Assembly (NCBI GenBank): GCA_000004695.1 | Contig: CM000154.2 | Span: 96,001 to 160,000, forward strand | Reading direction: 5' to 3' | Length of the DNA stretch: 64,000 bases | Origin: Dictyostelium discoideum | Lineage: Eukaryota | Shown here: in pieces, positions 1 to 64,000 of the stretch | Layout of the letters: each line of letters begins with the position of its first letter | Position numbering within the stretch: the first letter of the stretch is position 1 | Position numbers and translations under genes: made by a program | Notes under the pieces: generated by a model | Seen by the model: only the letters and a program-made list of their open reading frames with translations | Told to the model about the DNA's origin: nothing | Databases searched by the model: none

Positions 1-73
1 TAGATAGTGATAATTTACAAAAGAGTGAATTGTTTTTTTTAAAACATTTTTTTTTTTTATTAATTTAATTATT

Positions 74-1686
74 TTATGAACCCATTTGATCTAACATATT
101 TTTTAAATAATCTTTTTTATAAAAGTGTAAATATAAAGTAATGAAAACACCAATTAATAAAAATGAACCTAAACCAATTAAAAAATATTGTAAAGGATAA
201 ATTTTTGCATTTGATAAAAAATTTATAACCAAAACTAAAATAAAAATAATTGAACTTAAAATGGGTAATATTAAATGTCTAATGATTTGAAAGTCTTGAA
301 ATTGATTTAATCTAACATATCTAATCACTGCAATATTTGTAATAATAAAAATGATAATTATTGGAATTGTACCTGTAAAACTTAAATAATTATAAACTTC
401 CCAACAAGATTTTGCATAAATATTTTTAGTTGAACCAACAATTAATCCAATCATTAATATTATAAATCCAATTAAACTAATTATTGCGAAATGTGGTGTT
501 TTAAATCTTTTATTAGTTTTACCTAAATAAGAGATTACACCACTCTCTTTAGTTTTACCAAACGAATAAATTATTCTAAAAACAATATTAAACCAACTAC
601 TAACTACACCAAATCCAGATACTACACCTGCAATATCAACAATTATAGAGAACCAATACCCAACAAATCTATTTGCATATAGTTGAATGGGTGATTGATT
701 AACATTTATTGAAAATATATTTGAAGGTCCAACAGCAACAACCAATGAATACATTGCCCATATAAACCAAGTTGCAGCAAATGCAATTGAACCATAAACT
801 GCAATTGGTATATTCTTTTTTGGATTTCTAGTTTCTTGACCTAACGTAGCTGCACCTTCAAATCCAACAAATAAAAAACAACAATAAACCAAACCAGTTG
901 CAATACCTGAAATTCCACCTGAATTTTCACCAACTGGTGTGAATGCCAACGGATAATTACCTTGATCACCACCTTTAATAACAATAGAAAATGATAGTAC
1001 CAACATTACTAAAGTTTCTAAAATCATCGCAACTATACTAGTTTTCAAAACAACATCAATACCAATATACGCCAATGTTGGTACAATTGTTAATACTAAA
1101 AATGTACTAAGAATCCACGGACAATGAAAACCACAATACCTTGAAATTAAATCTGAAAACCCTCCTGAAAATTGTAAAATAACACTTGAAAGAATTAATA
1201 AATATCCAGTAATTAAAATCCAAAAACTTAAAAACCCCATTTCATTTCCTAATCCTTTTGTAATATAAACAAAGAAAGATGCACTACTACTAATATACTA
1301 AATATTATTTGTTTATTTTTTTTTTTATTTTTATTTTTTTTTTTAAATAATTTTATTTTATTTTCATATTAATTTTTAAAAATAATACTACATACAGTTC
1401 CAAATATACTAATTGTATTTGCAATTGATAAACAACATAATGTACCAATAAAAACTGTAAATGGTACACTCGTACCTGCTGATGCTGCAATATTTGGAAA
1501 AACAAAAAAAGTTGCTGCACTTAATCCAATACCACCAACTGATAATGCAATACATTCAATTACACCAATAGTATTTTTTTTTAATGTATTAAATTCATCA
1601 TCAACTGTTATTCCACTAGTACAACTATCAAAACTTGAATTTGTACTTAAATCACTACTTTTACAATTTATTTTTTTTAATTCCAT
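74..1686 (-). CDS. APC-superfamily amino-acid permease, tandem paralog 1 (exon 1 1396-1686, exon 2 74-1297)
   Basis: Exon 1 (MELKKINCKSSD...LKKNTIGVIECIALSVGGIGLSAATFFVFPNIAASAGTSVPFTVF...ISIFGT) ends at a GTATGT donor. Acceptor ...tttag precedes YISSSASFFVYITKGLGNEMGFLS..., which continues into ORF 74-1240. APC signature F.GFEGAATLGQETRNPKKNIP is present. The N-terminal MFFFLF part of track ORF 1369-1755 is just poly-A translation; the real ATG is at 1686 by paralog comparison. Confidence 0.8.
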
Positions 1687-2174
1687 ACTGGATCCATAAT
1701 TAAAAAAAAAAAAAAAAAAAGGAAAAAAAAAAAAATGGAATAAAAAAAAAAACAATCACATTTATATTTAAATATAATATTAAATTAAATATATAATAAA
1801 AATAGTTATTTTTATTTTTATTTTTTTTAATCCAATTTTGTTATCTCTTTTTCAATATATCACTAATTATAAAGTTGCTGATGTATCATTTTTTTTTTTA
1901 AGTTGAAATTATTAAGGAAATTTGTTTTTTTTTTTTTTATAAATATAATCTTTTAAAAAAAAAATAACAATAACATTAAATTAAACTTAACCCATTTTAC
2001 AAGTGTAAAAAATAAATAAATTAAAAAAAGATATAATATCTTTTGTGGGTGTGTGTGTTTTTAATTATGTTTTAATTTTAATTTTTATAATTTATTATTT
2101 TAATTGTAATATACAATAAAATAATTATAAATAAATATTATAACCTAATATTTAATTTTTTTTTTTACCAATAA

Positions 2175-3777
2175 TTATAAACTCATTTGATATAGCATAT
2201 TTTTTAAATATTCCTTATTGAAACGGTATAAAAAAAACATTACACACACACCCATTAATAATAAAATTCCTAACCCAATTAAAAAATAAGGAATTGGATA
2301 TTTTGGTGATGGATAAAAATTACCACCCAAAATTACAGTGAACAGAATTGCACTAAATATTGGTAAAATCATATGTCTGAAAAGTTGGAAATCTTTTGAT
2401 TGATAAACTTTAACATATCTAATCACTGCAATATTTGAAATTATAAATATTAAAATAATTGGAATTGTACCAGTAAAACTAATATAATTGTAAACTTCCC
2501 AACTCGATTCTGTATAAATACTTTTAGTTGAACCAACAATAATTGACGACATTAAAATTATAAAACCAGTTAAACTAATGATTGCATTATGTGGAGTTTT
2601 AAATTTTTGATTTGTTCTACCAAACCATGAAATAATTCCTTTCTCTTTAGTTTTACCAATTGAATAAATTATTCTAAAAACTATATTAAACCAACTACTA
2701 ATTACACCAAAAGTTGAAACTACACCAGCAATATCAATAATAACAGAATACCAAAATCCAATATATCTCTTTGCATAAATTCCAACAGGAAACTCATTTG
2801 TATCAATTGAAAATATATTTGAAGGCCCAGCAGCAACAACCAACGCATACATTGCCCATATAAACCAAGTTGCAGCAAATGCAATTGAGCCAAATACTGC
2901 AATTGGTATATTCTTTTTTGGATTTCTAGTTTCTTGACCTAATGTAGCGGCACCTTCAAATCCAACGAAAATGAATGTACAATAAACCAAACCAGTGGCA
3001 ATACCCGAAACTCCTCCGGAATATTCGCCAACTGGTGTGAATGCCAACGGATAATTACCTTGATCACCACCTTTAATTACAATTGTAAATGATAATCCTA
3101 AAATTACCAATGTCTCTAAAATCATTGCAATTATACTAGTTTTCAAAACAACATCAATACCAATATATGCCAACGTTGGAATTATCGTTACCACTATTAA
3201 TAAACTTAATATCCATGGACAATGAAAATCAGAATGCCTTGTTATTACATCTGAAAGCGAACCAACAAACATAAACATTGCGGACATCATAATTGCTAAA
3301 TATCCAATCATTAAAATCCAAACACTTAAAAATCCCATTTCATTTCCTAATCCTTTTGTAATATAAACAAAAAATGATGAACTACTACTAATATACTATA
3401 GATTTTTTTTTTTTTTTTTAAAAATTTTATTTTAATATTTTTATTTTAATTATTATAATTTTTAAAAATAAACTTACTTTACCAAATATACTAATTGTAT
3501 TTGCTACTGTTAAACAACATAATGCACCAAAAAAAATTGTAAATGGTACACTTGTACCTGCTGATGCTGCAATATTTGGATAAACAAAAAATGTTGCTGC
3601 ACTCAATCCAATACCACCAACTGATAATGCAATACATTCAATTACACCGATAGTATTTTTTTTTAATCCATCATAATGTGAATGATTATCTTCTTCATGT
3701 GATGAATTTATTCCTTCATTTTCAATTATTGCTCCCTCTTTTTGGAAATTTACTATATTACTATTTTCTAAACTCAT
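2175..3777 (-). CDS. APC-superfamily amino-acid permease, tandem paralog 2 (exon 1 3478-3777, exon 2 2175-3395)
   Basis: ORFs 3427-3777 and 2175-3338 are joined by a GTAAGT donor after ...SIFGK (phase 0) and a ctatag acceptor before YISSSSSFFVYITKGLGNEMGFL. Intron position and phase are identical to paralogs 1, 3 and 4. The product is about 506 aa with multiple TM segments. Confidence 0.85.
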
Positions 3778-4039
3778 TTTTAGATAATAAAAAAAAAAAA
3801 AACAAAAATAATAAAAAAAAAAAAATATTTAAACACGTATGTCATTTTTTACTTATTTTTATTTTTTTATTTTTGTTTTTTTAATATATCTCCCCACAAC
3901 ACACACCCACACTCCAATAATAATAGTTTTTTTTCAGAATTATTTAATATTAATTATTTATTCTCTATTTGCTTTAATAAAAAAATAAATAAAAATTAAT
4001 TATAACCAAATAATTAGTTGGTTTTTTTTTTTTTTTTTA

Positions 4040-4097
4040 AGATATAAAGTAATTAAAAGATATCCAATTATTTTGACTAAACTAATTTTAACTAATT
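4040..4097. promoter_or_regulatory. Conserved CCAAT-containing upstream block of permease paralog 2
   Basis: agatataaagtaattaaaagATATCCAATTATTTtgactaaactaatt lies about 260-320 bp 5' of the copy-2 ATG (3777, minus strand). A near-identical block recurs at the same relative position upstream of copies 3 and 4. Confidence 0.45.
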
Positions 4098-4159
4098 ATT
4101 TAATAAATAAATAAATAAATAAATATATAAATAAATAAATAAATAAATAAATTAATTAG

Positions 4160-4560
4160 TTTTTTTTTTTTCAAAGACCAATAATTTATATTATACTTTT
4201 ATAGAAGAAATTTTCATCATAAAAATTATTTCTTTGATTACAAATATTAATTAGGATACTAAAATCACCATAGTTTCGCCAATAACTAACATCAATGATA
4301 ATTTCAATGCTGGATTAATACCCACATAGGCTTATGCTGATATTAAAAGGTATGAATCTAGCATTTAAATTCTTTTACAAATGCTGCTATTATCCATGGG
4401 CAATGAAAATCAGTATCCCTCGATATTACATTGACTGTCGTTGAACTAAATTGAATCACCGTTTGCACTGATAATATTAAATAACCAATGATCATTAACC
4501 AAGCCGTTAAAAATCCCATCTCTTTTCCTAATCCTTCTGAAATAATACATATTATATATA
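4160..4560 (-). pseudogene. Internally deleted remnant of a divergent (copy-5 type) permease paralog
   Basis: Positions 4262-4560 are about 85% identical to copy-5 segment 9958-10210 (encoding ...EGLGKEMGFLTGWLMIIGYL...FHCPWI...). Positions 4190-4250 match the copy-5 3' end/stop region (8846-8900, gaaattttcatcataaa...aattatttctt). The two ends are joined with about 1.05 kb of ORF missing. There is no intact reading frame. Confidence 0.6.
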
Positions 4561-4674
4561 GTATCTTTTTATGTGTTTTTTTTATTGTTCTAATTTAATA
4601 TTTTAATTGTATTATTTAATAAAATAATAAATAAATATTAAAACCCTATATTTGTTTTTTATTTTTATCACCAA

Positions 4675-6275
4675 CTACAAACTCATTTGATAGAGCATAT
4701 TTTTTAAATATTCCTTATTGAAACGGTATAAATAAAACATTACACACACACCCATTAATAATAAAATTCCTAATCCAATTAAAAAATAAGGAATTGGATA
4801 ATTTGGTGATGGATAAAAATTACTACCCAAAATTACAGTGAAAAGAATTGCACTAAATATTGGTAAAATCATATGTCTGAAAAGTTGGAAATCTTTCGGA
4901 TGGTAAACTTTAACAAATCTAATTACGGCAATATTTGTAATTATGAATATTAAAATAACAGGGATTGTACTAGTGAAACTAATATAATCATAAACTTCCC
5001 AACTCGATTCTGTATAAATATTTTTAGTTGAACCAACAATAATTGACGACATTAAAATTATAAAACCAGTTAAACTAATGATTGCATTATGTGGAGTATT
5101 AAATTTTTGATTTGTTCTACCAAACCATGAAATAATTCCTTTCTCTTTAGTTTTACCAACTGAATAAATTATTCTAAAAACTATATTAAACCAACTACTG
5201 ATTACACAAAATCCAGAAACAACAGAAGTAATATCAATAATAACAGAATACCAAAATCCAATATATCTCTCTGCATAAACTCCAACTGTAAATTGAGATG
5301 TATCAATTGAAAATATATTTGAAGGTCCAACAGCAACAACCAATGAATACATTGCCAATATAAACCAAGTTGAAGCAAATGCAATTGAACCAAATACTGC
5401 AATTGGTATATTCTTTTTTGGATTTCTAGTTTCTTGACCTAATGTAGCGGCGCCTTCAAATCCAATAAAAATGAATGTGCAATAAACCAGACCAGTGGCA
5501 ATACCTGAAAAACCACCTGAATATTCACCAAACGGTGTGAGTGCTAATGGATAATTACCTTCATCACCACCTTTAATTACAATTGTAAATGATAGTACCA
5601 ACATTACCAAAGTTTCTAAAATCATTGTAATTATACTAGTTTTCAAAACAACATCAATGCCAATATATGCCAACGTTGGAATTATTGTAACAACAATTAT
5701 TAAACTTAATATCCATGGACAATGAAAATCAGAATATCTTGTTATTACATCTGAAAGTGGATTAACAAACATAAACATTGAACCCATCATATTTGCTAAA
5801 TATCCAATCATTAAAATCCAAACACTTAAAAATCCCATTTCATTTCCTAACCCTTTTGTAATATAAACAAAAAATGAAGCACTACTACTAATATACTATT
5901 TTTTTTTCAAAAATTTTATTGTTTTATTATCACTATTATTATTTTAATTTTACAATTTTTAAAAAATAAACATACTTTACCAAATATACTAATTGTATTA
6001 GCAAGTGTTAAACAACATAATGCACCAATAAAAATTGTAAATGGTACACTTGTACCTGCTGATGCTGCAATATTTGGAAAAACAAAAAATGTTGAAGCAC
6101 TCAATCCAATACCACCAACTGATAATGCAATACATTCAATTACACCAATAGTATTTTTTTTTAATCCATTATATAATAAATCATTTTCTTCTTTATTTGA
6201 CGAATTTATACCTTTATTTTCAATTATTACTCCTTCTTTTTGGAAATTTAGTATATTACTATTTTCTATACCCAT
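4675..6275 (-). CDS. APC-superfamily amino-acid permease, tandem paralog 3 (exon 1 5976-6275, exon 2 4675-5895)
   Basis: MGIENSNILNFQKEG...LKKNTIGVIECIALSVGGIGLSASTFFVFPNIAASAGTSVPF...ISIFGK is followed by a GTATGT donor. Acceptor ...aaatag precedes YISSSASFFVYITKGLGNEMGFLSVW. The exon structure is identical to copies 1, 2 and 4. Confidence 0.85.
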
Positions 6276-6524
6276 TTTTCGACAAAAAAAAAAAAATAAA
6301 TAAAAAATAAAATAGTTTACGCACTGTGAACCTTATTTTTATTTATTTTGTTTTTTTTCATATCCTAACTACAAACCCCGTACTCCAATAATAATAATTT
6401 TTTTTAGTATTGTTTATTATAAATTATTTGTTCATTATTTACTTTTTTATTTTATCTGAAAAAAAAAAAAAAAATTAATTAAACGGGTGCCGAAATAATT
6501 TTTTTTTTTTTTCTTTTTGTTTTT

Positions 6525-6585
6525 AGAGATAAAAAATAATTAAAATATATCCAATTATTTATAGTTAACTAATTTAAACCAATTG
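6525..6585. promoter_or_regulatory. Conserved CCAAT-containing upstream block of permease paralog 3
   Basis: agagataaaaaataattaaaatATATCCAATTATTTatagttaactaatttaaaccaattg lies about 250-310 bp 5' of the ATG at 6275. Confidence 0.45.
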
Positions 6586-6941
6586 ATCGATTAATTTTTT
6601 TTTTGTTGATAATTTCCAAATAATTTTTAAGTTTAGAAGCCGAAAAAAATACTTTTTTTTGGGTAATAATAAAATTGGCAAACTGTATTTTAGCTTTTTT
6701 GGTAAAATATTAAATAAAAAATTATAAAAATAATAAAAATACTCTTTTTTTCTACTTTATTTTATAATTTTTTTTTTTTTTTTTTTAATATCTTGTGTTT
6801 GAGAAGTAGATTTATTAAAGTAATTATATACAGTATCTTTTTTTAAGGATTTTTTTTCTAATTTAAATTTTAATTGTAATATACAATAAAATAATAATAA
6901 AAAAAATTTTAAACCTTATATTTTATTAATTTTATCAATAA

Positions 6942-8539
6942 TTACAAACTCATTTGACAGAGCATATTTTTTAAATATTCTTTATTGAAACGGTATAAAA
7001 AAAACATTACACACACACCCATTAATAATAAAATTCCTAATCCAATTAAAAAATAAGGAATTGGATAATATGGTGGTGGATAAAAATTACCTCCCAAAAT
7101 TACAGTGAATAGAATTGCACTAAATATTGGTAAAATCATATGTCTAAAAAGTTGGAAATCTTTTGATTGATAAACTTTAACATATCTAATCACTGCAATA
7201 TTTGAAATTATAAATATTAAAATAATTGGAATTGTACCAGTAAAACTAATATAATCATAAACTTCCCAACTCGATTCTGTATAAATATTTTTAGTTGAGC
7301 CAATAATAATTGCCGATATTAAAATTATAAAACCAGTTAAACTAATGATTGCATTATGGGGAGTCTTAAATTTTTGATTTGTTCTACCAAACCATGAAAT
7401 AATTCCTTTCTCTTTAGTTTTACCAATTGAATAAATTATTCTAAAAACTATATTAAACCAACTACTGATTACACTATATCCAGATACAACAGAAGTAATA
7501 TCAATAATAACAGAATACCAAAATCCAATATATCTCTCTGCATAAACTCCAACTGTAAATTGAGATGTATTAATTGAAAATATATTTGAAGGTCCAACAG
7601 CAACAACCAATGAATACATTGACATAGTAAACCAAGCTGCAGCAAATGCAATTGAGCCAAAAACTGCAATTGGTATATTCTTTTTTGGATTTCTAGTTTC
7701 TTGACCTAATGTAGCGGCGCCTTCAAATCCAATGAAAATGAATGTACAATAAACCAAACCAGTGGCAATACCTGAAATACCACCTGAATATTCCCCAACT
7801 GGTGTGAATGCCAGCGGATAATTACCTTGATCACCACCTTTAATTACAATTGCTAAAGATAGTACCAACATTACCAAAGTTTCTAAAATCATTGCAATTA
7901 TACTAGTTTTCAAAACAACATCAATACCAATATATGCCAACGTTGGAATTATTGTTACAACAATTAATAAGCATAATATCCATGGACAATTAAAATCAGA
8001 ATGCCTTGTTATTACATCTGAAAGTGAACCGACAAACATTAACATTCCTGAAATCAAATTTGTTAAATATCCAATTATTAAAACCCAAACACTTAAAAAT
8101 CCCATTTCATTTCCTAATCCTTTTGTAATATAAACAAAAAATGATGAACTACTACTTATATACTATTTTTTTTTTTCAAAAATTTTATAGTTTTAATATT
8201 ATTAATATTTTAATTTATAATTTTAAAAAATAAACTTACTTTACCAAATATACTAATTGTATTAGCAAGTGTTAAACAACATAATGCACCAATAAAAATT
8301 GTAAATGGTACACTTGTACCTGCTGATGCTGCAATATTTGGAAAAACAAAAAATGTTGAAGCACTTAATCCAATACCACCAACTGATAATGCAATACATT
8401 CAATTACACCGATAGTATTTTTTTTTAATCCATTATTTAATAAATCACCATCTTCTTCATGAGATAAATGTATACCTTTATTTTCAATTATTACTCCTTC
8501 TTTTTGGAAATTTACTATATTACTATTTTCTATACCCAT
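6942..8539 (-). CDS. APC-superfamily amino-acid permease, tandem paralog 4 (exon 1 8240-8539, exon 2 6942-8162)
   Basis: The start MGIENSNIVNFQKEG is assigned by alignment to paralog 3. The track ORF's upstream MRMDMKKTKNK... extension is probably 5' UTR. A GTAAGT donor follows ...SIFGK, and a ...ag acceptor precedes YISSSSSFFVYITKGLGNEMGFL. Confidence 0.8.
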
Positions 8540-8750
8540 TTTTTGATAATTAAAATAAAATAATAAAAAAAAAAAAAAAAATGCAAGCACTGTGTAAACC
8601 TTATTTTTTGTTTTTTTCATATCCATCCTCACCTCAAACCGATTGTTTATTATTAATTATTTGTTCACTATTTACTTGACCATTTTATATCTCATAAAAA
8701 AAAAAAAAAAAAAATTAAACCCTAATCCAAATAATTAATTTTTTTTTTTA

Positions 8751-8810
8751 AGATATAAAATAATTAAAAATATATCCAATTATTTATAGTAGACTAATTT
8801 AAACTAATTG
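8751..8810. promoter_or_regulatory. Conserved CCAAT-containing upstream block of permease paralog 4
   Basis: agatataaaataattaaaaatATATCCAATTATTTatagtagactaatttaaactaattgg lies about 210-270 bp 5' of the ATG at 8539. Confidence 0.45.
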
Positions 8811-8845
8811 GTTAATTTTTTTTTTTTTTTCCCAAAATAAATAAT

Positions 8846-10553
8846 TTATTTAATACTTTTATCAATGAAATTTTCATCATAAATAAAATTATTTCTTGGT
8901 GTATTAATTGAAGAAGTTGTTGGAATATATTCAGTGATATCATCATGATTATAATGTTTATTAAAATCAATAGGACCACTACCATTACCATTTGAATTGG
9001 AAGAAGTTGAAGAAGTTGTACCATCATGAGCAATCATAAAGCTCATTTTCTCTAATAAACCTTTCTTTGAACGTAAAATAAACATAATTATAACACCAAT
9101 TAAAATTAAAGCGCCTAAAGCAATTAAAAGATAAGAATAAGGTTTTTGAGGAACATCAGGATAAAAATTACCAACTAAAACTGCACTGAATAATATGGCA
9201 CTAATGAGTGGTAATATTAAATGATAGAATACATGATAATCTTGAGGTTGTTTCAATTTAACGTATGGTATAACGGCAATGTTTGTAATGATGAAAATTA
9301 AAATTAATGGAATTGTACCAATATAACTTAGATAACCATAAATTCTCCAAGAATTGTCAGTGTAAATACCCCAAATCGAAGCTACAATTACCAAACTTAG
9401 AGTGACAAAGGTTGAAAAGGCAATGATTGCTGCCATTGGAGTTTGAAATCTTTTACTTGTAATTGCCAATTTATTTACCACTGAATTACAATCACTCTTT
9501 CCAATTGAATATAAAATTCTAAATAAATTATTGAAAGCACTTGTACAAACATTAAAAGTTGATGAAATACCCGCTAAATCCACTAAAATCGAAAACCAAT
9601 AAGATACATATTTTCTTGCAAAAGTTTCCGCTGGTGAATTGATTGAAGAGATAATGAAAATATTTGAAACACCAACAGCAACAACCATTGCATACATTGC
9701 CCAAACCATCCATGCCGATGTTAATACTACTGAACCAACCACCGCAACCGGTATATTCTTTTTTGGATTTCTAGTTTCTGCACCCAATGTTGCAGCAACT
9801 TCAAAACCAATGAAAACAAGTACACAATAAACCAAACCTCTTGCAATACCTGAAACTCCACCTGAATAATCACCAGCTGGTGTGAATGCTAATGGATAAT
9901 TACCTTGATCACCACCTTTGATTACAACTATCAATGTGAAAACTAAAATCACCAAAGTTTCACCAATTACCAATATCAATGATAATTTCAATGCTGGATT
10001 AATACCCACATAGGCTAATACTGATATGAATAGTATAACAAATGCTGCTGCCATAATCCATGGACAATGAAAATCAGTATTCCTCGATATTACATCGGCT
10101 GTCGTTGAACTAAATTGAATCACCGTTTGTACTGATAATGTTAAATAACCAATGATCATTAACCAACCCGTTAAAAATCCCATCTCTTTTCCTAATCCTT
10201 CTGAAACATAACTATAGAATGATGATGATGTACTAATATATCTACCAAATGTACTAATCGTTGATGACATTGATAAACAACATAATGTAGCTATCATCAA
10301 TGTAAATGGTACACTACTACCTGCAACCATAGCAATTTGTGGGAATACAAATAAAATACCTGTTGTTGGTCCAACCCCTCCAATTGAAAATGCTATACAG
10401 TGAATTAATCCTAATGTATTCTTTTTTAATTCTTTACCATTACCATTACCATTATTATTATTATTATTATTATTATTTTTATCTTCGTTTGTTGATGCAA
10501 ATATATCGGAATGATCTTCTTCTTCAATTTTAAATACCATTTTACTATTATTA

Positions 10554-10635
<82 letters not shown>

Positions 10636-10843
10636 TTATGAATGATGATAATAATGGTACTTTTATATTTTCATTATCATTATCATTATAATTATTATTA
10701 TCATTTATATTATTATGGTTATCAATATTATTTTTATTATTATTATTATTATAATTATTATTATTATTACCACTATTTAAAGTGGTGGTTCTTTTTCCAT
10801 TATTGGATTTTACTGCATCTTTTGAAACAATACGACCACTCAT
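8846..10843 (-). CDS. Divergent intron-less APC-superfamily amino-acid permease paralog 5 with an Asn-rich N-terminal extension
   Basis: A single 665-aa ORF holds the same APC core (LKKNTLGLIHCIAFSIGGVGPTTGILFVFPQIAMVAGSSVPF...GFEVAATLGAETRNPKKNIP) at about 55% identity to copies 1-4. The position where copies 1-4 carry their intron is read through (FGRYISTSSSFYSYVSEGLGKEMGFL). (AAT)n tracts encode poly-N stretches. Confidence 0.85.
10537..10640. repeat. (ATT/AAT)n microsatellite inside the CDS (encodes poly-Asn on the minus strand)
   Basis: A perfect trinucleotide array of about 34 units lies inside paralog 5. Confidence 0.9.
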
Positions 10844-11316
10844 TATATTATGGGCGTTGTAAATAATTTATATATTTGTGTGTTTGAGGTGGGTAATCAA
10901 TTTAAATGGTAATTATATTTTTAAATACATATTATATACAATTTATAAGTAGGTTTTTTTTTTTTATTATTTTTTGTAAAATTAAAAAAAGAATTATGCG
11001 TGTGGTTAAACAATAAGGTGGTTAATATGTTGTCATAATAAAAAAAAAAAAAATTATGAATATAAAATTATTTTTTTTTTTTTTTTTTTTTTTTTTTATT
11101 TTTTTTTTTTTTTTTTTTTTGTTTTCCTGGTTGGTTTGGGAAATCAAAAAGAGATATTTTGAGTGTGGGAAAATAAAAAAAATAATAAAAATAAAAAAAT
11201 AAAAATTATTTTATATTCCTTTTTTTTTTCATTGAACCTTCAGTTCAAATATTATTTTTCACTTTACATTTTATAAATTCATTTTTAAATTATTTTTTAT
11301 TTCTATAATTTCCAAA

Positions 11317-11357
<41 letters not shown>

Positions 11358-11639
11358 GTTTATATATCACAAATAATAACTAATAAAATTTATTATCTTT
11401 TTTTTTTTTTTTTTTTTTAAAAAATTAAAGTTTTTTAAAACTATGTTTTTAAATAAAAATTCTCACTAAACAAAGAGTGTATTTGTAATAATGAATAAAT
11501 TTATTCCTAAAAAAAGAAGAATTTTTAATATAAAATGAATTTTTTTTTTTTTTTCCATATTCTTCCAAAACTTTAAATTTAAACAAAAAAAATAAAAAAA
11601 ATAATAATTTAAAACAAAAACCAAAGAAAATTTAAAACA

Positions 11640-12752
11640 ATGAAACTTTTAATGTCATTAATTTTGACAATTACATTATTATCAACAATTAATGTTAATG
11701 CAACAGAAACATGGAGATGTATTAAAAGTGGTCAAGGATGTTTTATTGAAGGTGATGATATCTGTCCAAAAGGAGAATATTGCAATCCAAATCAAGAAAC
11801 CTCAAAAAATGATAGTAGTACTAGTAGAACTGGTAATCCATTACCAAGTGGAACATGTTTACCATTAATTAAAGAAGGACAACCATGTTATTTATATCAA
11901 AGATGTGATTTTGGTTTACATTGTAAAATTCCACCAACTCAATTTCCAGGAGATCAATATAGTGTTGAAGGAATATGTGTTTCATCAAAGTTTTTAATGG
12001 TTGGTGAAAATTGTTCAAATGATTCAGAATGTTTAGGTCGTTTAGAATGTAAAAATCAAAAATGTACACCACAAGATTCTGAATATGGATATGAATGTTA
12101 TATGGATGAAGATTGCCCTTCTGGGAACTTCTGTTACTGGGGATCAAATAAAAATCTATGTAAACCTTTAAATAAAATTGGTTCAAATTGTACCTATGGA
12201 AATGATTTCACATTAGGTTCAATTTGTAGAAATAATAAGTGTATTGAAAAATTCTCTTTAAAAAATGGTGAAATTTGTTTAGAAAGAGAAGATTGTGAAT
12301 CATATACTGTAATTATTTAAATTATTAATATATATATATATAGATATATATATATATATTTATATATATTAACCTTAAAACAATATTATTTTTAAAAGTG
12401 TGATTATAATTTATTAGAAAATGGTGATAGAAATATTTCAATATTTAATAATTATTATTGTCAAAAAAAAGAATTTAATTCAAATGATTGTAAAAAAGAT
12501 GGTTGCAAAAATAATGGTGAAATTTGTGATTTTAATTCAAATAAATGTTTGGATTCTTATCCAATAGGTTCTGAAAAATGTAAATCAGCAACTAAACTTA
12601 GAGATTATTGTTTCATTAAAAATAAATGTCCCCTTAGAACTAATTTCAATGTTGAACAAAGAAATAAAAAATCATGCAATATAAAATATTGTGAATTTGA
12701 AATTAATAATTATTTAGAAAATTGCATTTTAGAATCAACTTATTGTAAATAA
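11640..12752 (+). CDS. Secreted cysteine-rich protein (signal peptide plus multiple Cys-rich repeat modules), 2 exons 11640-12308 and 12399-12752
   Basis: The N-terminal signal peptide is MKLLMSLILTITLLSTINVNA. Cys is spaced in C..C...C......C modules. A GTAATT donor after ...ESYT (phase 0) and an aaaag acceptor before CDYNLLENGDRNIS... are in phase and join onto track ORF 12549-12752. The intron is a (TA)n tract. Confidence 0.6.
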
Positions 12753-12881
12753 TTTTTCTTTACAAAAATCAATATAAAAAATATCTAGGTTATTTTTTCA
12801 ATTTATATTTTATTTTTAAAATTAAAAAAATAAAAATTATATTTAGTATTTTTAATAATAATGGCTTGTAATTAGATCTAA

Positions 12882-12919
<38 letters not shown>

Positions 12920-13022
12920 GAATTTTTTATTTTTATTAATTGCAAATAAAGGTAATAATTACTTTTAAATCTATTGCAATTCTTTTAAACTACAACACCC
13001 CCTTTCATTGTATTTTTTTTAT

Positions 13023-13053
<31 letters not shown>

Positions 13054-13481
13054 TGAAATATGAATTAAGTGTGGGTAGAAATTCTAATTTTTAATTATTT
13101 AATTATTTAATTATATAAAAAAAAAAAACAATAATAATAATAAAATTAAAAAAAACAATTAATGTTATTATTTTTTTTTATAATACTAGTATACACATAA
13201 ATAAATAAAACTAAATTTTTAATATTAAATAAATCAAAACAATGAAAAGTGATTTAATATCACCAACACAAACCAATAAGTAATATATTTAATAGGAAAA
13301 AAAAATAAAAAATAAAAAATAAAATCAATAAATACTATACTTATACACTCTTTTTTTTTTTTTTTTTTTTTTAAGATATTTATTTAAAAGAGTTTTATTT
13401 CAAGAATATGAATTCATTATAAAGGATTTTAGAAACAATTCATTTAATGATGAATTTGAAGAAGATAATCAATGTGAAATT

Positions 13482-14242
13482 ATGATTGATGAATTTATGA
13501 CACAGTATGAAAATATACCACAATTAGAAACCACTGAATTAATGGGTGAATATTTAAAAAGTAAAAATTTAAATGGATTAAATATTTTAGATATTGAATC
13601 TGGTAATCAAGGTTTATGTGGCTTATTAGCAAGTAAATGTGGTGCTTCAAATGTTATTTTCACATGTGGTTCACCATCCCCACAACCATCAACAACAATT
13701 AATTCAACAACATCCACCACCACTACTACCAATTACATTGAATCAATAAATGATATTGAAGAATTAATAAAAATTAATGAAACATCATTATCATCAAGAG
13801 TGGTTTCATTTCATTTCGGTTTAGAAAATTTAAATTCATTTTTTAATAAAATTTCAATTCCCTTTGATTTTATACTTTTAAATAATTTGTATGTATTTTT
13901 AATTTATTAAATAAATAAATTAATTAATTAAAAAAAAAGAAGATAATAATAATAATTATTAATATTAATTCTATTGAAAATAGGTTATTAAAGGATGAAT
14001 ATAAATCAATTGAAAAAATATTATTACTTTTTGGTACAATTGCATCAATTTTAATGATTCAAAAATATCATAACCCAAATCATCCAATTTGTAAATGTTT
14101 ATTTAGTATAGATTCAAATTCAATCAATATTCCAATAATAAAAATATTAGACATTGCAAATAGATTTAATTTAAATAATGAATTTATAAATATTGGAAAT
14201 TTTAATGATAATTTTAAATTAATAGAATTTACTTTAAAATAA
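13482..14242 (+). CDS. Class-I SAM-dependent methyltransferase, Methyltransf_16 / METTL21-FAM86-like (exons 13482-13888 and 13984-14242; possible further 5' exon)
   Basis: Motif I/post-I is LNILDIESGNQGLCGLLASKCGASNVIFT and motif II is FDFILLNNL. A canonical GTATGT donor (phase 2) and an aaaatag acceptor join onto LLLKDEYKSIEKILLLFGTIASILMIQKYHNPNHP..., which is track ORF 14054-14242. An in-frame open stretch upstream of 13482 suggests an additional 5' exon. Confidence 0.5.
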
Positions 14243-14291
14243 AATAAAAAAAAATAAAATAGTTGTATAAAAATAATAATAAACTATAGTT

Positions 14292-14831
14292 TTATTTTAA
14301 ATTTGATAAACTACCAATTAATTTATAATAAATAGTTGTACCAGAGTATTCACCTTGATTTGAAACGTGGGATGCAAAGAAAGGGATTGAACCAACTTCA
14401 ACATACCCAATTGATTTATAAAGAGTACGAGTTACTGGATCAGTTGAACTTGTATCTAAAATTAATAATTCTTTACCAATTGATAATGAATATTTTTCAA
14501 TTTCACTTAATAGCAATTTTGCAATTCCTTTTTTTCTATGAGTTGAATGTACAATTAATTTTTGAATTTCACAACGATGTTTTGCATTTGAATATGTATT
14601 ACTCCATGAACTTTGAATTGTTGCAACAATTGAACCTTCAATTAATGTTACTAATAATATTCTAGATTTACTTTTTAATTCATCATTTACTTTATCCCAA
14701 AATTCAATTGCTTTTTCTCTACTTAATGGAAAATTAAATCCAATTGCTGCTTTATTTTCAACACCATCAATTAAAAGATTAACTAATTGTTCTTTAATAC
14801 TATCATTAATTAATTCAATTGATATAATTTC

Positions 14832-14834
<3 letters not shown>
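14292..14834 (-). CDS. GNAT-family N-acetyltransferase
   Basis: The 180-aa product has a GNAT motif A/B region ...CEIQKLIVHSTHRKKGIAKLLLSEIEKYSLSIGKELLILDTSSTDPVTRTLYKSIGYVEVGSIPFF. It is paralogous to 16586-17185. Confidence 0.75.
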
Positions 14835-14862
<28 letters not shown>

Positions 14863-15161
14863 TTGTTTTTTCGAATTTATAAATTATATTATTACAAGCA
14901 AAAGTGATCGTTTTTAAATACACTCCGAATAAAAAAAAATAAAAATAAAAAAATAAAAAAATAAAAAAAAAAAAAAAAATAAAAAAAAATCTAAAGCGAT
15001 CGTGGTAACCAGTGTTTAAAAAAAAAAAAATAAAAATAATAAAAAAAAAAAAATAAAAAAACTTTTACTAAAAATCCCAATGGGAAAATACCACCTAAAA
15101 ATAAGTTTTTAAAAACTTATTTTTAAAAATAAAAAAATATTTATGTACAAATTTTATTATC

Positions 15162-15191
<30 letters not shown>

Positions 15192-15198
<7 letters not shown>

Positions 15199-16022
15199 GG
15201 TTTAGAACCTAATTGAGGTACATCATCATTTGGATTAAAGTTTTCAATATGAGTGTTTGTAACTTTTGTAATTCTTTTCTTTCTTTCTTTCTTAAGTTTA
15301 GTAGATTTAGTTTGACGAGCAGATTCAACAGATTCTACAACTGATAAACCAGCATCTTTCATTTCTTTTTCTAAATCAGCTTCATTTGGTAATTTAATTG
15401 ATTTCCACATGTCTACCAACTCTGAGGATAATGGAACACGAAGACGTTCATCATTTGGAAAGATGATATCACAAGCACTCTCTGCTGCTTTAATTGCAAA
15501 GATTTGTTTTGTCTCTTTGAGTTTCTTTACATCACTCTCTGCATTGTTGTATGATTCTGCCAATTCTGATACTAATATACCACCTGGATAATTTGGTAAG
15601 AGATCCAAGATATCACGTTGAGTACGTACATTGAATTTTGGTTTGAATGAGAAACGATCATTTCCATGGTCAATGATTTTTTCATTATTTCTTAAAAGTT
15701 CCAAAATTTCAGGTTTATCGTCGATCATGTGATTGGTTGAATGCATGATCTCTTTAGTATCTGCTGGTATACCTTCTAATGTTTTCAAATAGTTTACAAT
15801 ATCATAAACAATTCTATTACTTGGTTTCTCTTTAACCTGTTTATCACGTAATGTATTAGCTGTATAGATTGATGATTGTCTATTTGCTGAACTACTACCA
15901 CCACCACCTGATATCTTTGGTATATATTTGAATGCACTATTTGTTGAACTTGATGGCTTTTTGATACTATTTAAAGTTTCAATTGCCTTCATTTGTGTTT
16001 CTTTAAAACCTGCCATATTCAT
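15192..16022 (-). CDS. gtf2e2: General transcription factor TFIIE beta subunit
   Basis: The 276-aa product matches TFIIE-beta winged-helix and C-terminal regions ([86 protein letters not shown]... and a basic [19 protein letters not shown] tail). These are collinear with human GTF2E2 ([49 protein letters not shown]...). Confidence 0.85.
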
Positions 16023-16585
16023 TTTTTAGTTCTATATATATATATAAATTTTATATAATGATTAATCAATATATAAATAATATTAAAAAAAAATTAAAAA
16101 AATAAAAATAAAAAAAAATGATGTTATAAAATTAAAAAAATAAAAATAAAAAAAAATAAAAAAAAAAGTTTATTTGTTTAATTATTATTTGTTTGTTTGC
16201 TAGACAACACAAATTTTAAAAAGTGAGAAAATTTTAAAATTTTTTTTTTTTACCCTATTTTTTTTTTTTTTTTTTTAATTTTATTTTTATTTTATTTTAT
16301 TTTATTTTTAATTTATTTTTAATTAAAATTTTATTTTTATTTTTTTATTTAAATAAAACTTTTTTCTAAAAAATAAAAAAATAAAAAAATAAAAAAACAA
16401 TTTAGTTATGGTAACGAATTATACTATTATGATTTAATTAATTAATTTATTTTAAATTAATTTTTTTTTTTTTTTCAGAATAAGTTTTTTTTTAAAAAAA
16501 AAAAAAAAACAAAAAAAAAAAAATCGGAAACAATGATTCAAACATAAAGCAAAAGTCAAAATTAAACAATAACACTCACTTAAAA

Positions 16586-17180
16586 ATGAATGATAATACT
16601 AAAGATAATAATAATAATAATAATATAGAATTTAAATTAATTAAATCAATTGAAGGTGATATTAAAAAACAATTGGTAGAATTATTAATTACAGGTGTTA
16701 AAGATGGTGATTTAGGATTCACAAATCCATTAAGTGAATTAGAAGCAGAGAAATATTGGGAAAAGGTAGATGGTGATTTAAAAGTTGAAAAAGATTGTAG
16801 ACTATTATTAATTGCAATTTCAAATAATAACAATAATAATAATAGAATAGCAGGTACAGTTCAATTATCATGGGATACCTATTACAACAATTCTTTCCAC
16901 CGTGCTGAAGTTCAAAAATTAATGGTAAATAAAGAATTTAGGGGTATGGGTATTTCAAAGAAATTAATGTCATCAATTGAATCTCATGCAATCTCAATTA
17001 AAAAGAAACTATTACTGCTCGATACTCGTTCAGATCATCCAATTTCACCATCACTCTATAGATCATTAGGTTACACTGAATTTGGTTCAGTACCTTTCTT
17101 TTCATTCGATTCTGATGGTTATACATCAACAACTTATTTTTATAAAGTAATTGATAAGAATTTATTATCAATTGGTTCAA

Positions 17181-17185
<5 letters not shown>
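16586..17185 (+). CDS. GNAT-family N-acetyltransferase (paralog of 14292-14834)
   Basis: The 199-aa product has the same architecture as its paralog (LIKSIEGDIKKQLVELLITGV...RAEVQKLMVNKEFRGMGISKKLMSSIESHAISIKKKLLLLDTRSDHPISPSLYRSLGYTEFGSVPFF) plus an N-rich insert. Confidence 0.75.
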
Positions 17186-17253
<68 letters not shown>

Positions 17254-17385
17254 TTCCAATCATAAAATAAAATAAAATAAAATAAAATAAAATAAAATAA
17301 AATAAAATAAAATAAAAAAATTTAAAATTGTAATGGACCTTATGATTTTATTGTTGTTGTTGTTGTTGTTGTTGTTGTTTTGTTT
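17184..17385. repeat. Compound microsatellite (AAT)n - (AAAAT)n - (GTT)n
   Basis: About 23 AAT units (17184-17251) are followed by about 11 aaaat units (17265-17322) and about 10 gtt units (17353-17385). Confidence 0.9.
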
Positions 17386-17870
17386 ATTTAAATTCATTGT
17401 ATAAACTTAAATTTGATAAATAATTTCTATAGATTTTATTTGAACTATTTAAATGTGATGTATTTCTTCCAAACTCATAATCTCTATCAGCTAATCTGAG
17501 AGCTTCAAGATATTCATTATTATTAGATATTGGTACTGGAAATGGGAAACCATATTGAAACATTACCAAATTACCTAATAAACGAGACATTCTACAATTA
17601 CCATCTTCAAATGGACGAATACTAACAAGTGCATGAGAAAGCCATGCTGCAATTGCATATGGAGATGGTTTAATTAGAGAATTCCTTAATTGATTATATT
17701 TTCCAACTAATTTCTCCATTGATTCTTTAATTAATGAACTTTAGATAAAAACTTTTTGACCTTCAAAAACTTCATATGTTCTATAAGTAATAGGTGTAGC
17801 GATGATATTTTTCAGTAATATTGAGGCCCATTTCATTATATTGTCTACAGTTAGTGATTGATCTTTTTTT
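17384..17870 (-). pseudogene. Fic/Doc (Fido) domain remnant with a degenerate catalytic motif and an in-frame stop
   Basis: The minus frame reads ...TYRTYEVFEGQKVFI*SSLIKESMEKLVGKYNQLRNSLIKPSPYAIAAWLSHALVSIRPFEDGNCRMSRLLGNLVMFQYGFP.... The Fic signature HPFx[DE]GNGRxxR is present as RPFEDGNCRMSR, with H replaced by R and G replaced by C. An in-frame TAA at 17741-17743 sits 8 codons upstream of the only Met. A further TGA lies near 17860. Confidence 0.55.
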
Positions 17871-18375
17871 CAAATATATCTTAGGTTACATAAAAATGTT
17901 TTAAAAGTATTCTTTTTTTCGGATAATGAGAAGGTTTATAAATCAAATTCATCCTCCAAATCATTTTATGTATTTTTAAACGCTATACTAAATCCATATT
18001 AAGAATAAATAAAATTAAATCATTTTTAAAAAAAATAAGAAATAAAACCAAAATATATTTTTTTTTAAAGTTTTTAATTTTCCTCAACAAACTCCCACTT
18101 TTTTTTTTTAAAAAAACAATTCTTTTTTTTTTCTCATTTTTTTGACACCACTGACTCACATGATGTCAATACACCAAAAATAAATGACTACACTAACACT
18201 CAATATTAATATTAATAATAATAAAAAATCAATTTCACAATTTAAAACTAAAATAAATAAATTTTTTTTATTTTTTTTATTTTTTTTTTTTTAATAATCA
18301 AAATAAAAATATAACAAAGAAACCAATAAAAATAATAATAAAAATAAAAATAATAAAAATAAAATTAAAATTAAA

Positions 18376-20400
18376 ATGGTATCAGATAATAATAAAATTT
18401 TAAACCAATTACCAATTGTTATAATAAAGAAAATATTTAGAGAATTAGAACATGAAAAACCTAAACTCTCAGCTAAAACATGGTGTACTCATATGTTAAT
18501 GCATGGTATTCATCATTGTAATTCCACAAGTGTTAATGTTGTAATGTTATCACTAGTATGTAAAGATTGGGCATATCAAATTATACCAAGAATTGAATTA
18601 CCATGGTTCATTTCAAATGAAAAAGAGTATACATTCTTTAAGAGATGGAATGAATTTGGTATACTTTCAAATGGTATTACCAAATATCCTAAAATTTTAT
18701 TTGATCTTGACAGAGTTGAATTAAATTTTCCAGATGATTCTTTCAAGTATCCAACAATACCAATTTTAGAAAATATTAAATTAATTTCAAATTTTACAAT
18801 TGATGAATTAAATAGAATTCAAGAAAATAATAATAATAATAATAATAATATTGATAATAATATAAAATCATTAAAATCATTAAAAATTGAATTAAATAAT
18901 GATATAACCCAATCAGAATTAAATAAACCAAAAAATCAACAAATTAAAACATTATTAAAAAATAATCAACAATTAGAAACAATTGAATTTAAAGGAATTA
19001 GAGATTTTAATATAAAGATTGATTTTAATTTATTAATTAATGATTTCTTAATGAATTGTAATGATGAAAATAGAATAACAACAATAAAATCATTATCAAT
19101 TTCAAATTGTACATTAATAAATTATTCAATAAATAATAACAATAATAATGATGATATTAATAATAATAATAATAATAATAATCAATTATTATTATTGAAA
19201 TCATTAACAACATTAAAATTAATTGGAGTAGAATTTAAAGAAGATGGTAAAAGTTCATTAAGATTGTTGATTTCAGAATTGGAAAATTTAGAATATTTAA
19301 AATTAATAAATAATGATATTACATTTATTGATTCAATAATTGAAAAACTTTATTTTAATAATAAATTAAAGTGTTTAACTATAAAAGAACCAAAAGTAAT
19401 TCAAAATAATATTAATTGTTTAACAATTCAAACATTAATTCAATATAATACTCAATTGGAGAAAATTTCATTACAATTAAAAAAACTTGGTCAATCATAT
19501 CTTGAAAGTCCATCAATAATTAATTCAAATATAAATTATAAAATTTATACTGAAACTTTGGATTTACAAATTAATGGTAGTGAAAAACTTAAAGTTTTAA
19601 AAATTAATTCAAATTTCAATGTTATAATTAATCATTGTCCTTCATTAGAAAGATTATCAATAATTCAACATAGAGATTCAACATTACCATTCCTTTTAAA
19701 TAATATATCATTACCAACTTCACCATTTAAATCTTTACCAAATTTAAATTCTCTAACTTTTATTGGTGCAATTTTCAATTATTCAACAAAAGAATTCTTT
19801 AATGAATTATTTAATAATAATAATAATAATAATAACAACAATAATAAATTAAAAGAAATTGGTATAATTGATATAATAAATCAAGAAAACTGTTTAAATA
19901 ATTTATTAATATCAAGTTTTAATAATAATAATAATTTACAATATTTAAAAGTAAAAGTTAGTAAAAATATTTACATAAAAGATTTATTGAATTTATTAGA
20001 AAATTTGGTTTTAGAAAATTCACCACATTTAAAATCAGTTGAAATTATTATTTCAAGTGATTCTATTTATAGTAAACAAATTAATAAATGTTCAAATTTA
20101 ATTTTTCTTGAATTATTATCTGTACTTTGCTGCTCATCAAACTCAATGATTAAAAAAAATAATAAGAATTCAAATTTAAAATCAATAATATTAGTAAACA
20201 ATAATTATGTAAAAAGGTGTCTATGTAATTCTAGAAATGGTGCAAATGAAAATTGTACTTCTTTTATTGACTCAACAAATTTAATTACTTCATTAAATTC
20301 TTCTATTAATATTTTCTTACCTCAATGTTTAAAACCATTATTTAAACCCTATATAACCTCAATAAATCACTTAAATAATATCTGTTTTGATAGATGGTGA
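18376..20400 (+). CDS. F-box-like / leucine-rich-repeat-like protein with Asn-rich low-complexity inserts
   Basis: The single 674-aa ORF has an N-terminal LPIVIIKKIFRELEH (F-box-like LPxxIIxKIF) motif, followed by repeated L..L..L.N segments. The Cys-rich C-terminus is ...CLCNSRNGANENCTSF. Confidence 0.6.
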   Translation: MVSDNNKILNQLPIVIIKKIFRELEHEKPKLSAKTWCTHMLMHGIHHCNSTSVNVVMLSLVCKDWAYQIIPRIELPWFISNEKEYTFFKRWNEFGILSNGITKYPKILFDLDRVELNFPDDSFKYPTIPILENIKLISNFTIDELNRIQENNNNNNNNIDNNIKSLKSLKIELNNDITQSELNKPKNQQIKTLLKNNQQLETIEFKGIRDFNIKIDFNLLINDFLMNCNDENRITTIKSLSISNCTLINYSINNNNNNDDINNNNNNNNQLLLLKSLTTLKLIGVEFKEDGKSSLRLLISELENLEYLKLINNDITFIDSIIEKLYFNNKLKCLTIKEPKVIQNNINCLTIQTLIQYNTQLEKISLQLKKLGQSYLESPSIINSNINYKIYTETLDLQINGSEKLKVLKINSNFNVIINHCPSLERLSIIQHRDSTLPFLLNNISLPTSPFKSLPNLNSLTFIGAIFNYSTKEFFNELFNNNNNNNNNNNKLKEIGIIDIINQENCLNNLLISSFNNNNNLQYLKVKVSKNIYIKDLLNLLENLVLENSPHLKSVEIIISSDSIYSKQINKCSNLIFLELLSVLCCSSNSMIKKNNKNSNLKSIILVNNNYVKRCLCNSRNGANENCTSFIDSTNLITSLNSSINIFLPQCLKPLFKPYITSINHLNNICFDRW

Positions 20401-20787
20401 TTAAAAAAAAAATAAAAAATTTAATAATAAAAAAAAGATTTTCAAACTAAAGAGGAAAATAGATTTTCTTTTTTTGTTTTTTTTTTTATTGGACTATATC
20501 CTTCTTTTTAATTCTATTACCACAAACAACATTTTTACGCATACTGGGGAATAACCATCAATAAATTTATTTGATTTAGAAATCAATACCGTATAATAAA
20601 TTTTTTTGATTATTTGCAATTAATAAATAATAATTTGTACTTTTAACAATTGAAACTATAAAACTTTCTTTTTAATTGATTTAACTATTTAACTATTTAA
20701 CTATTTAACTATAAAAATTCATCTTTGAAACCAATTAACTACTTTTTCTAAGATTACCATCTTCATCAACTCTAACATCTTTTTTTA

Positions 20788-21348
20788 CTAATATTTGTTT
20801 ATCTTTTTTGATTGGTTGACTCTTTTCTTTGATTTTTCATTTTCATCTTTATCTTCATCATCTGCTGTTGATAATCCAGTTGGTGCTGCCCTTTTTTTAT
20901 TTACAATTGTTGGTTCAGTGGCAGTGGTAGTGGTTGCTTTTTTTGGTCTTCCTCTTGATCTTGGTGGTGCAACTTTTTCTTTTTCTTTTTCTTCTTCTTC
21001 TTTTTCTTCTTCTTTTTCCTCTTCTTCTTGAGAGTGTGATATTTGTGTTTTAAATGTATTGTATAAATTAAAATTTGTTTCTTTTTCTTTTTCTTTTTCT
21101 TTTTCTTTTTCTTTTTCTTTTTCTTTTTCTTTTTCTTTTTCTTTTTCTTTTTCTTTTTCTTTTTCTTCTTTTTCTTTTTCTATCTCTTCTTTTTCTTTCT
21201 CATATCTTTTAATATTTTCAATTCTTTTAATTACCTTTTTGTACATTTTTTTTGAAGCTTCTATTTTATCTTCAATTGGTTCGACCATGCCTAAATCAAA
21301 AAACATTAATTTCTCTTCATGTAACATTAATTTCTCTTCATGTAACAT
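20788..21348 (-). CDS. Acidic KEKE-repeat protein with an AT-hook (PRSRGRPKK)
   Basis: The ORF encodes (EKEK)n from a (ctttt/cttttt)n array, then an AT-hook GRP core and a basic tail. Its 5' end is a 22-bp x3 tandem repeat giving MLHEEKLMLHEEKL. The true start is possibly MFFDLGMVEP... or MVEPIEDK. Confidence 0.4.
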   Translation of the reverse strand: MLHEEKLMLHEEKLMFFDLGMVEPIEDKIEASKKMYKKVIKRIENIKRYEKEKEEIEKEKEEKEKEKEKEKEKEKEKEKEKEKEKEKEKETNFNLYNTFKTQISHSQEEEEKEEEKEEEEKEKEKVAPPRSRGRPKKATTTTATEPTIVNKKRAAPTGLSTADDEDKDENEKSKKRVNQSKKINKY

Positions 21349-21360
21349 TAATTTCTATAT
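21300..21360. repeat. 22-bp tandem repeat (catgtaacattaatttctcttc) x ~2.7
   Basis: Direct repeat copies are visible at the 5' end of ORF 20788-21348, immediately 3' of the kinase-like reading frame. Confidence 0.8.
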
Positions 21361-22631
21361 ATTTGCCAATATGTCTTAAAGATAAATCCAAATGTATATT
21401 TTGATTCTGAAAATTGATCACATGCATTTGATAATTTATTAACAAAAACATCTTTATTATAATCGATAGAGGTAATAGGTTTAAAAAATGGCATCAATAA
21501 ACAATACTCATTATTAAACATTGAAACCAATGTTTTGATACCCCAAATATTCAACCAATTTGTTTGTTCTGTGATAGCACTATCTCGACTTTTATTTTTA
21601 AAAAACTTGATTACAAATGCTTTAGCTTGATTGTTTATTGCTAACCATGCTTTACCCTCAGCACCTGAACCCAAGAGTGAAATTAAATAAATTACTTGGT
21701 AGTCTTCTTCTTTATTGAATTCCTCAATTGTATAAACTATTTAAATGGTATCGCTACCTTTGTCTTTGCATTCATCGCTAAAACTAATTTTACCTAAAGT
21801 TACCCATTTAAAAGAATTTTGATCAAATTTCATAAATGTATGATTTAATAGTAATCTTTGATCAACGTGAGAAAGCATCATCTTTTTAACTACAGTGCAA
21901 AGTGATTTAACCAATACGGATTCACCATTTTCAAAATCATTATATTTTATTACTGGTGATACGTATAAGAATCTCTCAACATCTTGAGTATGAGCATTTT
22001 GAAGTGAAACTAATAATTTTGGATCCAATTGAAGTTTTTCTGGAACTTGAATTTGGTGTAGTAGTATATTTAATTTTGGTATATTCTCCTCTGAAAATAG
22101 TTCAACATTTTCTTCTGAAGCGAGTTTGTTATCTTTCAACAATACGATTCTAGTTATATTGTAGCAGCTTAAAATACCAAAAAGATTTGTTACACCGTGT
22201 ATATTTTAGAGTAAGACCATATAATCAAAGAGTTGATGATATGATTTATTTGAAAAATTATCACATGGTCTTTTCAGTTTTATTACTCCTTTCGGAATAC
22301 CATGGTGAGTGATAATCAAAATATCTTCTTTAAAACTTGTAATTGAAATTTCAGTTTTAATTTTAAGATCTTCTTCAAGACCACATAATGCCAAGATATC
22401 TTTTATCAGCAAATTAAAACAAAGCAAAACATTGGCCCCACTTGAAATTTCATCTTGTTTTGAATCCATGCAATTCCATAATTTAGAGATTTTATAATCT
22501 AAATTGCTACAATATGGACTATATAAATTTTTAAATTCACTTTCTTGAATGTTACATTTTGTATGTTTGCTTGAAGCTGATCTATATGCTGATTTACTTA
22601 TTGAAAAGTTTGGTACACCTTTGGTTTTCAT
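21351..22631 (-). pseudogene. Protein-kinase-like reading frame interrupted by two in-frame TAA stops
   Basis: Track ORFs 22206-22631, 21741-22142 and 21348-21674 are all in the same minus frame. The 21- and 22-codon gaps between them are stop-free apart from single TAA codons at 22206-22208 and 21741-21743. The C-terminal segment encodes a kinase subdomain I/II: DYQVIYLISLLGSGAEGKAWLAINNQAKAFVIKFFK (Gly loop plus VAIK-like), then EQTNWLNIWG and LLMPFF (hinge-like). No intron of compatible length or phase explains the stops. Confidence 0.5.
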
Positions 22632-22636
22632 ATCTA

Positions 22637-22640
22637 ATAA

Positions 22641-22723
<83 letters not shown>

Positions 22724-22732
22724 ATATACAAC

Positions 22733-22772
<40 letters not shown>

Positions 22773-22782
22773 TAGTTAGTAT
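22637..22782. repeat. (AAAT)n then (AAT)n microsatellites
   Basis: (aaataaat)n spans 22637-22726 and (aat)n spans 22737-22782. Confidence 0.9.
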
Positions 22783-23149
22783 TAGTTAAAAATTATATTA
22801 ATAATTGACATAAATTTAATATAACCAACTTTCAATAAAACAACAACCGATTCCAATTGATAAAGTTCAAGTTTACCACGAGCCAATTTAAGTTGAACAT
22901 AAGGTTTTATTTTCTTTTCATATTTCTTTTTATCTTCATCTGTGGCATTCTTTAATTTTTCTGAATATTTACTAATTATTTCTTCAATATCTTTATTGTT
23001 CATTTTTAATTTAAACTACATAATATTATATTATTGCATTGAGCAACTGAATAATAAAATTAAAAAAAAAAAACTTTTAAAAAAAAAGTTTTAAAAAAAA
23101 ATATGGCGCCAGATTTCAGAAAACTCAATGACTAAAAATAAAAAATAAT

Positions 23150-23650
23150 AATCCAAATTTAAAATCAATAATATTAGTAAACAATAATTATGTAAAAAAG
23201 TGTCTATGTAATTCTAGAAATGGCACAAATGAAAATTGTACTTCTTTTATTGACTCAACAAATTTTATTACTTCATTAAATTCTTCTATTAATATTTTCT
23301 TACTTCAATGTTTATTATTTAAACCCTATATAACCTCAATAAATCATTTAAATAATATCTGTTTTGATAGATGGTGATTTTTTTTATAAAAAATAAAAAA
23401 TAAAAAAAAAATATAAATAAAAATAGATAGAATTAAAATTATCGAGATTGTGTTAACTTTTTTTTTTTTTTTTTTTTTTTCTAAACACCTTTTTCCCCTC
23501 TATTAATAAATGAATTTAAAAAATAAAAATAAAAATTTAAAAAATAAAAAAAAGATTTTTAACCATAAGAAGGAAATAGATTTTTTTTTTTTTTTTTTAA
23601 TTTTTTTTTTATTGTTTTTTGTTTGTTAGACTAGATCCTTCTTTTTAATT
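23150..23650 (+). repeat. Segmental duplicate of the 3' end plus 3' flank of gene 18376-20400
   Basis: Positions 23160-23380 are about 95% identical to 20170-20400 (...NLKSIILVNNNYVKRCLCNSRNGANENCTSFIDSTN...ICFDRW*), with a 9-bp deletion and a few substitutions. Positions 23560-23650 match the downstream flank 20435-20520 (aaaaaagattt..aaggaaatagatttt..ctagatccttctttttaattc). There is no upstream coding portion. Confidence 0.7.
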
Positions 23651-23706
23651 CTTTAACAAATACAGAACTTTTTGTTTTTTTTTCTTTTCAACTTTTTTTT
23701 TTTTTT

Positions 23707-23744
<38 letters not shown>

Positions 23745-24469
23745 AGAAAAAATACACACCAAAATATTTGGGAGTCAAAAAATTAAAAAAAATAATATCT
23801 TTCGAGAGAACCCTTGCGACGAAATAATTATGTTCATGGCACGCCTCGAGTTATTTGAAAGAACACTATTTTTTTTTATTTTTTTTATTTTATTTTTTCA
23901 TTTATTAAAATTGACATTCATATTGCCCTAAAAGTTTTCATTGATTTTTTGAAAAAAAAAAAAAAAAATAAAAATAAAAATAAAAAAAAATAAAATAAAA
24001 ACGTCCAATCAAGATTTTTTTTTTTTTATAATTAGCACAGCGGAAGCTCAATTTTTTTTTTTTTTTTTTTTTTTTAACTTTGTAACTTTTCAATTGACAC
24101 AAACCATATTAAAAATTATTTAATAGATAATTATTTATCTTTATATATATTTTTTTTATGTGTTTGATTTCAAATATACTCTTTAAAATTTAATTATTAT
24201 TAAATTTATTTATTTTTAGATTTTATTTCTTACGTTTTTGGAAAAGATAAAAATAAAAAAAAAAAATAAAAAAAAAAGATAAAAATAGATTCGGTAATTT
24301 TTTTTTTTTTTTGTGTGTGTGTAAAAAATAAATAAAATAAAAACTGTATAAAAAAAAAAAAATAAATAAATAAATAAATTAAAATAAATAAATAAATATA
24401 AAACATAAAATTAAATATAAAAAAAAAAAAAAAACCATAAAAATAAAAATTAAAAATAAATAAAATAAA

Positions 24470-27400
24470 ATGGAACCAAAAAAAGAGAAATCATTTAATG
24501 ATGTTATGTCCTATTGGGCAGTCAAAGATACAAAAGAAAAAGATTTAAATATAAGTAAAAGTGGAAATAAATTACCAAATATTTCGCCCTTACAACAACA
24601 AATAATTAATAAAGAAAATAATAATAATAATAAAAATAATAATGAAAATTTACCAGATGAAAATCAAATTGAACAAAAAGAAATTGAGCACCAAGTAGAA
24701 CAAATTGAAAAAGAAATTAAAGAAAACTTAGAAATTAAAGAGGAATTAGTAGGTGAGGAAAATATACAAGAAGAAAAACAATCAATTAAACCACAATCAC
24801 CAGAAATAAAAAGAGAATCATTAAATTTCTATAGTTCCACTGATATTCTTGAAAAAGAAAGAGAAATTCATGAAGCAGCAGAAACTGTTATTGAAACAGC
24901 TACAACTCCGTCAAGAACACCAGCAACCAACTATGATATATTCACATATAAAGCTCAAGAAGATGAAAAATTAGTAGTAGGTAGTGAACAGCCACCACAA
25001 AATGAAGAAGAAATGATATGTAGTAATCATTCTTTCTATAGAGCAACAAATTCAGATTCATCATCAACAGGTTATTCCGGTGTATATTCAGCTCAACAAG
25101 AGCAACAAAAACAACAACAACATAGACAACCACAACAAAAACAATCAACTCAAACTGATTCATATGGATCACCAATGTATTCTAGTGATTCATATAAAAG
25201 TAATGTTGATTCAAGTTCAACAGGTGGTTCATCTTCATATAATCCATATGGTATTGCACATTATAGTGGTAGTGATAATGGTAATGGATTCTATAGTAGT
25301 GAAAGTGGTGAGAGTTCAACAAGTGGTGGATCAAATTATTTACCAGGTGAAGAAGAAGATGAAGAATTCTTTGTTTCAACAAATGATAATATTCATAGAG
25401 TTAATGTATTACCAGTAGAAGCAACATCTGGTTGTTCTTGGACAAACTCTGGTGAAGAGAATAATTGGAATTCAACTTTTCAACATTTTATGGATTTACC
25501 ATGTTCTGAAGAAAAATATAAAAATTTATCAAATATTGCAAATGATTTCGTTTATTGTGCAGATTCATTTGGTAAAATTATTATTTCAGAACTTCATTTA
25601 CCAATTGATCAAAAAACAATTAAACCATTAGATTTGGGTGGTGTTGCTGGTGGTTATAAATATAAGTAAGTAAATAATATTTATTATTATCATTATTATT
25701 ATTATTATTATTTTTTTTTTTATATTTATTAATTTAATTTAAATTTTTTAGATGTCAAGATATTATATTTAAATTTGTAGTTGATACAGAATTAATACCA
25801 GGATTATGGATGTATGGTGAACATAAAAGAAGTGATGAAAGAGCCCAAAAATCAGCAGGACATGAAATTAAAGGTTTAAATCATTTTATGGAACTTTCAA
25901 CATTAATTAGATTCCCATTGATGGCAATTATTGATTATCGTGGTTATAGATTATTGGCAATTTCATCATTACCAATCAATAAGGGTACAATTGTTTATGG
26001 TTCATGTGATGGCGGTAAAACAGTTCATAAATCGGATCCAGCAGTAAATGAAGAGATGGAACGTATGGCAAAATTAATGAATCTAAGAGGTCATGTTGTT
26101 GGTGCAAATAAAGTATTCATCTATGGTCCAGGTGATATTGAAATTCATGCAGGTCTCGATGGTAGAAAGTATATGTTAGATTTTGCAAGAGTTTTCCCAC
26201 CAGAATTCCCAAAGATTCTAAGTACAAACAAAAGAATTGGTAGAGAAATTTTCTATTCAATGGTTAGACCTGAACTTTTATCAAAATCTGATCTTCCAAT
26301 TAGTTCTGATGCTTTCTCTGGTTGGCAAACTGATAATGCAGATATTGTTAAAGAATTAAATGATGATACTAAAAGATTATCAGAAAGATTACATTATGAA
26401 ATTATACCAGATTGTATTAAAATTATTGAAAGCTCAAAACAAAACAAAAAAGGTAACAACAACCATAACAACAATAATAATAATAATAGTAATAAAGATT
26501 TAACATCTTTAATTGGTACATCATCAAATTCAGCATTTTCAAGTAATAGTACAAGAACAGTTATTTCTCATAGTGGATCAGGTGAATTTTCAACTTATTC
26601 ACCATCAGTTTTAACCTCTGATGAATTGGAAGAAGTTTCATTAAATTTTGTAAATGTTGGTGGTAAAATTAAAAAGACAGAAAAAGATTTCTCTGAAAAA
26701 TCATTGGAAGTTTTAAAAATGATAGATTTCTTACATTCTCGTGGTGTAAATCTTCGTTATCTTGGTATCATTAGTAAGAGTGTTAGTGATAGAGAAATTA
26801 AAAATCTTCTCCTTACTGAAGTGGTCGCAAGAGTTTGGAAAAAGATTATTAGATCTAGAATTAGAGAGAAAATGGATTCAAGTAAACGTCCATCCGAAGG
26901 TCCATATAAACATATTATGTCTGATGTTTTCGAAGTTATTCTCACAACTAATAAAGCAAAACATCGTGAATTTTGGACTGAAACTTCTAAAGGTACATTC
27001 AAATATGTAGCCCAACGTGTTTTCCCAAAATGTTTATCAAAAACTGATCGTCAAAGTTCAGTTGATATTCGTTCAATCATTGATACTCGTTTCTTAGCCT
27101 ATAGAATCATTCAAATGATGAATATTAGAATTAATAATACAGCATTTGGTCAATTCTTATCCAATCCAAAATATGTAATCTCCTATAAAGATATCGAAGA
27201 GGTTGGTTCAGTTGTCAAGCATCCAAATATCATCGATTTCTCTGCTGGTTCTTTCCTTTTCTATGAATCTCAAAGAATTATCAATGAAACCGATCATTCA
27301 GAAGGTACAACACCAGTTGAAATCAATCGTTGGATTGAAAATTCTCAAATTAAACTTAGAGCTGCTGCACGTTCAATGCCATTATCATTTAAAGTATTGT

Positions 27401-29232
27401 ATAGATCATCAATGACCAATATTTTATTAGCAAATATTTCAACCAATTTCAAAGAATCCATTGAAATTTGCAAGACAACATTGGATAGTATTCGTCGTAC
27501 TCGTTCAAAACATAAAGGTATACCAGTACTATTGGCATTGGAAGGTATTATTCGTTTAAAACTTGGTAATTATTATTTATTCTGTTCTCATAGTTATCCA
27601 GATTTTAAGAGAGAAATTGATCAAGCACGTGAAAAACTCGAAGAAGCACTATCGGTCGATCCAAATGCGATGAATGATTTCATAGCACAATCAATACCAC
27701 TCGAAAGATTAACATTTAAAACCGAAGTTAGAGATAAAGCATTATCGTTTAGTGAGCGTCGTAGAAACAATGAATTATTCTCAATGGTATTAATGATGAA
27801 TGACAGTAGTGAACAATCAATCCTTCGTACTATCTTACCAAATTATTTCAAAAGAATCATTCAAATTAAAGATTTCTCAATTCCAATTGCATTGAGTCGT
27901 ATTTTAGGTTCAAATGAAATCAATCTACTCACAAGTCAATTACCAAATTTACATTGTTTCAATGTTAATAATATTACCTTTACACCAGAGATTGGTAAAA
28001 ACATTTTGGTGATGAAAGATTTAAAGAATTTGAAATTGGAGAAAACTTTCTTTAGTAATTCAAAATCAACTTCAACTGAAATCACAAGCTTAAATCATTT
28101 CATTAAATTGTTATTAACTGAATCAAAAGCATTGGTCTCCTTACAATTGAATTCACGTGCTATTGATGATGATGTATTCGAGGGTAATTATCATTTGTTT
28201 TCAAATTTATTAAAGTTAACATTGGTAGATACCTACATTACCGATAAAACTTTAATTGGCTTAGCTCCATATTTGGGTAAATTAGTATCACTCTCTTTAA
28301 CTGCAAGTCGTGATTATAAAGATGAGGGTTTAATTTCAGTGTTAGAGTCTGCTCAAAAATTAAAAAGCCTTTGTGTTTCTTATAATTCTAATATCACTGA
28401 TAAATCTGCACAAGTTATTTCAAAATATTCCTCTGAACTTACTGAACTTTATTTGAGTCGTTCTAAAATTTCAGCTGCTATGATTGCTGAAATCGTATCA
28501 AAAACTCCAAAAATTCGTATTCTCGATTTATCAAGTTCTTTTGCCGATGTTTCTATGGTCTATAGTTTAAATCATCATGGTTCTAAACATTTGGAACAAC
28601 TTTACCTCTCAAACACTGAAAAGATTGGTGATGATTATTTGGATTTACTCTTAAATTTAAGTTCAACTTCAACATTAAAAACTATTCATATGGCTGAAAC
28701 TGATGCATCTGATGAATTGGTTTGGAAACTCTTTAGTAAGATGGAAAATATTCAAGAGTTAAAACTTCCTGCTCATTTCCATTTACCATCATTCATGGAA
28801 TGGTTCGATGAAAACACCAACGTTAATAGCGATGATATGATGATGATCAATTCAGTTTCGGATCAACCACTTTATAATCTTAAAACTCTTGATTTAACAA
28901 TGGCAGTTGTTTCATTACAAAGTATTCAACAAATTTTCCAACTTTGTCCTCAACTTGAAAATTTCACTTTCTCAGCCGTTACCTTTGTTAATGATCAATC
29001 CATAGTTATTGATTGGTGTGCCGATGAATTACTCTTATTCTCATTCTTTGGTCTCTTTTCAAATTTAAGAGAAATTAATTTATCAAATTCAAATATTGAA
29101 CCTCGTAATATTAGAACTTTAATTTGTAAATGTCCTTCTCTTAGAATTATTCATTTATGGAATTGTAAAAATATTTCATCTCAACAAATTTATGATTTAT
29201 CAGTTCAATATCCTTATATTCATTTCGATTAA
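24470..29232 (+). CDS. CLU (clustered-mitochondria) domain protein with C-terminal leucine-rich repeats; 2 exons 24470-25665 and 25752-29232
   Basis: Exon 1 ends ...GGYKYK/ at a GTAAGT donor (phase 2). The 86-nt intron ends ttttag. Exon 2 begins (K)CQDIIFKFVVDTELIPGLWMYGEHKRSDERAQKSAGHEIKGL..., in frame with track ORF 25810. The CLU-domain signature is IDYRGYRLLAISSLPINKGTIVYGSCDGGKTVHKSD...IYGPGDIEIHAGLDGRKYMLDFARVFPPE (compare CLUH GNDGRHYILDLLRTFPPD). The N-terminus is a low-complexity Q/N/S region. The C-terminus holds LRRs (LDLSSSFADVSMVYSLNHHGSKHLEQLYLSNTEKIGDDYLDLL...). Confidence 0.75.
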
Positions 29233-29237
29233 ATATT

Positions 29238-29278
<41 letters not shown>

Positions 29279-29369
29279 AAATAATTTATGTATTTATAAA
29301 AAATAATTAATTTATTTTATATTACTTTTTTATTAATGTTTTAATTTTATAATTTTTAATTTTTATTAA

Positions 29370-31208
29370 TTAAATTGTTACAACAGTATTATTATTTGTA
29401 TTATTTGTATTATTTGTATTATTTGTATTATTTGAAGATTTAATTGCAGGTGAAGGGAAACAAATTACAGGAGATAATAACATAAATTGTTCAGCTTGTT
29501 GTTTATATGGACAAGTTTCACAATTACAATCTTCACAATGATCATTATTATCTAATGATTTTACTTGAGAGGATTCATCAAAAGTAAAAGATTCTAATAG
29601 ATCAACCAATATATTTTTTTCATCATTATCTAAACTACTTATGAATTTTGAAAGTTCAAAAGATTTCTTTCCATAATGTTCTTTATAAACTTTAATTACT
29701 CTATTAAAGCATTCTAAAAATCTTTCAGCAGTATTTTTATTATCTCCATATCCTGATGATCCAGATGGTTTTTTATGTTTTTTAATTATACCACTTTGAG
29801 ATGGAATACCACCACTGCCGCCACCACCACTAATTGAAAATGGTGAAGAAGGTGGTGAAGTTGAAAATGCACATGATATTAATTCAGGTTCAGAATATTC
29901 AGAAAATGAATATTCAGATTCGGGTATACCTCTTTCTTTTAACATATTTGATAACAATGCAGATTGTGTTAAATGTAAGTTTTCTAAAGATGATAAACGG
30001 TCGGTAAGGATATCGATAAAGGTTTGTTTCTTTTCACAAACACCATTTGGATCCTTTTTAATATGATCAACTTTTGAAACAACACGAATTGGAAATGATA
30101 AAATTGAATTACCACCATTAATACATCCCATTGTTGATCCTGGTGTAGATGAATTGGATGTTGAAGAAGTGGTAGTAGTTGATGATGTTGAAGAAGAGGT
30201 AGTAGAAGTTGCTGATGATGAAGTTGATGTTGAAGAGGTAGTTGGGACAATTGCCTCTTTACCATCTTTTGTTATTGATTTTTGATTTTCTGGTGAAACA
30301 TGTACCATTATATAGAATAAATTACCTTGATGCTGACTACTAAGTATTGAAATTTTAATATCTATTGCAAATTGTTCACCATTTTTACAACTACTTCCAA
30401 CATAGGTTATTGGTGGATTTTGAATGAAACTAACCTCTTTTAATGGTTCATTAACATAATATAAACCGGCTTTAACACAAGAAGAACTAAAATTAATTTT
30501 ATTTAAATCTAATGAACGAATTTTTAAAACGAATGACGTATTCTTTACAACTATATGAACATTTGAATTTCTATTATTTATTATAACATTTTCAACTGAA
30601 ATTGATTCTTGTTCAATTACTTCTAAATATGGTGAATTAATTGTTGCTGATGAATAAGTTGGTGTTGGTGCTGAATTATTACCACCTTTAGTTTTTGGAC
30701 TTATTGTATTTGTATTGTTATTGTTGTTGTTGTTGTTGTTAATATTATTTGGTGTAGTTGATAATGATGATTTTTTAATTATTGGTGATGGTGGTTGTAA
30801 TTGTGAATTTGGTTGATATTGTTGTAATGGAGTATTAACACTTGATAATTGTAATGGAGTCGATATAATTGGTGTTACCATTCCAGAGGTTGGTTTATTA
30901 CCATTGCTTGGTGTTGTTTTTGATTTTTTAGAATTTGATGTTGGGGCTGTAGTAGTAGAAGTGGTAGTGGTAGTAGTTGTGGTGGTTGAAGAGGTTGAAT
31001 TTGGTGTTGATTGTGTAGAAATTGGAATTTGTTGATGTTGTGGTGGTGGAGGTGGTGCAAGTTGTGGTTGTTGTGGTACCAATTGTTGTTGTTGCATTAA
31101 ACCAAAATTATGATTAACACTATTCATATTTGTTAAATTGGTTAAATTTGTAAAATTATTCATTTGCTGTTGTTGTGTTAAATATTGTTGTTGTTCATAA
31201 CTCATCAT
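29370..31208 (-). CDS. Gln/Ser/Thr-rich low-complexity protein with a C-terminal Cys cluster (CEDCNCETCPYKQ); unknown function
   Basis: The single 612-aa ORF uses typical codons. It has poly-Q, poly-T and poly-N tracts and a structured central region (VIINNRNSNVHIVVKNTSFVLKIRSLDLNKINFSSSCVKAGLYYVNEPLKEVSFIQNPPITYVGSSCKNGEQFAIDIKI). Confidence 0.55.
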   Translation of the reverse strand: MMSYEQQQYLTQQQQMNNFTNLTNLTNMNSVNHNFGLMQQQQLVPQQPQLAPPPPPQHQQIPISTQSTPNSTSSTTTTTTTTTSTTTAPTSNSKKSKTTPSNGNKPTSGMVTPIISTPLQLSSVNTPLQQYQPNSQLQPPSPIIKKSSLSTTPNNINNNNNNNNNTNTISPKTKGGNNSAPTPTYSSATINSPYLEVIEQESISVENVIINNRNSNVHIVVKNTSFVLKIRSLDLNKINFSSSCVKAGLYYVNEPLKEVSFIQNPPITYVGSSCKNGEQFAIDIKISILSSQHQGNLFYIMVHVSPENQKSITKDGKEAIVPTTSSTSTSSSATSTTSSSTSSTTTTSSTSNSSTPGSTMGCINGGNSILSFPIRVVSKVDHIKKDPNGVCEKKQTFIDILTDRLSSLENLHLTQSALLSNMLKERGIPESEYSFSEYSEPELISCAFSTSPPSSPFSISGGGGSGGIPSQSGIIKKHKKPSGSSGYGDNKNTAERFLECFNRVIKVYKEHYGKKSFELSKFISSLDNDEKNILVDLLESFTFDESSQVKSLDNNDHCEDCNCETCPYKQQAEQFMLLSPVICFPSPAIKSSNNTNNTNNTNNTNNNTVVTI

Positions 31209-33876
31209 TTTTTTTAGATATATTTATTTAATTATTTAATTATTATTAATTTTTTAATATAAGCGAATGAATGAATGAGGAATGTGGTTTGGGTGTGAAT
31301 TTTTGTGTGTGTGTGTGTGTGTGTGTTTTTGTGTGTGTGTTTGTGTTTAAAAATAAATAAATAAATAAATAAAATAATTATTTTAAAGATTTAAAAATAA
31401 ATTTATTTTTGGTTTAAGATTTAATTATGATGAATTAAATTTAAAAAAACAAATTAAAATTAAAAAAAATATATATAAAGTGTTTTGAAATAAAATAAAA
31501 TAAAAAAAATAAAAAAATTTAAAATTATTTAAATTAAATAAAGGTTTCTGATTTGATTGTTTTTTTTATTATTATTATTATAATTTATTGTTTTTTATTT
31601 TTTATTTTTTTTATTTTTGGTATATTGTTTATTTGTTGTTAAAAATCACACAGGTGCGCTTCTCCTCCTCAAAGGATTGATTACTATTATCGATATCAAT
31701 ATTTATTTATTACACGATACGAAAAATAAAAGTCTTTTTGATTATTTTTTATTTTTTTTATTATTTATTTTTTTATTTTTTTATTGATAAATTGTAAATA
31801 GTGTAGTTCCTACAAAGAAATAATTACTACTATTTAAAGTCACTAGATTAGATGATATGTGATAGTGGTACGACACTTTAATGTAAATAAAAATAATGGA
31901 ATAATAAAAAATTAATAAATAATTTGGAAATCATGAATATATTTAATAAAATTACATAAAATATTCCAAAAATAATTAATAATTTATTTAAATTATTTTA
32001 ATTTTTTTTTTTTTTTTTTAGTGGTCAGTTTTGTTTTATTTTATTGTTTGTTGTTTTTGGTGGTGGTTGGGTGTGTTGGTTTTCATTCCCCCACTCCCAT
32101 TTAAACCCACCCTGCTATAAATTCTTTCCCCTAAAAAAAAAAAAAAAAAATTAAAATAAAAAAAAAAAAACCAATTAACTATCCCATTATTTTTGTGTGT
32201 TTGTGTTATTTGAATTTCCAAAAAAAAAAAAAAAAAAAAACTAGCATTTTTTTTTTTTTTTTTTATATATCTATTTACATACTAACAGTATTGAAAAAAA
32301 AAAATTTATTATTTAAACTACAAATAAAATTTTTATATACTAATAAAAACAAAAAAAAAAAAAAAATAAAAAAAAAACAATAATGATAAAAATAGTAACC
32401 CCTACCATTTTATTCAAAATAAATTAAATGCTCCAATGCATTCAAAAAAATTTTATCTTGCCAAACAATACAAATGGGGTGAAAAAATACTCTATTTAAT
32501 TGAAAGATTTCCAAAACAACCGATACTAAAACACTCATACTATTAATTTGAAAGCAATTAAAAAAAAAAAAAAAAAAAAAAAGAGTGAGCCACACATAGA
32601 ACTGCAAATATCTGACAAAAAAAAAAAAAAAAAGAATGTGCATCATAACAACAATAAATAGATTTATTCATAGAGACCATTCCAATTTCAAAAGTTAACC
32701 TTCCTTATTCATAATATGATGTGTTGGTGTACGAATTATAAACGCTATAAAAACGCATGTATAACCGTATAAAAACAAACATACATTTATATACCAATTA
32801 TATTATTTCATTCATATATATAAATAAGAGAGGAACTGTTAAGAAAAAAAAAAAAAAAAAAAAATTAAAAAAAAAAAAAAAAATGAATTGAAAAAAAAAG
32901 ATTAAATTTATTTTTAAATATTGGTATATTTTTTTTAAAAAATAACAATTATTATAATAATAATATAAATATGCTTTGAAATATAAATAAATAAAATTTT
33001 ATTGCAATTTACAAAAAAAAAATAAAAAATAAAAAAAAATAAAAAATAAAAAAAAATAAAAAAAATAAAAAATAAAAAATAAAAAATAAATACCACAAAC
33101 TTTAATAATGAGAGTAATAATTATTACAATAATTATTATTTTAAGATTGAAAAACTATGAGTTGAGCGAAAATATTTGAAAGCTCGTTTTTGGAAAAAGC
33201 AAAAGAAAAAAAAATAAAAAAAAAAATAACGGTTTTGGCCAAAACCACGAAAAAAAAAAAAAAAAAAAAAATTTAACCTATTCATCATTTTAAAACATAA
33301 ACTTTAAAAACCATCAAAAAAAATATTTCAAACACAAATATAAATTCATCTAACCAATTATTTTGATCTATTTTTAATTTTTTAAACAAATTAAACAATT
33401 TTTTTATTTATTTATTTATATTTTCTAAACTACCCCCCCCCCCCCCACACACCACACACCTCAAAAGTAAACTCATTTCAATAAATAATATCAAAAAAAA
33501 AAAAAAAAAAAAAAACAAAAACAACAATAATAATAATAATAATAAATTCACATGCTATGGGATATAAAAAAAAACAATTACTTTACAAATTTATAAATTT
33601 TCCAACCCCTTAACAAACAAATAATTAATTTGTAAAAAAAAGAATATAGAAATAATTAATAATATTTTTAATTTTCATTATAATAATTAAAATAATAATA
33701 ACAATAAATAAAAGTATTATCAATTGATAATATTAGGCGCACTCTTATTATACATTTTCACAGTACGATATTACACTAGGTATAGATAGAGATAATCATA
33801 TATTCATTCGATCTCTTAATATATATTTTCAAAATAACATAAAATAAAAATAAAAATAAAAATAAAAATAAAAATA

Positions 33877-34923
33877 ATGAAATCAATAATATCAAATATA
33901 AATAATATAGATAATAATCATTTAGCAGGAGGTGCATTAGCATTATGGTTTATATTAAATATTAGTACATTAATATTAAATAAATATATTTATTCATCAT
34001 TGTATTTCTATTATCCTATAACATTGACGGCGATACATATGTTTGTATGTTGGATTGGAAGTGTGGCAGTATTGCGAGTATATAAATTGATACCATTGAT
34101 AACGGTACAATGGAGTGGTAAACAATTTATAAATATAATGATTCTATCGATTTTATTTTGTTCAAATATTGTATTTGGAAATGTTTCATTACGTTGGGTT
34201 CCAGTATCGTTTATGCAAACTGTAAAGAGTTCAGTACCATTGTTTACTGTTATCTTGACTACATTATTCTTTAGTAATATTGGTGGAAAGAAAACAACAT
34301 TCACTCGTGGCACTTATTTATCGATGATTCCAATCGTTGGTGGTGTTTGCGTTGCCTCGCTATCAGAGGTGAATTTCAATCAAGCAGGTTTCATCGCTGC
34401 TTTAGCCTCAAGTATTTTATCAGCTGTTTTTGCAATCGTTTCAGGTTTGATTCTAACTCAACAAATGAATGCCGTCAATTTACTCTATTATATGTCCCCA
34501 ATATCTTGTTGTCTCCTCTTCCCTTTGAGCGCTTTCATGGAATGGAATGCTATCGCAAATGAATGGCCACTCTATGGCGAGAGTAAACCAATCGTCATTC
34601 TATTACTATCGGGTTTAATTGCTTTCCTTTTAAATACTTTCACCTTTTTAGTCATTAAATTAACTTCACCTTTAACCTACACCGTATCTGGTAATCTTAA
34701 AGTGGTCCTAAGTATTTCAATCTCAATTTTAGTCTTTAAAAATGAAACAAACTTTTTCAATGTTTTAGGTTGTGCCATAGCTATCATGGGTGTAGTTTGT
34801 TATAGTAACATTAAATATGAAGAATCAAAAGCAAAATTAGAACAACAACAACAACAATCTTTAAAACAATTAGAATCAATTTATGAAGAGAAATTAGATA
34901 AAGAATCTTTATTATCTAAATAA
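33877..34923 (+). CDS. SLC35 / TPT-family (drug-metabolite transporter superfamily) nucleotide-sugar or triose-phosphate-type transporter
   Basis: The 348-aa product has about 10 predicted TM helices. Duplicated EamA-like halves and TPT-like motifs are present (LTAIHMFVCWIGSV...KSSVPLFTVILT...SPLTYTVSGNLKVVLSISISILVF). Confidence 0.75.
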   Translation: MKSIISNINNIDNNHLAGGALALWFILNISTLILNKYIYSSLYFYYPITLTAIHMFVCWIGSVAVLRVYKLIPLITVQWSGKQFINIMILSILFCSNIVFGNVSLRWVPVSFMQTVKSSVPLFTVILTTLFFSNIGGKKTTFTRGTYLSMIPIVGGVCVASLSEVNFNQAGFIAALASSILSAVFAIVSGLILTQQMNAVNLLYYMSPISCCLLFPLSAFMEWNAIANEWPLYGESKPIVILLLSGLIAFLLNTFTFLVIKLTSPLTYTVSGNLKVVLSISISILVFKNETNFFNVLGCAIAIMGVVCYSNIKYEESKAKLEQQQQQSLKQLESIYEEKLDKESLLSK

Positions 34924-34950
34924 ATAAATAAAATTAAAAATAAAAGATTG

Positions 34951-34989
<39 letters not shown>

Positions 34990-35269
34990 ATTTTTTTATT
35001 TACTAAATATTGAAGGGATTTGCATTAAGCTTTTATTTTGATTTTAAAATTGGAATAATATTATTATTATATATAAACAAAAAGCAAAAAATAAAATAAA
35101 GATCTTTTTTTTTTTTTTTTTATAAGATAGTCCAAACCAATTTATTGGTAATACAGGTGTTGTTGGTTTTAACCCCATCCATGAAGTTAAATTTTCATTT
35201 TATTTTTTTATTTTTTTTTGAAAATACATTATATTGTTATATTCTTTATCATTTAGGAGATTTTGAATT

Positions 35270-35945
35270 TTAATTTATATTATTTGTCATTTTTAAAATT
35301 TCATCAATTATTAAATTTGTATTAAAAGATTGATAATGAATTAAAGTTGGATCTATGTTGAATTGAGTTGTTTTTTTAATTTGATCTTTTTCAATAGGTG
35401 AAAACTCGACTATAATTGTTTTTTGTTTACCAAAGTGACTAATTAAATAACCCATTTCAAGTAATAAACTTAAATTTGGTTGTACCATTTCTTGATAGGC
35501 CTCAAAAAAATTATTAGTCTTTTTAAAAAATCTATTTTCATATGTAATTAAAATAATGCAAAAATCACATTTCTTAACTTCTTTTTCAATGGTATCTATT
35601 GATTTAGTAAATTCGCTATTATCATTTTGTGGTACTATTATCATATCGATTTTTAATTTAATTAACATTTCTTTTATAAAATTATTTGATTTTTCATTAT
35701 CACTATGTGCAATATACGCTCTTGCATTTCTCTTTGTAGTAATAATTGAATTTGTTGTATTAATAGTATTTGTAGTTGTGGTTGTTTTCTTTAATTGATT
35801 AAAGTTTGGTGGTATATATAAATTACTATTTCTAAATTCTAAATCTAAATCAACAACCTTATTATTATTTTTATTAAAATGGTATATGATTGGTTGATCT
35901 AAATCTGGATCTCTCCTCTTCTAAATTTGTAATATTATAATTATA

Positions 35946-36028
<83 letters not shown>

Positions 36029-36648
36029 CTAATAAAGGTATATTGTGGGATAAACTAGTTCTTAAAGGTGGGGTTGTTATATTAATAGATTCTTTATAAT
36101 TGGTGGGTGAAGTTTTTAATTTTTTAAATGGTGTCTCTGGATGTGATTGTTCTGTTGGTGGTTCTTCATTTTTTATTAATGAGGAAGATGTATTTAAAGG
36201 TGAACCTATTGTTTCAATGGGTGGTGATGGTATATTATCCTTATCATTTTTAAAAAAATCCCAAATATTTTTTTTTCTTTCAATTTCCTTTTTACTTCCA
36301 ATACCCCCTTCACTATTGTTCTATATTTAATTAATTAGTGTTTTAGTTGGATTTTGATTTTAATTTTGTTTTTTTGTTTTTTTTTTTCTCCATACAATTA
36401 ATTTATAAATAAATAATTTGTTTAAAACATACTAAACCTTCTAATATTTTTTCAATTTCAATATTTTTAGGTTGTGTTTGAATGGTACCAGTGGATAAAT
36501 AAAGAGTAATTGTAATTTTTTGGTAATCAATTAAAATTTTAAAAAAGATTTTATTTGGTTGTTCATTTGAGTTTAAAAATATGACCTGACTAAAAATAGT
36601 TTTCAAATGTTCATATGCCGATTCTGGTGTGATAAAAATTTTTTTCAT
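35270..36648 (-). CDS. Gene carrying a bacterial-type TIR-like nucleotide-binding domain (COG4271 / 'TIR-like' family). Exon 1 is 36433-36648, a candidate middle exon is about 35878-36320, and the TIR-like domain ORF is 35270-35920
   Basis: The frame 35270-35920 encodes ...KRNARAYIAHSDNEKSNNFIKEMLIKLKIDMIIVPQNDN...EKEVKKCDFCIILITYENRFF...QPNLSLLLEMGYLISHFGKQKTIIVEFSPIE.... This matches the family hallmarks: a [VA][FY]I[VA]HG.D.E strand, an acidic DFxIxLLT segment, and the NVxFExG[YF]FIGxLGRxR motif. The track ORF (Met at 35668) truncates the domain. Exon 1 (MKKIFITPESAYEHL...EKILEGL) ends at a GTATGT donor in phase 0. Two acceptors are both in phase 0: one at 36321 (start of a stop-free 147-codon low-complexity plus poly-N stretch) and one at 35921 (start of the TIR-like frame). 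The middle stretch is in the -1 frame relative to the TIR-like ORF. So the model is either exon 1 plus exon 3 across a 512-nt intron, or a three-exon gene carrying a frameshift next to the (ATT)n microsatellite. Confidence 0.5.
35945..36027. repeat. (ATT)n microsatellite (~28 units)
   Basis: A perfect trinucleotide array sits between the TIR-like ORF and the upstream low-complexity exon. It reads as poly-N in the upstream frame and poly-I in the TIR frame. Confidence 0.9.
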
Positions 36649-37012
36649 GTTGATGTGGCATTTTTGTTTTTACAAACAAATAAAAAAAAAAATTAAAAAA
36701 AATTAAAAAAAAAAAAAAAAAAAAAAATCCAAATCTATTTTGACATTATTTTTATTTACCACACTTGCATTGGTGGTGTTTCTTTGTTAGCAAAATGACT
36801 CATCTTTATTTCCAGTCAATTTTTAAATATATTTGGTAGTGACTAAACAAAGATATTTTTATTTTATTTTCATTTTTAAACACAAATAAATTTCTTTTAT
36901 TTTATTTTTTTTTTTTTAATGTTTTTTTTTATTGTTTTTTTTAATTGTATTCAATTATCTATCTTTTAACATTTTTAAAAAGATTTAAACTATTAATACT
37001 AAATATAATAAA

Positions 37013-38305
37013 ATGGAAAATGAAATTGAAAATGAAGAAAAGAAATTTGATAATGATAAAATTGTAAAACTAATTATAATTGGGTGTGGTCAAAGAGGAT
37101 TTGTTTATAGTAGATATGCTATCGAAAGACCAAATAGATTAAAGATTGTTGCAGTTTGTGATCCAATTAAATTTAGAAGAGATAAATTTGGTTTAGAATT
37201 TGGATTAAACTCTAATATGATATTTGAAAATTGGAATGAAATTATTTCAATAGATAAATTTGCTGATGCAGTATTGATAGCAACACCTGATCAATTACAT
37301 TGTGAACCTGCAATTGCATTCGCCAGTAAAAAGTATCATTTATTAGTTGAGAAACCATTGGCAATAACTCTAGAAGATTGTGAAAAAATTACAGCAGCCT
37401 GCAAAGCCAACAATGTAATGTTATCAGTATGTCATGTATTAAGATATGCACCAGTGAATATAAAAATTAAACATTTAATTGATAGTGGTTTAATTGGTGA
37501 AGTATTAAATATTCAACATTTAGAACCAGTTGGATATTATCATCAAGCTCATTCATATGTTAGAGGTAATTGGAGAAACCTTTCAGGTTCAACCTTTATG
37601 TTATTATCAAAATCATGTCATGATCTTGATTTAATTCATTATTTTATGGGAGGCAGGAAATGTAAAAAAGTTTCATCATTTGGTAGTTTAACATACTTTA
37701 AAAAGGAAAATAAACCAATTGAAGCTGGTAATGCAATGAAATGTTTTGAATGTCCAATTAGTAATAAATGTCCATATAGTGCTCAAAAGATTTATTTAGA
37801 ACGTTATCCTTGGAAAAATCATGTACTAGTACCAGATAGAGAACCAACCAAAGAGAATGTTCAATTTGCCATTGAAAATGGTCCATATGGTAGATGCGTC
37901 TATGAGAGTGATAATGATGTGGTTGATCAACAAATTGTAAATTTAGAGTTTGAAGGTGGTGCACTATCTTCTTTTAGTATGGTAGCATTCACTGAGAGCA
38001 TGTGTGTACGTAAAATTAGAATCTTTGGTTCAATGGGTCAATTAGAATGTAACAATGGATATGATATCATCTATGATGACTTTAAATTTGGTCAAAAGGA
38101 AATCTTTAAACCACCTGTAATTCAAAAAACTAAAATGTCAAATCATGGTTCCTCAGATTATTATCTCATGAGATCATTTATTTATGCTATATCTGAAAAT
38201 GATCCAACTCAAATATTATCTGGTCCTGATGATACTCTAGCTTCCCATAAATTAGTATTTGATTCTGAAAATTCAAGATTAAATAATACAATTTTAAATT
38301 TTTAA
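37013..38305 (+). CDS. Gfo/Idh/MocA-family NAD(P)-dependent oxidoreductase
   Basis: The 430-aa product has an N-terminal Rossmann motif (KLIIIGCGQRGFVYSRYAIERPNRLKIVAVCDP) and the family EKP motif (HLLVEKPLAITLEDCEKI). The C-terminal alpha/beta dimerisation domain is present. It is a single exon with a bacterial-like sequence. Confidence 0.85.
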   Translation: MENEIENEEKKFDNDKIVKLIIIGCGQRGFVYSRYAIERPNRLKIVAVCDPIKFRRDKFGLEFGLNSNMIFENWNEIISIDKFADAVLIATPDQLHCEPAIAFASKKYHLLVEKPLAITLEDCEKITAACKANNVMLSVCHVLRYAPVNIKIKHLIDSGLIGEVLNIQHLEPVGYYHQAHSYVRGNWRNLSGSTFMLLSKSCHDLDLIHYFMGGRKCKKVSSFGSLTYFKKENKPIEAGNAMKCFECPISNKCPYSAQKIYLERYPWKNHVLVPDREPTKENVQFAIENGPYGRCVYESDNDVVDQQIVNLEFEGGALSSFSMVAFTESMCVRKIRIFGSMGQLECNNGYDIIYDDFKFGQKEIFKPPVIQKTKMSNHGSSDYYLMRSFIYAISENDPTQILSGPDDTLASHKLVFDSENSRLNNTILNF

Positions 38306-38439
38306 ATAAAATTAAATAAATAAATTTAAAAAAAAACCAAATGTTTTTTTTTTTTTTTTTTTTTTTAAGTGTTCAATGTAATTAGTTACATTGATATTTA
38401 TTTATTTTTTTAACTTGTCAATCGAAAAAATAAGGGGAT

Positions 38440-38630
38440 TAATAATATTATGGAAGAGGAATAAAAAGAATGAAGAGAAGAAAGAAGTATAGAAGAAAAG
38501 GAGTATAGAAGTAGAGGAGAGGGAGGAAAAGTGGAGAGGAAGGAAGGAAAGAAGGGGTGAAGAGGTATAAAGGAAGGAGGTATAAAGGAAGGAGGTATAA
38601 AGGGAGGGAAGTTGAAAAGTATGGGGGTTG
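38440..38630 (+). repeat. Polypurine (GA-rich) tract with 3x tandem ggtataaaggaaggag
   Basis: About 190 bp are almost exclusively A/G on the plus strand, in a 78% AT genome. The tract lies in the convergent 3' region between the Gfo/Idh/MocA and p80 genes. Track ORFs 38402-38661 are its antisense translations. Confidence 0.8.
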
Positions 38631-38721
38631 AGACACATAAAATTACTGATCCACCTTCCATATTTTCTTTTGGTTTTTTTTTTGTTTTTGATTTTGATTT
38701 TGATTTGGTGTATATATAAAT

Positions 38722-38760
<39 letters not shown>

Positions 38761-38805
38761 TACTTATCATTTATATTTCTTTAAGGTGTCAAGATCTTCG
38801 GAAGT

Positions 38806-40581
38806 TCACTCGCAACAAGTAACTCTTGGAGTATAGTTACGATATCTACCAAAGAGAATATTACCAACTAAAACTCCTGCAATTACTGCAAAAAAGAGTG
38901 CAACATTAAATGTCATTCTGTAAATTAATTGGTAATAATAAAAAAAAAACATTAATATTTCATTATGTATAAAAAAAATTAATAAAATTAAAAAAAAGGT
39001 TCAACTTACGCAACAAGCATTAAAGCATAACTACATGTTAGTTCGATAGCATGTAAACATCCTCTCTGTTTTAATAAAAAAAAAAAAAAAAACAAAAAAA
39101 AATTATTATTAGTATGAATAAATTAAATAAAAAAAATAAAAAGAATTTATACATACAATTATATCTCTATAAGAGAATTTTGGATAAGAACCACTTAAGA
39201 AAGATGAATTAATTAAATTATTATCTTCTGAATCTTTTTTGTTTGGAGTCCATCTTTTTTCTAAAATACTTCTAAGGGTTTTTTCGAGTTCAAAAAAGAT
39301 AGCAAAGAAAAAGATGGCAAACCATGAACCAGCAAATTGACGGTCAGTTCTTGGTACCCAAGATTTAAAGAGGATATAGTCCAAGATACCAGTGTGAAAG
39401 TACATTCTCATGATTGGAACGGCGTCAGCAACAGAGGCGACACAATAGTCTGATGTGATTTGAGAGTTGTAGAGTTGACCAGAGGAGGAACACATCTTGG
39501 TCCAATTGGCACATTGTGACATATCAGGCATAGCCATACAAAGGGAGGAGTAAACTGGCAAAACATCACAGGTGGTAGTTGGTGAATTTCCTGAACATTT
39601 CTCACAACCATCCATTGCCATCTCTGTGCAAATACTTTTAATACCAGCGAATAATTGCATTGTGGTTGGTAAATTACTAATTGAATCGACTGATGAACAT
39701 TGTTCAACAACTGAACCTGATGCGCAGAGTTTCTTAAAGTTTGAACAACCATTCATACCTGGCATATCATGGAGACAGCTATCACCAAGAATTGAAAATG
39801 GAGCACAAATACCACTTGTTGATGATTCTTGATTACATGATTTTTGAATGGAGCATACTGTCATGTATGGCATACTCTTACAAAGGTTAAGGATATCGGC
39901 ATTTGCATTGGCAGCAGTATAAACATAGTCTGCACAACTTGGATCGGATGGATTGGTGAAACAATCTGTTGCAGGTGTTGGCTCATCAGTACAAATTCCC
40001 GAGGAGATTGGTGAACTTGCCATGTTACCAGAAGAAGCACACATTTGGGTCCAGTTGGCACATTGACCCATCTCTGGCATTGCAAGACAAAGAGTGGAAT
40101 AAACTGTTAATACATCACAAGTGGCATTTAATATTGTGCATTTTTCACAACCTGTCATTGTCATTTCATTACAAATACTTTTAATATTTGCCCACATTTT
40201 CATTGTAGTTGGAAGATCGGTAACAGAGTCAACGGTTGAACATTGTTCAACGACTGAACCGGATGCACATAATTTCTTAAAGTTATTACAACCACTCATG
40301 CCTGGCATATCGTGAAGACAACTATCACCAAGAATTGAGAATGGATCACAAATACCACTTGTTGAGGATTCTTGATTACATGATTGTTGAATGGTACAAA
40401 CTGGCATATAAGGCATGCTACCACATAAATTATTGATATCTGCTGTTATATTTGCCAATGGATATTGAAAATTGGTACAACTAGCATCACTTGAATTTGT
40501 GACACAATCAACTTGTCCTTGAACTAAAAATAAAGAACAACTAATTAAAATGAAAAATAATAAGCCTGATATTACTTTCAT
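38806..40581 (-). CDS. p80: p80-like endosomal membrane protein with a C-terminal Ctr copper-transporter domain. There are 3 exons (39157-40581, 39010-39065 and 38806-38917) giving a 530-aa product
   Basis: A signal peptide is followed by two tandem ~150-aa Cys-rich modules (internal duplication ...NLCGSMPYMPVCTIQQSCNQESSTSGICDPFSILGDSCLHDMPGMSGCNNFKKLCASGSVVEQCS... repeated as ...NLCKSMPYMTVCSIQKSCNQESSTSGICAPFSILGDSCLHDMPGMNGCSNFKKLCASGSVVEQCS...). Then come the Ctr motifs (MRMYFHTGILDYILFKSWVP...). The track ORF reads through the GTATGT donor after ...SYRDII. The 56-nt micro-exon RGCLHAIELTCSYALMLVA (GTAAGT donor) and the final exon AMTFNVALFFAVIAGVLVGNILFGRYRNYTPRVTCCE* restore the canonical Ctr C-terminal TM with its GxxxG-like packing motif. 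Confidence 0.75.
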
Positions 40582-41311
40582 TTTTTTCTATATATATATT
40601 ATATTGCTTGTATGTTTGGGTGTGTGAGTGTGTGTTTTTATTATTTTTTTTTTTTTTTCTATTTTATTTTTTATTTTTATTTTTTTTTTAATTGATTTTT
40701 AATTATTAATAATTTATTATTATTTATTACTATTATTTATTAAAAAAAAAATAATAAAATAAAGAAAAAAAAATAAATAAATTTAGACAATTAGAATTTT
40801 AATTTACCCAATAATTGTATTTGAACGAATGAAACTCAAAAATAAAAAAAATAAAAAAATAAAAAAAAAAATAAAAAAAATTAAAAAAATTAAAATGAAA
40901 AAAAAAAAAAAAAAAAAAAAAATCTTGTGGGGACAAATGTTTTTCAATTAAAATTGAACTTGGGTATTTTTGTAAAAACACAATTAAATAATAAAGAAAT
41001 AATAAAAAAAAAATAAAAACTATATATTCTTTTTTTTTTTTATTTTTTATTTTTCCTTTTTCAATTTATTCAATCATTTCTTTTAATTTATTTTTTTCCC
41101 AATTTATTTAATCATTTTTTTTTTTATTATTTTTTTTTCCCATTTAAAATTTATTTTTTTTAATTTTTTTTTTTTATTTTTTTTTTTTTTTTTTTTTACT
41201 TTTATAATTTTTTTTTTTAATTTATTTTTTTTTTTAATTTTTTTTTTTTACTTTTATTTTTTTTTTCAATTTTTTTATTAATTGTGATTTATATATTTGT
41301 TTATTCAATAA

Positions 41312-44300
41312 ATGAGGAGCGAAGCACAAGTTCCTCCAGCACAAAAAGTTTATTATGAAGAACTTTTTCAAATTGCTGATGTGGACAAAGATGGAGTAAT
41401 TGGTTTAAACGATGCATCATTTTTTAGAAATTCAATGTTATCAAATGATATTTTAAGAGATGTAATTACTTTTTTTTAATTTATAATAATAAATAAGTAA
41501 ATAAAAAAAAATAAAAAAAACAAACCAATAGTTTTACTAAATTTTTTTTATTATTATTTTATTCATTAATAATTTTAGATTTGGCAATTATCAGATGTGA
41601 ATAATGGATATTTAAATATTGACGATTTTTTTGTAGCATTAAAATTAGTTTCATTGGCACAAATGGGAGCACCAGTTACTTTGGATAGTATTAAATTAAT
41701 ACCAGTTATTCCACCACCAAAATTAAATGATATTCCCCCATTAAAAAATGATGTAGGTTTTAATTCAAAAAAAAAAAAAAAAAAAAAAAAAAACCATTTA
41801 TAAACACTCATATTTCTAATAATAACATAATAATAATAATAATAATAATAATTAATAAAAGTGGATAATAAGTAATGGTGAAAAACAAAATTATATAGAT
41901 TTATTTAATAAATATGATGAGGATGGTGATGGATTTATTTTAGGATCACAAGCTAAAACTATATTTGGTACAAGTGGATTGCCAACAAAAATGTTGAGCC
42001 ATATTTGGAATTTATCAGATGTTAGTAAGGATCAAAAATTGGATTGTCAAGAGTTTATAATGGCAACATTTCTCATTAGATCAGTATTAAAAGGTTATGA
42101 ACTACCAAATAAATTACCAGAATCATTGATTACATCTTCACATTATATTAGTTCGGCTGGTGTACCATCACCAAAGATTCCAGAATGGTTAATACCACCA
42201 CCCGAGAGAATAATATATGAAGATTTATTCAATAAGAACCAACAGGGAGGTATATTCACAGGTTCTCAAGCAAAAGTTCTCTTTGAGAAATCTGGTCTCT
42301 CCAATCAAGATTTGAAATTGATTTGGGATTTAGCTGACCACAATCAAGAACAAGTTTTAGATAAACATAAATTTGTAATTGCAATGTTTTTAATCTCTCA
42401 AAGAAAAAAAGGTAAAGAATTACCTCAATCACTTCCTCAACTATTATTAGAATCTTCAAAGAGTACATTCAATCCTTCTTCAATAACTTCACCACCACCA
42501 CAATCTTCACCACAATCTTCTCAACTACAACAACAACCACCACAACAGCAACAACAAACTGGTGATTCAAAATATAATATAAATTTAAATGATTTAGTTT
42601 CAAATACCACACCAATTGGCCAACCAAATATACAACCAACTACTACTACTACTACAACACCTGCAACTGCTTCAGGTGGCTTGAATGTTAGTGGTTTACT
42701 TTCACCACCACCTCAACAGCAATCACCTTCAATTGTAGGTACACCACCTTCTACTATAACAAGAGAAGGATCATTTACATTTGATAATAGTGGTGGTGGT
42801 AATAATTTATTAGCAAAACCACCAAGAAGTAATAGTATTACACGTATGAATTCATTCCAACATCAATTACCACAACAACAACAACAACAAGTTTCACCAC
42901 AATCGACCATTTCAAATACTAGTATTGGTAGTGGTAGTAGTAGTTTCTTATCAACTAATGCTACAACATCATCACCACCACCAATACCATCAACATCTTC
43001 ACAACCAACTTCATCAAATAATAGTTCTATAACTAGTAATAATAACAATCCAATTAGTCCAACATCCACCAATATTACTCAATTATTTGAAAACATTGAA
43101 AAAGTTAAACAACAAGTATTTGAACAAGAGAGAATTAGACAAGAGGAAATTCAAGTTAAATTGAACCAAGAATTACAATTGGAAGCAGAGTTAAAACAAC
43201 AACTCGCACAAGAACAACAACAATTAGATGAGGTTAGGGAAAATGTAAAAGAAGAGGAAATCAAACTATCCTCTATTAAAGCTGATAATCAATCATTGAA
43301 AGAACAAATTTCAACCGCTAGAGTCGATATTAAATCATTAAAATCACAGTTGGAACAACAATCATCACTACTCAGAGAAAAGAGTGAATTGTTTGACGAA
43401 CAAAATGAAGCACTCTCACACTTGAATGATGATCTTAAAGAAAAACAACAAGAGTTACAAAAGAATAAACAACAAATCGAACAATTATTGTCATCAATTG
43501 AATCGATTAAACAAAATCGTACCGATGTAAAGAATCAAATTTCAACTGTAACCAAACAATTGAATGACTCTAAATTAGAATTAAAACAATTAGCTGAGGA
43601 ACAAAAACAACAAAAACAAAAATTAGCAGAAGAACAAAAACAATTACAACAATTACAACAACAACAACAACAACAAGCAACTTCAAAATCTTTAACCTCT
43701 GTTAAATCTGATGATAATATAACTTTCCTTAGTGGTATTAATACAAATACCACCTCTACAAACACAGCAACTTCAATTCCAACTGCAAGTGTAAGTGGAA
43801 ATGATAATTGGGACTTTTTTAATTCACCACCAGTTAAATCATCATCATCCTTACCAACTTCACCATTTGATGATGATAAAACTTTTGTACCAACATTTAC
43901 AACTACCACCACCACAACTAATAATAATAATAATAATAACACTATAAATACTAGTAATGGTAATTTAACATTTACATCACCAGTTAAATCAACTGTTAAT
44001 CAATTGAAATCATCAAATTCATCAGTTGGTGGAACAGGTGGTAGTGTTTCAACTAGAAAATTAAGTGGTGCAAGTGTCAGTAGTAACAATAGTTTCAATG
44101 ATAATACTAGTATAGATACATTAAATAATCATTTTGGTTCCGATCAATTTTCATTCAACTCATTTGGAAGTAATAATTTAACAGCACCACCAACAACCTC
44201 ATCTTCAACAAATAAAGTTCAATCAGATTTCTTTGGTGTCGGTGGAGGAAATAAAGATCCATTTGGTGGTGATTCAAATAATAATCCATTTGGTGAGGAA

Positions 44301-44604
44301 AGTACATCATCAATTAGGGATGGTGGTTCTGAAACTTTATCAGAAGCTCATACTCTCTTTGATAAAGATCCACTTTTTGAAACAAATGATGCATTTCAAT
44401 CCAGTAAAGATCCATTTGGTCAAATTTTATTCTCAAACTTTACAAAAGATTCATTTGGTGGTGAAAGTGTATCAAACAATAGTAATAATAGTAGTATAAT
44501 TTCTTCAAATACAATACCTTCATCAAATTTTACTTTTAATACAAATTCAACAACAACCAATAATCGCCAATCACCAATTGATTCTGATTTATTTAGTGAC
44601 AATC

Positions 44605-44672
<68 letters not shown>

Positions 44673-45128
44673 CCAACTCAGTCAAATCAAAATAATCAAA
44701 GTTTTACAAGTAATGATTCTTTTGATGATTTCCAAACTACACCAACACCAACCAATAACAACAACAACACTACAACAACAGAGTTTGGTGTAAAGTTTAG
44801 TGATACAACTTTTGGTGATAGTTCAAATGGTGATTTTGATTTTGGAAGTAATGTATTTGGTCAACCAAGTGCAAATGATCCATTTTCATCATCAATTGAA
44901 CCTCAACATCAACCTGATACAAACAATGTATCCTCTGATCCATTTAAAGGTGGTTTTGATGATTTTGGAAGTGCACCATTCTCTTTTGATAATAAATTCA
45001 ATGAAGTAGTTGGCGATGATTCACCATCATTAACAACAGCAACAACAACAACAACAAATGATAATGATAATGGCACTTTTGTTTTTAATGACAATAATAA
45101 TAATACACCTTCACCATTTGATTCTTAA
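41312..45128 (+). CDS. Eps15-like endocytic adaptor with three EH domains, a coiled coil and DPF/NPF-rich tail. Exons are 41312-41461, 41579-41752 and ~41861-45128
   Basis: EH domain 1 spans exons 1-2 (KVYYEELFQIADVDKDGVIGLNDASFF... / IWQLSDVNNGYLNIDDFFVALKLVSLAQ). The donor is GTAATT and the acceptor ttttag. A GTAGGT donor after ...PLKND and an aaaag acceptor lead into WIISNGEKQNYIDLFNKYDEDGDGFILGSQAKTIFGTSGLPTKMLSHIWNLSDV... (EH domains 2-3, in frame with track ORF 41979). The rest is a long coiled coil (EQQQLDEVRENVKEEEIKLSSIKADNQSLKEQ...), many DPF/NPFG motifs and a (CAA)n poly-Q run. Confidence 0.8.
44607..44672 (+). repeat. (CAA)n microsatellite encoding poly-Q inside the Eps15-like CDS
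   Basis: About 22 caa units give QQQQ... Confidence 0.9.
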
Positions 45129-45256
45129 GAATTATATTAAAAAAAAAAAAACATCAATTATTATTGTATTTTAAAAGTAAAAATAAATAAAAAAAATAAA
45201 AATAAAAATATTAAAAATAAAAGGAAAACTTAAAATAAATTTATTTAAATCTTTCT

Positions 45257-47280
45257 TTAAAGACCAATATAATATGATCTACCACCAACATTTTGAATTG
45301 GAGTAATTGTTGGTGATAATAAACACCATTCATACCAAACTTTACTCTTTGAAACATTTCTCCAAAATGCACATTTAGCTTTTATATTATTATTATTATT
45401 ATTATTTAAATTTCCATTTGAGAAATAAACTGGTTGTTTTAATGGGAAATAAATTGGAAACCAACTAAACATACCAGTTGAAAAATTACTTGGATTAATA
45501 CTTATATGAACATCTTTATATAGACAACAATCGAAATAACCAATGAAACCATGACAAGTGGTTGATGGAATTGTTAATTCAAATTCTAATGATTCATATC
45601 TAGAGTTATCAATGATTTCATCTCTATTTGGATGTGAGAATGTAAATAATGGTTTTGATTCTGCTAATTGATGGAAATTATGAGGTTTAACAACGTATGG
45701 TGTTTCTGAATGTTTTAAATCACCATAGGCAGTAACTTCATTAAAAAGTTTTGATGAACTAATTGGTGCAATATAAGAGGTATACCAAGTTGGAATACTA
45801 ATACCTGTATCTTTTTTTAAATATCTTTGTGCTCCATCTAAACATTCTGGACTTAATTCATTATCACCAAATGATCCTAATAATTCACTAACCATAATAT
45901 CTGCTCTATATTCTGTATTCCAATCTCTCATATCACTATCAATAACTGTAACAATTTCTTCCCATCCTTCCATTATAATTCTATTTCTTAATCTATTTAT
46001 TTAAAAAGAAATAATGATTAGATAATTTAATTTTTTTTTTTTTTTTTTTTTTTTTTTCAGTTTTTATTTAATATAGTAAATACTTACGTAACGATAGCGT
46101 TTGGATTTTTTTCAACAGCAAAAACTTTAACAAATTTATTAGCTTCAATTGAAGCTTGAATTGAAGAATTTACTAAAGGACCTCTACCAGCACCAACTAC
46201 CATAATAATGATTGGATCATCTTTTGAATCTTTTTTATCCAAATCCAATAAAGCCAATCTAACAGCATTTTGATATTGTTTATATTTGATTGGATCTTTT
46301 TCAAAGACTTCATAAGTTTGTGATTCTAAATTATCCATTAATGGTTGAAGTGGTGCTTGAAGGAAATCTAAATATGGCATTTCAAAGTATTCCTCTTGAG
46401 TTAATGGATTTTGATTTGTATGTAAAAATTTCAAATAGGTTTTGTAGTCTTTTAAAGTATCCATAGATGCACCACTAACAACAAATTGAATATTATAGTT
46501 GAATAGCTGTAAAAGAAATTGTTGATGTGCTTTTGATAATGTTGGAAAACCCGCTTTATTAGTTAAGAAAACTGATGTTGGTATAATTACACATTTCACT
46601 GGTTCACCTAACCATTGTTGTAATTGTTCTTTTGATGGTAAATCTGATGTCATCTCTAAAACTGCTGATAAATTTGGATGTTGATTACAAAGTAATCTAA
46701 AATTGTTCCACCATTCCCATGGATTATCATTATCAACTAAATTATTACCACTACCACCACTAGTATTATGATCTTGATAATAATCAAATTTATTCAATAA
46801 TTGTGATTTTGGTGAAACTAATGGTATTCTAATCCAAACTTTCATATAGGAAAGTGATTGGAGTGATTGATTTACAACTTGTGCATAATTTGTACTATTG
46901 AATGATGGTGTTGGTAAGAGAATTGATGGTAATGATAAATGTGCTGCCCATGATATCTCTTGTTTTAATGTTTTAACACTATTACTACGAATTGTTGGAT
47001 CAATTGAATCTAAATCTATACCATTGGTACTGGTTTTACCAACGATTGATGATCTCCAATAATTTGATTGTAATAATGTATCTGATCTTGTAAATGCTAC
47101 TTTGTTACTAAAACTATTACCAATTGATGCTTTGGTAAAATCACGATTAAATCTTGGATGTGAAATTGAGGTCATTATAAATTGATATTCCAAATCATAT
47201 GCACGCTCGATATCAAGTTGAATATCAACCGATTCTAATTCAACCCCACATGAAAATTCATATTGTGCACTATTTATCAT
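45257..47280 (-). CDS. prmt5: Protein arginine N-methyltransferase 5 (PRMT5); 2 exons 46088-47280 and 45257-45992
   Basis: The N-terminal TIM-barrel region (...[18 protein letters not shown]...[21 protein letters not shown]...) and the Rossmann region ([42 protein letters not shown]) are collinear with human PRMT5. A GTAAGT donor (phase 2) and an aaataaatag acceptor join to [86 protein letters not shown] (compare human [46 protein letters not shown]). The product is about 642 aa. Confidence 0.9.
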
Positions 47281-47312
47281 TTTTATCTAAAAAATTTAAA
47301 AATAAATAATTG

Positions 47313-47351
<39 letters not shown>

Positions 47352-47365
47352 ATGGGGCGAGCGAG

Positions 47366-47400
<35 letters not shown>

Positions 47401-47458
47401 GTCGTTTTGGAAAATGGTTGTTTAGGAGAAAGAAAAAAAAAAAAAGTGATTATTGGGT

Positions 47459-47484
47459 CATTACCATAAATATTTATGGTAATG
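47459..47484. promoter_or_regulatory. Perfect 26-bp palindrome CATTACCATAAATATTTATGGTAATG in the prmt5 upstream region
   Basis: It is self-complementary over all 26 nt and lies about 180-200 bp 5' of the prmt5 ATG (47280, minus strand), flanked by poly(A) tracts. It is a candidate dimeric transcription-factor site or hairpin. Confidence 0.4.
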
Positions 47485-47680
47485 GCACCCAGTCCAACTT
47501 TATTTGGTTTACAAATTTTTTTTTCTTTGTCATTTATTTTATTCTTTTAAAAAATTAAGTTAAATAAAAAATAATAAAAAAAAAAAAATAAAAAAAAGTT
47601 GAGGTAGTTTTACTGTTTAATAAATCCTTTTTTTTTTTTTTTTTTTTTTGAGTTACATATATATATTCTTTTTTTTTTTT

Positions 47681-48010
47681 TTAACAAGAGACTGAATGAT
47701 ATGGTAAAAGTGAAAAGATTGCACGTGGAGCAAAGTTTTGAGCTAATCTTGAAAAAATGGCAAATGCAAAGGCAGCAACAATTGCACCACCAAACATAGG
47801 CATACTTGATGATGTCATTGATGAACTTCCACTAGCTAAAAACAAAAATAAAAAAAATTATTGAATATTTTATTTTATTTCATTTTATTTAATTTAATTT
47901 TATTTAATTTTATTTTATTTAATTTTATTTTATTAATAAAACTTACCATATGTGAATGTTAAAAGACTAAGTAAAACTAATAAAGTGGCAAAGATGAAAT
48001 TTGATTGCAT
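47681..48010 (-). CDS. Small (72-aa) signal-peptide / hydrophobic-tail protein; 2 exons 47947-48010 and 47681-47835; not in the ORF track
   Basis: ATG(48010) MQSNFIFATLLVLLSLLTFTY is followed by a GTAAGT donor (phase 1). An ...ttttag acceptor leads into ASGSSSMTSSSMPMFGGAIVAAFAFAIFSRLAQNFAPRAIFSLLPYHSVSC*. The splice is in phase, the donor is canonical, and the signal peptide has an AxA-like cleavage site (TYA/SG). Confidence 0.5.
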
Positions 48011-48606
48011 TGTAATTGTTATAGTGTTTGATAAAATTTAAAAATAAAAATTTAAACTGTTTTTTTATAAAATTTAAAAAATGAAAAAAAAAAAAAAAAA
48101 AAAAAAAAATTTAAAAAATTTAATCCAGTCGTTTCAAGAAAAAATGGAGAAAGATAGATGATGTGGATTATTGTCCTTTAAAAAATATTTTCTTTGAATT
48201 GTCGAATAATTTTAAATAAAAATTTGTCATCAAAAAAAATAAAAAAAAAATAAAAAAAACAAAATAATTATTATCAATTATTTAAAAATATAATATTAAA
48301 ATATAACATTTTTTTTTTTTTTTTTTTTCAATCAAAATTATGATTTTCCGTTAACCAATCAATTTCATTCGAAATTTAATTATTTGGACAAATTGATTAA
48401 GTTGGCAATTACTTTAAATGTTTCAATATTTAATTTGGACTTTACTAAAATAAAAAAAAGATTCCACTTTCAAAAAAAAATTAAAAATTAAAAATTAAAA
48501 ATTAAAAATTAAAATAAAATATATATAATTAAAACAATACCCCTTTTAAATTATTTTTTCAAACAAAACCCACACACTAATTACAACAATAGATTCATCG
48601 AAAAAG

Positions 48607-48645
<39 letters not shown>

Positions 48646-48714
48646 AAATTTTTTTTTTATTTGAAGTCTCATTTTAATTTTTCAAATTATTTTTTTTTAT
48701 TTTTTTATTAAAAA

Positions 48715-50939
48715 ATGACAATAGTTAGATCAATAGCAAATTCACAAATAATTTCAACACTAAGTAATCATAGTAATAAATTAGTATTAAATACATTTTT
48801 ACCACTATGCTATGGTTATAAAAAAAATTATTATTACCAAAATGCTAAAAAGTACTATTCAACCACCAATACAAATACACAATTTGTGAATGAAGAGGTA
48901 CCTGTTATTTATCTATTTATTTAATAATAATTTTATTATTATTTATTAACTTTTTATTTTATTTTATTTTATTTCATCTTATAAAGTTTAATAAAGCTAG
49001 AAAAATGATTGCAAAAGATTTACATAAGAAAACATTAGCATCAATGGAGAAAGCATATGGTATAATGACAGAATATGATAGAACTACATATAATAAATCA
49101 CCATTAGCATCATCATTAGGATCATTTAAAGATAGTATTGATCAATTAAAGGATAACTCATTTTTATTGGTAGTTGTTGGAGAATTCAATAGTGGTAAAT
49201 CATCATTTTTAAATGCATTATTAGGTGATAGATATTTGAAAGAAGGTATAACACCAACAACTCATAGAATCAATAGAATTGAATTTGGTGAAACGATATC
49301 ACAACATACGATTCCATCAAGATTAAGCAATACAGAACATGAAATCATTCAATTACCAGTGGAATGGTTAAAAGAGTTTTCATTAGTAGATACACCAGGT
49401 ACAAACGCAGTGATTGAAGGTCATCAAGAGATCACTGAACATTTCATACCAAAGAGTGATTTAGTATTATTTGTAACTTCAATCGATCGTGCATTCAGTG
49501 AAAGTGAAAAAATATTCTTAGAAAAAGTTAAAAAATGGGGTAAAAAGATCGTAGTAATCATTTCAAAGACTGATCTCATTGAAAATAATCCACTCTCTTC
49601 GAATGCACAATCTGAATTAAATGAAGTCATTAATTTTGTAAAAGATAATTTTAAATCACAATTAAATGTTGAACCAATGATTTTCCCATTAAGTTCAAAA
49701 TTAGCATTAAAAGCAAAATTAGAATTATCTTCATCAATTAATAATTTAAATAATAATTTAAATAATAATAATAATTCATCAAATATAAATTATAATAATT
49801 TACTATCATCAACATCAGTTGAACCAAATAATATCAATAATAATAATAAATATACACAAAAGTTTTATCAAGAATTAGAAAATAATATTAATTGGAAAAA
49901 GAGTAAATTTTTAGATTTAGAGAAATATATTTTACAATCATTGGATAGTAATGAACGTGTGAAATTAAAATTATTAAATCCATTGGGTGTTGCAGATAAA
50001 TTGTATTCAGAATTTGATGAAGAATATCGTTCTCAACAAAGTGTTTTAGATTTTGATTTTGAAAATATTAATTTAGCCGTGGCACAAATTAATGAACATC
50101 AAATCGATTTGAATAAGGATTTACGTCACCAATTGGAAAGAATTGATACTATACTCTTGAGAATGGAGAATAGAGCCAATACATTTTTAGATAATGAAAT
50201 TCAGTTTAGTAATCTTTTGAAATTGTTAAGAGGTGAAGAAATTAGAAACCAATTTGAAAAACACGTTATCGATGGCACCAATCAAGAGATTGAACAATTG
50301 GTTAGAAATTTAGTTGATAACATTGTCGATAAGAATACGAAAAGATGGAAATCGATCATTGATTTAATCAATCAGAAATCATCAAATAAATCTCAAAAAG
50401 TGGTTGGTTTCATTAGAGACACTCATGACTCTAGTGATTTCTCTTCGAATAGACAACAAACTATAAATGATATGGGTGAAAGAACCACTAAAACTTTATC
50501 ATCCTATGATAGAGATAACGAATCTTTATTGGTTAGTCGAGATATTAAAAATGCAATCTATCAAGCGATTCTATTCGAAGCTGGTACCGTTGGTGTTGCA
50601 ACCATCCTTTCAACAGCATTCTTTGATTTAACTGGTGTTTTAGGTATTGGTGCTTTAGCCATCACTGGTTTAGCTTGGGTACCATTTAAAAAAGCTCAAT
50701 TAAAACGTTCCATCTCTTCAAAGATTACAAATCTTCGTCTTCAATTACATGATACCATTCAAGATCATATTGGTGAAGAAATTAGGATTAGTTCAAATAA
50801 AATTCAATTAGGTATTCAACCTTATATCGATTTTACAAATAATGAAAGTAAAAAAATTAATGATTTATCAATTAAATTAGGTGAATGTAAAGATGAAAGA
50901 CAAACTTTAATTTATGATATTGAAAAATATTTTAAATAA
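48715..50939 (+). CDS. Dynamin-superfamily (Dynamin_N / BDLP-mitofusin-like) large GTPase with a C-terminal TM hairpin; possible 5' presequence exon 48715-48897
   Basis: The G1 motif is VVGEFNSGKSSFLNALLG, G2 is ITPTTH, G3 is LVDTPGT and G4 is ISKTD. Coiled-coil regions follow. A hydrophobic hairpin AILFEAGTVGVATILSTAFFDLTGVLGIGALAITGLAWVPF sits near the C-terminus. The upstream ORF MTIVRSIANSQIISTLSNHSNKLV...KKYYSTT looks like a mitochondrial presequence. The proposed splice uses a non-canonical GTACCT donor and a ttataaag acceptor (phase 0), so it is low confidence. Confidence 0.65.
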
Positions 50940-51099
50940 ATAAATAATAAATAACAATAACAATAACAATAACAATAACAATAACAAAAACAATAACAAT
51001 AAATAAATATATATATATAATGTATAAATAAAATAATGAATAATTATTTATTTTTTTATTATTTTTTATTATTTATTTATTTATTAATTAATTTACTAT

Positions 51100-51337
51100 T
51101 TACATAAAATCATCATCATCAAAATCATCATAGTTTTGTAATTCATTTCCCATGTGAATCTTTTTTGGTGCAACCTTTGTTTTTGTTTTATTACCACCTT
51201 TACCAGATTTTTCATTCTTTAATTTTTCATTAATTAAAACTGTTAAAGTTTTTGAAATATCATTCATATCTGATGATGATACATTAACTAAAACTTTTTT
51301 CATTAATGATTTAAAGAAAGTAGCATAATGAATTGAT

Positions 51338-51368
<31 letters not shown>

Positions 51369-51856
51369 CAAAAAATAATAATTAGTACATATAATCATAA
51401 ATCTTTTTTTTTTAAAAAAAAAATTAATATATTAAATATTTAATATTTACATCATATTTTAATAAATAATCAGAAACGATTTGAGAATATTGTTCAAAAT
51501 CTTTTTCAGTTTTTGGAATAAAAGTTGAAATTGGTTCACCTGATGATGATTCTTTAACGGATAAACCAGAGAATAAATTTTTACTGTTTTCTAAATCAGA
51601 TGCTTCTTGTAATTCTTTCTTTCTTTTCTCTTCTAAATAAATATCAAAGTCACCTTGTGGTTCTTTTAATTCTTTTTCTTTTAATTCAATTGCTCTTTGC
51701 AATGCTTGTTTCTTTGTTAATTGTTTAACAACTGGTTTTGGTGGTTCTTTAATTTCTTCTTCAACTTTTTCTACTTCATCTTCTGATGATGCATCCCATG
51801 CATCAACTTCTTCAACTTCTCTATTTTCATTAATCCATTTATCTTTTTGAAGGTCA

Positions 51857-51890
<34 letters not shown>

Positions 51891-52019
51891 AATATTTATT
51901 AATAATCAAATCTTTTTTTTTTTTTTAAAAAGAAATAATAAATAATAATAAAAAAAAAAAAAAAAAATAGAAAAAAAAAAAAAAAACTATTTTTGTCATA
52001 ACTTACTCCAATCTGACAT
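51100..52019 (-). CDS. eif3J: Translation initiation factor eIF3 subunit J; 3 exons (~52007-52019, ~51451-51857 and 51100-51339)
   Basis: A 13-nt first exon ATGTCAGATTGGA is followed by a GTAAGT donor. An aaag acceptor gives MSDW-SDLQKDKWINENREVEEVDAWDASSEDE... (acidic W-rich N-terminus). A GTAAAT donor follows ...LLKYD. A poly-A...aag acceptor leads into SSIHYATFFKSLMKKVLVNV...KVAPKKIHMGNELQNYDDFDDDDFM*, which matches the eIF3j C-terminal ...DYEDFM motif. The track ORFs contain poly-K from intronic poly-A. Confidence 0.75.
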
Positions 52020-52114
52020 TTTCTATACGTTTTATTTCTATTTAAAAAAAAAAATTAATCAAAATTAAAGTTTTTTTTTTTTTTTTTTTTTTATAAAAAA
52101 CGATAAAAAAAAAC

Positions 52115-52152
<38 letters not shown>

Positions 52153-52218
52153 AATAAATTTTTTTTTTTATGCCAAAAGTTTTAAAACCAAAACACTCAA
52201 AACATATAAAACTTCAGA

Positions 52219-52494
52219 ATGAATAATAAAATTTTTGTCTCCCAATTACCATGGTCCGTTTGCAGAGAAGCACTCAAACAACATTTTTCAAAATATGGTT
52301 CAATCAATCATTCCTATGTTGTAGTCGATAAAGTTACTAAACGTTCAAGAGGTTTTGGTTTTGTCACTTTCGATCAATCAGACTCCGTTCAAAAGGCCAT
52401 GGAAGCTGAAAATGAAATGGGTGGTAGAAAATTAGTTGTCTCCTTTGCTCAAGAGAAAACCGAAAATAATCAACAAAAACCAACAGACAATTAA
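52219..52494 (+). CDS. Small single-RRM RNA-binding protein (91 aa)
   Basis: RNP2 is IFVSQL and RNP1 is SRGFGFVTF. The C-terminus is short. Confidence 0.75.
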   Translation: MNNKIFVSQLPWSVCREALKQHFSKYGSINHSYVVVDKVTKRSRGFGFVTFDQSDSVQKAMEAENEMGGRKLVVSFAQEKTENNQQKPTDN

Positions 52495-52728
52495 AAAAAT
52501 AAAAAAAAAAGGAAAAATAAAAAATAATTTTAAAAAAAGCACCAAATATTTAAACTTTTTTTTTTTTTTATTATTTTTTTTTTAGTAAAATACCTTGAAA
52601 TTCCAAAAAAAAAAAATTTTAAATTTAATTTATAGACATAGCATCATTTATCATATCATAAATTAAATTCCCAAAAAAAAAAAAAAAAAAAAAAATCTTA
52701 TTTTAGTACTTTTTATTTTTTTTTAAAT

Positions 52729-53720
52729 TTAGTTAAAAATGAAATAACCAATGAAACCTGATAAAATACTTGTACAAAGACAAGATAAGAAATTGACTTG
52801 ATGATTATCTAAAATATTTGCGCCACTGATATGTTTGGTTTTTTCATTTGGTAATAATTTATCAACATTATTTATAACCACTTTTCTATCGATTGAAAAC
52901 AATGAGAGTTGTAATGTTGAACCCATTAATGAATCAATTAATGATCCTAATAAACCAGAGATAGTTGATAATAACAATATTGATATTATTTGTTGTTGTT
53001 GATGATAGAATGGTAAATTGAAAAAGTAACTTGATATATAAAACATTAAACCAATGAAAAAACCACCTGCAATACTCGCACCAATACCTAAAGGACTAAG
53101 TCCACCATTTGTACCTTTTGGTACTTTTTTAAAAGTTGTTATTAAAATTGGTTCACCCTTGCTTAGTATACCCAATTCACTTGCCCATGTATCGCCATTA
53201 CAACATGAATAATGTCTATTTTTATTTTTATTTTTATTTTTATTAAAAATTAATATTTTATTATTATTATAGTTTTTTATTTTATTTTTTTTTTATTTTT
53301 TTTTTATTTATTTATTTACCCTATAAAACAACATATAATAAAACTTGAAAAGAAGTCATTATTAAAATTAATTAAAGTATTTGAACTTTTTGAAAAGAAA
53401 TAAAAGATAGCAGCAAAAATTGTACCAGGTAAACTATTGGATAATACTTGTATATAATTTCTTTGACCACCTGCTGTATGACCATCTTCTATAGTTTTCT
53501 TTATTGATGATTTATATTTTGTAAGATAAGAAGATGAAAAATAAAATGATAATAATAAAGTTGCAAATGTTGATCCAAATATACAAGTTGATACACCAGT
53601 TAGCCATGCTGTTATTGTTCCTGATTGATTCAATGATTTCTTTCTATATCCATGAATTGCAAATAAAGTCACTATACCAATAATAGTTGGTAATTTATTC
53701 ATTAGTTCATTAGAACTCAT
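52729..53720 (-). CDS. TMEM19 / DUF92-family multi-pass membrane protein; 2 exons 53320-53720 and 52729-53215
   Basis: A GTAAAT donor follows ...FIICCFIG (phase 2). An aaaatag acceptor precedes HYSCCNGDTWASELGILSKGEPILITTFKKVPKGTNGGLSPLGIGASIAGGFFIG.... DUF92 motifs DTWASELG and GT.GG.S..G are present. Confidence 0.75.
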
Positions 53721-54254
53721 TCTTTTATTTTTATTTTTTTATTTATTTATTTATCTGTTTATTTATTTATTTAATTATTTATTATTTTTTTTTTTTTTTT
53801 GAGAATAGAAAAAATAAAAAAATAAAAAAAAGTTTTTTTTATAAAATTAATTAAAAAAATAAAAAAATAAAAAAAAAAAATAAAATTTTCAAATATTTTA
53901 AAATCTTAAAACCAAAAAAGATATATCTTTTGATTGGGGTGGGGGTCATAGTTGCCATTTGTTTTTTTATTTTTTTTATTAAGAATTAATTAATTTTTGT
54001 AAAAAATGGTTTATTTTTAAAATTTTTTAAAAAAATAAAAAACATTTGGAAAACCTCTCTGTTTAATCTTCATCTAATTATTTTAATTTGTTTTTTTTTT
54101 TTTTTTTTTTTGATAATTTACTTCATTTGATAAAGATTCGATATTTTAATATAAAATTTATTTATAACTAATTTTTGATTTTATTTTTTTTTTTTTTTTT
54201 AATTTTTAATTTCATTTTTTTTTTTTTTTTTTTTTTTTTTTCATTTTTTATTTT

Positions 54255-54287
<33 letters not shown>

Positions 54288-54446
54288 TGTGAATTATTAT
54301 TATTCATTGTTATACAGATAACAAAAGTTAAATAATATATAATATATATTATTAAAATAAAACCGAAAAATATATGTAAATTAAATAAAAACATACCAAC
54401 TTGTACAGATTTCATCTTTTAAACATAAATATTAATATAATATAAA

Positions 54447-57588
<3,142 letters not shown>

Positions 57589-58136
57589 ATAAAAAAAAAA
57601 TAAAAATAAAAATAAAAAATAAAATTAAAAAAATAATAAAATAAATTTTTAAAATCAGATAATATAAAAGTAATAGATTTAACAACAACAACAACAATAA
57701 CAACCACAACAAAAACAAAAATAAAATAAAAAATTCATTTTTTTTTTTTTTTTTTATAATTTTGAAAGAATATTAATATTAGATTATATTTTTTTTAAAA
57801 TAAAAAATTAAATCATATAAATTTTTATTTTTTTATAATTAAAATTAAATCAAATCGAAAAAATGTAAATTTAATGAACACACAAAAAAACACACTAACA
57901 TACACACACTCGATCCCAAAAAATACAAAAACACTAAAAAGTGTTTATTTTTATTATTATTTATTTATTTAAAAATAATTTGTGTAGTTTTAATTTTTTT
58001 TTTTTTTTATTTTTTTTTTTTTTAATTTAGATTATTTTAAATAATTTTTTTTATTTAAATACAAATATTAACAATTATAAATTAACCATATTAATTGAAT
58101 AACAAAATTAAAAAAATTCGAGATATTTTTTATTTA

Positions 58137-58167
<31 letters not shown>

Positions 58168-58224
58168 AAGATTAAAAAAAAAATTAAAATATAAAACTAT
58201 ATATCAATTACATTTTTAAAAAAA

Positions 58225-58823
58225 ATGAATTATAAAATATCAACTATTTTAATTTATCTAATTTTATATATAAATAAAAGTATACTTTCTTTTTCCAGAT
58301 TAAAATAATATTTTTTTTTTCTTTTTTTTTTTTTTCTCTAAACATAATTTTTTTTTATTTTTTTTTTTTTATTTTCCTTTTAGATTATGGACATAAAAAA
58401 ATAGAAGTGTTTATATCACCACATGAATATATAATAAAGAATGAAGAAGGATCAAATGTTCCAATAGTGTTATCACCAATTTGTAATATTTCATATTATC
58501 CAATTTTATTAATGGGTAAAAACTTATTAAAATCAAATAATAATAATATAAATAATAATAAAAATTCAATTTATATTGGAAAGATACCATGTACAGATGT
58601 TATTCAATTTAAAAATGATAGTAGTATACTTGAATACTATGGTGATATAAATAACGATTTAGATAGTTTTGATAATTATTCACTCGATAAACAATATATA
58701 AATATTTTATTAAATTATACAAACAAACATTCAGATATTGAAATATTGAAATGTAATTTACAAACTAAATTTATATCACCTCCTGATCTTTTAGAACAAG
58801 ATATCTATATTGCTATAAACAAC

Positions 58824-58866
<43 letters not shown>

Positions 58867-59045
58867 GTAATAATGAAGATATGCATGAATCACAAAATTA
58901 TATTCTTTATAAAGGAGTATCAAAATATCAAAGTAACACAGATATTTGTAATAGTCATAGTCAATGTTTATTAACTATTTGTTTATGTGACTCATTTTCT
59001 TTGGATGGTCCATTGTGTAATCTTAAAACTGATAATAGTGATAAT

Positions 59046-59125
<80 letters not shown>

Positions 59126-60434
59126 TAGTAAAAGAAAATTTTTAAAAGAAAATAATTATAAAATAAATAAGAAACAACCATTGTATAATCAAAAATTACC
59201 AGAAATAATTTATTCAAATTCAAATAGTAGTTGGACAATAAGATTTACAGAGATTAGAATAGCTGGTGTAGATAATAGAGATATTAAATCAATTTATTAT
59301 AACCAATTCATTCAATTCTTTCATCATGATTGGTCAATTAAAAAACTTTATAAATTAAATGATAATAATTATTATGAAAAAGATAATTCTAGTGACAGTA
59401 ATATTAATGAAGAAGAGTCAGAAGAAGAAGAAGAAGATAATAATAATAATAATGATGATGATGATGATCAAGTTTATAGATATAAATTAATAACATCAGA
59501 TATTAGTATAAATATCGAAGTTTATACTATTAATAATAATAATTCAAATATTTTATTAAATGATAGATTTAAATATTATAAAATTGGTGATATTTTAATA
59601 TCAATAACATTATCAAATGTTTCAACACCATTAAAAACTGGTTATAGATTTAAAATGGTATTTGAAGTTCAAACTAATATTCAACAAAAACCAATTTGTG
59701 GTATCAATAGTGATCTTGATCCATTCGAATTTGAATATGGTAAAAATTTCAATGGTGATCTTAAATGGCTTTCAACTACAAGTAATTTCTCAACATTATA
59801 TACAAGATTTAATGTTGATAATTTAAATAATAAAAATAATAATAATAATAATAATAATAATAAACTACAATATTATAATGAAATAGATAATGGTGTATCA
59901 TTTGATATTATTAAAGATCCATATAATCAAATTAAGGGTAATTCAGAAGTTTTCATTTTTTTTGAACCTTTTAATGATAGTATTACAATTTATTCAGATT
60001 TTAAAATTTTAGGATTTATTGAATTTCCAAATATTTCTCATCATCCATGTAAAGAAGTTTTACCAATTGCTGATGCTACTGTTTATTTAATACCAACAAT
60101 TATTCCTGTAATATCACTAGCTTTAATTTGTTTAGTTAGTGTTGTTGTTAATTTAGTTAAAACTAATAATGCTTCACTACAGTTTAATAGGTTTGGTAGT
60201 AATTTTAAATCAATAGATGATACTGATAATAATTCAAATAATATTTCAAATAATAATAATAATTCAAATAGTAATAATTCAAATAATAAATATAATAATA
60301 ATAAATTAAAAAGTTATAATGAACCACTTTTTAAAACCAATTTCCAAGATATAGATGAATATTTTAATACAAGTATTAGTAATATACATTCAATTGGTTG
60401 TAATGGTGCTTTAACTGATGAGAATTTTATTTAA
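58225..60434 (+). CDS. Asn-rich type-I membrane protein (signal peptide, large N-rich ectodomain, single C-terminal TM); exons 58225-58279 and 58384-60434
   Basis: The signal-peptide exon ATG MNYKISTILIYLILYINK is followed by a GTATAC donor (phase 1). A ttttag acceptor leads into (N)YGHKKIEVFISPHEYIIKNEEG..., in frame with track ORF 58407. The TM is LIPTIIPVISLALICLVSVVVNLV. Multiple (AAT)n tracts encode poly-N. Confidence 0.5.
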
Positions 60435-60868
60435 CAAGGTTAAATCTTAAACATATGGAATTTAAAAAAATAAATATAATCATTCATTCATTTACCAATA
60501 AAATAAAATTTAATCGATATTTGTTTTAGAAAATTGGGTTGTATTTTCATCTTTTTTTTTTTTTTTTTTTTTTTTTTTTCTATTAAATAATATTATTGAA
60601 AGAAGGAAATCAAAATTTCACAAATTTTTCCTATTCATATTTTAAAATATAATAATCAAAAGAATTTATTTTAACTTTCAAAAGCAAATAAAAATACCTA
60701 TAGGGATTTATTTATTATTCCAATTAAAAAAAAATGTTAAAAAAAAAAAAAAAATAATTATTTAAATAAAAAAAAAAATTATATAAAAAAATAGGATTTA
60801 AATTTGGGGTGTTTTTTATAACACTGTTATAATTTATTAAAAAATTTCCAAAAAAAATTTTTAATTTT

Positions 60869-60918
<50 letters not shown>

Positions 60919-61066
60919 ACACACTACCGAAGCAAAAAAACAAATTAATAATATAAATATATAAATAGAGTTTTATTAATGATGAGATAATTAATTATAA
61001 AAAGCTTTATAAAAAAATAAAAACAACAAGAAAAATATAAAATACTTATAAATAAAAATAAAAAAA

Positions 61067-61192
61067 ATGAATAGTTTAAAATTTAAACTAACATTTTATA
61101 CACTTTTTGGATTAATTTGGTCATTATTAGTTTTTTTCTTTTTATGTAAGAATTTTATTATTAAAAAACAAAACAAAAAAAAATACATTTCC

Positions 61193-61227
<35 letters not shown>

Positions 61228-62037
61228 TTTTTTAACCCAAATAAATAAAATAGCACCATGGTATGAAGAAACATTAAAAAAAGATATATTTGAATTAAAA
61301 CAATATAAATTTAGTAATTTTTTAATTTTATATGATAAAATAGAATATAATAAATTTGATTATGTTGATGGAGCAGAAACTTATTTTAGAGATGCATTTG
61401 GTTTTGAAACTAAAACGTTAGAAGGGATTATGACATCGATTAAAGTATTATCAACATTAGCTTTTCTCAGTACAACATTTTTAATTTATTTTACAATTAT
61501 ATTCTATGTTCATATAAAATTTATATTCGATACAGAGAATCATAGAAGATTAGGTAAAAAAGTATGGTGTTATGTTTTAATTGGTTCACCATTAGTTTCT
61601 TTCTTTTTATCATTTATTACTCTATTCTTAATAATTGGTATACCAAGTGCTGTTAGAAATGTAAATTATAAAAAAATTTATTACATATTTATAATTATAG
61701 TATAATTTCATTTCTTCATTTTACTAATTTTATTAAATATTAATTTTATTTTTTATTTTTTTTTTTGAAAAAAAAAAAAAAAAAGGATTGTTATAAAGAA
61801 TATGGTAAAAAATTTTGTAATTCACAACTTAGATATCATACATCATTTATTGGAGAGAATCAAGTTTGGTTATGGGGACCATCAAGAGGTTGGATAATAT
61901 TAATGGTTGATACAATTTTAACATTTTTTGCAACAATTTATTGTTGGAGAAATGCTCATAAATTTGATGAAGTTAAAATGAAAAAAAAGAAAAAAAATTA
62001 CTTGAATAATAATAATAATAAAAATAACATATTATAA
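61067..62037 (+). CDS. Multi-pass membrane protein of unknown family, probably 3 exons (61067-61145, 61254-61699 and ~61786-62037)
   Basis: MNSLKFKLTFYTLFGLIWSLLVFFFL is followed by a GTAAGA donor and an aaaatag acceptor, then SPWYEETLKK...VWCYVLIGSPLVSFFLSFITLFLIIGIPSAVRNVNYKKIYYIFIII. A GTATAA donor and a poly-A...aag acceptor lead into DCYKEYGKKFCNSQLRYHTSFIGENQVWLWGPSRGWIILMVDTILTFFATIYCWRNAHKFDE. Phases are consistent. The donors are AT-rich variants. Confidence 0.35.
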
Positions 62038-62258
62038 TTATATAATAATAATAATTAATAATAATAATAAAGGTTCGATCAAAATGTACCACTATAGAGA
62101 TTTTAATTTAAAATAAAATTTTATTTTTCTTTCTTTTATTATTACTATATGTATTAATACTTTTTATCATGATATTGTTAAGTAATAAAGGAAAAAAAAA
62201 AAAAAAATTATTATTATTATTATTTTTATTATTTTTATTATTATTATTATTATTATTA

Positions 62259-63262
62259 TTAAGCACCATATTTTGGTACTTTACCTAATTTGAAAGCTAA
62301 TTCTCTAAAATGTTGAAATAATAAAATTTTACCATTTGATCCATTAATAAATTCAGATTCACAAAATGATTTAGTATTATCTTTTCTTGTAAAAATTGAA
62401 TTATAATGAATTGTGAATAATGGAGATGTTAATCTAAATAAATAAATTAATTAAATAATCATATTAGTAATTATATATATATATATATATTTAAATAATT
62501 ATTAATTAATTTACCTTGGATCATATGGTAAACTATTTGAGAGTGTATAACTTTGTTTTGGTAAATTAAACCAATTTGGTATGTTTGTAGATTGTTGTTG
62601 TTGTTGAGCAGTTAATGGTATTTCTATATTTGTTTGACTATAACCAATTACAATATTAATATAATAATTTTTATTATTATTACCATCATTTTGATTTTTT
62701 TTTAATAAATTTGATAAAATTAAATCAATATTAAATAATGTTTTTCTTCTCTCTTCTAATGAATTATTAATAGTTTGATAATGAATCATTATTAATTGTT
62801 CATTTGATTCAGAAATTGTATCTAATAATTCTTGATTTGTTTGTTTTTGAGTATCTAATTTTACACTATCACTAAATATACATAATTCTTTTTCTATATT
62901 ACTTATTAATTTAATCTTTAAATCCATATATCTATATAAAAACATAAAAATTATGTATTAGTGTGTGTGTATTATTATTATTATTATTTTAAATTATATT
63001 ATTTCTAATAATATTACTTCTCTTTGAAAGATTGTTCCGTTAATTTTTCATCATGTTTAAAACCTAATAATTCTTGAAATTCTCCAAATGTATCTTTATT
63101 GGTTGTTGTATCTTTTTGAGAATATAAAAGTTGACCAACACAACCATCATTAACTATTGAATTTAATGTATTTAATTCCAAATCTTTATATAATTCTTTT
63201 TCTTCAAATTCTTTATCAAAGACTCCATCAATCCAAATTAGTATGCTTTGTAAGTTGTTCAT
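62259..63262 (-). CDS. Conserved-hypothetical protein of ~278 aa, 3 exons (63018-63262, 62515-62931 and 62259-62433)
   Basis: Exon A is MNNLQSILIWIDGVFDKEFEEK...TEQSFKE, ending at a GTAATA donor (phase 2). A tatag acceptor leads into exon B KYMDLKIKLISNIEKELCIFSDSV...LPYDP, ending at a GTAAAT donor (phase 2). A tttatttag acceptor leads into exon C RLTSPLFTIHYNSIFTRKDNTKSFCESEFINGSNGKILLFQHFRELAFKLGKVPKYGA*. All junctions are phase-compatible. Confidence 0.45.
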
Positions 63263-63444
63263 TGTATTGTGTTGTTGTAAAAGTGAAATTTTAAAAAAAA
63301 AAAATAAAAAAAATGAAAAATGGAGTCAAAAAAAAAAAAAAAAAAAAACATGAAAATAAGAATCCATCTGGATTTTAAAAAAAAGTTTATTAAATTAAAA
63401 AAAAAAAAAATTTCTTTACATATACATATTTAAAATTCTTTATT

Positions 63445-63977
63445 TTACTTTAACAATTGAATAGGTTTCATTTTATTTTTATCTAAAATATTAGGATCAG
63501 CACCAAATTGTAATAATAAATTAACTATTTCCATATTACCTTGTTGGTAAGCTTTATGAAGTGGTGTCATACCATCTGAATCTATTAAATCAACTTTGGT
63601 TATACCTTTTTTTAATAATAATTTTGTATTCTTTAAAAATAAAATAAAATAAAAAATTAATTTTTAATAAAAATAATAACAAAAAATAAAAATAAAAAAA
63701 AAACACAACTTACATTTATAGAATTACAAAAACATGATCTATGAAGAGGTGTTGCACCACCACTAGTTTGACAATTAATGTTTGCACCATTATCTAATAA
63801 CAATTGAACTATGTCATTATTTTTATCATTTCTAACTGCATAGTGCAATGGATAATAACCTGATGAATCCATAGTATTTGAAAGTGATGAATTTTTATAT
63901 AACAATTGTTCAACCTTTTTAAAATCTGAATTTATAATTGAACCCCATATTCCTCTTTCAAAATTTAATTCATCCAA
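63445..63977 (-). CDS. Small ankyrin-repeat protein (~149 aa), 2 exons 63714-63977 and 63445-63630
   Basis: Exon 1 is [88 protein letters not shown], ending at a GTAAGT donor (phase 0). A ...tttaaag acceptor leads into [61 protein letters not shown]. Canonical ANK motifs (TPLH, LLL..GA) are present. Confidence 0.7.
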
Positions 63978-64000
63978 TGATTGTGTAACTGAGTCAACTT

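Follow-up and report, generated by a model that had tools for sequence, protein, structure and literature searches.

Birth-and-death evolution accompanied by interlocus gene conversion is a general and well-described mode of change in tandem gene families, and tandem duplicates are a noted feature of the Dictyostelium discoideum genome. The permease array described here resembles such families in its head-to-tail paralogues, its shared flanks and its copy-number differences among close relatives, as well as in its pseudogenised or truncated members, mosaic similarity and asymmetric divergence of daughter copies. It differs in that the repeating unit appears originally to have been a module of two genes, one of which (c5) was lost from each extra copy.

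A second system for comparison comes from the same organisms, and probably from the same set of genomes. The tgrB1/C1 allorecognition pair lies in extremely complex surrounding synteny, with "rampant rearrangements" at the tgrBC locus (PMC12745789). The permease array shows far more order: its flanks keep their synteny, dN/dS is 0.10–0.38, and the excess of synonymous divergence is only ~1.5–2-fold. No connection to recognition functions is suggested. Overall, we read the locus as a lineage-specific tandem expansion that evolved by birth and death with local gene conversion, including duplication of a module composed of c5 and the adjacent middle gene M, and give this reading a probability of about 0.78. 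The array is a real tandem gene family, but one of an ordinary kind.

The array and its gene models

The window (the whole stretch of D. discoideum DNA analysed, 64,000 nucleotides) contains, at 74–10843 on the minus strand, five intact APC-superfamily permease genes, c1 to c5, arranged head to tail on one strand according to open reading frames and gene models. As the sequence-only reading had stated, they are of two structural types. Genes c1 (74–1686; exons 1686–1396 and 1297–74; 504 aa), c2 (2175–3777; exons 3777–3478 and 3395–2175; 506 aa), c3 (4675–6275; exons 6275–5976 and 5895–4675; 506 aa) and c4 (6942–8539; exons 8539–8240 and 8162–6942; 506 aa) each have one short intron, at 1298–1395 (98 nt), 3396–3477 (82 nt), 5896–5975 (80 nt) and 8163–8239 (77 nt), respectively. 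These introns have GT..AG ends and fall exactly between ...ISIFG[KT] and YISSS..., as that reading had it; the phase is 0, since exon 1 measures 291 or 300 nt. The c1 and c2 proteins are exact matches to AX4 DDB_G0287423 and DDB_G0287425, and that of c4 to ACTFIT_000062. Start-to-start spacing along the array is 2098, 2500, 2267 and 2078 nt.

The fifth gene, c5 (8846–10843, minus strand; 665 aa), is a single intronless open reading frame. The Asn-rich N-terminal extension previously put at ~100 aa is indeed ~101 aa long (138 aa precede LKKNT, compared with 34–37 aa in c1–c4, and 66 of the 138 are Asn). There is also a C-terminal tail of 65 aa, compared with 6 in the other copies, an extension of ~59 aa. 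Neither this C-terminal extension nor a decayed c5 relic at 4186–4543 (see below) figured in the sequence-only reading.

Coding-sequence identity is 92.1–93.5% among c2, c3 and c4 and 79.4–80.5% between these and c1, figures that replace the earlier estimate of 80–90% for copies 1–4. The value of about 55% that had been given for c5 fits its protein (50.8–52.6%) but not its DNA (64.6–66.1%). Divergence among the copies is uneven and flanks are shared, the reverse of the even divergence without shared flanks that had been named as speaking against recent tandem duplication.

Old paralogues, a multiplied middle gene and gene conversion

Permease units were counted at the syntenic locus, with a single assembly for each comparison genome. 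Copy number varies between genomes, as had been anticipated, and the copies include pseudogenes. In both D. citrinum and D. dimigraforme there are three permease genes (c5, M and c1, once each). D. cf. discoideum has four units, one with an in-frame nonsense codon, D. discoideum has five both in the window and in a second assembly, and a third D. discoideum assembly has five plus a truncated (internally deleted) copy; decayed copies in the other genomes number two.

All trees were built by neighbor joining from JC or Kimura distances. In a codon tree, support is 100% for each of the three orthogroups (c5, c1 and M), and each genome examined has a single c1 orthologue. Within the D. discoideum complex, the M copies form one clade (99%), in which the c2 type splits from the c3/c4 type at 80%; whole-gene bootstrap values for positional orthology of c3 with copy B and of c4 with copy A are modest (62–68%). 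Genes c5, M and c1 are therefore old paralogues predating the split of D. discoideum, D. citrinum and D. dimigraforme. The divergence of c5 from M and c1 is older still, predating D. purpureum: c5 groups with D. purpureum 17501 and Polysphondylium/Acytostelium homologues and is the conserved dictyostelid type. The phase-0 intron common to M and c1 was probably gained on the M/c1 stem, after the D. purpureum lineage had split off. M alone multiplied, within the D. discoideum complex, to give the conserved c2 and the fast-evolving c3 and c4.

The asymmetry between these copies is pronounced at the protein level. In Tajima relative-rate tests, c4 has 47 amino-acid changes vs. 6 in c2 (p=2e-8) and c3 has 42 vs. 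11 (p=2e-5), with synonymous sites symmetric and the same asymmetric protein pattern in strain W. The c3 and c4 proteins evolve 4–8 times faster than that of c2, which evolves slowly (dN/dS 0.10 against the D. citrinum M gene). Thus, c2 is the conserved, parental-like middle copy and c3 and c4 are fast-evolving daughter copies. The copies remain under purifying selection (dN/dS 0.10–0.38).

Gene conversion, which the sequence-only reading had proposed, is seen directly at the ends of the M genes, where partition trees are strongly incongruent. At the ends of the M genes (5' ~300 nt and 3' ~500 nt), copies cluster with others of their own genome, whereas over the middle ~700 nt they cluster with the copy at the same position in other strains. 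Bootstrap support in the middle partition is 89% for c4 with A and 81% for c2 with C; in the 3' partition these pairings fall to 0% and 1%, and c2 with c4 (70%) and A with B of D. cf. discoideum (100%) appear instead. Sliding windows reveal switches of nearest neighbor along the M genes, and in the 3' third (2184–2689 in c2, with equivalents at 4684–5189 in c3 and 6951–7456 in c4, minus strand) copies of the same genome are closer to one another than to their orthologues in other strains, suggesting a zone of gene conversion. Our own simple implementations of conversion tests gave p=0.0045 (PHI), p=0.004–0.007 in the window and p=0.0002 in D. cf. discoideum (longest identical fragment), and p=0.001 for a cluster of 14 private substitutions in c3 at ~4888–4977. 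The gene ends are probably still being homogenised, by conversion between loci or by unequal crossover within genes.

In the middle partition, M paralogues differ by dS 0.145–0.253, and M copies differ from the D. citrinum M gene by 0.39–0.42. Even there, positional orthologues between strains show dS of 0.165–0.20, ~1.5–2 times the strain-level baseline from flanking genes (0.10–0.135). The expansion model does not fully account for this excess.

Spacers, relics and the duplicated unit

Each M-to-M spacer consists of the 3' flank of an M copy joined to c5-upstream sequence, then variously eroded pieces of c5, then an M promoter block (all features below are on the minus strand). The c5-upstream region lies at 10844–10983; because copies of it are joined to the M 3' flank in M-to-M spacers, it identifies the left boundary of the ancestral module. 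For the c5-upstream piece in spacers, z is 17 in strain W; in D. cf. discoideum, which keeps the piece after copy A, it is 8.9. In strain W, c5-upstream sequence plus nt 1–50 of c5 are kept after copy A (L003 11668–11866 vs. window 10983–10794, 79% over 202 nt, E 5e-39), and a relic of the middle of c5 lies between copies B and C.

The clearest relic in the window, psi-c5 (4186–4543), lies between c3 and c2 and is what remains of a duplicated c5, a 358-nt body plus tail. The body (4543–4232) corresponds to nt 637–928 of the c5 coding sequence, with a 3-nt deletion and a 23-nt insertion containing TAG, and the tail (4245–4186) to its last ~60 nt (score 35, where shuffles reached at most 20); between the two, ~1 kb of c5 is absent. 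The relic matches c5 at 85% over 311 nt (E 3e-85), with a repeat match (family D11) of 94% over 161 nt, and its tblastn amino-acid identity is 84–88% to c5 vs. 47–54% to c2. On its upstream side, the 3' flank of c3 (4544–4674; 75–78% identical to the c4 and c2 flanks) ends with TATATAATATGTATT, a junction identical to c5-upstream sequence (z=3.4).

The c4–c3 spacer is more eroded. It begins with the 3' flank of c4 and a short junction piece derived from c5-upstream sequence (6812–6941; 78% identical to the c3 flank). When aligned directly to c5-upstream sequence, this spacer gives no significant match (z=-0.2); the one argument for a module origin of the junction is that the flank region is colinear with strain W (81%, L003 11560–11741, overlapping the c5-upstream relic of that strain). 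Segment X (6605–6811) is equivalent in position to the c5 relic of the c3–c2 spacer. It has no significant match to the c5 tail, and part of it (6734–6680) is 91% identical to L003 11943–11998, downstream of the c5 5' relic of strain W. In the c2–c1 spacer (1687–2174), the 3' flank extends from 2174 to ~2030 (75% to the c3 flank) and is followed by sequence unlike the other spacers, in which no c5 relic was found.

The promoter-proximal blocks lie at 8540–8845 for c4 (the entire c5–c4 spacer, with AAATAATTGGATAT at 8785), 6276–6604 for c3 (motif at 6560; 69% over 337 nt to the c5–c4 spacer, E 7e-42) and 3778–4185 for c2 (motif at 4073). Local alignment against shuffled sequence gives z of 19.8 (c4–c3), 11.0 (c4–c2) and 28.1 (c3–c2). 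The earlier claim that promoter-proximal sequences were duplicated along with copies 1–4 therefore stands for c4, c3 and c2 (z 11–28) and falls for c1, whose upstream sequence is not distinguishable from shuffled sequence in comparison with these blocks (z 1.9–3.5).

The sequence-only reading had the array growing by unequal crossing-over of a ~2.3–2.5-kb unit. Spelled out, this account takes a single-gene unit of promoter, gene and flank, exchanged by homologous unequal crossing-over, with c5 an older, unrelated neighbor. The regular period (2098–2500 nt) and the promoter block and 3' flank common to c4, c3 and c2 speak in its favor. However, a unit of this type would not carry c5 relics or c5-upstream junctions, yet the c3–c2 spacer holds the c5 body and tail in correct order and orientation, three genomes show the M 3' flank joined to c5-upstream sequence, and in strain W the fusion continues into the first 50 nt of the c5 coding sequence. 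We consider this account contradicted, and improbable. Insertion of c5 fragments at ectopic sites, or gene conversion from c5, could explain them without any module duplication, and it is true that no single spacer holds more than a few hundred bases of c5. But whichever part of c5 is preserved in a given genome or spacer (upstream plus 5' end, middle or tail), it lies at the same spacer position, always colinear, in the same orientation, and between M 3' flank and M promoter block. Independent erosion of full-length c5 copies would produce this pattern, and there is only a slim chance that insertion or conversion did.

Another possibility is that the multi-copy state is ancestral, with copies lost from D. 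citrinum and D. dimigraforme and M monophyly a product of concerted evolution. The relics and the truncated copy show that deletion is common here, and parts of the genes are indeed homogenised by conversion. Against this, paralogue dS in the middle partition is well below that to the D. citrinum M gene, the spacers of D. citrinum and D. dimigraforme are short and yielded no relics by tblastn or blastn, and the c5-upstream piece is absent from the D. citrinum M–c1 spacer (z=1.3), so that ancestral multiplicity is very unlikely. It is scarcely credible that errors of assembly produced the repeat structure or the differences in copy number. Assembly of tandem repeats is difficult at 22% GC, and each comparison genome is represented by one assembly, but the copies differ by 6.5–20% and are easily told apart. 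Moreover, a separate D. discoideum assembly (L002) has a layout identical to that of the window, at 99.8% identity across 13 kb, and the comparison assemblies probably stem from a project combining Nanopore and Illumina data, for which validated structural quality is reported (PMC12745789).

Returning to the c5+M module, we take it, at ~4.2 kb, as the duplicated unit because the spacers hold both the fusion of M flank to c5-upstream sequence and the c5 relics. A single non-homologous (short-homology) tandem duplication would have created a second module. Homologous unequal crossovers between modules would then have altered module number while propagating the same junction, and redundant c5 copies would have been deleted piecemeal as the M copies stayed under purifying selection. 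Given such deletion, the present 2.1–2.5-kb period would be secondary, and the array would now resemble a single-gene repeat because c5 was eliminated from every extra copy.

Predicted function of the products

The array proteins match Pfam PF13520 (AA_permease_2) and PF00324 (AA_permease) over their full length at 58–97 bits, above the gathering cutoffs of 25–27 (c5 scores 88 bits for PF00324 and 85 for PF13520), and have about 11–12 hydrophobic segments, as do other APC permeases. They differ from the curated APC subfamilies in matching none above cutoff: the best NCBIfam model, TIGR00909, reaches 73–95 bits against a cutoff of 557, and the CAT, LAT and BcaP models score lower. The nearest solved structures are human CAT1/SLC7A1 (E 5e-9) and E. 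coli AdiC (E 2e-5), to both of which the similarity is remote though significant, and PDB 6f2g, a bacterial putative amino acid/polyamine transporter that we take to be GkApcT. As sampled, the family is confined to dictyostelids, its next relatives being bacterial and metagenomic proteins at 22–27% identity. Most likely, the genes encode secondary transporters with ~12 TM segments that carry amino acids or related amines, a substrate class predicted from family membership. The effect on nutrient uptake proposed in the sequence-only reading would likewise be a prediction. On the same basis, the extra M copies may confer a benefit, which could be one of dosage or of diversified specificity.

Gene models, family membership, and annotation

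Five homologous permease units, c1 to c5 in order of increasing window coordinate, lie on the minus strand at positions 74-10843 (window GC content ~22%), with start-to-start spacings of 2098, 2500, 2267, and 2078 nt and an intact reading frame in all five. Gene models, obtained by reading the sequence by eye and testing splice sites, place c1 in two exons at 1686-1396 and 1297-74 (98-nt intron at 1298-1395; 504 aa), c2 at 3777-3478 and 3395-2175 (82-nt intron at 3396-3477; 506 aa), c3 at 6275-5976 and 5895-4675 (80-nt intron at 5896-5975; 506 aa), c4 at 8539-8240 and 8162-6942 (77-nt intron at 8163-8239; 506 aa), and c5, which is intronless, at 10843-8846 (665 aa). The sequence-only reading had proposed just such an array, and only small numerical corrections to it were needed. 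Exon 1 of c1-c4 is 291 or 300 nt long, so the intron is in phase 0; it falls exactly between ...ISIFG[KT] and YISSS..., where c5 reads straight through (...TFGRYISTSSSF...). Ahead of the conserved LKKNT motif, c5 has 138 aa (66 of them Asn) where c1-c4 have 34-37 aa, and its C-terminal tail is 65 aa versus 6 aa. The single phase-0 intron at one position in four copies, and the intronless fifth copy with its Asn-rich N-terminal extension, had been described correctly.

Identity among the copies is less even than was first supposed. Copies 1-4 had been put at 80%-90% at the DNA level; c1 is 79.4%-80.5% identical to c2, c3, and c4 across the coding sequence, whereas c2, c3, and c4 are 92.1%-93.5% identical to each other (the proteins of c3 and c4 are 88%-89% identical to c2). 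The figure of ~55% offered for copy 5 fits the protein level (50.8%-52.6% against any other copy) but not the DNA level, which is 64.6%-66.1%. Duplication of promoter-proximal sequence had been claimed for copies 1-4. A block of ~300 nt, containing AAATAATTGGATAT at 8785, 6560, and 4073, is indeed common to c4, c3, and c2 (z 11-28 relative to shuffles), but it is absent upstream of c1, and also from c5. Similarly, ~130 nt of 3' flank is common to c4, c3, and c2 (75%-78% identical) and is found in neither c1 nor c5.

Membership of the APC superfamily is supported by full-length matches (~410-460 of 427-470 profile positions) of the three proteins scanned (c1, c2, and c5) to PF13520 (85-97 bits, cutoff 27) and PF00324 (58-88 bits, cutoff 24.6). 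Compared with the ~12 transmembrane helices typical of the superfamily, 9-11 hydrophobic segments were counted in a crude Kyte-Doolittle scan, which would correspond to ~11-12 helices. None reaches the cutoff of the curated NCBIfam subfamilies considered (CAT/SLC7 TIGR00906, LAT TIGR00911, TIGR00909 "2A0306", and BcaP NF053761); the best score is to TIGR00909 (73 bits for c2 and 95 bits for c5, cutoff 557), and the other models score lower. Among solved structures, the closest are those of CAT1/SLC7A1 (E 5e-9), AdiC, and, from a bacterium, a putative amino acid/polyamine transporter (PDB 6f2g). "Amino-acid permease" is therefore best taken as a superfamily label, from which transport of amino acids, polyamines, or organocations and an effect on nutrient uptake may be suggested by homology. 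Outside the dictyostelids, the best matches listed are bacterial or metagenomic proteins with 22%-27% identity. No eukaryote beyond Dictyostelia is among the matches listed, in a search limited by shared words, and the gap to other eukaryotes may reflect deep divergence rather than horizontal transfer. The searchable literature contains no mention of the c1-c5 gene identifiers, and nothing specific was found there on expansions of amino-acid transporters in Dictyostelium.

Existing annotation of the locus is uneven. The c1 and c2 proteins exactly match AX4 models DDB_G0287423 (Q54KK5) and DDB_G0287425 (Q54KK4), respectively, and c4 has an exact counterpart among the proteins of a different D. 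discoideum assembly. The AX4 model DDB_G0287301 (Q54KK3, 1054 aa) consists of c4 and c3 linked via translated spacer (4675-8539), a fusion that is almost certainly erroneous. In one other assembly, ACTFIR_001063 (1010 aa) joins c2 to c1; in a second D. discoideum assembly (L002, positions 12265-14182), ACTFIT_000061 (563 aa) continues c3 by splicing into the still-open frame of psi-c5, a decayed c5 relic in the c3-c2 spacer. Given these three kinds of fusion, the five separate genes of the sequence-only reading describe the locus better than the reference annotation does. The splice predicted in ACTFIT_000061 connects the last codons of c3 (...YQM) to the relic frame (KGLGKEMGFLTAWLM...) across 4544-4690; its donor GT overlaps the final codons of c3, and its acceptor AG lies at the junction of flank and relic. 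The L002 assembly is 99.8% identical to the window over 13 kb with an identical layout, which argues against an assembly artifact. The annotation picture is thus corrected for a locus that was annotated but uncharacterized.

Copy number and orthology across related genomes

The syntenic locus was taken from four other genomes via proteins recovered by homology search, and all copies were mapped uniformly. The comparison assemblies probably come from a Nanopore-plus-Illumina project that covered these species and isolates (PMC12745789), whose paper provides no numeric dS baseline. Both D. citrinum and D. dimigraforme carry only c5, a single gene of the middle type (M, the type to which c2, c3, and c4 belong), and c1. 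In D. cf. discoideum (L004), two middle copies lie between c5 and c1, one of c3/c4 type interrupted by an in-frame stop and one of c2 type, and D. discoideum "strain W" (L003) has c5, a middle copy A, an internally deleted copy (...QETRN joined to QMSL*), middle copies B and C, and c1. The five genomes therefore hold 3, 3, 4, 5, and 5+1 permease units, so the copy-number variation that had been predicted for the locus is seen directly, together with pseudogene copies. The array has the features of birth-and-death evolution: adjacent same-strand paralogs with shared noncoding flanks, differences in copy number, and decayed members (the nonsense copy, the internally deleted copy, and c5 relics).

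Upstream of c5 lies a Cys-rich secreted-type ORF (11640-12320, plus strand), whose counterpart carries a Dickkopf_N domain annotation in the other assemblies; acetyltransferase genes and a gene for TFIIE-beta come next. Synteny of this flank holds in each of the five D. discoideum-group genomes examined. No tRNA genes were detected by ARAGORN anywhere in the 64-kb window (1-64000), and there were no Rfam matches at gathering thresholds.

An NJ tree built from 480 ungapped codons, with 200 bootstraps, recovers c5, c1, and M as orthogroups with 100% support each. Within M, all copies from the D. discoideum complex form one clade apart from the D. citrinum and D. dimigraforme genes (99%), and their first split separates c2-type from c3/c4-type copies (80%); cross-strain pairing by position is weak in this whole-gene tree (62%-76%). 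The age structure of the array was accordingly misread in the sequence-only reading, as within the D. discoideum complex only M has multiplied. Synonymous divergence gives the following order: dS is ~0.44-0.51 for c1 versus M, 0.30-0.45 for D. discoideum versus D. citrinum orthologs, 0.22-0.25 for c2 versus c3/c4 and 0.145 for c3 versus c4 (both in the middle partition of the gene), and 0.10-0.135 for flanking single-copy genes between D. discoideum-clade genomes.

In a protein tree that takes in more distant dictyostelids, c5 groups with D. purpureum 17501 and Polysphondylium/Acytostelium homologs (88%), and M plus c1 (100%) is sister to D. purpureum 26824 (96%). The D. purpureum c5 ortholog and M/c1 co-ortholog are on different scaffolds (GL870957, L006, and GL871026, L007) with no neighbors in common, so either c5 lies next to M/c1 only in the D. 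discoideum group or this linkage was disrupted in D. purpureum. The intron at the FG[KT]/YIS site occurs in both M and c1 in each of the three species with these genes and is absent from c5 in every genome examined. It is also absent from D. purpureum 26824 and the P. violaceum gene (both single exons), from D. purpureum 17501 (whose own intron sits after ...GSWK), and from the Acytostelium gene (whose own intron follows residue 87, the site being residue 127). Parsimony favors a single origin on the M/c1 stem; an origin one node deeper, with the intron subsequently lost in D. purpureum, requires just one extra step.

Probable growth of the array from a two-gene module

The array had been thought to grow by unequal crossing-over of a unit of ~2.3-2.5 kb, but the spacers carry c5-upstream sequence and c5 relics, and the unit is instead most simply read as a module of ~4.2 kb. 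At the base level, M 3' flank (...AAAAAGATAYTRTATATAAT) passes straight into sequence that otherwise precedes the c5 ATG (...ATATGTATTTAAA...CTCAAACACACAA...). In strain W the match does not stop at the start codon, which is mutated, but reaches c5 nt 50 (z=17; 79% identity over 202 nt, E 5e-39), and a c5-upstream piece also follows copy A in D. cf. discoideum (z=8.9). In the window, the end of the flank in the c3-c2 spacer is a 15-nt exact match to c5-upstream sequence, immediately before the psi-c5 body (z=3.4). For the c4-c3 spacer, direct alignment to c5-upstream sequence gives no significant match (z=-0.2), and a c5-upstream piece there is backed only by 81% colinearity with strain W.

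The relic itself (4186-4543) was missed in the sequence-only reading. Its body (4543-4232) aligns with c5 coding nt 637-928 but lacks 3 nt and carries 23 inserted nt, a stop codon among them, and its tail (4245-4186) aligns with the final ~60 nt of the c5 coding sequence, the ~1 kb of c5 in between having gone. Its presence in the spacer is why the c2-c3 spacing, at 2500 nt, is the longest. A mid-c5 relic occurs in the B-C spacer of strain W. There is no significant c5-tail relic in the c4-c3 or c2-c1 spacers of the window (scores of 13 vs. shuffle means of ~16).

The simplest reading is a history in three steps. A single illegitimate tandem duplication would have generated a second module of ~4.2 kb, comprising ~100-140 nt 5' of c5, c5, a 306-nt spacer, M, and ~135 nt of 3' flank (the equivalent in the window runs from ~10983 to 6812). 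Homologous unequal crossovers between modules would then have changed module number, copying the same junction each time, and the extra c5 copies would have been lost by independent deletions. On this history, the present period of 2.1-2.5 kb is secondary.

Conversion and divergence among the middle copies

The gene conversion that had been predicted for the array is seen directly, and it is confined to parts of the gene. Shared-derived sites among c2, c3, and c4 favor ((c3,c4),c2) with 29 sites versus 9 and 2 for the alternatives. The PHI test gives p=0.0045, and a GENECONV-style permutation test detects tracts between c2 and c4 (95 nt, p=0.004), between c2 and c3 (64 nt, p=0.007), and between the two D. 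cf. discoideum copies (127 nt, p=0.0002). In sliding windows, the nearest sequence to each window copy is its positional ortholog in strain W over alignment nt ~300-1000 and its own-genome paralog over the first ~300 and last ~500 nt. Bootstrap support for partitions behaves likewise: from the middle (nt 300-1000) to the 3' third (nt 1000-1506), c4+A falls from 89% to 0% and c2+C from 81% to 1%, whereas A+B of D. cf. discoideum rises from 0% to 100% and c2+c4 from 0% to 70%; over the 5' portion, support is 66% for c3+c4 and 0% for c4+A. This incongruence indicates that conversion, or the formation of chimeric copies via intragenic unequal crossover, acts on the gene ends, and it is over the 5' ~300 nt and 3' ~500 nt that own-genome paralogs are closer than orthologs. 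Concerted evolution of the whole gene was not found, as whole-gene and middle-partition trees pair copies by position, with within-genome pairs at 0%-6% where they do so.

Positional orthologs of M copies in different strains (A, B, and C of strain W and B of D. cf. discoideum vs. c2, c3, and c4) have dS of 0.165-0.20, whereas c5 and c1 give 0.06-0.12. The excess over flanking genes (0.10-0.135) is modest, ~1.5-2 times. End-of-gene conversion is rejected as its full cause, given that dS is still 0.165-0.20 in the unconverted middle partition; older conversion from since-lost copies, hidden paralogy, or a locally raised mutation rate could account for it.

Relative to D. citrinum orthologs, dN/dS is 0.10-0.13 for c5, c1, and c2 and 0.20 for c3 and c4, and it is 0.29-0.38 among c2, c3, and c4. 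By Tajima relative-rate tests, c3 or c4 has accumulated 42-47 amino-acid changes of its own versus 6-11 for c2 (p 2e-5 to 2e-8), with symmetry at synonymous third positions (p>0.29), and strain W has the same asymmetry between c2-type and c3/c4-type copies. Together with dN/dS, this identifies c2 as the conserved copy and c3 and c4 as faster daughters that have kept their constraint, with amino-acid change 4-8 times that in c2 under purifying selection. In c3, 14 private substitutions are clustered within 90 nt (~4888-4977, codons 407-436; permutation p=0.001), turning FTGTIPIILIFIISNIAVIRYVKVYQSKDF into FTSTIPVILIFIITNIAVIRFVKVYHPKDF, and several are shared with copy B of strain W. Neither c5 nor c1 qualifies as donor of the cluster (8 and 12 of 48 c3-specific sites match, respectively, without enrichment in the cluster).

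A broader joint reading, to which we would give a probability of only about 15%, is that the extra middle copies provide more than dosage, c3 and c4 having been freed by the module duplication to diversify in substrate specificity or regulation, that the locus is a small recombination-driven hotspot, and that the M/c1-stem intron is a recent, datable spliceosomal gain. If it were true, the hotspot would explain both the raised cross-strain synonymous divergence and the limitation of conversion to the gene ends, and a single species complex would offer a compact natural system combining module duplication, erosion of one partner, neofunctionalization, and intron gain. As it stands, genes that were already annotated have expanded in tandem within one lineage. 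Such a feature is ordinary, but this locus is a tidy example of module duplication followed by selective erosion of one partner. It cautions that a duplication unit is not safely read off present-day periodicity, because an array that looks like copies of a single gene can descend from a two-gene module with selective loss of one partner.

Follow-up and report, generated by a model that had tools for sequence, protein, structure and literature searches.

The permease array

The window, by which we mean the whole 64-kb stretch of Dictyostelium discoideum DNA that was analysed, has a G+C content of ~23%, is rich in simple repeats and contains no tRNA genes over its 64 kb. It is 99.8% identical to the corresponding region of D. 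discoideum assembly GCA_054883475.1. Its first 11 kb carry five amino-acid permease genes of the APC family (Pfam AA_permease and AA_permease_2), all on the minus strand. We refer to them as type A (four copies) and type B (one copy):

74-1686, minus strand: A1 (type-A permease, copy 1), intact, one intron
2175-3777, minus strand: A2 (type-A permease, copy 2), intact, one intron
4675-6275, minus strand: A3 (type-A permease, copy 3), intact, one intron
6942-8539, minus strand: A4 (type-A permease, copy 4), intact, one intron
8846-10843, minus strand: B5 (type-B permease, copy 5), intact, 665 aa, APC-family AA_permease; the living paralogue of the remnant described below

The intact A and B genes match both the PF00324 and PF13520 profiles (E 1e-23 to 1e-25), and the proteins of the two types are ~50-55% identical. 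B5 has long Asn-rich extensions at its N- and C-terminus. Each type-A gene contains a single intron of 77-98 nt, which follows ...ISIFGK in all four. Neither the B gene nor its orthologues have an intron at this position, pointing to gain or loss of an intron between the two paralogue types.

A2 corresponds exactly to the AX4 gene DDB_G0287425 (XP_637219.1), and the window belongs to AX4-type chromosome 5. The AX4 model DDB_G0287301 (XP_637220.1; 1054 aa) consists of A4 and A3 fused, translated through the spacer (6276-6941) and with short stretches of both genes skipped; in all likelihood, two separate permease genes of 506 aa each have been wrongly annotated as one. A full-text literature search for DDB_G0287425 and DDB_G0287301 found no papers.

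A type-B remnant between A3 and A2

In the direction of transcription, the A3 stop (4675) is followed by a type-A 3' flank (4674-4559), a B remnant (4558-4152) and the A2 upstream region (4104-3720), the last of which is homologous to the A3 and A4 upstream regions. The flank and the remnant, hereafter psiB, are made up as follows:

4559-4674, minus strand: A3 3' flank, homologous to the A4 flank (6832-6941) and the A2 flank (2065-2174)
4152-4558, minus strand: the whole of psiB, a putative type-B pseudogene remnant (B-upstream tag, codons 213-310, last 17 codons, stop, 3' flank)
4544-4558, minus strand: B-upstream tag TATATAATATGTATT, 15 nt, identical to 10924-10938, 81-95 nt upstream of the B ATG
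4232-4542, minus strand: mid piece, homologue of B codons 213-310 (9916-10206), 85% identical
4332-4334, minus strand: nonsense TAA at the Leu276 position, TTA in B (10016-10018); also in the orthologous remnant of strain L005 (see below)
4232-4234, no strand: internal deletion junction, the two sides overlapping by 3 nt (CTT), with 1021 bp of B (8898-9918) missing
4183-4234, minus strand: B C-terminal end, last 17 codons and stop, equivalent to 8846-8897; RNNFYDENFFYKSII and a stop, vs RNNFIYDENFIDKSIK and a stop in B
4152-4182, minus strand: B 3' flank, equivalent to 8812-8845; runs colinearly into the copy 2 upstream region

By BLASTN of positions 4100-4700 against the whole window, the mid piece was identical to B 9916-10206 at 266/311 positions (E 6e-100), and the 3' piece (4152-4234) matched B 8812-8897 with 82.6% identity over 86 nt (E 5e-19). 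The alignment score of the mid piece was 402, compared with 21.5 +/- 2.9 for 300 dinucleotide shuffles (z > 100). The 3' piece scored 97 vs 26.6 +/- 4.7 for dinucleotide shuffles, and its coding-only part (4183-4234 vs 8846-8897) scored 64 vs 20.2 +/- 3.8. Both matches share the strand of the array and persist after DUST masking. A preliminary description of this DNA had reported two copy-5-like matches in the orientation of the array, and this was borne out (85% and 83% identity, both above shuffles); the matches were retained after low-complexity masking, at identities above the ~60-70% of background AT-rich matches within the window. Chance similarity of AT-rich low-complexity DNA, for which the base composition and many simple repeats of the window might speak, is thus refuted by an 85% match over 311 nt that stands far outside the shuffled scores and is DUST-proof, and by the translation of psiB, which reads as B protein.

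Two details of the preliminary description had to be corrected. Its coordinates for the pieces were ~30 nt off, the junction lying at 4232-4234 rather than 4240-4262, and the piece that it called a 5' coding segment represents codons 213-310 of 665, the first 212 codons being absent. Over the same ungapped columns, the mid piece shares 88% of positions with D. discoideum B genes as opposed to 58-63% with the A copies, and the fragment is therefore of type B.

The homology continues beyond the coding remains. The region upstream of copy 2 (3720-4104) matches 8482-8816, and 3720-4234 as a whole is colinear with the B5-to-A4 boundary (8482-8897). This bears on the idea that psiB is an ectopic patch, i.e., that B pieces were copied into an existing A-A spacer by gene conversion or template switching, which would account for a mosaic of three non-adjacent B pieces. 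The pieces, however, keep the order and orientation of B and are colinear with the B-A intergenic DNA that precedes A2, exactly as where B5 borders on A4. Complementary pieces, moreover, occupy the same positions in other strains (see below), and deletion from a whole copy needs fewer events. We consider such a patch very unlikely.

Just downstream of psiB lies an (AATA)n microsatellite of 13.8 copies (4102-4156), which matches a longer array of that unit at 22638-22726; the two are probably unrelated simple sequence.

Disabling lesions and large deletions in psiB

On the minus strand, the translation of psiB reads ...SEGLGKEMGFLTAWLMIIGYLILSVQTVIQFSSTTVNVISRDTDFHCPWIIAAFVKEFKC and a stop, is shifted in frame by an insertion of ~20 nt (near 4350-4385, in the mid piece), continues as ...A, a stop, AYVGINPALKLSLMLVIGETMVILVS, a stop and LIFVIKE, and then jumps out of frame to RNNFYDENFFYKSII and a stop. 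The mid piece thus contains in-frame TAA/TAG stops, and the C-terminal piece is out of frame with it.

Between the two pieces, the preliminary description had noted the absence of about 1 kb of reading frame, in agreement with the 1021 bp measured here. This gap, which can be placed equally well at 8895-9915, shifts the reading frame and removes codons 311-649. A second large deletion of ~717 bp (10207-10923) took codons 1-212 along with promoter-proximal DNA. Of roughly 2100 bp, some 360 are left; ~83% of the gene is gone, start included. The microhomology that the preliminary description proposed to look for at the internal junction is present as the 3-nt CTT overlap; it is, however, at chance level, since random deletions simulated in the B gene gave an overlap of at least 3 nt in 7.9% of trials, and it carries no information on the deletion mechanism. 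A coincidence of the 5' end of psiB with the type-A intron position was considered and rejected, the intron lying 39 nt further upstream (after ...ISIFGK).

In a Pfam profile search, the 60-aa ORF of psiB gave no AA_permease match at E <= 1. Judged by its sequence, psiB is no working permease of the APC family.

Related loci and strains

Seven loci from related genomes, chosen from homologues of the permeases, were compared. L003 is the locus of this window in the near-identical assembly, L005 comes from a roughly 8% divergent D. discoideum strain (GCA_054859355.1) and L004 from D. cf. discoideum ACTFIY (GCA_054859205.1). The four other taxa, D. firmibasis, D. citrinum, D. dimigraforme and D. 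cf. discoideum ACTFIZ, have a single B-A-A1 arrangement with no B debris, in which the A flank leads directly into the A1 upstream region. Their A1 is orthologous to A1 of the window, and their sole A is co-orthologous to A2, A3 and A4, always being nearest to A2. D. citrinum A is 87.0% identical to A2 vs 85.1% and 84.1% to A3 and A4. As outgroup A genes are nearest to A2, the upstream duplicates A3 and A4 appear to evolve faster than A2. Among the loci examined, expanded arrays occur only in D. discoideum (L003, L005) and D. cf. discoideum ACTFIY (L004). A second intact B alternating with A was found at none of the seven loci, where extra B copies are represented by relics only.

Identity of the psiB segment falls from 88% with D. 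discoideum B to 81% with D. citrinum B and 76% with D. firmibasis B, indicating that the duplication is younger than the splits from those species. In L005, the orthologous psiB (11700-11990) lies between the equivalents of A3 and A2 and has different breakpoints. There, the B-upstream sequence TTACCATTTACATTGAT is fused to about codon 235; a 12-nt deletion follows, then ~30 nt beyond the internal breakpoint of the window, and then a jump to B 9011-8958. This remnant keeps the equivalents of B 9915-9884 and 9011-8958, both gone from the window, and is without the B stop region that the window retains. The different breakpoints and complementary retained pieces show that the large deletions occurred independently, after the strains had split. 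A left breakpoint of the internal deletion common to L005 and the window, apparent in the BLAST table, was discarded, because L005 extends ~30 nt further after its 12-nt deletion.

Across 183 comparable columns, the two psiB remnants share six derived substitutions and have 17 and 16 private ones. Among those shared is the nonsense change from TTA to TAA at Leu276, from which it follows that inactivation began before the strain split. The remnants differ by ~21%, compared with 2% for the intact B genes of those strains over the same columns, a divergence that fits neutral drift or lack of constraint.

Two further arrangements were observed in the expanded arrays. L005 has an extra unit absent from the window, in which a B relic (7781-7967; promoter, ATG, 16 codons and 30 nt of the B 3' half) is followed by an internally deleted type-A pseudogene (8436-9354). 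The array of L004 comprises two A copies plus A1, and its A-A spacer holds a 70-nt inverted B piece (11288-11357; codons ~133-155, 91% identical) beside a B-upstream relic (11201-11271). The type-A pseudogene and the inverted scrap of B indicate that the spacers are unstable.

A common junction in the spacers between type-A genes

Two further features of the window concern the boundary between type-A 3' flank and B-derived DNA:

4551-4568, minus strand: junction of the tandem duplication, AAAGATACT / RTATATAAT, joining A 3' flank to B-upstream DNA
6784-6840, minus strand: second, smaller B relic in the copy 3-copy 4 spacer (S34); the junction, then ~50 nt resembling B upstream 10867-10918

Exact copies of the 15-mer TATATAATATGTATT occur only at 4544-4558 and 10924-10938 in the 64 kb, with 0.18 matches expected at <=1 mismatch; taken alone, its score was equalled by one shuffle. 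The tag marks where the duplicated B copy originally began at its 5' end. Within the window, the junction is found only at 4551-4568 and 6823-6840; it recurs at 7777-7794 of L005 and, in a diverged form, in L004. Every inter-A spacer of the expanded arrays opens with this one common junction of A 3' flank and B-upstream DNA, and multiple alignment revealed that the last ~10-30 nt of the apparent "A flank" in these spacers are B-upstream DNA. The A2 flank, which belongs to the last unit, is without the junction and continues into sequence conserved in the outgroups.

What follows the junction differs from spacer to spacer. In L005, it leads into ~100 nt from upstream of B and on through the ATG and 16 codons (SGHIFSKDVVKSNNGK), with 129/158 identical positions and a score of 167 vs 26.8 +/- 4.1 for shuffles. 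In L004, ~65 nt of B upstream DNA follow (score 61 vs 28 +/- 4.5 for shuffles). In S34, the likeness to B upstream DNA is weak by itself (score 34 vs 23.2 +/- 3.4 for shuffles) and the junction motif is specific. This small relic is visible only in the multiple alignment; BLAST searches for B-like DNA in spacers S34 (6590-6840) and S12 (1740-2080) returned only AT-rich background. Some 170 nt of S34 (6605-6780) have no detectable relative in B, A or the rest of the window. This stretch is conserved in strain L005 (9517-9690, partly 8010-8065).

These data also bear on whether psiB was ever a complete gene. A partial duplication that began inside B at about codon 213, with the 1021-bp deletion as the only secondary loss, would explain why the B homology ends abruptly at 4542, ~10-25 nt from the A 3' flank. 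However, the DNA between that flank and codon 213 is the exact B-upstream 15-mer, the same flank/upstream junction is present in S34 and in L005, where a complete B promoter and start follow, and the L005 remnant has another B-upstream piece (TTACCATTTACATTGAT) joined to about codon 235. A partial duplication is accordingly very unlikely. Within the window alone, the promoter and start of psiB are evidenced only by the 15-nt tag and the junction motif. We infer a full-length second B from the complementary relics that the different strains retain.

The proposal in the preliminary description that the array had once alternated two permease types is supported by the outgroup B-A-A1 order, the common junction, and the B promoter, ATG and 16 codons in L005. 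It holds in the sense that a B+A pair was the amplified unit; A1, in contrast, is an older paralogue that was never part of the alternation. The same description envisaged a single type-B member deleted internally. Such an internal loss, of 1021 bp, did occur, but it was accompanied by the ~717-bp loss at the 5' end, and more than one B copy decayed, as the S34 relic attests.

Gene models that involve psiB

In the public annotation of the L003 assembly, model KAM9946746.1 (ACTFIT_000061, 563 aa; L003 10001-11918) splices A3 (...NMLYQM) onto a psiB stretch (KGLGKEMGFLTAWLMII...KEFKC; window 4366-4542), with GTTTGT at the A3 stop as donor and TTTCAG at 4542 as acceptor. If real, the first open stretch of psiB (4542 to ~4366) would be an alternative terminal exon of A3, exapted to give a predicted chimeric, strain-specific permease with a 57-residue, B-derived transmembrane tail. 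Besides the NCBI model itself, the GT at the A3 stop (ATGA/GTTTGT) and TTTCAG/AAGG at 4542, which together give an open frame, are in its favour. Yet the GTTTGT donor differs from GTAAGT/GTATGT, which the genuine introns of this region use, and the tail, a piece with two transmembrane helices, breaks off at the frameshift and has no domain match alone. In L005, the acceptor and most of the ORF are deleted, and the model of the A3 orthologue gives a normal protein of 506 aa. In the AX4 annotation, A3 stops at ...YQMSL, and the sequence changes at a neutral-looking rate. Thus, there is very little likelihood that psiB serves as an exon of A3.

The D. firmibasis model RB653_007997 (1139 aa; L001 10001-13954) has the domain order AA_permease / AA_permease_2 / AA_permease and, from its length and this order, appears to fuse B and A; in the model after it (1950 aa), A1 seems to be joined to downstream genes. 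psiB accounts for three doubtful public models, namely DDB_G0287301, KAM9946746.1 and RB653_007997.

Origin of the remnant

We conclude with good confidence that psiB is a non-processed (duplicated) pseudogene, the remains of a complete second type-B gene that was whittled down by independent deletions. It shows homology to a functional paralogue, disabling lesions, co-duplicated flanking non-coding DNA and lack of constraint, and has neither the poly(A) tail nor the target-site duplications that retroposition leaves behind. As regards the array, there is an unduplicated outgroup state and a common novel junction at every repeat boundary; intact alternating B copies are present at none of the seven loci.

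The amplified unit, ~4.1 kb long, began at about -96 of the B ATG, took in the whole of B, the intergenic DNA between B and A, and A itself, and ended at about +110 past the A stop. The ancestral arrangement was probably B-A-A1. After the split from D. citrinum, D. dimigraforme and D. firmibasis, this ~4.1-kb B+A unit would have been duplicated in tandem, at first perhaps by microhomology-mediated or unequal exchange, and unequal crossing-over may then have amplified it again to B-A-B-A-B-A-A1. The extra A copies would have been kept intact, while the extra B copies, presumably redundant, lost function and were inactivated, with the TTA-to-TAA change predating the separation of the two D. discoideum lineages. 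The dead B copies would then have shrunk by independent deletions, in a putatively deletion-biased erosion. In the window, the B copy between A3 and A2 would have lost ~717 bp and 1021 bp, and the copy between A4 and A3 almost everything. The adjoining A3 3' flank and A2 upstream region are conserved, presumably since the genes next to them require these stretches, and selection there may limit the spread of deletions.

Most likely psiB does nothing, and in itself it is of little biological importance. It does, however, date and define the B+A unit (~4.1 kb) behind a D. discoideum-specific permease array, and it offers a clean case of a pseudogene decaying rapidly by deletion in a compact AT-rich genome.

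Comparison with known systems

With respect to the APC permeases (PF00324, PF13520; DDB_G0287425, DDB_G0287301 and the B gene), the reading frames of psiB align with transmembrane segments of B (codons 213-310) and with its C-terminal 17 residues. Chimeric genes that capture an exon of a downstream pseudogene resemble the present case in that one automated model joins A3 to psiB; unlike them, the psiB model is a prediction that depends on a weak splice donor and on an exon that is deleted in another strain. The closest likeness is to the vertebrate psi-globin genes, non-processed pseudogenes in tandem arrays, which likewise arose by tandem duplication together with flanking non-coding DNA, share the orientation of the adjacent functional paralogue, carry nonsense, frameshift and deletion lesions and change at a roughly neutral rate. 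Compared with such classic duplicated pseudogenes, psiB is far more eroded, and two strains of D. discoideum differ in its breakpoints. That a single relic has different breakpoints suggests that decay was fast and deletion-biased. From all that can be read in its letters, psiB is an ordinary fossil of tandem duplication, of the textbook kind, and not a working element.

Follow-up and report, generated by a model that had tools for sequence, protein, structure and literature searches.

Probable remnant of a decayed Fic gene at the annotated Dictyostelium discoideum AX4 locus DDB_G0287311

The stretch of DNA analysed here (the window; 64,000 nt) is AT-rich, with ~16-35% GC per kb, and the genes it contains match Dictyostelium discoideum AX4. 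DNA alignments to three syntenic loci (L001, L002 and L003), together with three-frame translation, delimit the whole recognisable remnant of a Fic gene at 17384..17967 on the minus strand. This interval equates to codons ~70-269 of the L001 orthologue, and the ancestral Fic reading frame crosses all three frames within it. At ~23% GC, the composition of the remnant is typical of its host. It is flanked by a GNAT gene (16586..17185, +) and a gene encoding a 674-aa protein (18376..20400, +), the position given in an earlier note on this DNA. A tblastn search of the fragment against the window found no second Fic copy, nor were any tRNA or Rfam features found in the window.

Read on the minus strand, 17869..17384 translates as ...YRTYEVFEGQKVFI*SSLIKESMEK...RPFEDGNCR.... 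The frame-1 stretch, KKDQSLTVDNIMKWASILLKNIIATPITYRTYEVFEGQKVFI (17744..17869, -), was aligned to FIC-1 and FICD and covers core helices of the Fic domain as well as the flap region with its beta-hairpin; its hairpin matches the position of the hairpin in an AF2 model of the Dictyostelium citrinum orthologue. Next comes an in-frame TAA at 17743..17741 (-), with a Met codon (17719..17717) as the eighth codon past it. This ATG opens a residual 111-codon ORF (17384..17719, -; stop at 17386..17384) that was taken from the ORF list and is 100% identical to P0002, the protein annotated as DDB_G0287311 (Fido domain-containing protein). The same ORF is carried identically as a gene in a second assembly. 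Translation and orthologue alignment place the degenerate Fic motif RPFEDGNCR at 17591..17617 (-), with the catalytic His changed to Arg (CGT) and the second Gly changed to Cys (TGT). Both the TAA and the altered motif had been reported in the earlier note, and both were found exactly where it had put them. Beyond that description, homology continues to ~17967 in two further frames, and the copy carries a second TAA (17883..17881), two frameshifts and deletions of ~615 bp and 15 nt. The catalytic motif of Fic proteins is defined as HxFx(D/E)GN(G/K)R (PMC12409994), a pattern that RPFEDGNCR fails, and an uninterrupted CDS across the Fic core (helices, flap and motif) is absent from the window copy.

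Translated through its stop, the remnant scores 39.8 bits (E 8.3e-10) against the Pfam Fic profile PF02661, whose gathering cut-off is 24 bits; a single alignment spans the stop codon and reaches from profile position 2 to 92 of 93. The 111-aa ORF by itself scores 31.4 bits, also over the cut-off. The HMM miss that the earlier note had named as fatal to its domain call was thus not seen, and the predicted assignment of the remnant to the Fic domain is far beyond chance. Its top sequence matches among solved structures are Caenorhabditis elegans FIC-1 (E 1e-9), Bacteroides BT_2513 and human FICD. NCBIfam gave sub-threshold partial matches alone (XopAC and mobile mystery protein B), owing to the common Fic motif region. 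The AX4 remnant is without approximately half of the Fic domain; the Fic fold was confirmed for the intact D. citrinum orthologue. As a proxy for expression, TFIIE-beta was present on six transcript-sized Logan contigs and the Fic remnant on none; the control neighbour GNAT was likewise on none, so that the contigs do not discriminate. In the literature library that was searched, DDB_G0287311 and the second AX4 Fic locus, DDB_G0283145, are mentioned nowhere; the publications listed there that combine Dictyostelium with Fic or AMPylation concern bacterial pathogens and effectors, mostly Legionella, and no endogenous Dictyostelium Fic protein.

A protein search identified relatives in two genomes labelled D. 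discoideum, namely a protein of 269 aa in GCA_054859355.1 (P0001, locus L001) and a 238-aa spliced model in GCA_054859385.1 (P0003, locus L002), as well as a protein of 274 aa in D. citrinum (P0004, locus L003). Two others, from D. cf. discoideum (P0005, 210 aa) and Tieghemostelium lacteum (P0006, 207 aa), lie in other genomic contexts. The gene order 674/675-aa gene, Fic, GNAT, TFIIE-beta, GNAT is the same in the window and at L001, L002 and L003, and therefore these three loci are positional orthologues of the window Fic locus. When the discoideum-clade genomes in the collection were probed via the invariant TFIIE-beta, the same three assemblies only were recovered. The assemblies belong to a long-read set of Dictyostelium genomes from 2025 that includes AX2-214 and wild isolates from both the discoideum clade and the citrinum clade, and some of the wild discoideum-clade isolates are described as possible cryptic species (PMC12745789).

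The D. citrinum orthologue is an open, single-exon frame of 274 codons that reads HPFSDGNGR at the equivalent position. This answers the call in the earlier note for an orthologous locus in a related dictyostelid, with the same gene order and an intact gene. The form HPFxDGNGR is intact in D. citrinum, T. lacteum, D. cf. discoideum and the AX4 paralogue DDB_G0283145.

Relative to the collinear single-exon orthologues, we identified eight lesions in the window copy. The largest is a deletion of ~615 bp, with the junction sequence AAATACATAAAATGATTTGGAGG at 17953..17975 (-; junction ~17967-17960), which was mapped by blastn and junction alignments. Window 23073..17960 corresponds to L001 414..5576 and window 17980..17294 to L001 6201..6880, and the deleted segment is L001 ~5599..6213. 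This deletion took away the promoter region and the ATG as well as codons 1 to ~70, among which lies the motif of the inhibitory helix (the orthologue has SNEIED here). AAAA.GAT microhomology is present at each of the L001 breakpoints. Downstream, alignment to L001 places a 2-nt deletion at 17936..17950 (-; ~17942) that shifts the frame at orthologue codon 79, where AX4 has GAATTTGAT--TTATAAACC and L001 has GAGTTTGATGTATTTAAACA. The first nonsense codon follows at 17881..17883 (-), where AAA (Lys, codon 99) in L001, L002 and D. citrinum has become TAA. At codon 103 (17864..17871, -) a run of A8 in the three orthologues is reduced to A7, and this 1-nt deletion shifts the reading into the frame that holds the frame-1 stretch. 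The second nonsense codon (17741..17743, -) is a change of TCA (Ser, codon 146), as found in L001, L002 and D. citrinum, to TAA. Within the motif, His188Arg (CAT to CGT; 17615..17617, -) is common to L001 and L002, whilst Gly195Cys (GGT to TGT; 17594..17596, -) is private to the AX4 lineage. Lastly, a 15-nt in-frame deletion at 17446..17463 (-; ~17455), between ATTTA direct repeats and within the annotated ORF, spans orthologue codons 242-247 and removes five residues, turning TSHLALLYLN of L001 into TSHLN.

One of the two frameshifts falls in a homopolymer (A7 versus A8), a classic site of sequencing error, and it might be argued that the gene is intact and that its stops and frameshifts reflect errors of sequencing or assembly, a hidden intron, read-through or programmed frameshifting. 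We regard this as scarcely credible. The sequence of window 17990..17384 recurs without a single difference in GCA_054883475.1, a chromosome-level assembly made independently; over 6.3 kb this assembly differs from the window by three repeat-length indels and is otherwise identical. Since that assembly holds the region exactly, the lesions are real and sequencing error was rejected. Rescue by an intron was also rejected, because each orthologue is a single exon that stays collinear across the two stop sites, such that no intron can restore the frame. Moreover, there are at least eight separate lesions, among them the 615-bp loss of the start codon, and the catalytic His is gone whatever the frame.

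The orthologues in the two genomes labelled D. discoideum are altered as well. L001 retains an open frame of 269 codons and reads RPFEHANGR, with Asp to His and Gly to Ala in addition to His to Arg. L002 combines His to Arg with Gln163 to TAA, a 10-nt deletion within the motif and a 1-nt insertion, lesions that are bridged in the annotation by a spliced gene model. As His to Arg is common to the window, L001 and L002, this change is older than their split. Independent disabling mutations in sister lineages are a classic sign that function had already been lost.

We then compared substitution in the Fic copies with that in four neighbouring genes, using dN/dS by the method of Nei and Gojobori. 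Fic dN/dS is 0.81-0.87 between AX4 and L001, 0.54-0.71 between AX4 and L002 and 0.34-0.85 between L001 and L002, versus 0.00-0.24 in the four flanking genes, whose dS equals that of the Fic remnant (flanking-gene dS is 0.06-0.15 between the window and L001 or L002, and ~0.3 to D. citrinum). Counts of nonsynonymous and synonymous changes differ between Fic and the flanks (Fisher P = 3e-7 pooled; P = 2e-11 for the three nearest genes) and do not differ between Fic and the neutral site ratio (P = 0.57). On the AX4 branch, polarised by D. citrinum, there are 13 nonsynonymous changes, two of them nonsense, against 3 synonymous. Approximately 6.6-8.8% of random substitutions in this AT-rich Fic CDS create a stop, so that under neutrality a CDS of full length would gain 1.6-3.5 stops per branch; the two observed in AX4 are consistent with this. 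The neutral probability that the L001 frame is free of stops is ~0.03-0.2. A relative-rate test of the discoideum lineage against D. citrinum showed no significant acceleration, and Fic dN/dS towards D. citrinum is likewise elevated (0.62-0.76); because of these two results, the syntenic copy may already have been fast-evolving or weakly constrained prior to the loss of the His. An intact orthologue bearing identical changes under purifying selection, which in the earlier note would have spoken for a functional pseudo-Fic, was not what we found: the RPFEHANGR of L001 differs from the AX4 motif, and dN/dS of 0.5-0.9 is neutral-like.

These values also bear on the 111-aa ORF. Were it a functional, non-catalytic mini-protein derived from Fic and served by a new promoter, it could for instance bind the former substrate or modulate DDB_G0283145. 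In favour of this, the frame is open, two assemblies annotate it and it exceeds the Pfam cut-off on its own, and purifying selection on a His-less Fic of Polysphondylium violaceum (see below) implies that non-catalytic roles may exist. Against this, dN/dS over codons 104-269 is 0.54-0.81, AX4 has gained Gly to Cys in the motif and Phe to Leu at a residue invariant among intact homologues, and the 15-nt deletion takes an invariant Leu and Ala out of the ORF. Moreover, the ORF is without the flap, the core helices alpha1-alpha2 and any ancestral promoter, and the syntenic allele at L002 has a stop and the 10-nt deletion in the equivalent region. We therefore consider a functional mini-protein very unlikely.

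In a neighbour-joining tree the window remnant groups with L001 (100%) and then with D. citrinum (82%); the sister of this clade is DDB_G0283145 with the D. cf. discoideum protein (76%), and P. violaceum and a relative from a metagenome form a separate pair. The members of this pair have full-length frames reading NPFSDGNGR and QPFSDGNGR, respectively, with an omega of 0.11 between them. Outside the dictyostelids, prokaryotes supply most of the nearest Fic relatives in the databases and Willaertia one, and these score at most 105 bits versus >190 bits within the group. This gap could be taken to indicate that the fragment is bacterial Fic DNA, acquired by recent horizontal transfer or present as contamination. 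Such an origin is most improbable given the host-typical base composition, the positional orthologues with the same flanks in three other Dictyostelium genomes and the presence of family members from T. lacteum and P. violaceum in one clade. The synonymous divergence of the remnant is likewise that of its neighbours.

Across the family the catalytic His has been replaced three times: the discoideum clade has Arg, P. violaceum has Asn and the metagenome relative has Gln. Strong purifying selection acts on the last two versions. A His-less Fic is thus kept by selection in the P. violaceum lineage, and loss of the His alone is therefore no proof of loss of function in the dictyostelid Fic family. 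On one reading, the long-form dictyostelid Fic may not need its catalytic His, in which case the His to Arg allele would be a functional, non-catalytic pseudo-enzyme and the loss in AX4 a recent event specific to the strain or lineage, not the last stage of a gene long dead. We judge this unlikely. If it were true, wild isolates like that of L001, with an open frame of 269 codons, may still have a functional non-catalytic Fic. The features of a pseudo-enzyme, that is a full-length ORF under purifying selection and without catalytic residues, were found in the P. violaceum and metagenome pair and not in the AX4 copy.

Taken together, 17384..17967 (-) is very probably a non-processed pseudogene, the decayed positional orthologue of a single-exon Fic gene of ~270 aa that is intact in D. 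citrinum. The marks of this class are positional orthology, disabling lesions and a neutral pattern of substitution (omega ~0.8 versus at most 0.24 in the flanks), and all were observed. The earlier note had offered two descriptions of the locus; that of a decaying Fic gene is borne out by synteny, lesions and neutral dN/dS, whereas that of an inactive pseudo-enzyme fragment does not suit a copy that is truncated, interrupted and neutrally evolving. The AX4 remnant most likely yields no functional product, and DDB_G0287311 cannot be an AMPylase because the flap, two of the core helices and the catalytic His are all missing from it. Judged by its sequence, the AX4 locus is ordinary gene decay.

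We propose the following course of events. The ancestor would have been a FICD-like class II Fic enzyme with an inhibitory helix of the (S/T)xxxE(G/N) type, a beta-hairpin flap and an HPFxDGNGR loop, and with no TPR or transmembrane segment; from what is known of the family, its activity was presumably the AMPylation of a hydroxyl on some target. The catalytic His would have changed to Arg (CAT to CGT) in the ancestor of the discoideum clade, after which the gene would have evolved neutrally and been broken independently in each lineage. The AX4 lineage would then have lost the promoter, start codon and inhibitory helix through the ~615-bp microhomology-flanked deletion, and would further have gained two frameshifts, two TAA codons, Gly to Cys in the anion-hole GNGR and the 15-nt deletion. 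The 111-codon ORF of DDB_G0287311 would be the stretch that decay has by chance left open.

The other Fic gene of this organism, with which the earlier note had suggested a comparison, has an intact motif. DDB_G0283145 is annotated at 143 aa, reads HPFIDGNGR and is 56% identical to the D. citrinum orthologue; like DDB_G0287311, it is annotated merely as a short fragment. Its region was studied through the cluster member of an AX2-like assembly. Upstream of DDB_G0283145 this assembly has an ORF, MFKEPNNKDKTSEIECKIKENESSFK...VYQSNKIENINH..., that contains a canonical SxxxEN inhibitory motif, and a 2-nt deletion relative to a further locus (L004) splits this inhibitory-helix N-terminus from the core frame. 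At L004 the N-terminal region has a TAG and a 4-nt deletion of its own, and the gene begins at an internal Met. The core of DDB_G0283145 is under purifying selection, with an omega of 0.25.

The decay of DDB_G0287311, together with the frameshift at DDB_G0283145, suggests that the laboratory D. discoideum lineage may be without any full-length Fic protein, whilst close relatives such as D. citrinum have one. Such a Fic-less state would be relevant to searches for endogenous AMPylation in D. discoideum. The chief value of this work lies in a correction of annotation, in that DDB_G0287311, listed in UniProt and NCBI as "Fido domain-containing protein", would be the residual ORF of a pseudogene and should not be counted as a Fic enzyme in catalogues of eukaryotic AMPylases. 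The same caution applies where D. discoideum serves as a host model for Fic-type bacterial effectors. More interesting than the AX4 locus are the patterns at the level of the family and outside the window, where the catalytic His has repeatedly been lost, and the inhibitory helix repeatedly lost or uncoupled, which makes a small, testable evolutionary story.

Lastly, we compared the intact dictyostelid proteins with known Fic systems. Modelled with AF2, the D. citrinum orthologue (pLDDT 86.3, pTM 0.88) has no TPR array, and Foldseek matches it best to human FICD, BT_2513 and C. elegans FIC-1. In this model the annotated 111-aa ORF starts within the helix next after the flap hairpin. A profile built from the family plus its closest relatives matches FICD with E 4e-60 from the inhibitory-helix motif through the C-terminus. 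The alignment starts with YHTVAIEGNTLTL of FICD against vYnsnkiEgntltl of the profile, and the family consensus SNxIEG aligns to TVAIEG of FICD. At this position L001 and L002 have SNEIED, D. citrinum has SNNIKI, P. violaceum has SNRLSK and the ORF upstream of DDB_G0283145 has SNKIEN. What defines class II Fic proteins is an inhibitory motif, (S/T)xxxE(G/N), on the N-terminal side of the core (PMC12409994); in the window copy the region is deleted. The motif His serves as base in catalysis, and the inhibitory Glu forms a pair with the Arg of the motif (PMC12409994); given these established roles the ancestral protein was most likely a regulated AMPylase.

The closest matches in sequence and fold are thus FICD/HYPE of humans and FIC-1 of C. 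elegans, the metazoan class II AMPylase/deAMPylase of BiP. As in FICD, the alignment runs from an inhibitory helix (SNxIE[G/N/D]) through the flap and the HPFxDGNGR loop to the C-terminal helices, and the intact dictyostelid members retain all motif residues. FICD/HYPE orthologues carry a transmembrane anchor and a TPR domain ahead of the Fic domain (PMC12409994). Unlike these, the dictyostelid proteins have neither, being 207-274 aa long with PF02661 as the only precomputed Pfam domain; identity is ~20% and orthology to FICD is putative. The window copy differs further in having no start, two stops, two frameshifts and Arg for His. Size and single-domain layout are similar to those of BT_2513 (PDB 3cuc) and other stand-alone class II Fic proteins of bacteria and archaea. 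BT_2513 is among the top matches by Foldseek and HMM, and the alignment consensus has an N-terminal inhibitory helix of the SxxxEG type, but the dictyostelid clade stands well apart from such prokaryotic proteins by the bit scores given above. Some Bartonella Bep Fic domains and AvrB also adopt the Fic fold while lacking the canonical catalytic His or motif. These are full-length, expressed effectors, unlike the truncated and interrupted window locus, and the His-less P. violaceum protein is their better analogue. The window locus itself resembles ordinary non-processed (unitary-type) pseudogenes in its conserved synteny, multiple disabling lesions, omega of ~1 and independent, lineage-specific lesions, the sole oddity being that its remnant ORF is listed as protein-coding in the reference annotation.

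Both deletions carried by the Fic pseudogene of the AX4 lineage are bounded by short direct repeats in the undeleted orthologue. At the breakpoints of the ~615-bp deletion (window 17953..17975) these take the form AAAA.GAT, while ATTTA repeats bound the 15-nt deletion (window 17446..17463). The repeats at both sets of breakpoints therefore suggest that microhomology-mediated deletion or replication slippage produced the two losses. Repeats of two kinds lie directly 3′ of the pseudogene stop (window 17181..17315 and 17351..17384): an array of (AAT)n/(AAAAT)n and a run of (TTG)n. The latter reads as (CAA)n on the gene strand, varies in length among isolates and is nearly missing from the syntenic locus of GCA_054859355.1. 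In the same neighbourhood, the TFIIE-beta gene (window 15192..16022, reverse strand) sits between two GNAT acetyltransferase paralogues (window 14292..14834, reverse strand, and 16586..17185, forward strand), an arrangement conserved in 4/4 genomes; the GNAT copy of 199 aa in the window is 191 aa in both GCA_054859355.1 and GCA_054859385.1.

These two assemblies, both labelled D. discoideum, differ from the window by ~8-13% over the whole loci (window 14292..20400), with dS of 0.06-0.15 for the conserved flanking genes, which is far above the usual within-species level. Wild isolates of the discoideum clade, some of them described as possible cryptic species, have been reported (PMC12745789), and the observed divergence fits with such isolates.

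The window's TFIIE-beta protein was matched on six transcript-sized contigs of ~940 nt each (L013-L018) in the Logan collection, which holds assemblies of public sequencing runs; Dictyostelium transcript-like assemblies are therefore present in this collection. Neither the Fic remnant nor the adjoining GNAT gene had a match among the transcript-like contigs and, as the GNAT gene served as the control, this search is uninformative on expression of the remnant.

The AX4/AX2 lineage has a second Fic locus, DDB_G0283145 (4667..5438 of the AX2-like locus L009, GCA_054883475.1 CM142510.1), which retains HPFIDGNGR; an omega of 0.25 indicates purifying selection on its core. The canonical inhibitory-helix motif SNKIEN is carried by an upstream ORF, split from the core by a 2-nt deletion near L009 ~4905. 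At the D. cf. discoideum counterpart (L004 ~5850..6633), a TAG and a 4-nt deletion lie in the corresponding N-terminal region, and an internal Met serves as the start of the gene. The inhibitory helix has thus been uncoupled from the catalytic core twice, independently. A full-length Fic protein may be absent from the laboratory D. discoideum lineage.

Long-form family members were found in P. violaceum (CYY_007024, L007 484..1302) and JGI metagenome 3300028160 (L008 224..1039). The catalytic His is substituted in both (NPFSDGNGR and QPFSDGNGR, respectively), and the inhibitory Glu is likewise lost (SNRLSK and SNRASK). Despite these losses, dN/dS between the full-length genes is ~0.11, making their products candidates for a natural Fic pseudo-enzyme of an amoeba. 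The intact syntenic orthologue of the window's remnant in D. citrinum, ACTFIU_007183 (L003 6001..6825), is evolving fast (dN/dS ~0.7 against the GCA_054859355.1 locus). It has the catalytic His and carries Lys at the inhibitory Glu position (SNNIKI); in FICD-type enzymes, loss of this Glu is activating.

Follow-up and report, generated by a model that had tools for sequence, protein, structure and literature searches.

The minus-strand stretch 23003-20788 of the window, the 64,000-nucleotide stretch of Dictyostelium discoideum DNA that was analysed here as a whole, is very probably a unitary pseudogene in the AX4-type lineage of this species, and its sequence marks it as a disabled member of the known, uncharacterised DUF5898 family. 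No full-length protein can come from it. The initial annotation had described a protein-kinase-like frame that was either a very young pseudogene with two nonsense mutations or a reference error, and its pseudogene call is upheld, while the age that it gave is not, as the copy is disabled by no fewer than four lesions (two nonsense codons, a 2-bp deletion and a net +28-nt insertion), perhaps by a fifth, and shows an excess of amino acid replacements. The features of the locus, all on the minus strand, are listed here from 5′ to 3′; L004 and L005 are orthologous loci in other assemblies.

22830-23003, minus strand: exon 1 relic, an N-terminal helical region (MNNKDIEE...VVVLLK) similar to the paralog N-termini
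22634-22829, minus strand: intron with (ATT)n and (ATTT)n microsatellites, homologous donor GTTGGT at 22829, acceptor ...TTATTAG at 22634
21399-22633, minus strand: main exon, first frame; paralog tblastn covers 22640-21396 at 46-57% identity
22137-22445, minus strand: PD-(D/E)xK nuclease-like module, degenerate in the window
22428-22445, minus strand: SSGANV of the nuclease-like module, helix Glu changed to Gly
22272-22328, minus strand: D...xK strands of the nuclease-like module, EDILIITHHGIPKGVIKLK, with Lys at the ExK Glu position
22206-22208, minus strand: nonsense codon 1, TAA, codon 142; CAA (Gln) in L004 and L005, Gln/Arg in paralogs
21741-21743, minus strand: nonsense codon 2, TAA, codon 297; CCA (Pro) in L004 and L005, Ser in paralogs
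21289-21674, minus strand: minimal kinase-like module (Pfam DUF5898), split over three frames
21651-21674, minus strand: G-loop LGSGAEGK, first frame
21600-21617, minus strand: FVIKFF with its Lys, first frame
21555-21572, minus strand: alphaC Glu (TEQTNW), first frame
21397-21400, minus strand: frameshift 1, AT (2 bp) lost from an (AT)n run; TCAAA--ATATAC vs TCAAAATATATAC in L004 and L005
21371-21394, minus strand: catalytic loop HLDLSLRH, second frame
21302-21356, minus strand: frameshift 2, 21-bp tandem repeat x 2.6, unit GAAATTAATGTTACATGAAGA (TRF)
21289-21303, minus strand: FFDLG (DFG equivalent), third frame
20788-21288, minus strand: C-terminal tail, third frame; helix, KEKE run, AT-hook core, stop
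21079-21201, minus strand: KEKE low-complexity run
20938-20961, minus strand: AT-hook core RSRGRPKK, kept in L004 and L005
20788-20790, minus strand: gene stop codon

Three reading frames of one apparent gene

The window is low in G+C (~22%) and contains poly-Asn tracts and long AT microsatellites. Translation of 22631-21351 (minus strand) gave a single frame of 427 codons with exactly two in-frame stops, as had been described, and this frame terminates at a TAA at 21348-21350; the three ORFs that the initial annotation had joined (22206-22631, 21741-22142 and 21348-21674, minus strand) do share it, and the peptide cited there, DYQVIYLISLLGSGAEGKAWLAINNQAKAFVIKFFK, is found in the translation. 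The remaining five frames hold 24-57 stops each over the same stretch, and 2000 shuffles of it had a mean of 38 stops and a minimum of 22, so the openness of the 427-codon frame is far from chance.

Used as a database query, the repaired translation matched five intact paralogs of D. discoideum at 46-57% identity over 77-100% of the query length, all of which carry DUF5898 (PF19250), and one of which is AX4 DDB_G0282827. When these paralogs were searched against the window using tblastn, they matched three successive pieces in three frames (22640-21396, 21397-21359 and 21318-21217). Beyond the segment that had been called a kinase, the other two frames encode NIHLDLSLRHIGKY and then KLMFFDLGMVEPIEDK, which resemble the catalytic loop and the DFG motif of kinases, and in the alignment the paralogs are co-linear across both frame changes (QFSNSGYLHSDLSLRHVGKY...KFIFFDLGLVEII), indicating that the ORF at 20788-21348 starts within the kinase-like domain. 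This KEKE/AT-hook ORF had been taken for a fusion partner of the open frame, from which two frameshifts separate it, and it reads instead as the displaced C-terminus of the same gene, with no separate gene there. The second of these frameshifts involves a repeat that had been described as 22 bp long and triplicated, and that TRF resolved as a 21-bp unit in 2.6 copies; compared with the orthologs the site has a net gain of 28 nt, aligned to 21321-21348, in the spacer separating the HxD loop from the D-L-G motif, and the paralogs lack the repeat. The other indels in the tail relative to L004 and L005 are multiples of three, except for a 1-bp difference in an A-run at ~20810 that alters the last few codons only.

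The tail is AT-hook-like by motif, with an R-G-R-P core and basic flanks that would suit such an element, and its Pfam AT_hook match was below threshold in both the repaired translation and the intact ortholog (11.4-12 bits, E = 0.2-0.3, vs a gathering score of 17.4). The length of the KEKE tail varies by lineage, with differences of +54, -12, +6 and -12 nt vs L005 that keep the frame (21074-21198 and 20973-21029); these indels are of (GAAAAA)n-type repeats, which grow and shrink without frame loss.

At the other end of the gene, an ORF of 73 aa at 22782-23003 (minus strand) is an exact match to AX4 DDB_G0287433 (XP_637230.1, Q54KJ3). Annotated in AX4 as a stand-alone hypothetical protein, it is in fact exon 1 of the DUF5898 pseudogene, left without the rest of its gene. 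Between it and the long exon, TRF found (AATA)22 at 22639-22726 and (AAT)13 at 22733-22772. The homologous intron of L005 (2649-2957, 309 nt, GT..AG) yields exactly the annotated 648-aa product when it is removed, and since that model needs one GT..AG intron, the ancestral gene is best read as a two-exon gene with 22634-22829 as its intron. The structure that we propose for 23003-20788 (minus strand) is, thus, an exon 1, a microsatellite intron and one long exon. The window lacks one G directly before the homologous exon-1 donor, and splicing at the donor at 22829 would be out of frame (...VVVLLKI followed by a stop). This 1-bp loss is only a possible fifth lesion, because an alternative donor, GTTATA at 22825, 4 nt downstream, would keep the frame.

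Orthologous loci and a second AX4-like assembly

Syntenic regions were retrieved from three other assemblies by exact-protein look-up and neighbouring genes: GCA_054883475.1 (L001/L006), GCA_054859355.1 (L005) and GCA_054859385.1 (L004). At L005 (2480-4735) the gene is intact and syntenic, reading CAA where the window has its first TAA and CCA where it has its second, and its frame is open for 680 codons, running from DUF5898 through the KEKE run and RSRGRPKK to the stop. The L004 ortholog (2462-4616) lacks the lesions of the window and has nonsense codons of its own, TTG to TAG after ...PEKLQ and AAA to TAA in exon 1, and is nonetheless annotated as a 608-aa product; its sequence suggests that this copy is decaying independently of the one in the window, in a second lineage. 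L004, L005 and L006 have the same neighbours, namely a 674-aa gene, a Fic gene, an acetyltransferase, TFIIE-beta and CLU. The window copy has kept its ancestral position, flanks and intron, as a unitary, non-processed pseudogene does. A transposon-borne gene was ruled out, as the window and P0001 loci both lie amid housekeeping genes with conserved synteny.

Divergence at these loci is high. Both L004 and L005 are labelled D. discoideum, and across the 20-kb loci, genes and spacers alike, they are ~88-92% identical to the window, with a dS of ~0.12 for the pseudogene vs its orthologs. Divergence of this size is far greater than is usual within D. discoideum, and the two assemblies may come from a lineage that split off deeply or from a sister species under the wrong label.

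Two neighbours also differ among the lineages. The Fic-domain gene at 17384-17962 (minus strand) has decayed in the lineage of the window as well: the 269-aa Fic protein of L005 matches the window only from aa 73 on, at 77% identity, and the window has an in-frame TAA (GQKVFI-stop-SSLIKES vs GQKVFISHSLIKES), only a 111-aa ORF called (17384-17719) and the motif RPFEDGNCR where L005 has RPFEHANGR. The adjacent poly-Asn-rich ORF (18376-20400, plus strand), with no Pfam hit on record, is 674 aa long in the AX4-like sequence, 698 aa in L004 and 675 aa in L005.

The option of a reference error would have a sequencing or assembly fault hiding a gene that is truly intact. In its favour, DNA so rich in AT and in repeats is prone to errors, and the (AT)n run and the 21-bp repeat each contain one of the lesions. 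We regard such an error as exceedingly improbable, because GCA_054883475.1 is 100% identical to the window over 20501-23400, with every lesion present, even though the two differ by 1 mismatch and 8 indels across 22 kb (99.83% identity). These assemblies were built separately, since their chromosome records differ in length (5,288,541 vs 5,125,352 bp). Both nonsense codons are base substitutions outside repetitive sequence, and the uneven tally of unique replacements at conserved sites (20 in the window copy and 6 in L005, see below) would not be expected from sequencing error. A systematic error shared by the two AX4-like assemblies is very unlikely in view of the four different kinds of lesion.

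Possible full-length or shorter products

The automated annotation of GCA_054883475.1 places a 599-aa product over exactly the span of the pseudogene, 20788-23003 (L001 12413-14628), which would fit a functional gene rescued by introns, stop readthrough or programmed frameshifting. Against this, no 599-aa ORF resulted when GT-AG introns of 45 nt or more were removed in any combination of up to five, and the sole dynamic-programming solution requires micro-introns of 26-57 nt, which are shorter than Dictyostelium introns are known to be. Around each lesion, the sequence corresponds by homology to coding regions of the intronless paralog P0001 and of the intact ortholog, and as both of these read through the two stop sites, the earlier statement that no introns remove the stops holds. 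Rescue would require four separate recoding events in a gene whose conserved residues are being lost. It is highly improbable that a full-length protein is restored in this way, and the 599-aa model probably arose as an artefact when a gene predictor bypassed the stops and frameshifts by splicing. A different genetic code or readthrough was also rejected, as frameshifts accompany the stops and neighbouring ORFs end normally.

Gene fission instead of gene death would leave a partly functional remnant from which one or more shorter proteins are expressed, with an N-terminal fragment of ~200 aa (exon 1 plus 141 aa) and the 186-aa KEKE/AT-hook ORF as the candidates. The 186-aa ORF is open, the tandem repeat has given it three ATG starts (MLHEEKLMLHEEKLMFFDLG), and its AT-hook core is the one kept in both L004 and L005; the 73-aa ORF of exon 1 was retained as a gene by the AX4 annotators. 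However, the ORF products other than the 73-aa one are absent from protein sets and gene calls: the 141-aa, 186-aa and junction products had no match in protein collections or gene calls, and those of 141 and 186 aa had no exact match in assembled contigs. A promoter of its own was not found for the 186-aa ORF, and the low-complexity tail that it encodes tolerates many indels. We consider a functional remnant improbable, and the unitary pseudogene remains our reading of the locus.

Extent and course of decay

A comparison of the window copy with its L005 ortholog gave a dN/dS of 0.57-0.69, a value that reflects weak constraint averaged across both branches. In a relative-rate test on sites where the paralogs agree, there were 20 unique replacements in the window copy and 6 in L005 (binomial p = 0.009). 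Changes found only in the window hit three positions that are near-invariant in 121 family members (P0001 numbering), all of them in the nuclease-like module: the Glu of E155 is replaced with Gly, Gly222 with His (SYHQLFDYM) and Trp254 with Leu (RIVLL). From these comparisons, the window copy has drifted over an appreciable share of its branch and is moderately decayed.

The ancestral gene would have had two exons with the microsatellite intron between them and a product of ~600-650 aa, in which an N-terminal helical region, a PD-(D/E)xK-like module, a minimal kinase-like module and a KEKE/AT-hook tail followed one another. The first TAA may have arisen most simply by CAA to TAA, and the second would need at least one change from a Ser or Pro codon. 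The first frameshift would be a microsatellite-type contraction of 2 bp, and the second a slippage-type triplication of the 21-bp unit with its net +28 nt.

The kinase-like module

The initial annotation had seen a classic kinase in the last segment of the open frame. Part of this claim stands, as the C-terminal part of the protein is homologous to protein kinases (G-loop, VAIK-type Lys, alphaC Glu, HxD and D-L-G), and part does not, since the Pkinase HMM (PF00069), run after in-silico removal of the stops, had no match at E <= 10. The intact ortholog gave no Pkinase match either, and only DUF5898 and the weak AT_hook were found in the repaired translation. With hmmscan, the repaired translation matched DUF5898 (PF19250) at 115.1 bits (E = 1.8e-33, model 2-109/109), well above the gathering score of 28.9 bits and over the whole model, and the intact ortholog matched it at E = 3.8e-35. 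DUF5898 is among the families of the Pfam PKinase clan (PMC9758233). The module consists of an N-lobe, a catalytic loop and the DFG equivalent, just past which the model stops, and no activation segment or subdomains VIII-XI were found that would make up a complete bilobal domain. NleH and OspG are minimal kinase folds that lack subdomains VIII-XI (PMC12756638), which agrees with a domain ending just past the D-L-G motif.

The repaired translation contains every kinase catalytic residue. Since three different frames encode them in the window, no single polypeptide can hold them all. Among 121 family sequences, the C-terminal signature is strongly conserved: E449 is present in all 121, K435 in 120, G416 and G419 in 118 each, D510 in 114, D531 in 113 and H508 in 110. 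At the metal-binding position, 515, His is found in 103 of the 121 and the canonical Asn in 16. Because these catalytic residues are conserved across the family, the kinase module of the intact protein probably bound ATP and transferred phosphate.

The fold was analysed using the paralog P0001, which comes from another locus and is ~55% identical, in an AlphaFold2 model built with the 121-sequence alignment (pLDDT 87.9, pTM 0.80). With Foldseek, the model matched kinase domains over ~160 columns with a probability of 1.0, and its superposition on solved kinases points to a protein-kinase-like fold. The family profile searched against the PDB matched CaMK1G (2.3e-9) and CK2alpha' (1.3e-8), aligned over the G-loop to DFG region only. 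In structure, the predicted module comes closest to the minimal kinases NleH, OspG and Rio.

The nuclease-like module

Upstream of the kinase-like module, the family has an N-terminal signature, E...RPDIWV...G.P.GV.EVKKP, in which K210 is conserved in 118 of the 121 sequences, E155 in 112, D193 in 109 and E208 in 103. Residues 155-254 of the P0001 model form an alpha-beta-beta-beta-alpha-beta arrangement, and E155, D193 and xK210 sit where we expected them in a PD-(D/E)xK core. The intact ortholog had an HSDR_N_2 match over the same stretch that was below the gathering score (E = 0.013). According to the model, this module is probably closest to the PD-(D/E)xK domains of restriction enzymes (BpuSI, DrdV, HSDR_N). 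In the D. discoideum clade it had probably already lost catalysis, because Q, L or K takes the place of the ExK Glu there.

Taken together, the AT-hook-like tail and the nuclease-like DNA-binding module suggest that the intact protein would have been a nuclear, chromatin- or DNA-associated enzyme at AT-rich DNA.

Discussion

The pseudogene itself is routine and does not overturn expectations, but it leads to corrections of the annotation of DDB_G0287433, of the 599-aa model in GCA_054883475.1 and of the KEKE/AT-hook ORF, and it shows that DUF5898 members have been lost independently in closely related Dictyostelium lineages. In our full-text literature searches, DUF5898 came up solely in a list of clan families, and those on an architecture of PD-(D/E)xK plus kinase, on DDB_G0287433 and on DDB_G0282827 found nothing relevant. 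The architecture of the family, a PD-(D/E)xK-like module with a minimal kinase core, seems not to have been described before.

An exhaustive HMMER search with P0001 matched 766 cluster representatives (at 50% identity) with E <= 1e-3, of which 312 had E <= 1e-10, mostly proteins of 450-550 aa that align in two blocks. A profile search of a word-indexed protein database matched the five close paralogs only, probably because low-complexity words flooded its prefilter. Taxonomy was taken from cluster look-ups, in which the named members are mainly dictyostelids and belong to D. purpureum, D. dimigraforme, Tieghemostelium lacteum, Synstelium polycarpum and one choanoflagellate transcriptome, and the others looked up are ENA, Logan or JGI sequences. 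One tentative idea, which we consider unlikely, is that DUF5898 proteins form a eukaryotic system of conflict or surveillance that turns over fast and has nucleic acids or chromatin as its target. If so, the independent knock-outs, in the window and by TAG and TAA in L004, together with the intact third copy, would be a presence/absence polymorphism, and shifting selection, not simple neutral decay, would lie behind the losses at this locus. The family is a reasonable candidate for biochemical study.

Within the DUF5898 family, the window copy differs by its two stops and two frameshifts. The paralogs P0001-P0003 are 52-57% identical to it over 95-100% of the length and share the module order, whereas P0001 is intronless (a single 1776-nt exon) and the ortholog group of the pseudogene has the microsatellite intron, and the five aligned paralogs lack the KEKE/AT-hook tail of that ortholog group.

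Compared with canonical kinases such as CaMK1 and CK2alpha, the family profile aligns the G-loop, the VAIK Lys, the alphaC Glu, the HRD-type loop and the DFG Asp (2e-9 to 1e-8), but the DUF5898 module is only ~170 aa long and lacks the activation segment, the APE motif and the alphaF-alphaI helices. The minimal kinases NleH1/2, OspG and Rio1/Rio2 are nearer in predicted structure, with a sequence identity of only 12-16%; they differ from the family, which has His and not Asn at the metal-binding position and D-L-G/S/A and not DFG, and the NleH and OspG effectors are bacterial, secreted and without a nuclease-like module. Type IIG and type I restriction enzymes, to which the nuclease-like module is probably closest, have methyltransferase or specificity domains that the DUF5898 protein does not, and the DUF5898 protein differs from them in being eukaryotic and in joining its nuclease-like module to a kinase-like one.

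Follow-up and report, generated by a model that had tools for sequence, protein, structure and literature searches.

The locus on the minus strand at 35270-36648 of the window, the 64,000-nt stretch of Dictyostelium discoideum AX4 chromosome 5 that was analyzed here, is very probably tirD, a single two-exon Dictyostelium gene that carries a C-terminal CAP12/Pycsar-type TIR domain and looks broken through an extra G at position 35913 in AX4. Its structure was resolved from nine versions of the locus, which represent four species or lineages. The gene and its correct structure are already known from Culbertson et al. (bioRxiv 10.64898/2026.04.30.722052), who in May 2026 described TirD at the same locus as the product of a single transcript from a gene with one intron, with a poly-Asn linker ahead of a CAP12/Pycsar TIR domain at the C terminus and with the residue E360, and in whose work tirD comprises the two AX4 models DDB_G0287321 and DDB_G0287437. 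The present analysis makes small additions to this picture, namely, the exact lesion in AX4 and the disruptive alleles that three further genomes carry independently.

Structure and neighborhood of tirD

Exon 1 (36433-36648, minus strand) starts with the ATG at 36648, has 72 codons that encode a small conserved N-terminal domain, and runs into a GTATGT donor, just as a sequence-only reading of the window had described it. The sole intron (36321-36432, minus strand) is 112 nt long, extends from GTATGT to ATATAG, and is in phase 0. Exon 2 (35270-36320, minus strand) comprises 349 codons and a stop after removal of G35913 and encodes the linker, the poly-Asn tract, and the TIR domain, so that translation without this base gives a product of 421 aa composed of the conserved N-terminal domain, a poly-Asn linker, and the TIR domain. 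The linker (35735-36320, minus strand) is a low-complexity segment rich in Ser, Thr, Pro, and Asn, includes the poly-Asn tract, and is poorly conserved and indel-rich. The tract is encoded on the gene strand by a pure (AAT)27 microsatellite (35946-36026, minus strand), which had been noticed before with a count of about 28 units; the site of the frameshift lies elsewhere.

As the AX4 sequence stands, exon 2 is read in two frames. For the middle stretch, the acceptor, the absence of stops from 36320 onward, and the poly-Asn tract had been recognized correctly; the acceptor reads ATATAG, the stretch has a length of 148 codons, and it ends at the TAA at 35876-35874 (minus strand). Translation confirmed that it is offset by one nucleotide from the TIR frame (35270-35920, minus strand), which is a 216-codon stop-free frame with the reported motifs ARAYIAHSDNE, CDFCIILITYEN, and LLLEMGYLISHFGKQKTIIVEF. 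As had also been pointed out, the list of open reading frames gives just the Met-initiated part of the latter, 132 aa at 35270-35668 (minus strand). This part is the AX4 model DDB_G0287321, in which the TIR domain lacks its first strand and helix. By exact look-up, the 132-aa fragment is Q54KI8, whose UniProt label is already TIR-like, and neither the 421-aa product nor the 220-aa product of the shifted frame was present in the protein collection.

Comparison with other genomes supports the two-exon structure. Exon 2 is uninterrupted in five genomes from four lineages, being a single open reading frame of 349 codons in assembly L008, 350 in L004, 406 in L002, 486 in L007, and 313 in L003; in D. 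citrinum and D. dimigraforme, it is one continuous open reading frame. The GTATGT donor is kept in all five intact orthologs, together with the TATAG acceptor and the phase, and intron lengths range from 78 to 126 nt. Exon 1 is 78-99% identical across eight orthologs, and in eight other genomes both exon 1 and the TIR frame are conserved and tirD occupies a syntenic position, flanked by the TPT gene and the Ctr/Gfo genes. After deletion of G35913, the protein encoded in the window has the same length of 421 aa as that of L008 and differs from it at three residues. Considering its spliceosomal intron, host-like composition, synteny, intact open reading frames in five genomes, and dN/dS of <1, tirD is a bona fide eukaryotic gene.

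The sequence-only reading had offered, as one of its alternatives, a gene of two exons separated by a 512-nt intron, in which 35921 is the acceptor and the poly-Asn stretch is spliced out. An AG does precede 35920 and would give a phase-0 join. However, the TAG at 35923-35921 (minus strand) is in frame solely through the extra G, and the supposed intron is a conserved in-frame coding stretch in five genomes with dN/dS of <1, in which the indels between the intact sequences of L008 and cfZ (assembly L004; 36335-35700) are all multiples of three. The splice sites of the 112-nt intron are conserved, and this short intron is backed by RNA-seq and by cDNA PCR, in which a single product spanning both AX4 genes was obtained, indicating one mRNA that runs through the middle stretch (bioRxiv 10.64898/2026.04.30.722052). 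The proposed acceptor at 35921 is spurious, and a 512-nt intron is hardly credible. The same preprint reports that the expression of tirD is very low, that part of the exon has no RNA-seq coverage, and that a minority of RNA-seq reads suggest other splice donors.

The neighboring gene at 37013-38305 (plus strand) carries GFO_IDH_MocA Pfam domains, as had been stated, but the description of it as "bacterial-like" finds no support: it had no non-dictyostelid nucleotide match and was labeled Eukaryota in the published survey (bioRxiv 10.64898/2026.04.30.722052). The neighbors of tirD, which encode a TPT transporter, the Gfo/Idh/MocA oxidoreductase, and a Ctr copper transporter, are amoebal genes. 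An adjacent CD-NTase or pyrimidine cyclase that would make up a CBASS or Pycsar system is absent among them, and no bacterial or immune genes near tirD were reported in the preprint.

The extra G in the AX4 reference

At position 35913 (minus strand; C on the plus strand), AX4 alone carries an additional G and reads GAGGAGAGATCC versus GAGGA-AGATCC; the sequence expected without it is GAGGAAGATCC. The two-gene annotation, with DDB_G0287437 and DDB_G0287321 as separate models, exists because this base shifts the frame and brings the premature TAA (35874-35876, minus strand) into frame. Culbertson et al. (bioRxiv 10.64898/2026.04.30.722052) ascribed the split to "a stop codon," whereas we trace it to a 1-nt insertion, with the stop lying downstream, amid AX4-only differences that resemble miscalls. 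They also reported that AX2 and other isolates are free of the interruption.

Of the earlier alternatives, a reference frameshift, associated with the microsatellite and in a gene of three exons, came closest. The frameshift in the reference is there, but the gene has two exons and the microsatellite is uninvolved. The lesion, a single G, lies 33 nt beyond the pure repeat, whose length varies among other strains and is identical, at (AAT)27, in the AX4 reference and the intact L008 allele. Slippage of the microsatellite is thus ruled out as its cause. Recent pseudogenization, the third alternative, is not supported for D. discoideum as a species: the D. discoideum assembly L008, otherwise near-identical, carries an undamaged gene for 421 aa.

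Over the 1.7-kb locus, L008 and the AX4 window show only four base differences, of which G35913 is one, and these four AX4-only differences fall within 250 nt. G35913 was seen in only one, AX4, of the six D. discoideum-clade sequences aligned over the 36335-35700 stretch. At the other three sites, 36131, 36140, and 36161 (minus strand), AX4 has a C that is absent from the five other clade sequences wherever the base is present; they have A throughout, except for G at 36131 in strains W and cfY (D. cf. discoideum Y), and cfZ has a 3-nt deletion there. The substitutions put Pro for Thr at residues 136, 133, and 126, respectively, and are probably reference miscalls. A second AX4-only cluster at 32089-32218, with 13 substitutions in 130 nt, has the same C-for-A bias, and all eight other genomes, including those of two other species, disagree with AX4 in it. 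From its chromosome-level status, the AX4-identical neighbors of tirD, and the matching 421-aa/E360 model, we infer that L008 is an assembly of AX2. As laboratory strains, AX2 and AX4 are close relatives, and this much true divergence between them is therefore unexpected. Since it lies inside a cluster of AX4-only base differences, G35913 most likely reflects a miscalled base in the reference, not a true mutation of AX4.

It is quite unlikely that the G is real in AX4 and marks a frameshift allele of tirD that arose in the AX3/AX4 laboratory lineage. In that case, AX4 would make a truncated N-terminal product of 220 aa, and the TIR domain would be untranslated or produced from an internal Met only. 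The reference itself reads so, and the independent disruptive alleles in strains R and W and in D. cf. discoideum Y indicate that loss of tirD is tolerated. This reading would also fit the knock-outs, which have no defect in growth or development, and the published experiments and validation were done in AX2 and not in AX4 (bioRxiv 10.64898/2026.04.30.722052). However, it would have to explain why the four AX4-only differences are packed into an otherwise identical locus with the same microsatellite length, and the second C-for-A cluster, opposed by all eight genomes, is the signature of local miscalls. The close kinship of AX2 and AX4 likewise weighs against it.

The TIR domain and the N-terminal domain

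The proposed assignment of the domain to a TIR-like, PF10137/COG4271-class family was borne out by the Pfam HMM search. The 35273-35920 frame (minus strand) matched PF10137 (CAP12/Pycsar TIR) with an E value of 3.6e-13 and 50 bits, above the gathering cut-off of 24.7, and residues 69-172 of the frame (35405-35716, minus strand) aligned with profile positions 3-99 of 119; the precomputed Pfam label of P0012 is also PF10137. In PADLOC, the TIR domain matched the PDC-S35, CBASS TIR effector, and PycTIR models. The best of these matches, to PDC-S35 (E = 3.8e-12, profile positions 66-201 of 245), is to an uncharacterized candidate defense protein that, like TirD, is short and has about 65 aa ahead of the TIR domain; exon 1 gave no match to the PDC-S35 models. 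An earlier link to both CBASS and Thoeris stands for the former, given the CBASS/Pycsar TIR family PF10137, but not for the latter, because the Thoeris ThsB family PF08937 gave no match. Neither PF08937 nor the canonical TIR families PF01582 and PF13676 were listed in the Pfam HMM search even at an E value of ≤10. PF10137 represents the effector TIR of CBASS (Cap12) and Pycsar, and Thoeris ThsB belongs to the separate family PF08937. The NCBIfam search of the TirD segments gave no matches, and no STING, SAVED, or cNMP-binding domain was found in the three segments with Pfam, NCBIfam, and PADLOC.

The GAA codon at 35456-35458 (minus strand) encodes the glutamate of LLLEMGY, residue 360 in the 421-aa model, which corresponds in position to the catalytic glutamate of bacterial Cap12 TIR domains. 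This residue is invariant in five orthologs and in the alignment with P0013-P0015, and P0015 serves as the bridge that aligns it to the FE(F/L)G motif of the Cap12 chains 7un8 and 9lmq. Culbertson et al. named it E360 and reported it as conserved (bioRxiv 10.64898/2026.04.30.722052). The first strand has diverged but is alignable: TirD has AYIAHSDN against the canonical hhIVHG(H/R)(N/D), keeping the His and Asn, with Gly replaced by Ser and His/Arg by Asp, and P0013-P0015 retain VFIVHG(H/R)N.

An AF2 model of the TIR domain, of low confidence (pLDDT 55.7, from a shallow alignment), had as its top PDB matches the TIR-STING structures 9lmq and 9lmr (E = 4e-3, probability 1.0, TMq 0.53-0.58), followed by the TIR domains of SPARTA, TLR, and SARM1. 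Agreement of an AlphaFold model with a TIR fold was reported as confident in the preprint (bioRxiv 10.64898/2026.04.30.722052). PDB sequence searches with the TirD TIR domain, whether run with one sequence or with a profile, gave chance-level matches only, and the link to Cap12 in the PDB was reached through the bacterial-like P0015. Word-indexed searches with exon 1 plus the TIR domain, the TIR profile, and the exon-1 profile returned P0001 or P0012 only, or nothing; they missed even each other's obvious matches, and their silence therefore says little about bacterial relatives. In an exhaustive search, the nearest non-TirD sequences were 26-30% identical, and the best of them (26% identity, E = 1e-5) was the TirC-type P0013, which is probably the TirC ortholog of D. 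cf. discoideum.

The domain encoded by exon 1 had no Pfam match in any of the eight orthologs, no PDB profile match, and no homolog in the large databases, and its AF2 model, of low confidence (pLDDT 56, shallow alignment), had no significant fold match. It has been said to show a "partial KH" resemblance (bioRxiv 10.64898/2026.04.30.722052). A likeness to the TBP-like N-terminal domain of RNase HIII, considered because of the motif hTIThY.S/TG..hQ, was dropped, as Pfam, PDB, and fold searches lent it no support.

The TirC paralog belongs to the same TIR family and shares with TirD the layout of an N-terminal element, a poly-Asn linker, and a C-terminal TIR domain. In contrast to TirD, it has a hydrophobic N-terminal helix instead of the exon-1 domain, retains the VFIVHGHN and NVIFEFGYLIGKFGR motifs in canonical form, and is a potent, toxic, filament-forming NADase (bioRxiv 10.64898/2026.04.30.722052). 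Purified TirD and its truncations did not process NAD+, with or without PEG, under study in the same work. With the bacterial Cap12/TIR-STING proteins (SfTIR-STING; 7un8, 9lmq, and 9lmr) and PycTIR, TirD shares PF10137 and the (F/L)E(F/L/M)G glutamate, and its low-confidence model gave its best structural match to TIR-STING. Unlike these, it has no STING, SAVED, or cNMP-binding sensor and no cyclase or operon partner; instead, it has an intron, poly-Asn, and a GC content of about 20%, and no NADase activity was detected (bioRxiv 10.64898/2026.04.30.722052).

Natural alleles, origin, and possible function of tirD

Disruptive lesions were found in three of the eight non-reference genomes. Strain W has a nonsense change from TCA to TAA, strain R has +1 and -2 indels, and D. 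cf. discoideum Y has a 28-nt deletion inside the TIR domain and a frameshift after the poly-Asn tract. The gene losses described in the preprint concern tirB and tirC (bioRxiv 10.64898/2026.04.30.722052). By the NG86 method, which gives rough values, dN/dS was <1 in all pairs and segments for which dS could be measured, at 0.25-0.74 overall and 0.39-0.73 in the linker. With three lesioned genomes and fairly high dN/dS, tirD may be under relaxed constraint.

These lesions and the moderately high dN/dS, together with the absence of NADase activity, the very low expression, and the lack of a knock-out phenotype (bioRxiv 10.64898/2026.04.30.722052), could also mean that tirD is a relic of horizontal transfer that is decaying across the D. 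discoideum clade and that the intact copies have not yet been hit. We consider such decay unlikely. Open reading frames of 313-486 codons persist in four lineages despite a genome of about 22% GC, in which stops arise easily; exon 1 and the core of the TIR domain, including Glu360, are well conserved; and dN/dS stays below 1 wherever dS can be measured. The origin of tirD has been placed at the base of the genus (bioRxiv 10.64898/2026.04.30.722052). Furthermore, the indel of strain R sits in an A-run and could be an assembly artifact, and immune genes under balancing selection typically have frequent null alleles as well.

The bacterial origin of the domain, suggested by the sequence-only reading, is the conclusion of the published phylogeny, according to which the CAP12/Pycsar TIR domain was horizontally acquired (bioRxiv 10.64898/2026.04.30.722052). 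Judged by the identity of just 26-30% to the nearest non-TirD sequences, the acquisition does not appear to be recent on the scale of the genus. The TIR domain would go back to an anti-phage effector TIR of prokaryotes that entered at the base of Dictyostelia, and a duplication of tirC would have given rise to tirD. TirD keeps Glu360 at the catalytic position but has diverged elsewhere, for example, from VFIVHGHN to AYIAHSDN in the first strand. In yeast, TirD self-assembled and was mildly toxic, both independently of Glu360, and knock-outs grew and developed normally (bioRxiv 10.64898/2026.04.30.722052). The mechanism thought most likely is that TirD acts via TIR-driven oligomerization, as a scaffold or a conditionally activated signaling protein and not as a constitutive NADase. 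Its conserved N-terminal domain may serve in regulation or in the recognition of a partner and ligand.

A further and speculative proposal, to which we give low credence, is that TirD is a naturally polymorphic amoebal immune-type protein, with functional alleles and null alleles of independent origin segregating together in wild populations of the D. discoideum clade. The diverged TIR domain, which lacks NADase activity, and the conserved N-terminal domain, for which no relative could be detected outside Dictyostelium, would then have a biochemistry other than the ancestral NAD+ depletion, such as scaffold-type signaling or the use of another substrate, set off when the N-terminal domain recognizes a ligand or partner.

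For the annotation of D. discoideum, the AX4 models DDB_G0287321 and DDB_G0287437 should be merged. Work on tirD that is based on AX4, such as CRISPR design, expression quantification, and use of Q54KI8, rests on a fragment without the start of the TIR domain. If sequencing reads confirm the independent null alleles of the three other genomes, these alleles suggest that tirD can be dispensed with or is polymorphic in nature, which bears on the absent knock-out phenotype. The case for domestication, with an experimental correction of the gene model, has already been made (bioRxiv 10.64898/2026.04.30.722052), and a bacterial anti-phage TIR domain that was captured, duplicated, and domesticated by a social amoeba would be a tractable model of how a toxic prokaryotic immune module is taken over.

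Gene structure of tirD

The stretch belongs to chromosome 5 of Dictyostelium discoideum AX4. The minus-strand frame that a sequence-only reading had called TIR-like spans 35273-35920, is free of stops over 216 codons and contains ARAYIAHSDNE, CDFCIILITYEN and LLLEMGYLISHFGKQKTIIVEF. By exact look-up, its Met-initiated 132-aa ORF (35270-35668, minus strand) is DDB_G0287321 (Q54KI8), named by UniProt 'CD-NTase-associated protein 12/Pycsar effector protein TIR domain-containing protein'. As also read at first, a clean first exon of 72 codons (36648-36433) is followed by GTATGT, and the acceptor ATATAG opens a low-complexity and poly-Asn stretch from 36320, which ends at a TAA (35876-35874) and lies 1 nt out of frame with the TIR-like sequence. 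A pure (AAT)27 tract occupies 36026-35946 on the same strand.

We located the syntenic loci of eight other assemblies (three from D. discoideum, two from D. cf. discoideum, two from D. citrinum, and one from D. dimigraforme) through orthologues of the neighbouring TPT transporter gene (in AX4, DDB_G0287319, 33877-34923, plus strand, exact look-up). In five of the eight, linker, poly-Asn and TIR form a single uninterrupted ORF from the acceptor to the stop, with lengths of 349, 350, 406, 486, and 313 codons, and all five intact loci keep the intron (GTATGT donor, TATAG acceptor, phase 0, 78-126 nt). Among six aligned D. discoideum-clade sequences, G35913 is present in AX4 alone, and deleting it in silico gives a 421-aa protein (72 + 349) with the LLLEMGY glutamate at position 360. 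Because the ORF is continuous in five loci, the intron is conserved and removal of the AX4-only base gives 421 aa, we conclude from sequence comparison that tirD is a two-exon gene. The acceptor at 35921, which had been read as opening the TIR frame, arises only through the frame shift in the AX4 sequence. One option raised at first was that the reference carries a microsatellite-associated frameshift within a three-exon gene; the frameshift stands, the gene has two exons, and the microsatellite is ruled out as the cause, since the repeat has the same length in AX4 and in D. discoideum GCA_054883475.1 (L008).

The locus has been named tirD by Culbertson et al. (bioRxiv 10.64898/2026.04.30.722052), who report that it is annotated in AX4 as two genes, DDB_G0287437 and DDB_G0287321, owing to a stop codon, and that AX2 and other isolates have one tirD gene with one intron. 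In their data, RNA-seq backs the intron and cDNA PCR across both AX4 genes gives one product, in support of a single intron and one transcript. Their E360 numbering matches exactly our independently derived 421-aa model. The initial observation is confirmed, and its interpretation holds in part. What was noticed is genuine and of biological interest, and it has already been published together with the solution of the frame problem (bioRxiv 10.64898/2026.04.30.722052).

The frameshift in the AX4 reference and variation at the locus

At 35913 a single nucleotide is inserted, which puts a TAA in frame 37 nt downstream, and either an error in the reference or a true AX4 allele could account for it. 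Across the 1.7-kb locus, the chromosome-level L008 differs from the AX4 window by only four bases: C-to-A on the gene strand at 36161, 36140, and 36131, and the missing G at 35913. Over 11 kb the two differ at 28 places, and the differences other than homopolymer length are confined to two tight clusters, where C or G is peculiar to AX4 and L008 has A or T. One cluster comprises the tirD differences. The other holds 13 substitutions in 130 nt (32089-32218), where AX4 alone reads C (or T) and 8 of 8 other genomes read A, for example TTCCCCCACTCCCATTT versus TTCACACACTCACACTT; the genomes siding with L008 include D. citrinum and D. dimigraforme and represent four species or lineages. On this pattern, base-calling errors probably account for the 32089-32218 cluster. 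Such agreement against AX4 is the mark of local miscalls in the 2005 reference; true divergence of closely related lab strains would look different. We consider it very likely that G35913 is a reference error, and the three accompanying differences, which turn Thr126, Thr133, and Thr136 into Pro, are probable miscalls.

Three other genomes carry independent disruptive tirD alleles. In one D. discoideum strain (L006, locus 6262-7643) a nonsense substitution, TCA to TAA, interrupts the linker, another (L005, 6328-7686) has +1 in an A-run and -2 before the poly-Asn, and D. cf. discoideum Y (L001, 6001-7351) lacks 28 nt within the TIR core and also changes frame after the poly-Asn. The deposited models (405, 384, and 338 aa, respectively) appear to skip these lesions via invented introns and probably conceal null alleles. 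Misassembly could explain the A-run indel; it is an improbable source of the nonsense substitution and of the 28-nt deletion. Rough Nei-Gojobori dN/dS values were 0.22-0.73 in exon 1, 0.39-0.73 in the linker, and 0.25-0.74 in the TIR, so constraint on tirD is present and weak, consistent with either an immune-type gene that evolves fast or one whose constraint is partly relaxed. One D. citrinum locus (L007, gene-sense 1379-1975) has an in-frame insertion of about 90 poly-Asn residues inside the TIR, between MIIVPTE and IDYESMNIIEKEVKKCDF; the other D. citrinum strain has just NNNN at this point.

The neighbouring Gfo/Idh/MocA oxidoreductase gene (DDB_G0287323, 37013-38305, plus strand, exact look-up) is intact in five relatives, is reduced to degraded fragments in D. 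cf. discoideum Z (L004, 7917-8490) and is absent from the syntenic interval in both D. citrinum genomes (L002, 7636-8429; L007, 7878-8592), so that this gene, too, is polymorphic for presence and absence. A table of the preprint labels it Eukaryota, without a non-dictyostelid nucleotide match (bioRxiv 10.64898/2026.04.30.722052).

TIR family and possible function of TirD

The TIR-like assignment was borne out by Pfam PF10137 (CAP12/Pycsar effector TIR; E=3.6e-13; score 50 bits, cut-off 24.7), and the PADLOC matches were PDC-S35, CBASS TIR-effector and PycTIR models. The CBASS/Pycsar-type family thus holds, and the earlier mention of Thoeris is slightly off because ThsB-type and canonical TIR models gave no match in the HMM search. 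When 1.84 billion representatives were scanned exhaustively with HMMER, no more than three relatives came up besides TirD itself, at 26-30% identity. One, P0013 (D. cf. discoideum ACTFIY_000936, on the 5.06-Mb contig of L001), is another Dictyostelium protein whose TIR is of the PF10137 type; it begins with a hydrophobic helix, contains poly-Asn, keeps the canonical motifs VFIVHGHN / NVIFEFGYLIGKFGR, and is probably the orthologue of TirC, the NADase. The other two are metagenomic proteins; the gene for one lies next to a Por_Secre_tail (PF18962) gene, with no neighbouring cyclase, on a 3.9-kb metagenomic contig. Aligned with these three, TirD retains the (F/L)E(F/L/M)G glutamate and has a diverged strand-1 motif (AYIAHSDN for VFIVHGHN). 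With the bacterial-like P0015, one of the three, as a bridge, this glutamate could be matched to FEFG in the solved Cap12 chains 7un8 and 9lmq. The best PDB matches of a low-confidence AlphaFold model (pLDDT 55.7) were TIR-STING cryo-EM structures.

Exon 1 is the best-conserved part of tirD (78-99% identity). Pfam, PDB profile and database searches found no relatives of it, and its structure model, of poor quality, supports no named fold. The word-indexed protein search was erratic: one query returned P0001 without P0012, another P0012 without P0001, and the exon-1 profile neither, though each contains stretches identical to the queries. Its negatives for low-complexity proteins of AT-rich genomes call for caution. 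TirB and some TirD homologues have been described as having in common a small N-terminal domain 'resembling a partial KH domain' (bioRxiv 10.64898/2026.04.30.722052).

According to the same preprint (bioRxiv 10.64898/2026.04.30.722052), TirB, TirC, and TirD are paralogues nested in bacterial and archaeal CAP12/Pycsar TIRs, near SfTIR-STING; tirC is traced to the root of Dictyostelia, a duplication at the root of the genus produced tirD, and no bacterial or immune genes lie nearby. The catalytic-position glutamate is conserved, purified TirD and its truncations did not cleave NAD+, TirD in yeast self-assembled and was mildly toxic, independently of E360, and tirD knock-outs grew and developed normally.

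Gene structure, TIR family membership, the conserved glutamate, self-assembly, and the lack of a sensor domain, operon partners and in vitro NADase activity are shown here or in the preprint. In fold and assembly TirD would resemble a Cap12-type TIR. It belongs to no CBASS or Pycsar system. We suggest that oligomerisation through the TIR would let TirD act as a scaffold or as a signalling protein that is activated conditionally, that its conserved N-terminal domain would supply regulation or recognition, and that the NADase chemistry of its ancestors may be lost.

What the first reader, a model, noticed from the sequence alone, without database searches (positions are those of the whole stretch)
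47681..48010. Unannotated two-exon gene for a 72-aa secreted/membrane micro-protein
A minus-strand ATG at 48010 opens a 21-codon signal-peptide exon ending in a canonical GTAAGT. The acceptor 112 nt downstream continues in phase for 51 codons (ASGSSSMTSSSMPMFGGAIVAAFAFAIFSRLAQNFAPRAIFSLLPYHSVSC*). Neither exon reaches the 60-aa ORF-track threshold. The Ser-rich stalk plus hydrophobic tail resembles small GPI-anchored or single-pass surface peptides.
Basis: seen in the sequence. Interest (0 to 1): 0.5.

Follow-up and report, generated by a model that had tools for sequence, protein, structure and literature searches.

The report
Annotated Dictyostelium membrane micro-protein gene
The two-exon gene for a 72-residue signal-peptide-plus-membrane-helix protein is real and conserved across social amoebae, but it is already annotated (Dictyostelium discoideum DDB_G0287329), so the finding is a correct reading of a known gene whose function is still unknown.

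Summary
"Unannotated" is wrong: this exact sequence is DDB_G0287329 (XP_637241.1, UniProt Q54KI2, "putative uncharacterized transmembrane protein") of Dictyostelium discoideum AX4. The gene is real. Seven dictyostelid orthologues share an invariant C-terminus, FSLLPYHSVSC. dN/dS against D. firmibasis is 0.11. A phase-1 intron sits just after the signal peptide in all six genomes examined. The most likely product is a type I single-span membrane micro-protein of about 50 aa once the signal peptide is cleaved. It has a variable Ser-rich stub, a Gly/Ala-rich helix and a conserved cytosolic tail containing a YxxΦ-like motif. GPI anchoring is unlikely, because the part a GPI signal would discard is the most conserved part. 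A UniRef "KCP2" label on the D. purpureum orthologue is not supported. The family matches nothing in Pfam, the PDB or metagenomes, and no literature mentions it. One lead: in five species the gene is head-to-head with the sole Fzo/BDLP-like dynamin GTPase (DDB_G0287331), while all other neighbours differ. Function is unknown. Novelty is low.

The parts
47947..48010 (-). Exon 1: ATG plus 21 codons plus the first base of codon 22. It encodes essentially the whole signal peptide (MQSNFIFATLLVLLSLLTFTY-A).
   Evidence: translation, upstream in-frame stop. (exact match to XP_637241.1); an exon 1 of 61-67 nt, phase 1, in six genomes.
47836..47946 (-). Intron: 111 nt, GTAAGT...TTTTAG, phase 1, 5.4% GC.
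   Evidence: same position and phase in D. firmibasis (62 nt), D. purpureum (91), H. album (93) and T. lacteum (72). A. subglobosum (65). Intron identity to D. firmibasis is 52%, against 89% for the exons.
47681..47835 (-). Exon 2: the last two bases of codon 22, 50 codons and TAA. It encodes the mature protein SGSSS...SVSC.
47750..47797 (-). Coding region for the Gly/Ala-rich hydrophobic helix (M35-S50, MFGGAIVAAFAFAIFS), the putative single transmembrane span.
   Evidence: best 15-residue window has an approximate insertion energy of -0.9 kcal/mol, and K/R occur only C-terminal to it in all orthologues. AlphaFold helix 35-64.
47684..47716 (-). Coding region for the invariant C-terminal 11-mer FSLLPYHSVSC (F62-C72), which includes the YxxPhi-like YHSV and the terminal Cys.
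   Evidence: these columns are identical in all 7 orthologues; dN/dS is 0.03 over TM plus tail.
48011..48714 (.). A 704-bp AT-rich divergent intergenic region shared with the neighbouring GTPase gene. It is a putative bidirectional promoter (inferred).
   Evidence: Equivalent spacers of about 350-500 bp in D. firmibasis, D. purpureum and H. album, and about 1.1 kb in A. subglobosum.
48715..50939 (+). Context rather than part of the gene: DDB_G0287331, a 711-aa Dynamin_N GTPase with a C-terminal TM hairpin (exons 48715-48897 and 48987-50939). It is the conserved head-to-head neighbour.
   Evidence: exact match XP_637242.1/Q54KI1; nearest solved relatives BDLP and IniA; the review calls it Fzo1/mitofusin-like, function unknown; the only conserved adjacency.

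Best explanation
This is the annotated gene DDB_G0287329 of Dictyostelium discoideum. It is a single-copy gene known only from Dictyostelia, and it encodes a type I single-span membrane micro-protein. Shown: exon 1 encodes a classical signal peptide, with a hydrophobic core of about 15-17 residues and Ala at -1 and a small or neutral residue at -3 in every orthologue. A phase-1 intron separates it from exon 2. The reading frame is under strong purifying selection. Inferred: the signal peptide directs the nascent chain to the ER and is cleaved after Ala22. That leaves a protein of about 50 residues with a short, fast-evolving Ser/Thr-rich luminal or extracellular stub of about 12 aa, which is possibly O-glycosylated. 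It also has one short helix rich in Gly, Ala and Ser (residues 35 to about 50), of the kind that packs against other membrane helices. The basic cytosolic tail of about 22 residues has an invariant end, APx[FA][IV]FSLLPYHSVSC, and the function probably resides there. The tail most likely acts as a docking or sorting peptide: it contains a YxxPhi-type motif (YHSV) of the kind read by clathrin-adaptor mu subunits, and a terminal Cys that could be acylated. On this reading the protein is a small accessory or adaptor subunit of a membrane complex in the secretory or endolysosomal system. Its partner and cellular role are unknown.
For: Exact identity to XP_637241.1/Q54KI2. Orthologues in D. firmibasis, D. 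purpureum, T. lacteum, H. album, A. subglobosum and one EukProt species. 16 synonymous against 7 non-synonymous changes versus D. firmibasis: dN/dS is 0.11 overall and 0.03 in both the signal peptide and TM-plus-tail, and five of the seven non-synonymous changes fall in the Ser-rich stub. The intron's phase and position are conserved in six genomes while its length and sequence vary freely. The stop codon follows the terminal Cys directly in every species. The 11 C-terminal residues are invariant. All K/R lie C-terminal to the second hydrophobic segment and all D/E lie N-terminal to it, consistent with the positive-inside rule. AlphaFold predicts helix 3-24, coil 25-34, helix 35-64 and a coiled C-terminus. 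Downstream neighbours differ between species, so it is a stand-alone gene and not a 5' exon of PRMT5.
Against: No transcript, peptide or localisation data could be retrieved. The second hydrophobic segment is short and only marginally hydrophobic: my unweighted sum of the Hessa scale gives -0.4 to -1.3 kcal/mol for the best 15-mers in the five orthologues with favourable values (+1.0 in H. album, +1.7 in A. subglobosum) and +1.4 to +5.6 for 19-mers across all seven. Membrane integration is therefore not certain. No signal-peptide, TM or GPI predictor was available, so cleavage and topology rest on rule-based reading. The AlphaFold model has only moderate confidence (pLDDT 66, pTM 0.33). The YxxPhi reading is a motif match only, and eleven invariant residues are more than a sorting signal needs.
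Confidence: 0.65

Rival explanations
1. The micro-protein is a dedicated partner or regulator of the neighbouring Fzo/BDLP-like dynamin GTPase DDB_G0287331. The two genes are kept head-to-head to be co-expressed from a bidirectional promoter, and the conserved helix and tail contact the GTPase's TM hairpin or stalk.
For: The divergent pair is present in D. discoideum, D. firmibasis, D. purpureum (group 4), H. album and A. subglobosum (group 2). A tblastx comparison of the 12-22 kb loci shows these two genes are the only ones consistently shared, while both outer flanks differ. Small-residue-rich TM helices are typical of helix-helix packing, which rests on general knowledge. The GTPase is detected at protein level.
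Against: The pair is broken in T. lacteum, where actin genes lie upstream. Unrelated genes also stay near each other here: the EH-domain gene stays near PRMT5 in D. purpureum and H. album. The micro-protein has an ER-type signal peptide with no basic residues, whereas the GTPase has a basic, acid-free N-terminal extension that looks like a mitochondrial presequence (my reading). The two may therefore sit in different compartments. No co-expression or interaction data exist.
Confidence: 0.12
2. It is a GPI-anchored mini-mucin. The signal peptide is removed, an omega site in the Ser-rich stretch is amidated to GPI, and everything from the hydrophobic stretch onward is discarded.
For: N-terminal signal peptide, small residues (S, G) upstream of a hydrophobic stretch, and a Ser-rich stalk.
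Against: The hydrophobic stretch is not C-terminal. It is followed by 22 residues with 2-3 basic residues. The region that would be cleaved off is the most conserved part of the protein (invariant 11-mer, dN/dS 0.03), and the would-be mature peptide of about 10 residues is the least conserved. GPI signals are degenerate in sequence, which is established knowledge. No GPI predictor could be run.
Confidence: 0.04
3. The N-terminal hydrophobic segment is an uncleaved signal anchor, which gives a two-helix hairpin membrane protein. Alternatively, the second segment fails to integrate and a peptide of about 50 aa is secreted.
For: The second segment is marginally hydrophobic. UniProt calls the protein only 'transmembrane'. 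AlphaFold shows two helices.
Against: Ala at -1 and a small or neutral residue at -3 are conserved in all orthologues, followed by a polar Ser/Gly stretch. The exon boundary coincides with the cleavage site, as in many signal-peptide exons. There is no basic n-region flank of the kind that would fix an N-in anchor. The charge distribution fits a cytosolic tail. A secreted peptide would not need the conserved hydrophobic helix.
Confidence: 0.12
4. It is a subunit of oligosaccharyltransferase (KCP2), as UniRef names the D. purpureum orthologue.
For: Only the database label on UniRef100_F1A3F5.
Against: The Pfam Keratin_assoc model scores human KCP2 at 6e-55 but hits none of the family members even at E<=10. 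Profile comparison with human KCP2 gives 0.3% probability over 6 columns. KCP2 is 136 aa with three TM helices and no signal peptide, whereas this family is 63-72 aa with a signal peptide and one helix.
Confidence: 0.01

Closest known systems
DDB_G0287329 (XP_637241.1, UniProt Q54KI2, 'Putative uncharacterized transmembrane protein'), Dictyostelium discoideum AX4
   Same: 100% identical over all 72 residues, with the same two exons. The window is this locus on chromosome 5, flanked by PRMT5 (prmt5) and DDB_G0287331.
   Different: Nothing; it is the same gene. The database entry carries no function, no family and no orthologue information.
Short type I adaptor or accessory membrane proteins with a signal peptide, a tiny ectodomain, one TM helix and a short motif-bearing tail (for example DAP10/DAP12, FXYD proteins, or LAMP-type C-terminal YxxPhi tails). 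This is a resemblance by architecture only.
   Same: The overall plan is the same: a cleavable signal peptide, an ectodomain of about 12 residues, one helix rich in small residues, and a tail of about 22 residues with a Tyr-based motif near the C-terminus.
   Different: There is no sequence similarity to any Pfam family or PDB chain. It has no charged TM residue as in DAP10/12, no FXYD motif, and no Gly before the Tyr as in LAMP tails. The comparison rests on my own knowledge of those families and was not tested here.
KCP2 / KRTCAP2 (Pfam PF09775), the label UniRef gives the D. purpureum orthologue
   Same: Both are small membrane proteins of the secretory pathway.
   Different: There is no detectable homology, and length and topology differ (136 aa and 3 TM, against about 70 aa with a signal peptide and 1 TM).
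GPI-anchored Ser-rich surface peptides
   Same: Signal peptide, Ser-rich stretch and a downstream hydrophobic segment.
   Different: The hydrophobic segment is internal and is followed by a basic, invariant 22-residue tail. The conservation pattern is the opposite of that of a GPI signal.

Membership tests
DDB_G0287329 orthologue group (Dictyostelia) | Sequence identity to the annotated D. discoideum protein | tested here: met
   Exact 72/72 match to XP_637241.1/Q54KI2.
DDB_G0287329 orthologue group (Dictyostelia) | Invariant C-terminus FSLLPYHSVSC directly followed by a stop codon | tested here: met
   Identical in all 7 sequences. The motif plus stop is absent from metagenome contigs.
DDB_G0287329 orthologue group (Dictyostelia) | Single phase-1 intron 61-67 nt after the ATG, at the signal-peptide boundary | tested here: met
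   (six genomes).
Type I single-span membrane protein with cleavable signal peptide | N-terminal signal peptide obeying the -3/-1 rule | tested here: met
   Rule-based only. The hydrophobic core has an approximate insertion energy of -2.8 to -3.6 kcal/mol over 15 residues, and Ala is at -1 with T/A/S/V at -3 in all orthologues. SignalP was not available.
Type I single-span membrane protein with cleavable signal peptide | One further hydrophobic helix long enough to span the bilayer | tested here: inconclusive
   The hydrophobic run is about 15-17 residues. The approximate energy is favourable for the best 15-mer in five of seven orthologues (unfavourable in H. album and A. subglobosum), and unfavourable for 19-mers in all seven. 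AlphaFold gives a continuous helix 35-64 at pLDDT of about 60-75.
Type I single-span membrane protein with cleavable signal peptide | Positive-inside charge distribution | tested here: met
   Within the mature protein, all K/R lie C-terminal of the helix and all D/E lie N-terminal, in the six full-length orthologues. The R13 listed for A. subglobosum lies in the mis-annotated intron read-through.
GPI-anchored protein | Hydrophobic domain at the extreme C-terminus, preceded by a short polar spacer and a small omega residue | tested here: not met
   The hydrophobic stretch ends 22 residues before the C-terminus, and the tail carries 2-3 K/R. This was judged by inspection; no GPI predictor was available.
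GPI-anchored protein | The C-terminal signal is removed, so it is sequence-degenerate between orthologues | tested here: not met
   The C-terminal 11 residues are invariant and dN/dS is 0.03.
OST subunit KCP2 (Pfam PF09775 Keratin_assoc) | Match to the family profile | tested here: not met
   No hit at E<=10 for any member, while human KCP2 scores 6e-55 as a positive control. hhalign probability is 0.3%.
OST subunit KCP2 (Pfam PF09775 Keratin_assoc) | About 130-aa protein with three TM helices and no signal peptide | tested here: not met
   The family is 63-72 aa, with a signal peptide and one helix.
Cargo with a YxxPhi adaptor-binding sorting signal | Tyr-x-x-bulky-hydrophobic in a cytosolic tail | tested here: met
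   YHSV at residues 67-70 is invariant. This is a motif match only.
Cargo with a YxxPhi adaptor-binding sorting signal | Binding to an AP mu subunit and Tyr-dependent trafficking | not testable with these tools
   Needs experiments.

The most novel reading that the evidence does not exclude
A membrane micro-protein known only from Dictyostelia has been kept head-to-head with the organism's only Fzo/BDLP-like fusion dynamin since taxon groups 2 and 4 diverged, because it is that GTPase's obligate small subunit or regulator. That would give the first functional handle on both uncharacterised genes, and on membrane fusion by a bacterial-type dynamin in an amoebozoan.
Probability: 0.12. Interest if true: 0.55.

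Novelty: already known. Interest (0 to 1): 0.2.

Why it matters
As a gene discovery it does not matter, because the model has been in the D. discoideum reference annotation since the genome paper-era records (EAL63732.1). It does show that the first-stage reader can reconstruct a correct spliced micro-gene from raw sequence. The work here adds several modest things. It defines a single-copy family known only from Dictyostelia, with an unusually rigid 11-residue C-terminus. It corrects two database errors: the KCP2 label on the D. purpureum orthologue and a truncated A. subglobosum model that lacks its signal-peptide exon. It also records a conserved head-to-head pairing with the only mitofusin/BDLP-like GTPase of Dictyostelium, which is a testable lead for two genes that have no known function.

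Tried and rejected
(1) Pfam scans of all family members returned only sub-threshold noise: LptF_LptG, RseC and similar, down to E=7e-4 (19 bits, cut-off 27.9) for the EukProt member and E>=0.18 for the rest. (2) A PDB sequence search with the family profile returned nothing at E<=10. (3) An exhaustive HMM search of 1.84 billion representative proteins, plus a word-indexed profile search of 5.8 billion, returned only dictyostelid orthologues. There was no D. discoideum paralogue and nothing outside Dictyostelia. (4) tblastn of the protein against the whole window and the PRMT5 loci of D. purpureum, P. violaceum and H. album found no second copy, and PRMT5 adjacency holds only in D. discoideum and D. 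firmibasis. (5) Two metagenome scans, one with a protein pattern and one with the invariant 11-mer plus stop as degenerate DNA, found nothing. (6) Literature: neither the gene IDs, the accessions nor the motif occur in any searchable main text. (7) Supplementary tables of six Dictyostelium transcriptome, proteome or comparative papers contain no entry for DDB_G0287329. Several files were truncated on storage, so this is weak negative evidence. (8) I did not run a fold search, because a 72-residue model of two helices at pLDDT 66 would give meaningless matches. (9) An Rfam scan and a tRNA scan of the whole window found nothing, so there is no competing RNA-gene explanation. (10) I rejected the idea that it is a 5' exon or uORF of PRMT5, because the stop codon is conserved and the downstream neighbours differ between species.

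Full report
WHAT THE WINDOW IS. The window is about 17-31% GC and encodes poly-Q/N-rich proteins with short, extremely AT-rich introns. Exact protein look-ups place it on chromosome 5 of Dictyostelium discoideum AX4. Around the finding the gene order is: an EH-domain protein (41979-45128, +); PRMT5 (45257-47280, -); the micro-gene (47681-48010, -); and a dynamin-family GTPase (48715-50939, +).

CHECK OF THE OBSERVATION. The ATG is at 48010. Exon 1 is 64 nt (21 codons plus one base). The donor is GTAAGT at 47946. The intron is 111 nt (47946-47836, 5.4% GC, against 27% and 37% in the exons) and ends in TTTTAG. Exon 2 is 155 nt and ends in TAA at 47681. The only slip is trivial: the intron is 111 nt, not 112. 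Reading through the intron meets eight stops, and an in-frame stop lies ten codons upstream of the ATG.

"UNANNOTATED" IS WRONG. An exact-sequence look-up finds the 72-aa product as EAL63732.1 / XP_637241.1 / UniProt Q54KI2, "hypothetical protein DDB_G0287329" or "Putative uncharacterized transmembrane protein DDB_G0287329".

IS IT A REAL GENE? Yes, on comparative evidence.
- A first search found a 71-aa, 90%-identical orthologue in D. firmibasis, in the same gene order: GTPase, micro-gene, a 729-aa gene in the PRMT5 position, EH protein. I did not check that 729-aa gene's identity directly.
- At the DNA level the exons are 89% identical. The intron is 52% identical and differs in length (111 against 62 nt), but it sits at the same phase-1 site.
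- Nei-Gojobori counting gives 16 synonymous and 7 non-synonymous differences. dN/dS is 0.11 overall and 0.03 in both the signal peptide and the helix-plus-tail. Five of the seven non-synonymous changes fall in the Ser-rich stub.
- An exhaustive HMM search of 1.84 billion representative proteins, and a profile search of the 5.8-billion collection, added D. purpureum (69 aa), Tieghemostelium lacteum (67 aa), Heterostelium album (67 aa), Acytostelium subglobosum (50 aa, partial) and one unnamed EukProt gene (68 aa). Nothing else turned up: no paralogue in D. discoideum and nothing outside Dictyostelia.
- In every genome where I could fetch the locus, the gene has one phase-1 intron 61-67 nt after the ATG, and its length is 62-111 nt.
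- The "partial" A. subglobosum model is an annotation error. An unannotated exon 1 (MSIKLFITVLLLLVGYTLAD; GTATGT donor; 65-nt intron) lies at L008 7897-7957 and restores the family architecture as a 63-aa protein.
- The stop codon follows the terminal Cys in all species and the downstream neighbours differ. It is therefore a stand-alone gene, not an upstream exon of PRMT5.

ANATOMY OF THE PROTEIN.
- Residues 1-22 are a textbook signal peptide: a short uncharged or weakly charged n-region and a hydrophobic core of 15-17 residues. Ala is at -1 and T/A/S/V at -3 in all orthologues. The exon 1/exon 2 boundary falls within two codons of the predicted cleavage site.
- Residues 23-34 are a Ser/Thr-rich stub that varies in length and sequence. 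N-glycosylation sequons occur in some species only.
- Residues 35 to about 50 form a short hydrophobic run rich in Gly, Ala and Ser. My approximate, unweighted sums of the Hessa scale are -0.4 to -1.3 kcal/mol for the best 15-residue windows in five orthologues, +1.0 in H. album and +1.7 in A. subglobosum. They are positive for 19-residue windows in all seven, so this is a marginal TM helix.
- Within the mature protein, all basic residues lie C-terminal to that run and all acidic residues N-terminal (six full-length orthologues). This fits an N-out/C-in orientation.
- The last 16 residues follow APx[FA][IV]FSLLPYHSVSC, and the final eleven are identical in all seven proteins.
- AlphaFold2 on the 7-sequence alignment gives helix 3-24, coil 25-34, one long helix 35-64 and a coiled C-terminus, at moderate confidence (pLDDT 66, pTM 0.33).

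MOST LIKELY MECHANISM. Shown: a conserved, selected, spliced ORF with a signal peptide, one hydrophobic helix and an invariant tail. Inferred:
- The protein enters the ER and is cleaved after Ala22.
- That yields a type I membrane micro-protein of about 50 residues, whose functional parts are the small-residue-rich helix and the cytosolic tail.
- The tail contains YHSV, which matches the YxxPhi class of adaptor-binding sorting signals. That class is established knowledge and was not tested here. The tail ends in a Cys that could be acylated.
- Eleven invariant residues are more than a sorting motif needs, so a specific protein partner is likely.
I therefore favour [quoted passage not shown]. 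Confidence is about 0.65 for the architecture and much lower for the role.

GPI ANCHOR. The hydrophobic run is followed by 22 residues that include 2-3 basic ones. The part a transamidase would remove is the most conserved, and the would-be mature peptide is the least conserved. No GPI predictor could be run, so this rests on the defining features of GPI signals.

COMPARISON WITH KNOWN FAMILIES. There is no significant Pfam match, no PDB sequence match and no Rfam or tRNA feature in the window. UniRef names the D. purpureum orthologue "OST subunit KCP2", and I tested that. The Pfam Keratin_assoc model scores human KCP2 (sequence confirmed against PDB 9n9j) at 6e-55 but hits no family member at E<=10. 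hhalign of the family profile against KCP2 gives 0.3% probability. The label is unsupported. Architecturally the protein resembles short type I adaptor or accessory proteins, but that is analogy only.

A LEAD FROM CONTEXT.
- The micro-gene is head-to-head, 704 bp apart, with DDB_G0287331. I reconstructed that gene's model (exons 48715-48897 and 48987-50939), and it matches XP_637242.1/Q54KI1 exactly.
- It has a Dynamin_N GTPase domain and a C-terminal pair of hydrophobic helices. Its nearest solved relatives are the bacterial dynamin-like proteins BDLP and IniA.
- A review lists it as the only Fzo1/mitofusin-like protein of D. discoideum, with function unknown (PMC8565484). A 2026 life-cycle proteome detects it (PMC12821622 supplements).
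- The same divergent pair occurs in D. firmibasis, D. purpureum, H. album and A. subglobosum.
- A tblastx comparison of the loci shows these two genes are the only ones consistently shared, while both outer flanks differ.
- The pair is broken in T. lacteum, and the two proteins carry different-looking targeting signals. I rate a direct functional partnership at about 0.12.

WHAT COULD NOT BE OBTAINED. I found no expression or peptide evidence. The gene ID, accessions and motif are absent from all searchable main texts. They are also absent from the stored, partly truncated, supplements of six relevant papers. Two metagenome scans found no further members.

VERDICT. The gene is genuine and conserved but already annotated, and its function is unknown. 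As a discovery it is of low interest. It carries a modest, testable lead: the invariant tail and the conserved pairing with the Fzo/BDLP-like GTPase.

Noticed in passing
window 48715-50939 (+), with the 48011-48714 spacer: The micro-gene is head-to-head with DDB_G0287331, the only Fzo/BDLP-like dynamin GTPase of D. discoideum (function unknown). The pair is conserved in five species of taxon groups 4 and 2 while all other neighbours differ, and it is broken in T. lacteum. The GTPase's exon 1 encodes a basic, acid-free 60-residue extension that looks like a mitochondrial presequence.
   Followed up: partly
L008 7897-7957 (Acytostelium subglobosum, DF837596.1): The annotated 'partial' 50-aa orthologue (XP_012750332.1) lacks its first exon, and its N-terminus LTHTNLTG is intron read-through. 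An unannotated 61-nt signal-peptide exon with a GTATGT donor and a 65-nt intron gives a complete 63-aa protein.
   Followed up: yes
D. purpureum orthologue P0123 (XP_003294198.1 / UniRef100_F1A3F5), locus L005 8001-8301: UniRef names it 'Dolichyl-diphosphooligosaccharide--protein glycosyltransferase subunit KCP2'. No Pfam or profile similarity to KCP2 supports this, so it looks like a propagated mis-annotation.
   Followed up: yes
window 47459-47484: A perfect 26-nt palindrome, CATTACCATAAATATTTATGGTAATG, sits in a locally GC-richer island of the spacer between the micro-gene stop and the PRMT5 start, about 180-205 bp upstream of the PRMT5 ATG. It is unique in the window and absent from the D. 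firmibasis spacer. An adjacent block (ATGACAAAGAAAAAA...ACCAAATAAA) looks conserved between the two species by eye.
   Followed up: partly
window 47310-47400 and 48080-48130, 48600-48650: Very long homopolymer A/T runs (30 nt or more) flank the micro-gene on both sides. These are typical Dictyostelium intergenic sequence, and they generate spurious poly-Lys ORFs (for example 47310-47558, +) and spurious inverted repeats.
   Followed up: no
L002 (D. purpureum) and L004 (H. album) compared with window 41979-47280: An EH-domain gene stays within a few kb of PRMT5 in D. discoideum, D. firmibasis, D. purpureum and H. album, even though the genes between them differ. This shows that some micro-synteny of apparently unrelated genes persists in Dictyostelia, so any conserved adjacency should be read with caution.
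   Followed up: no
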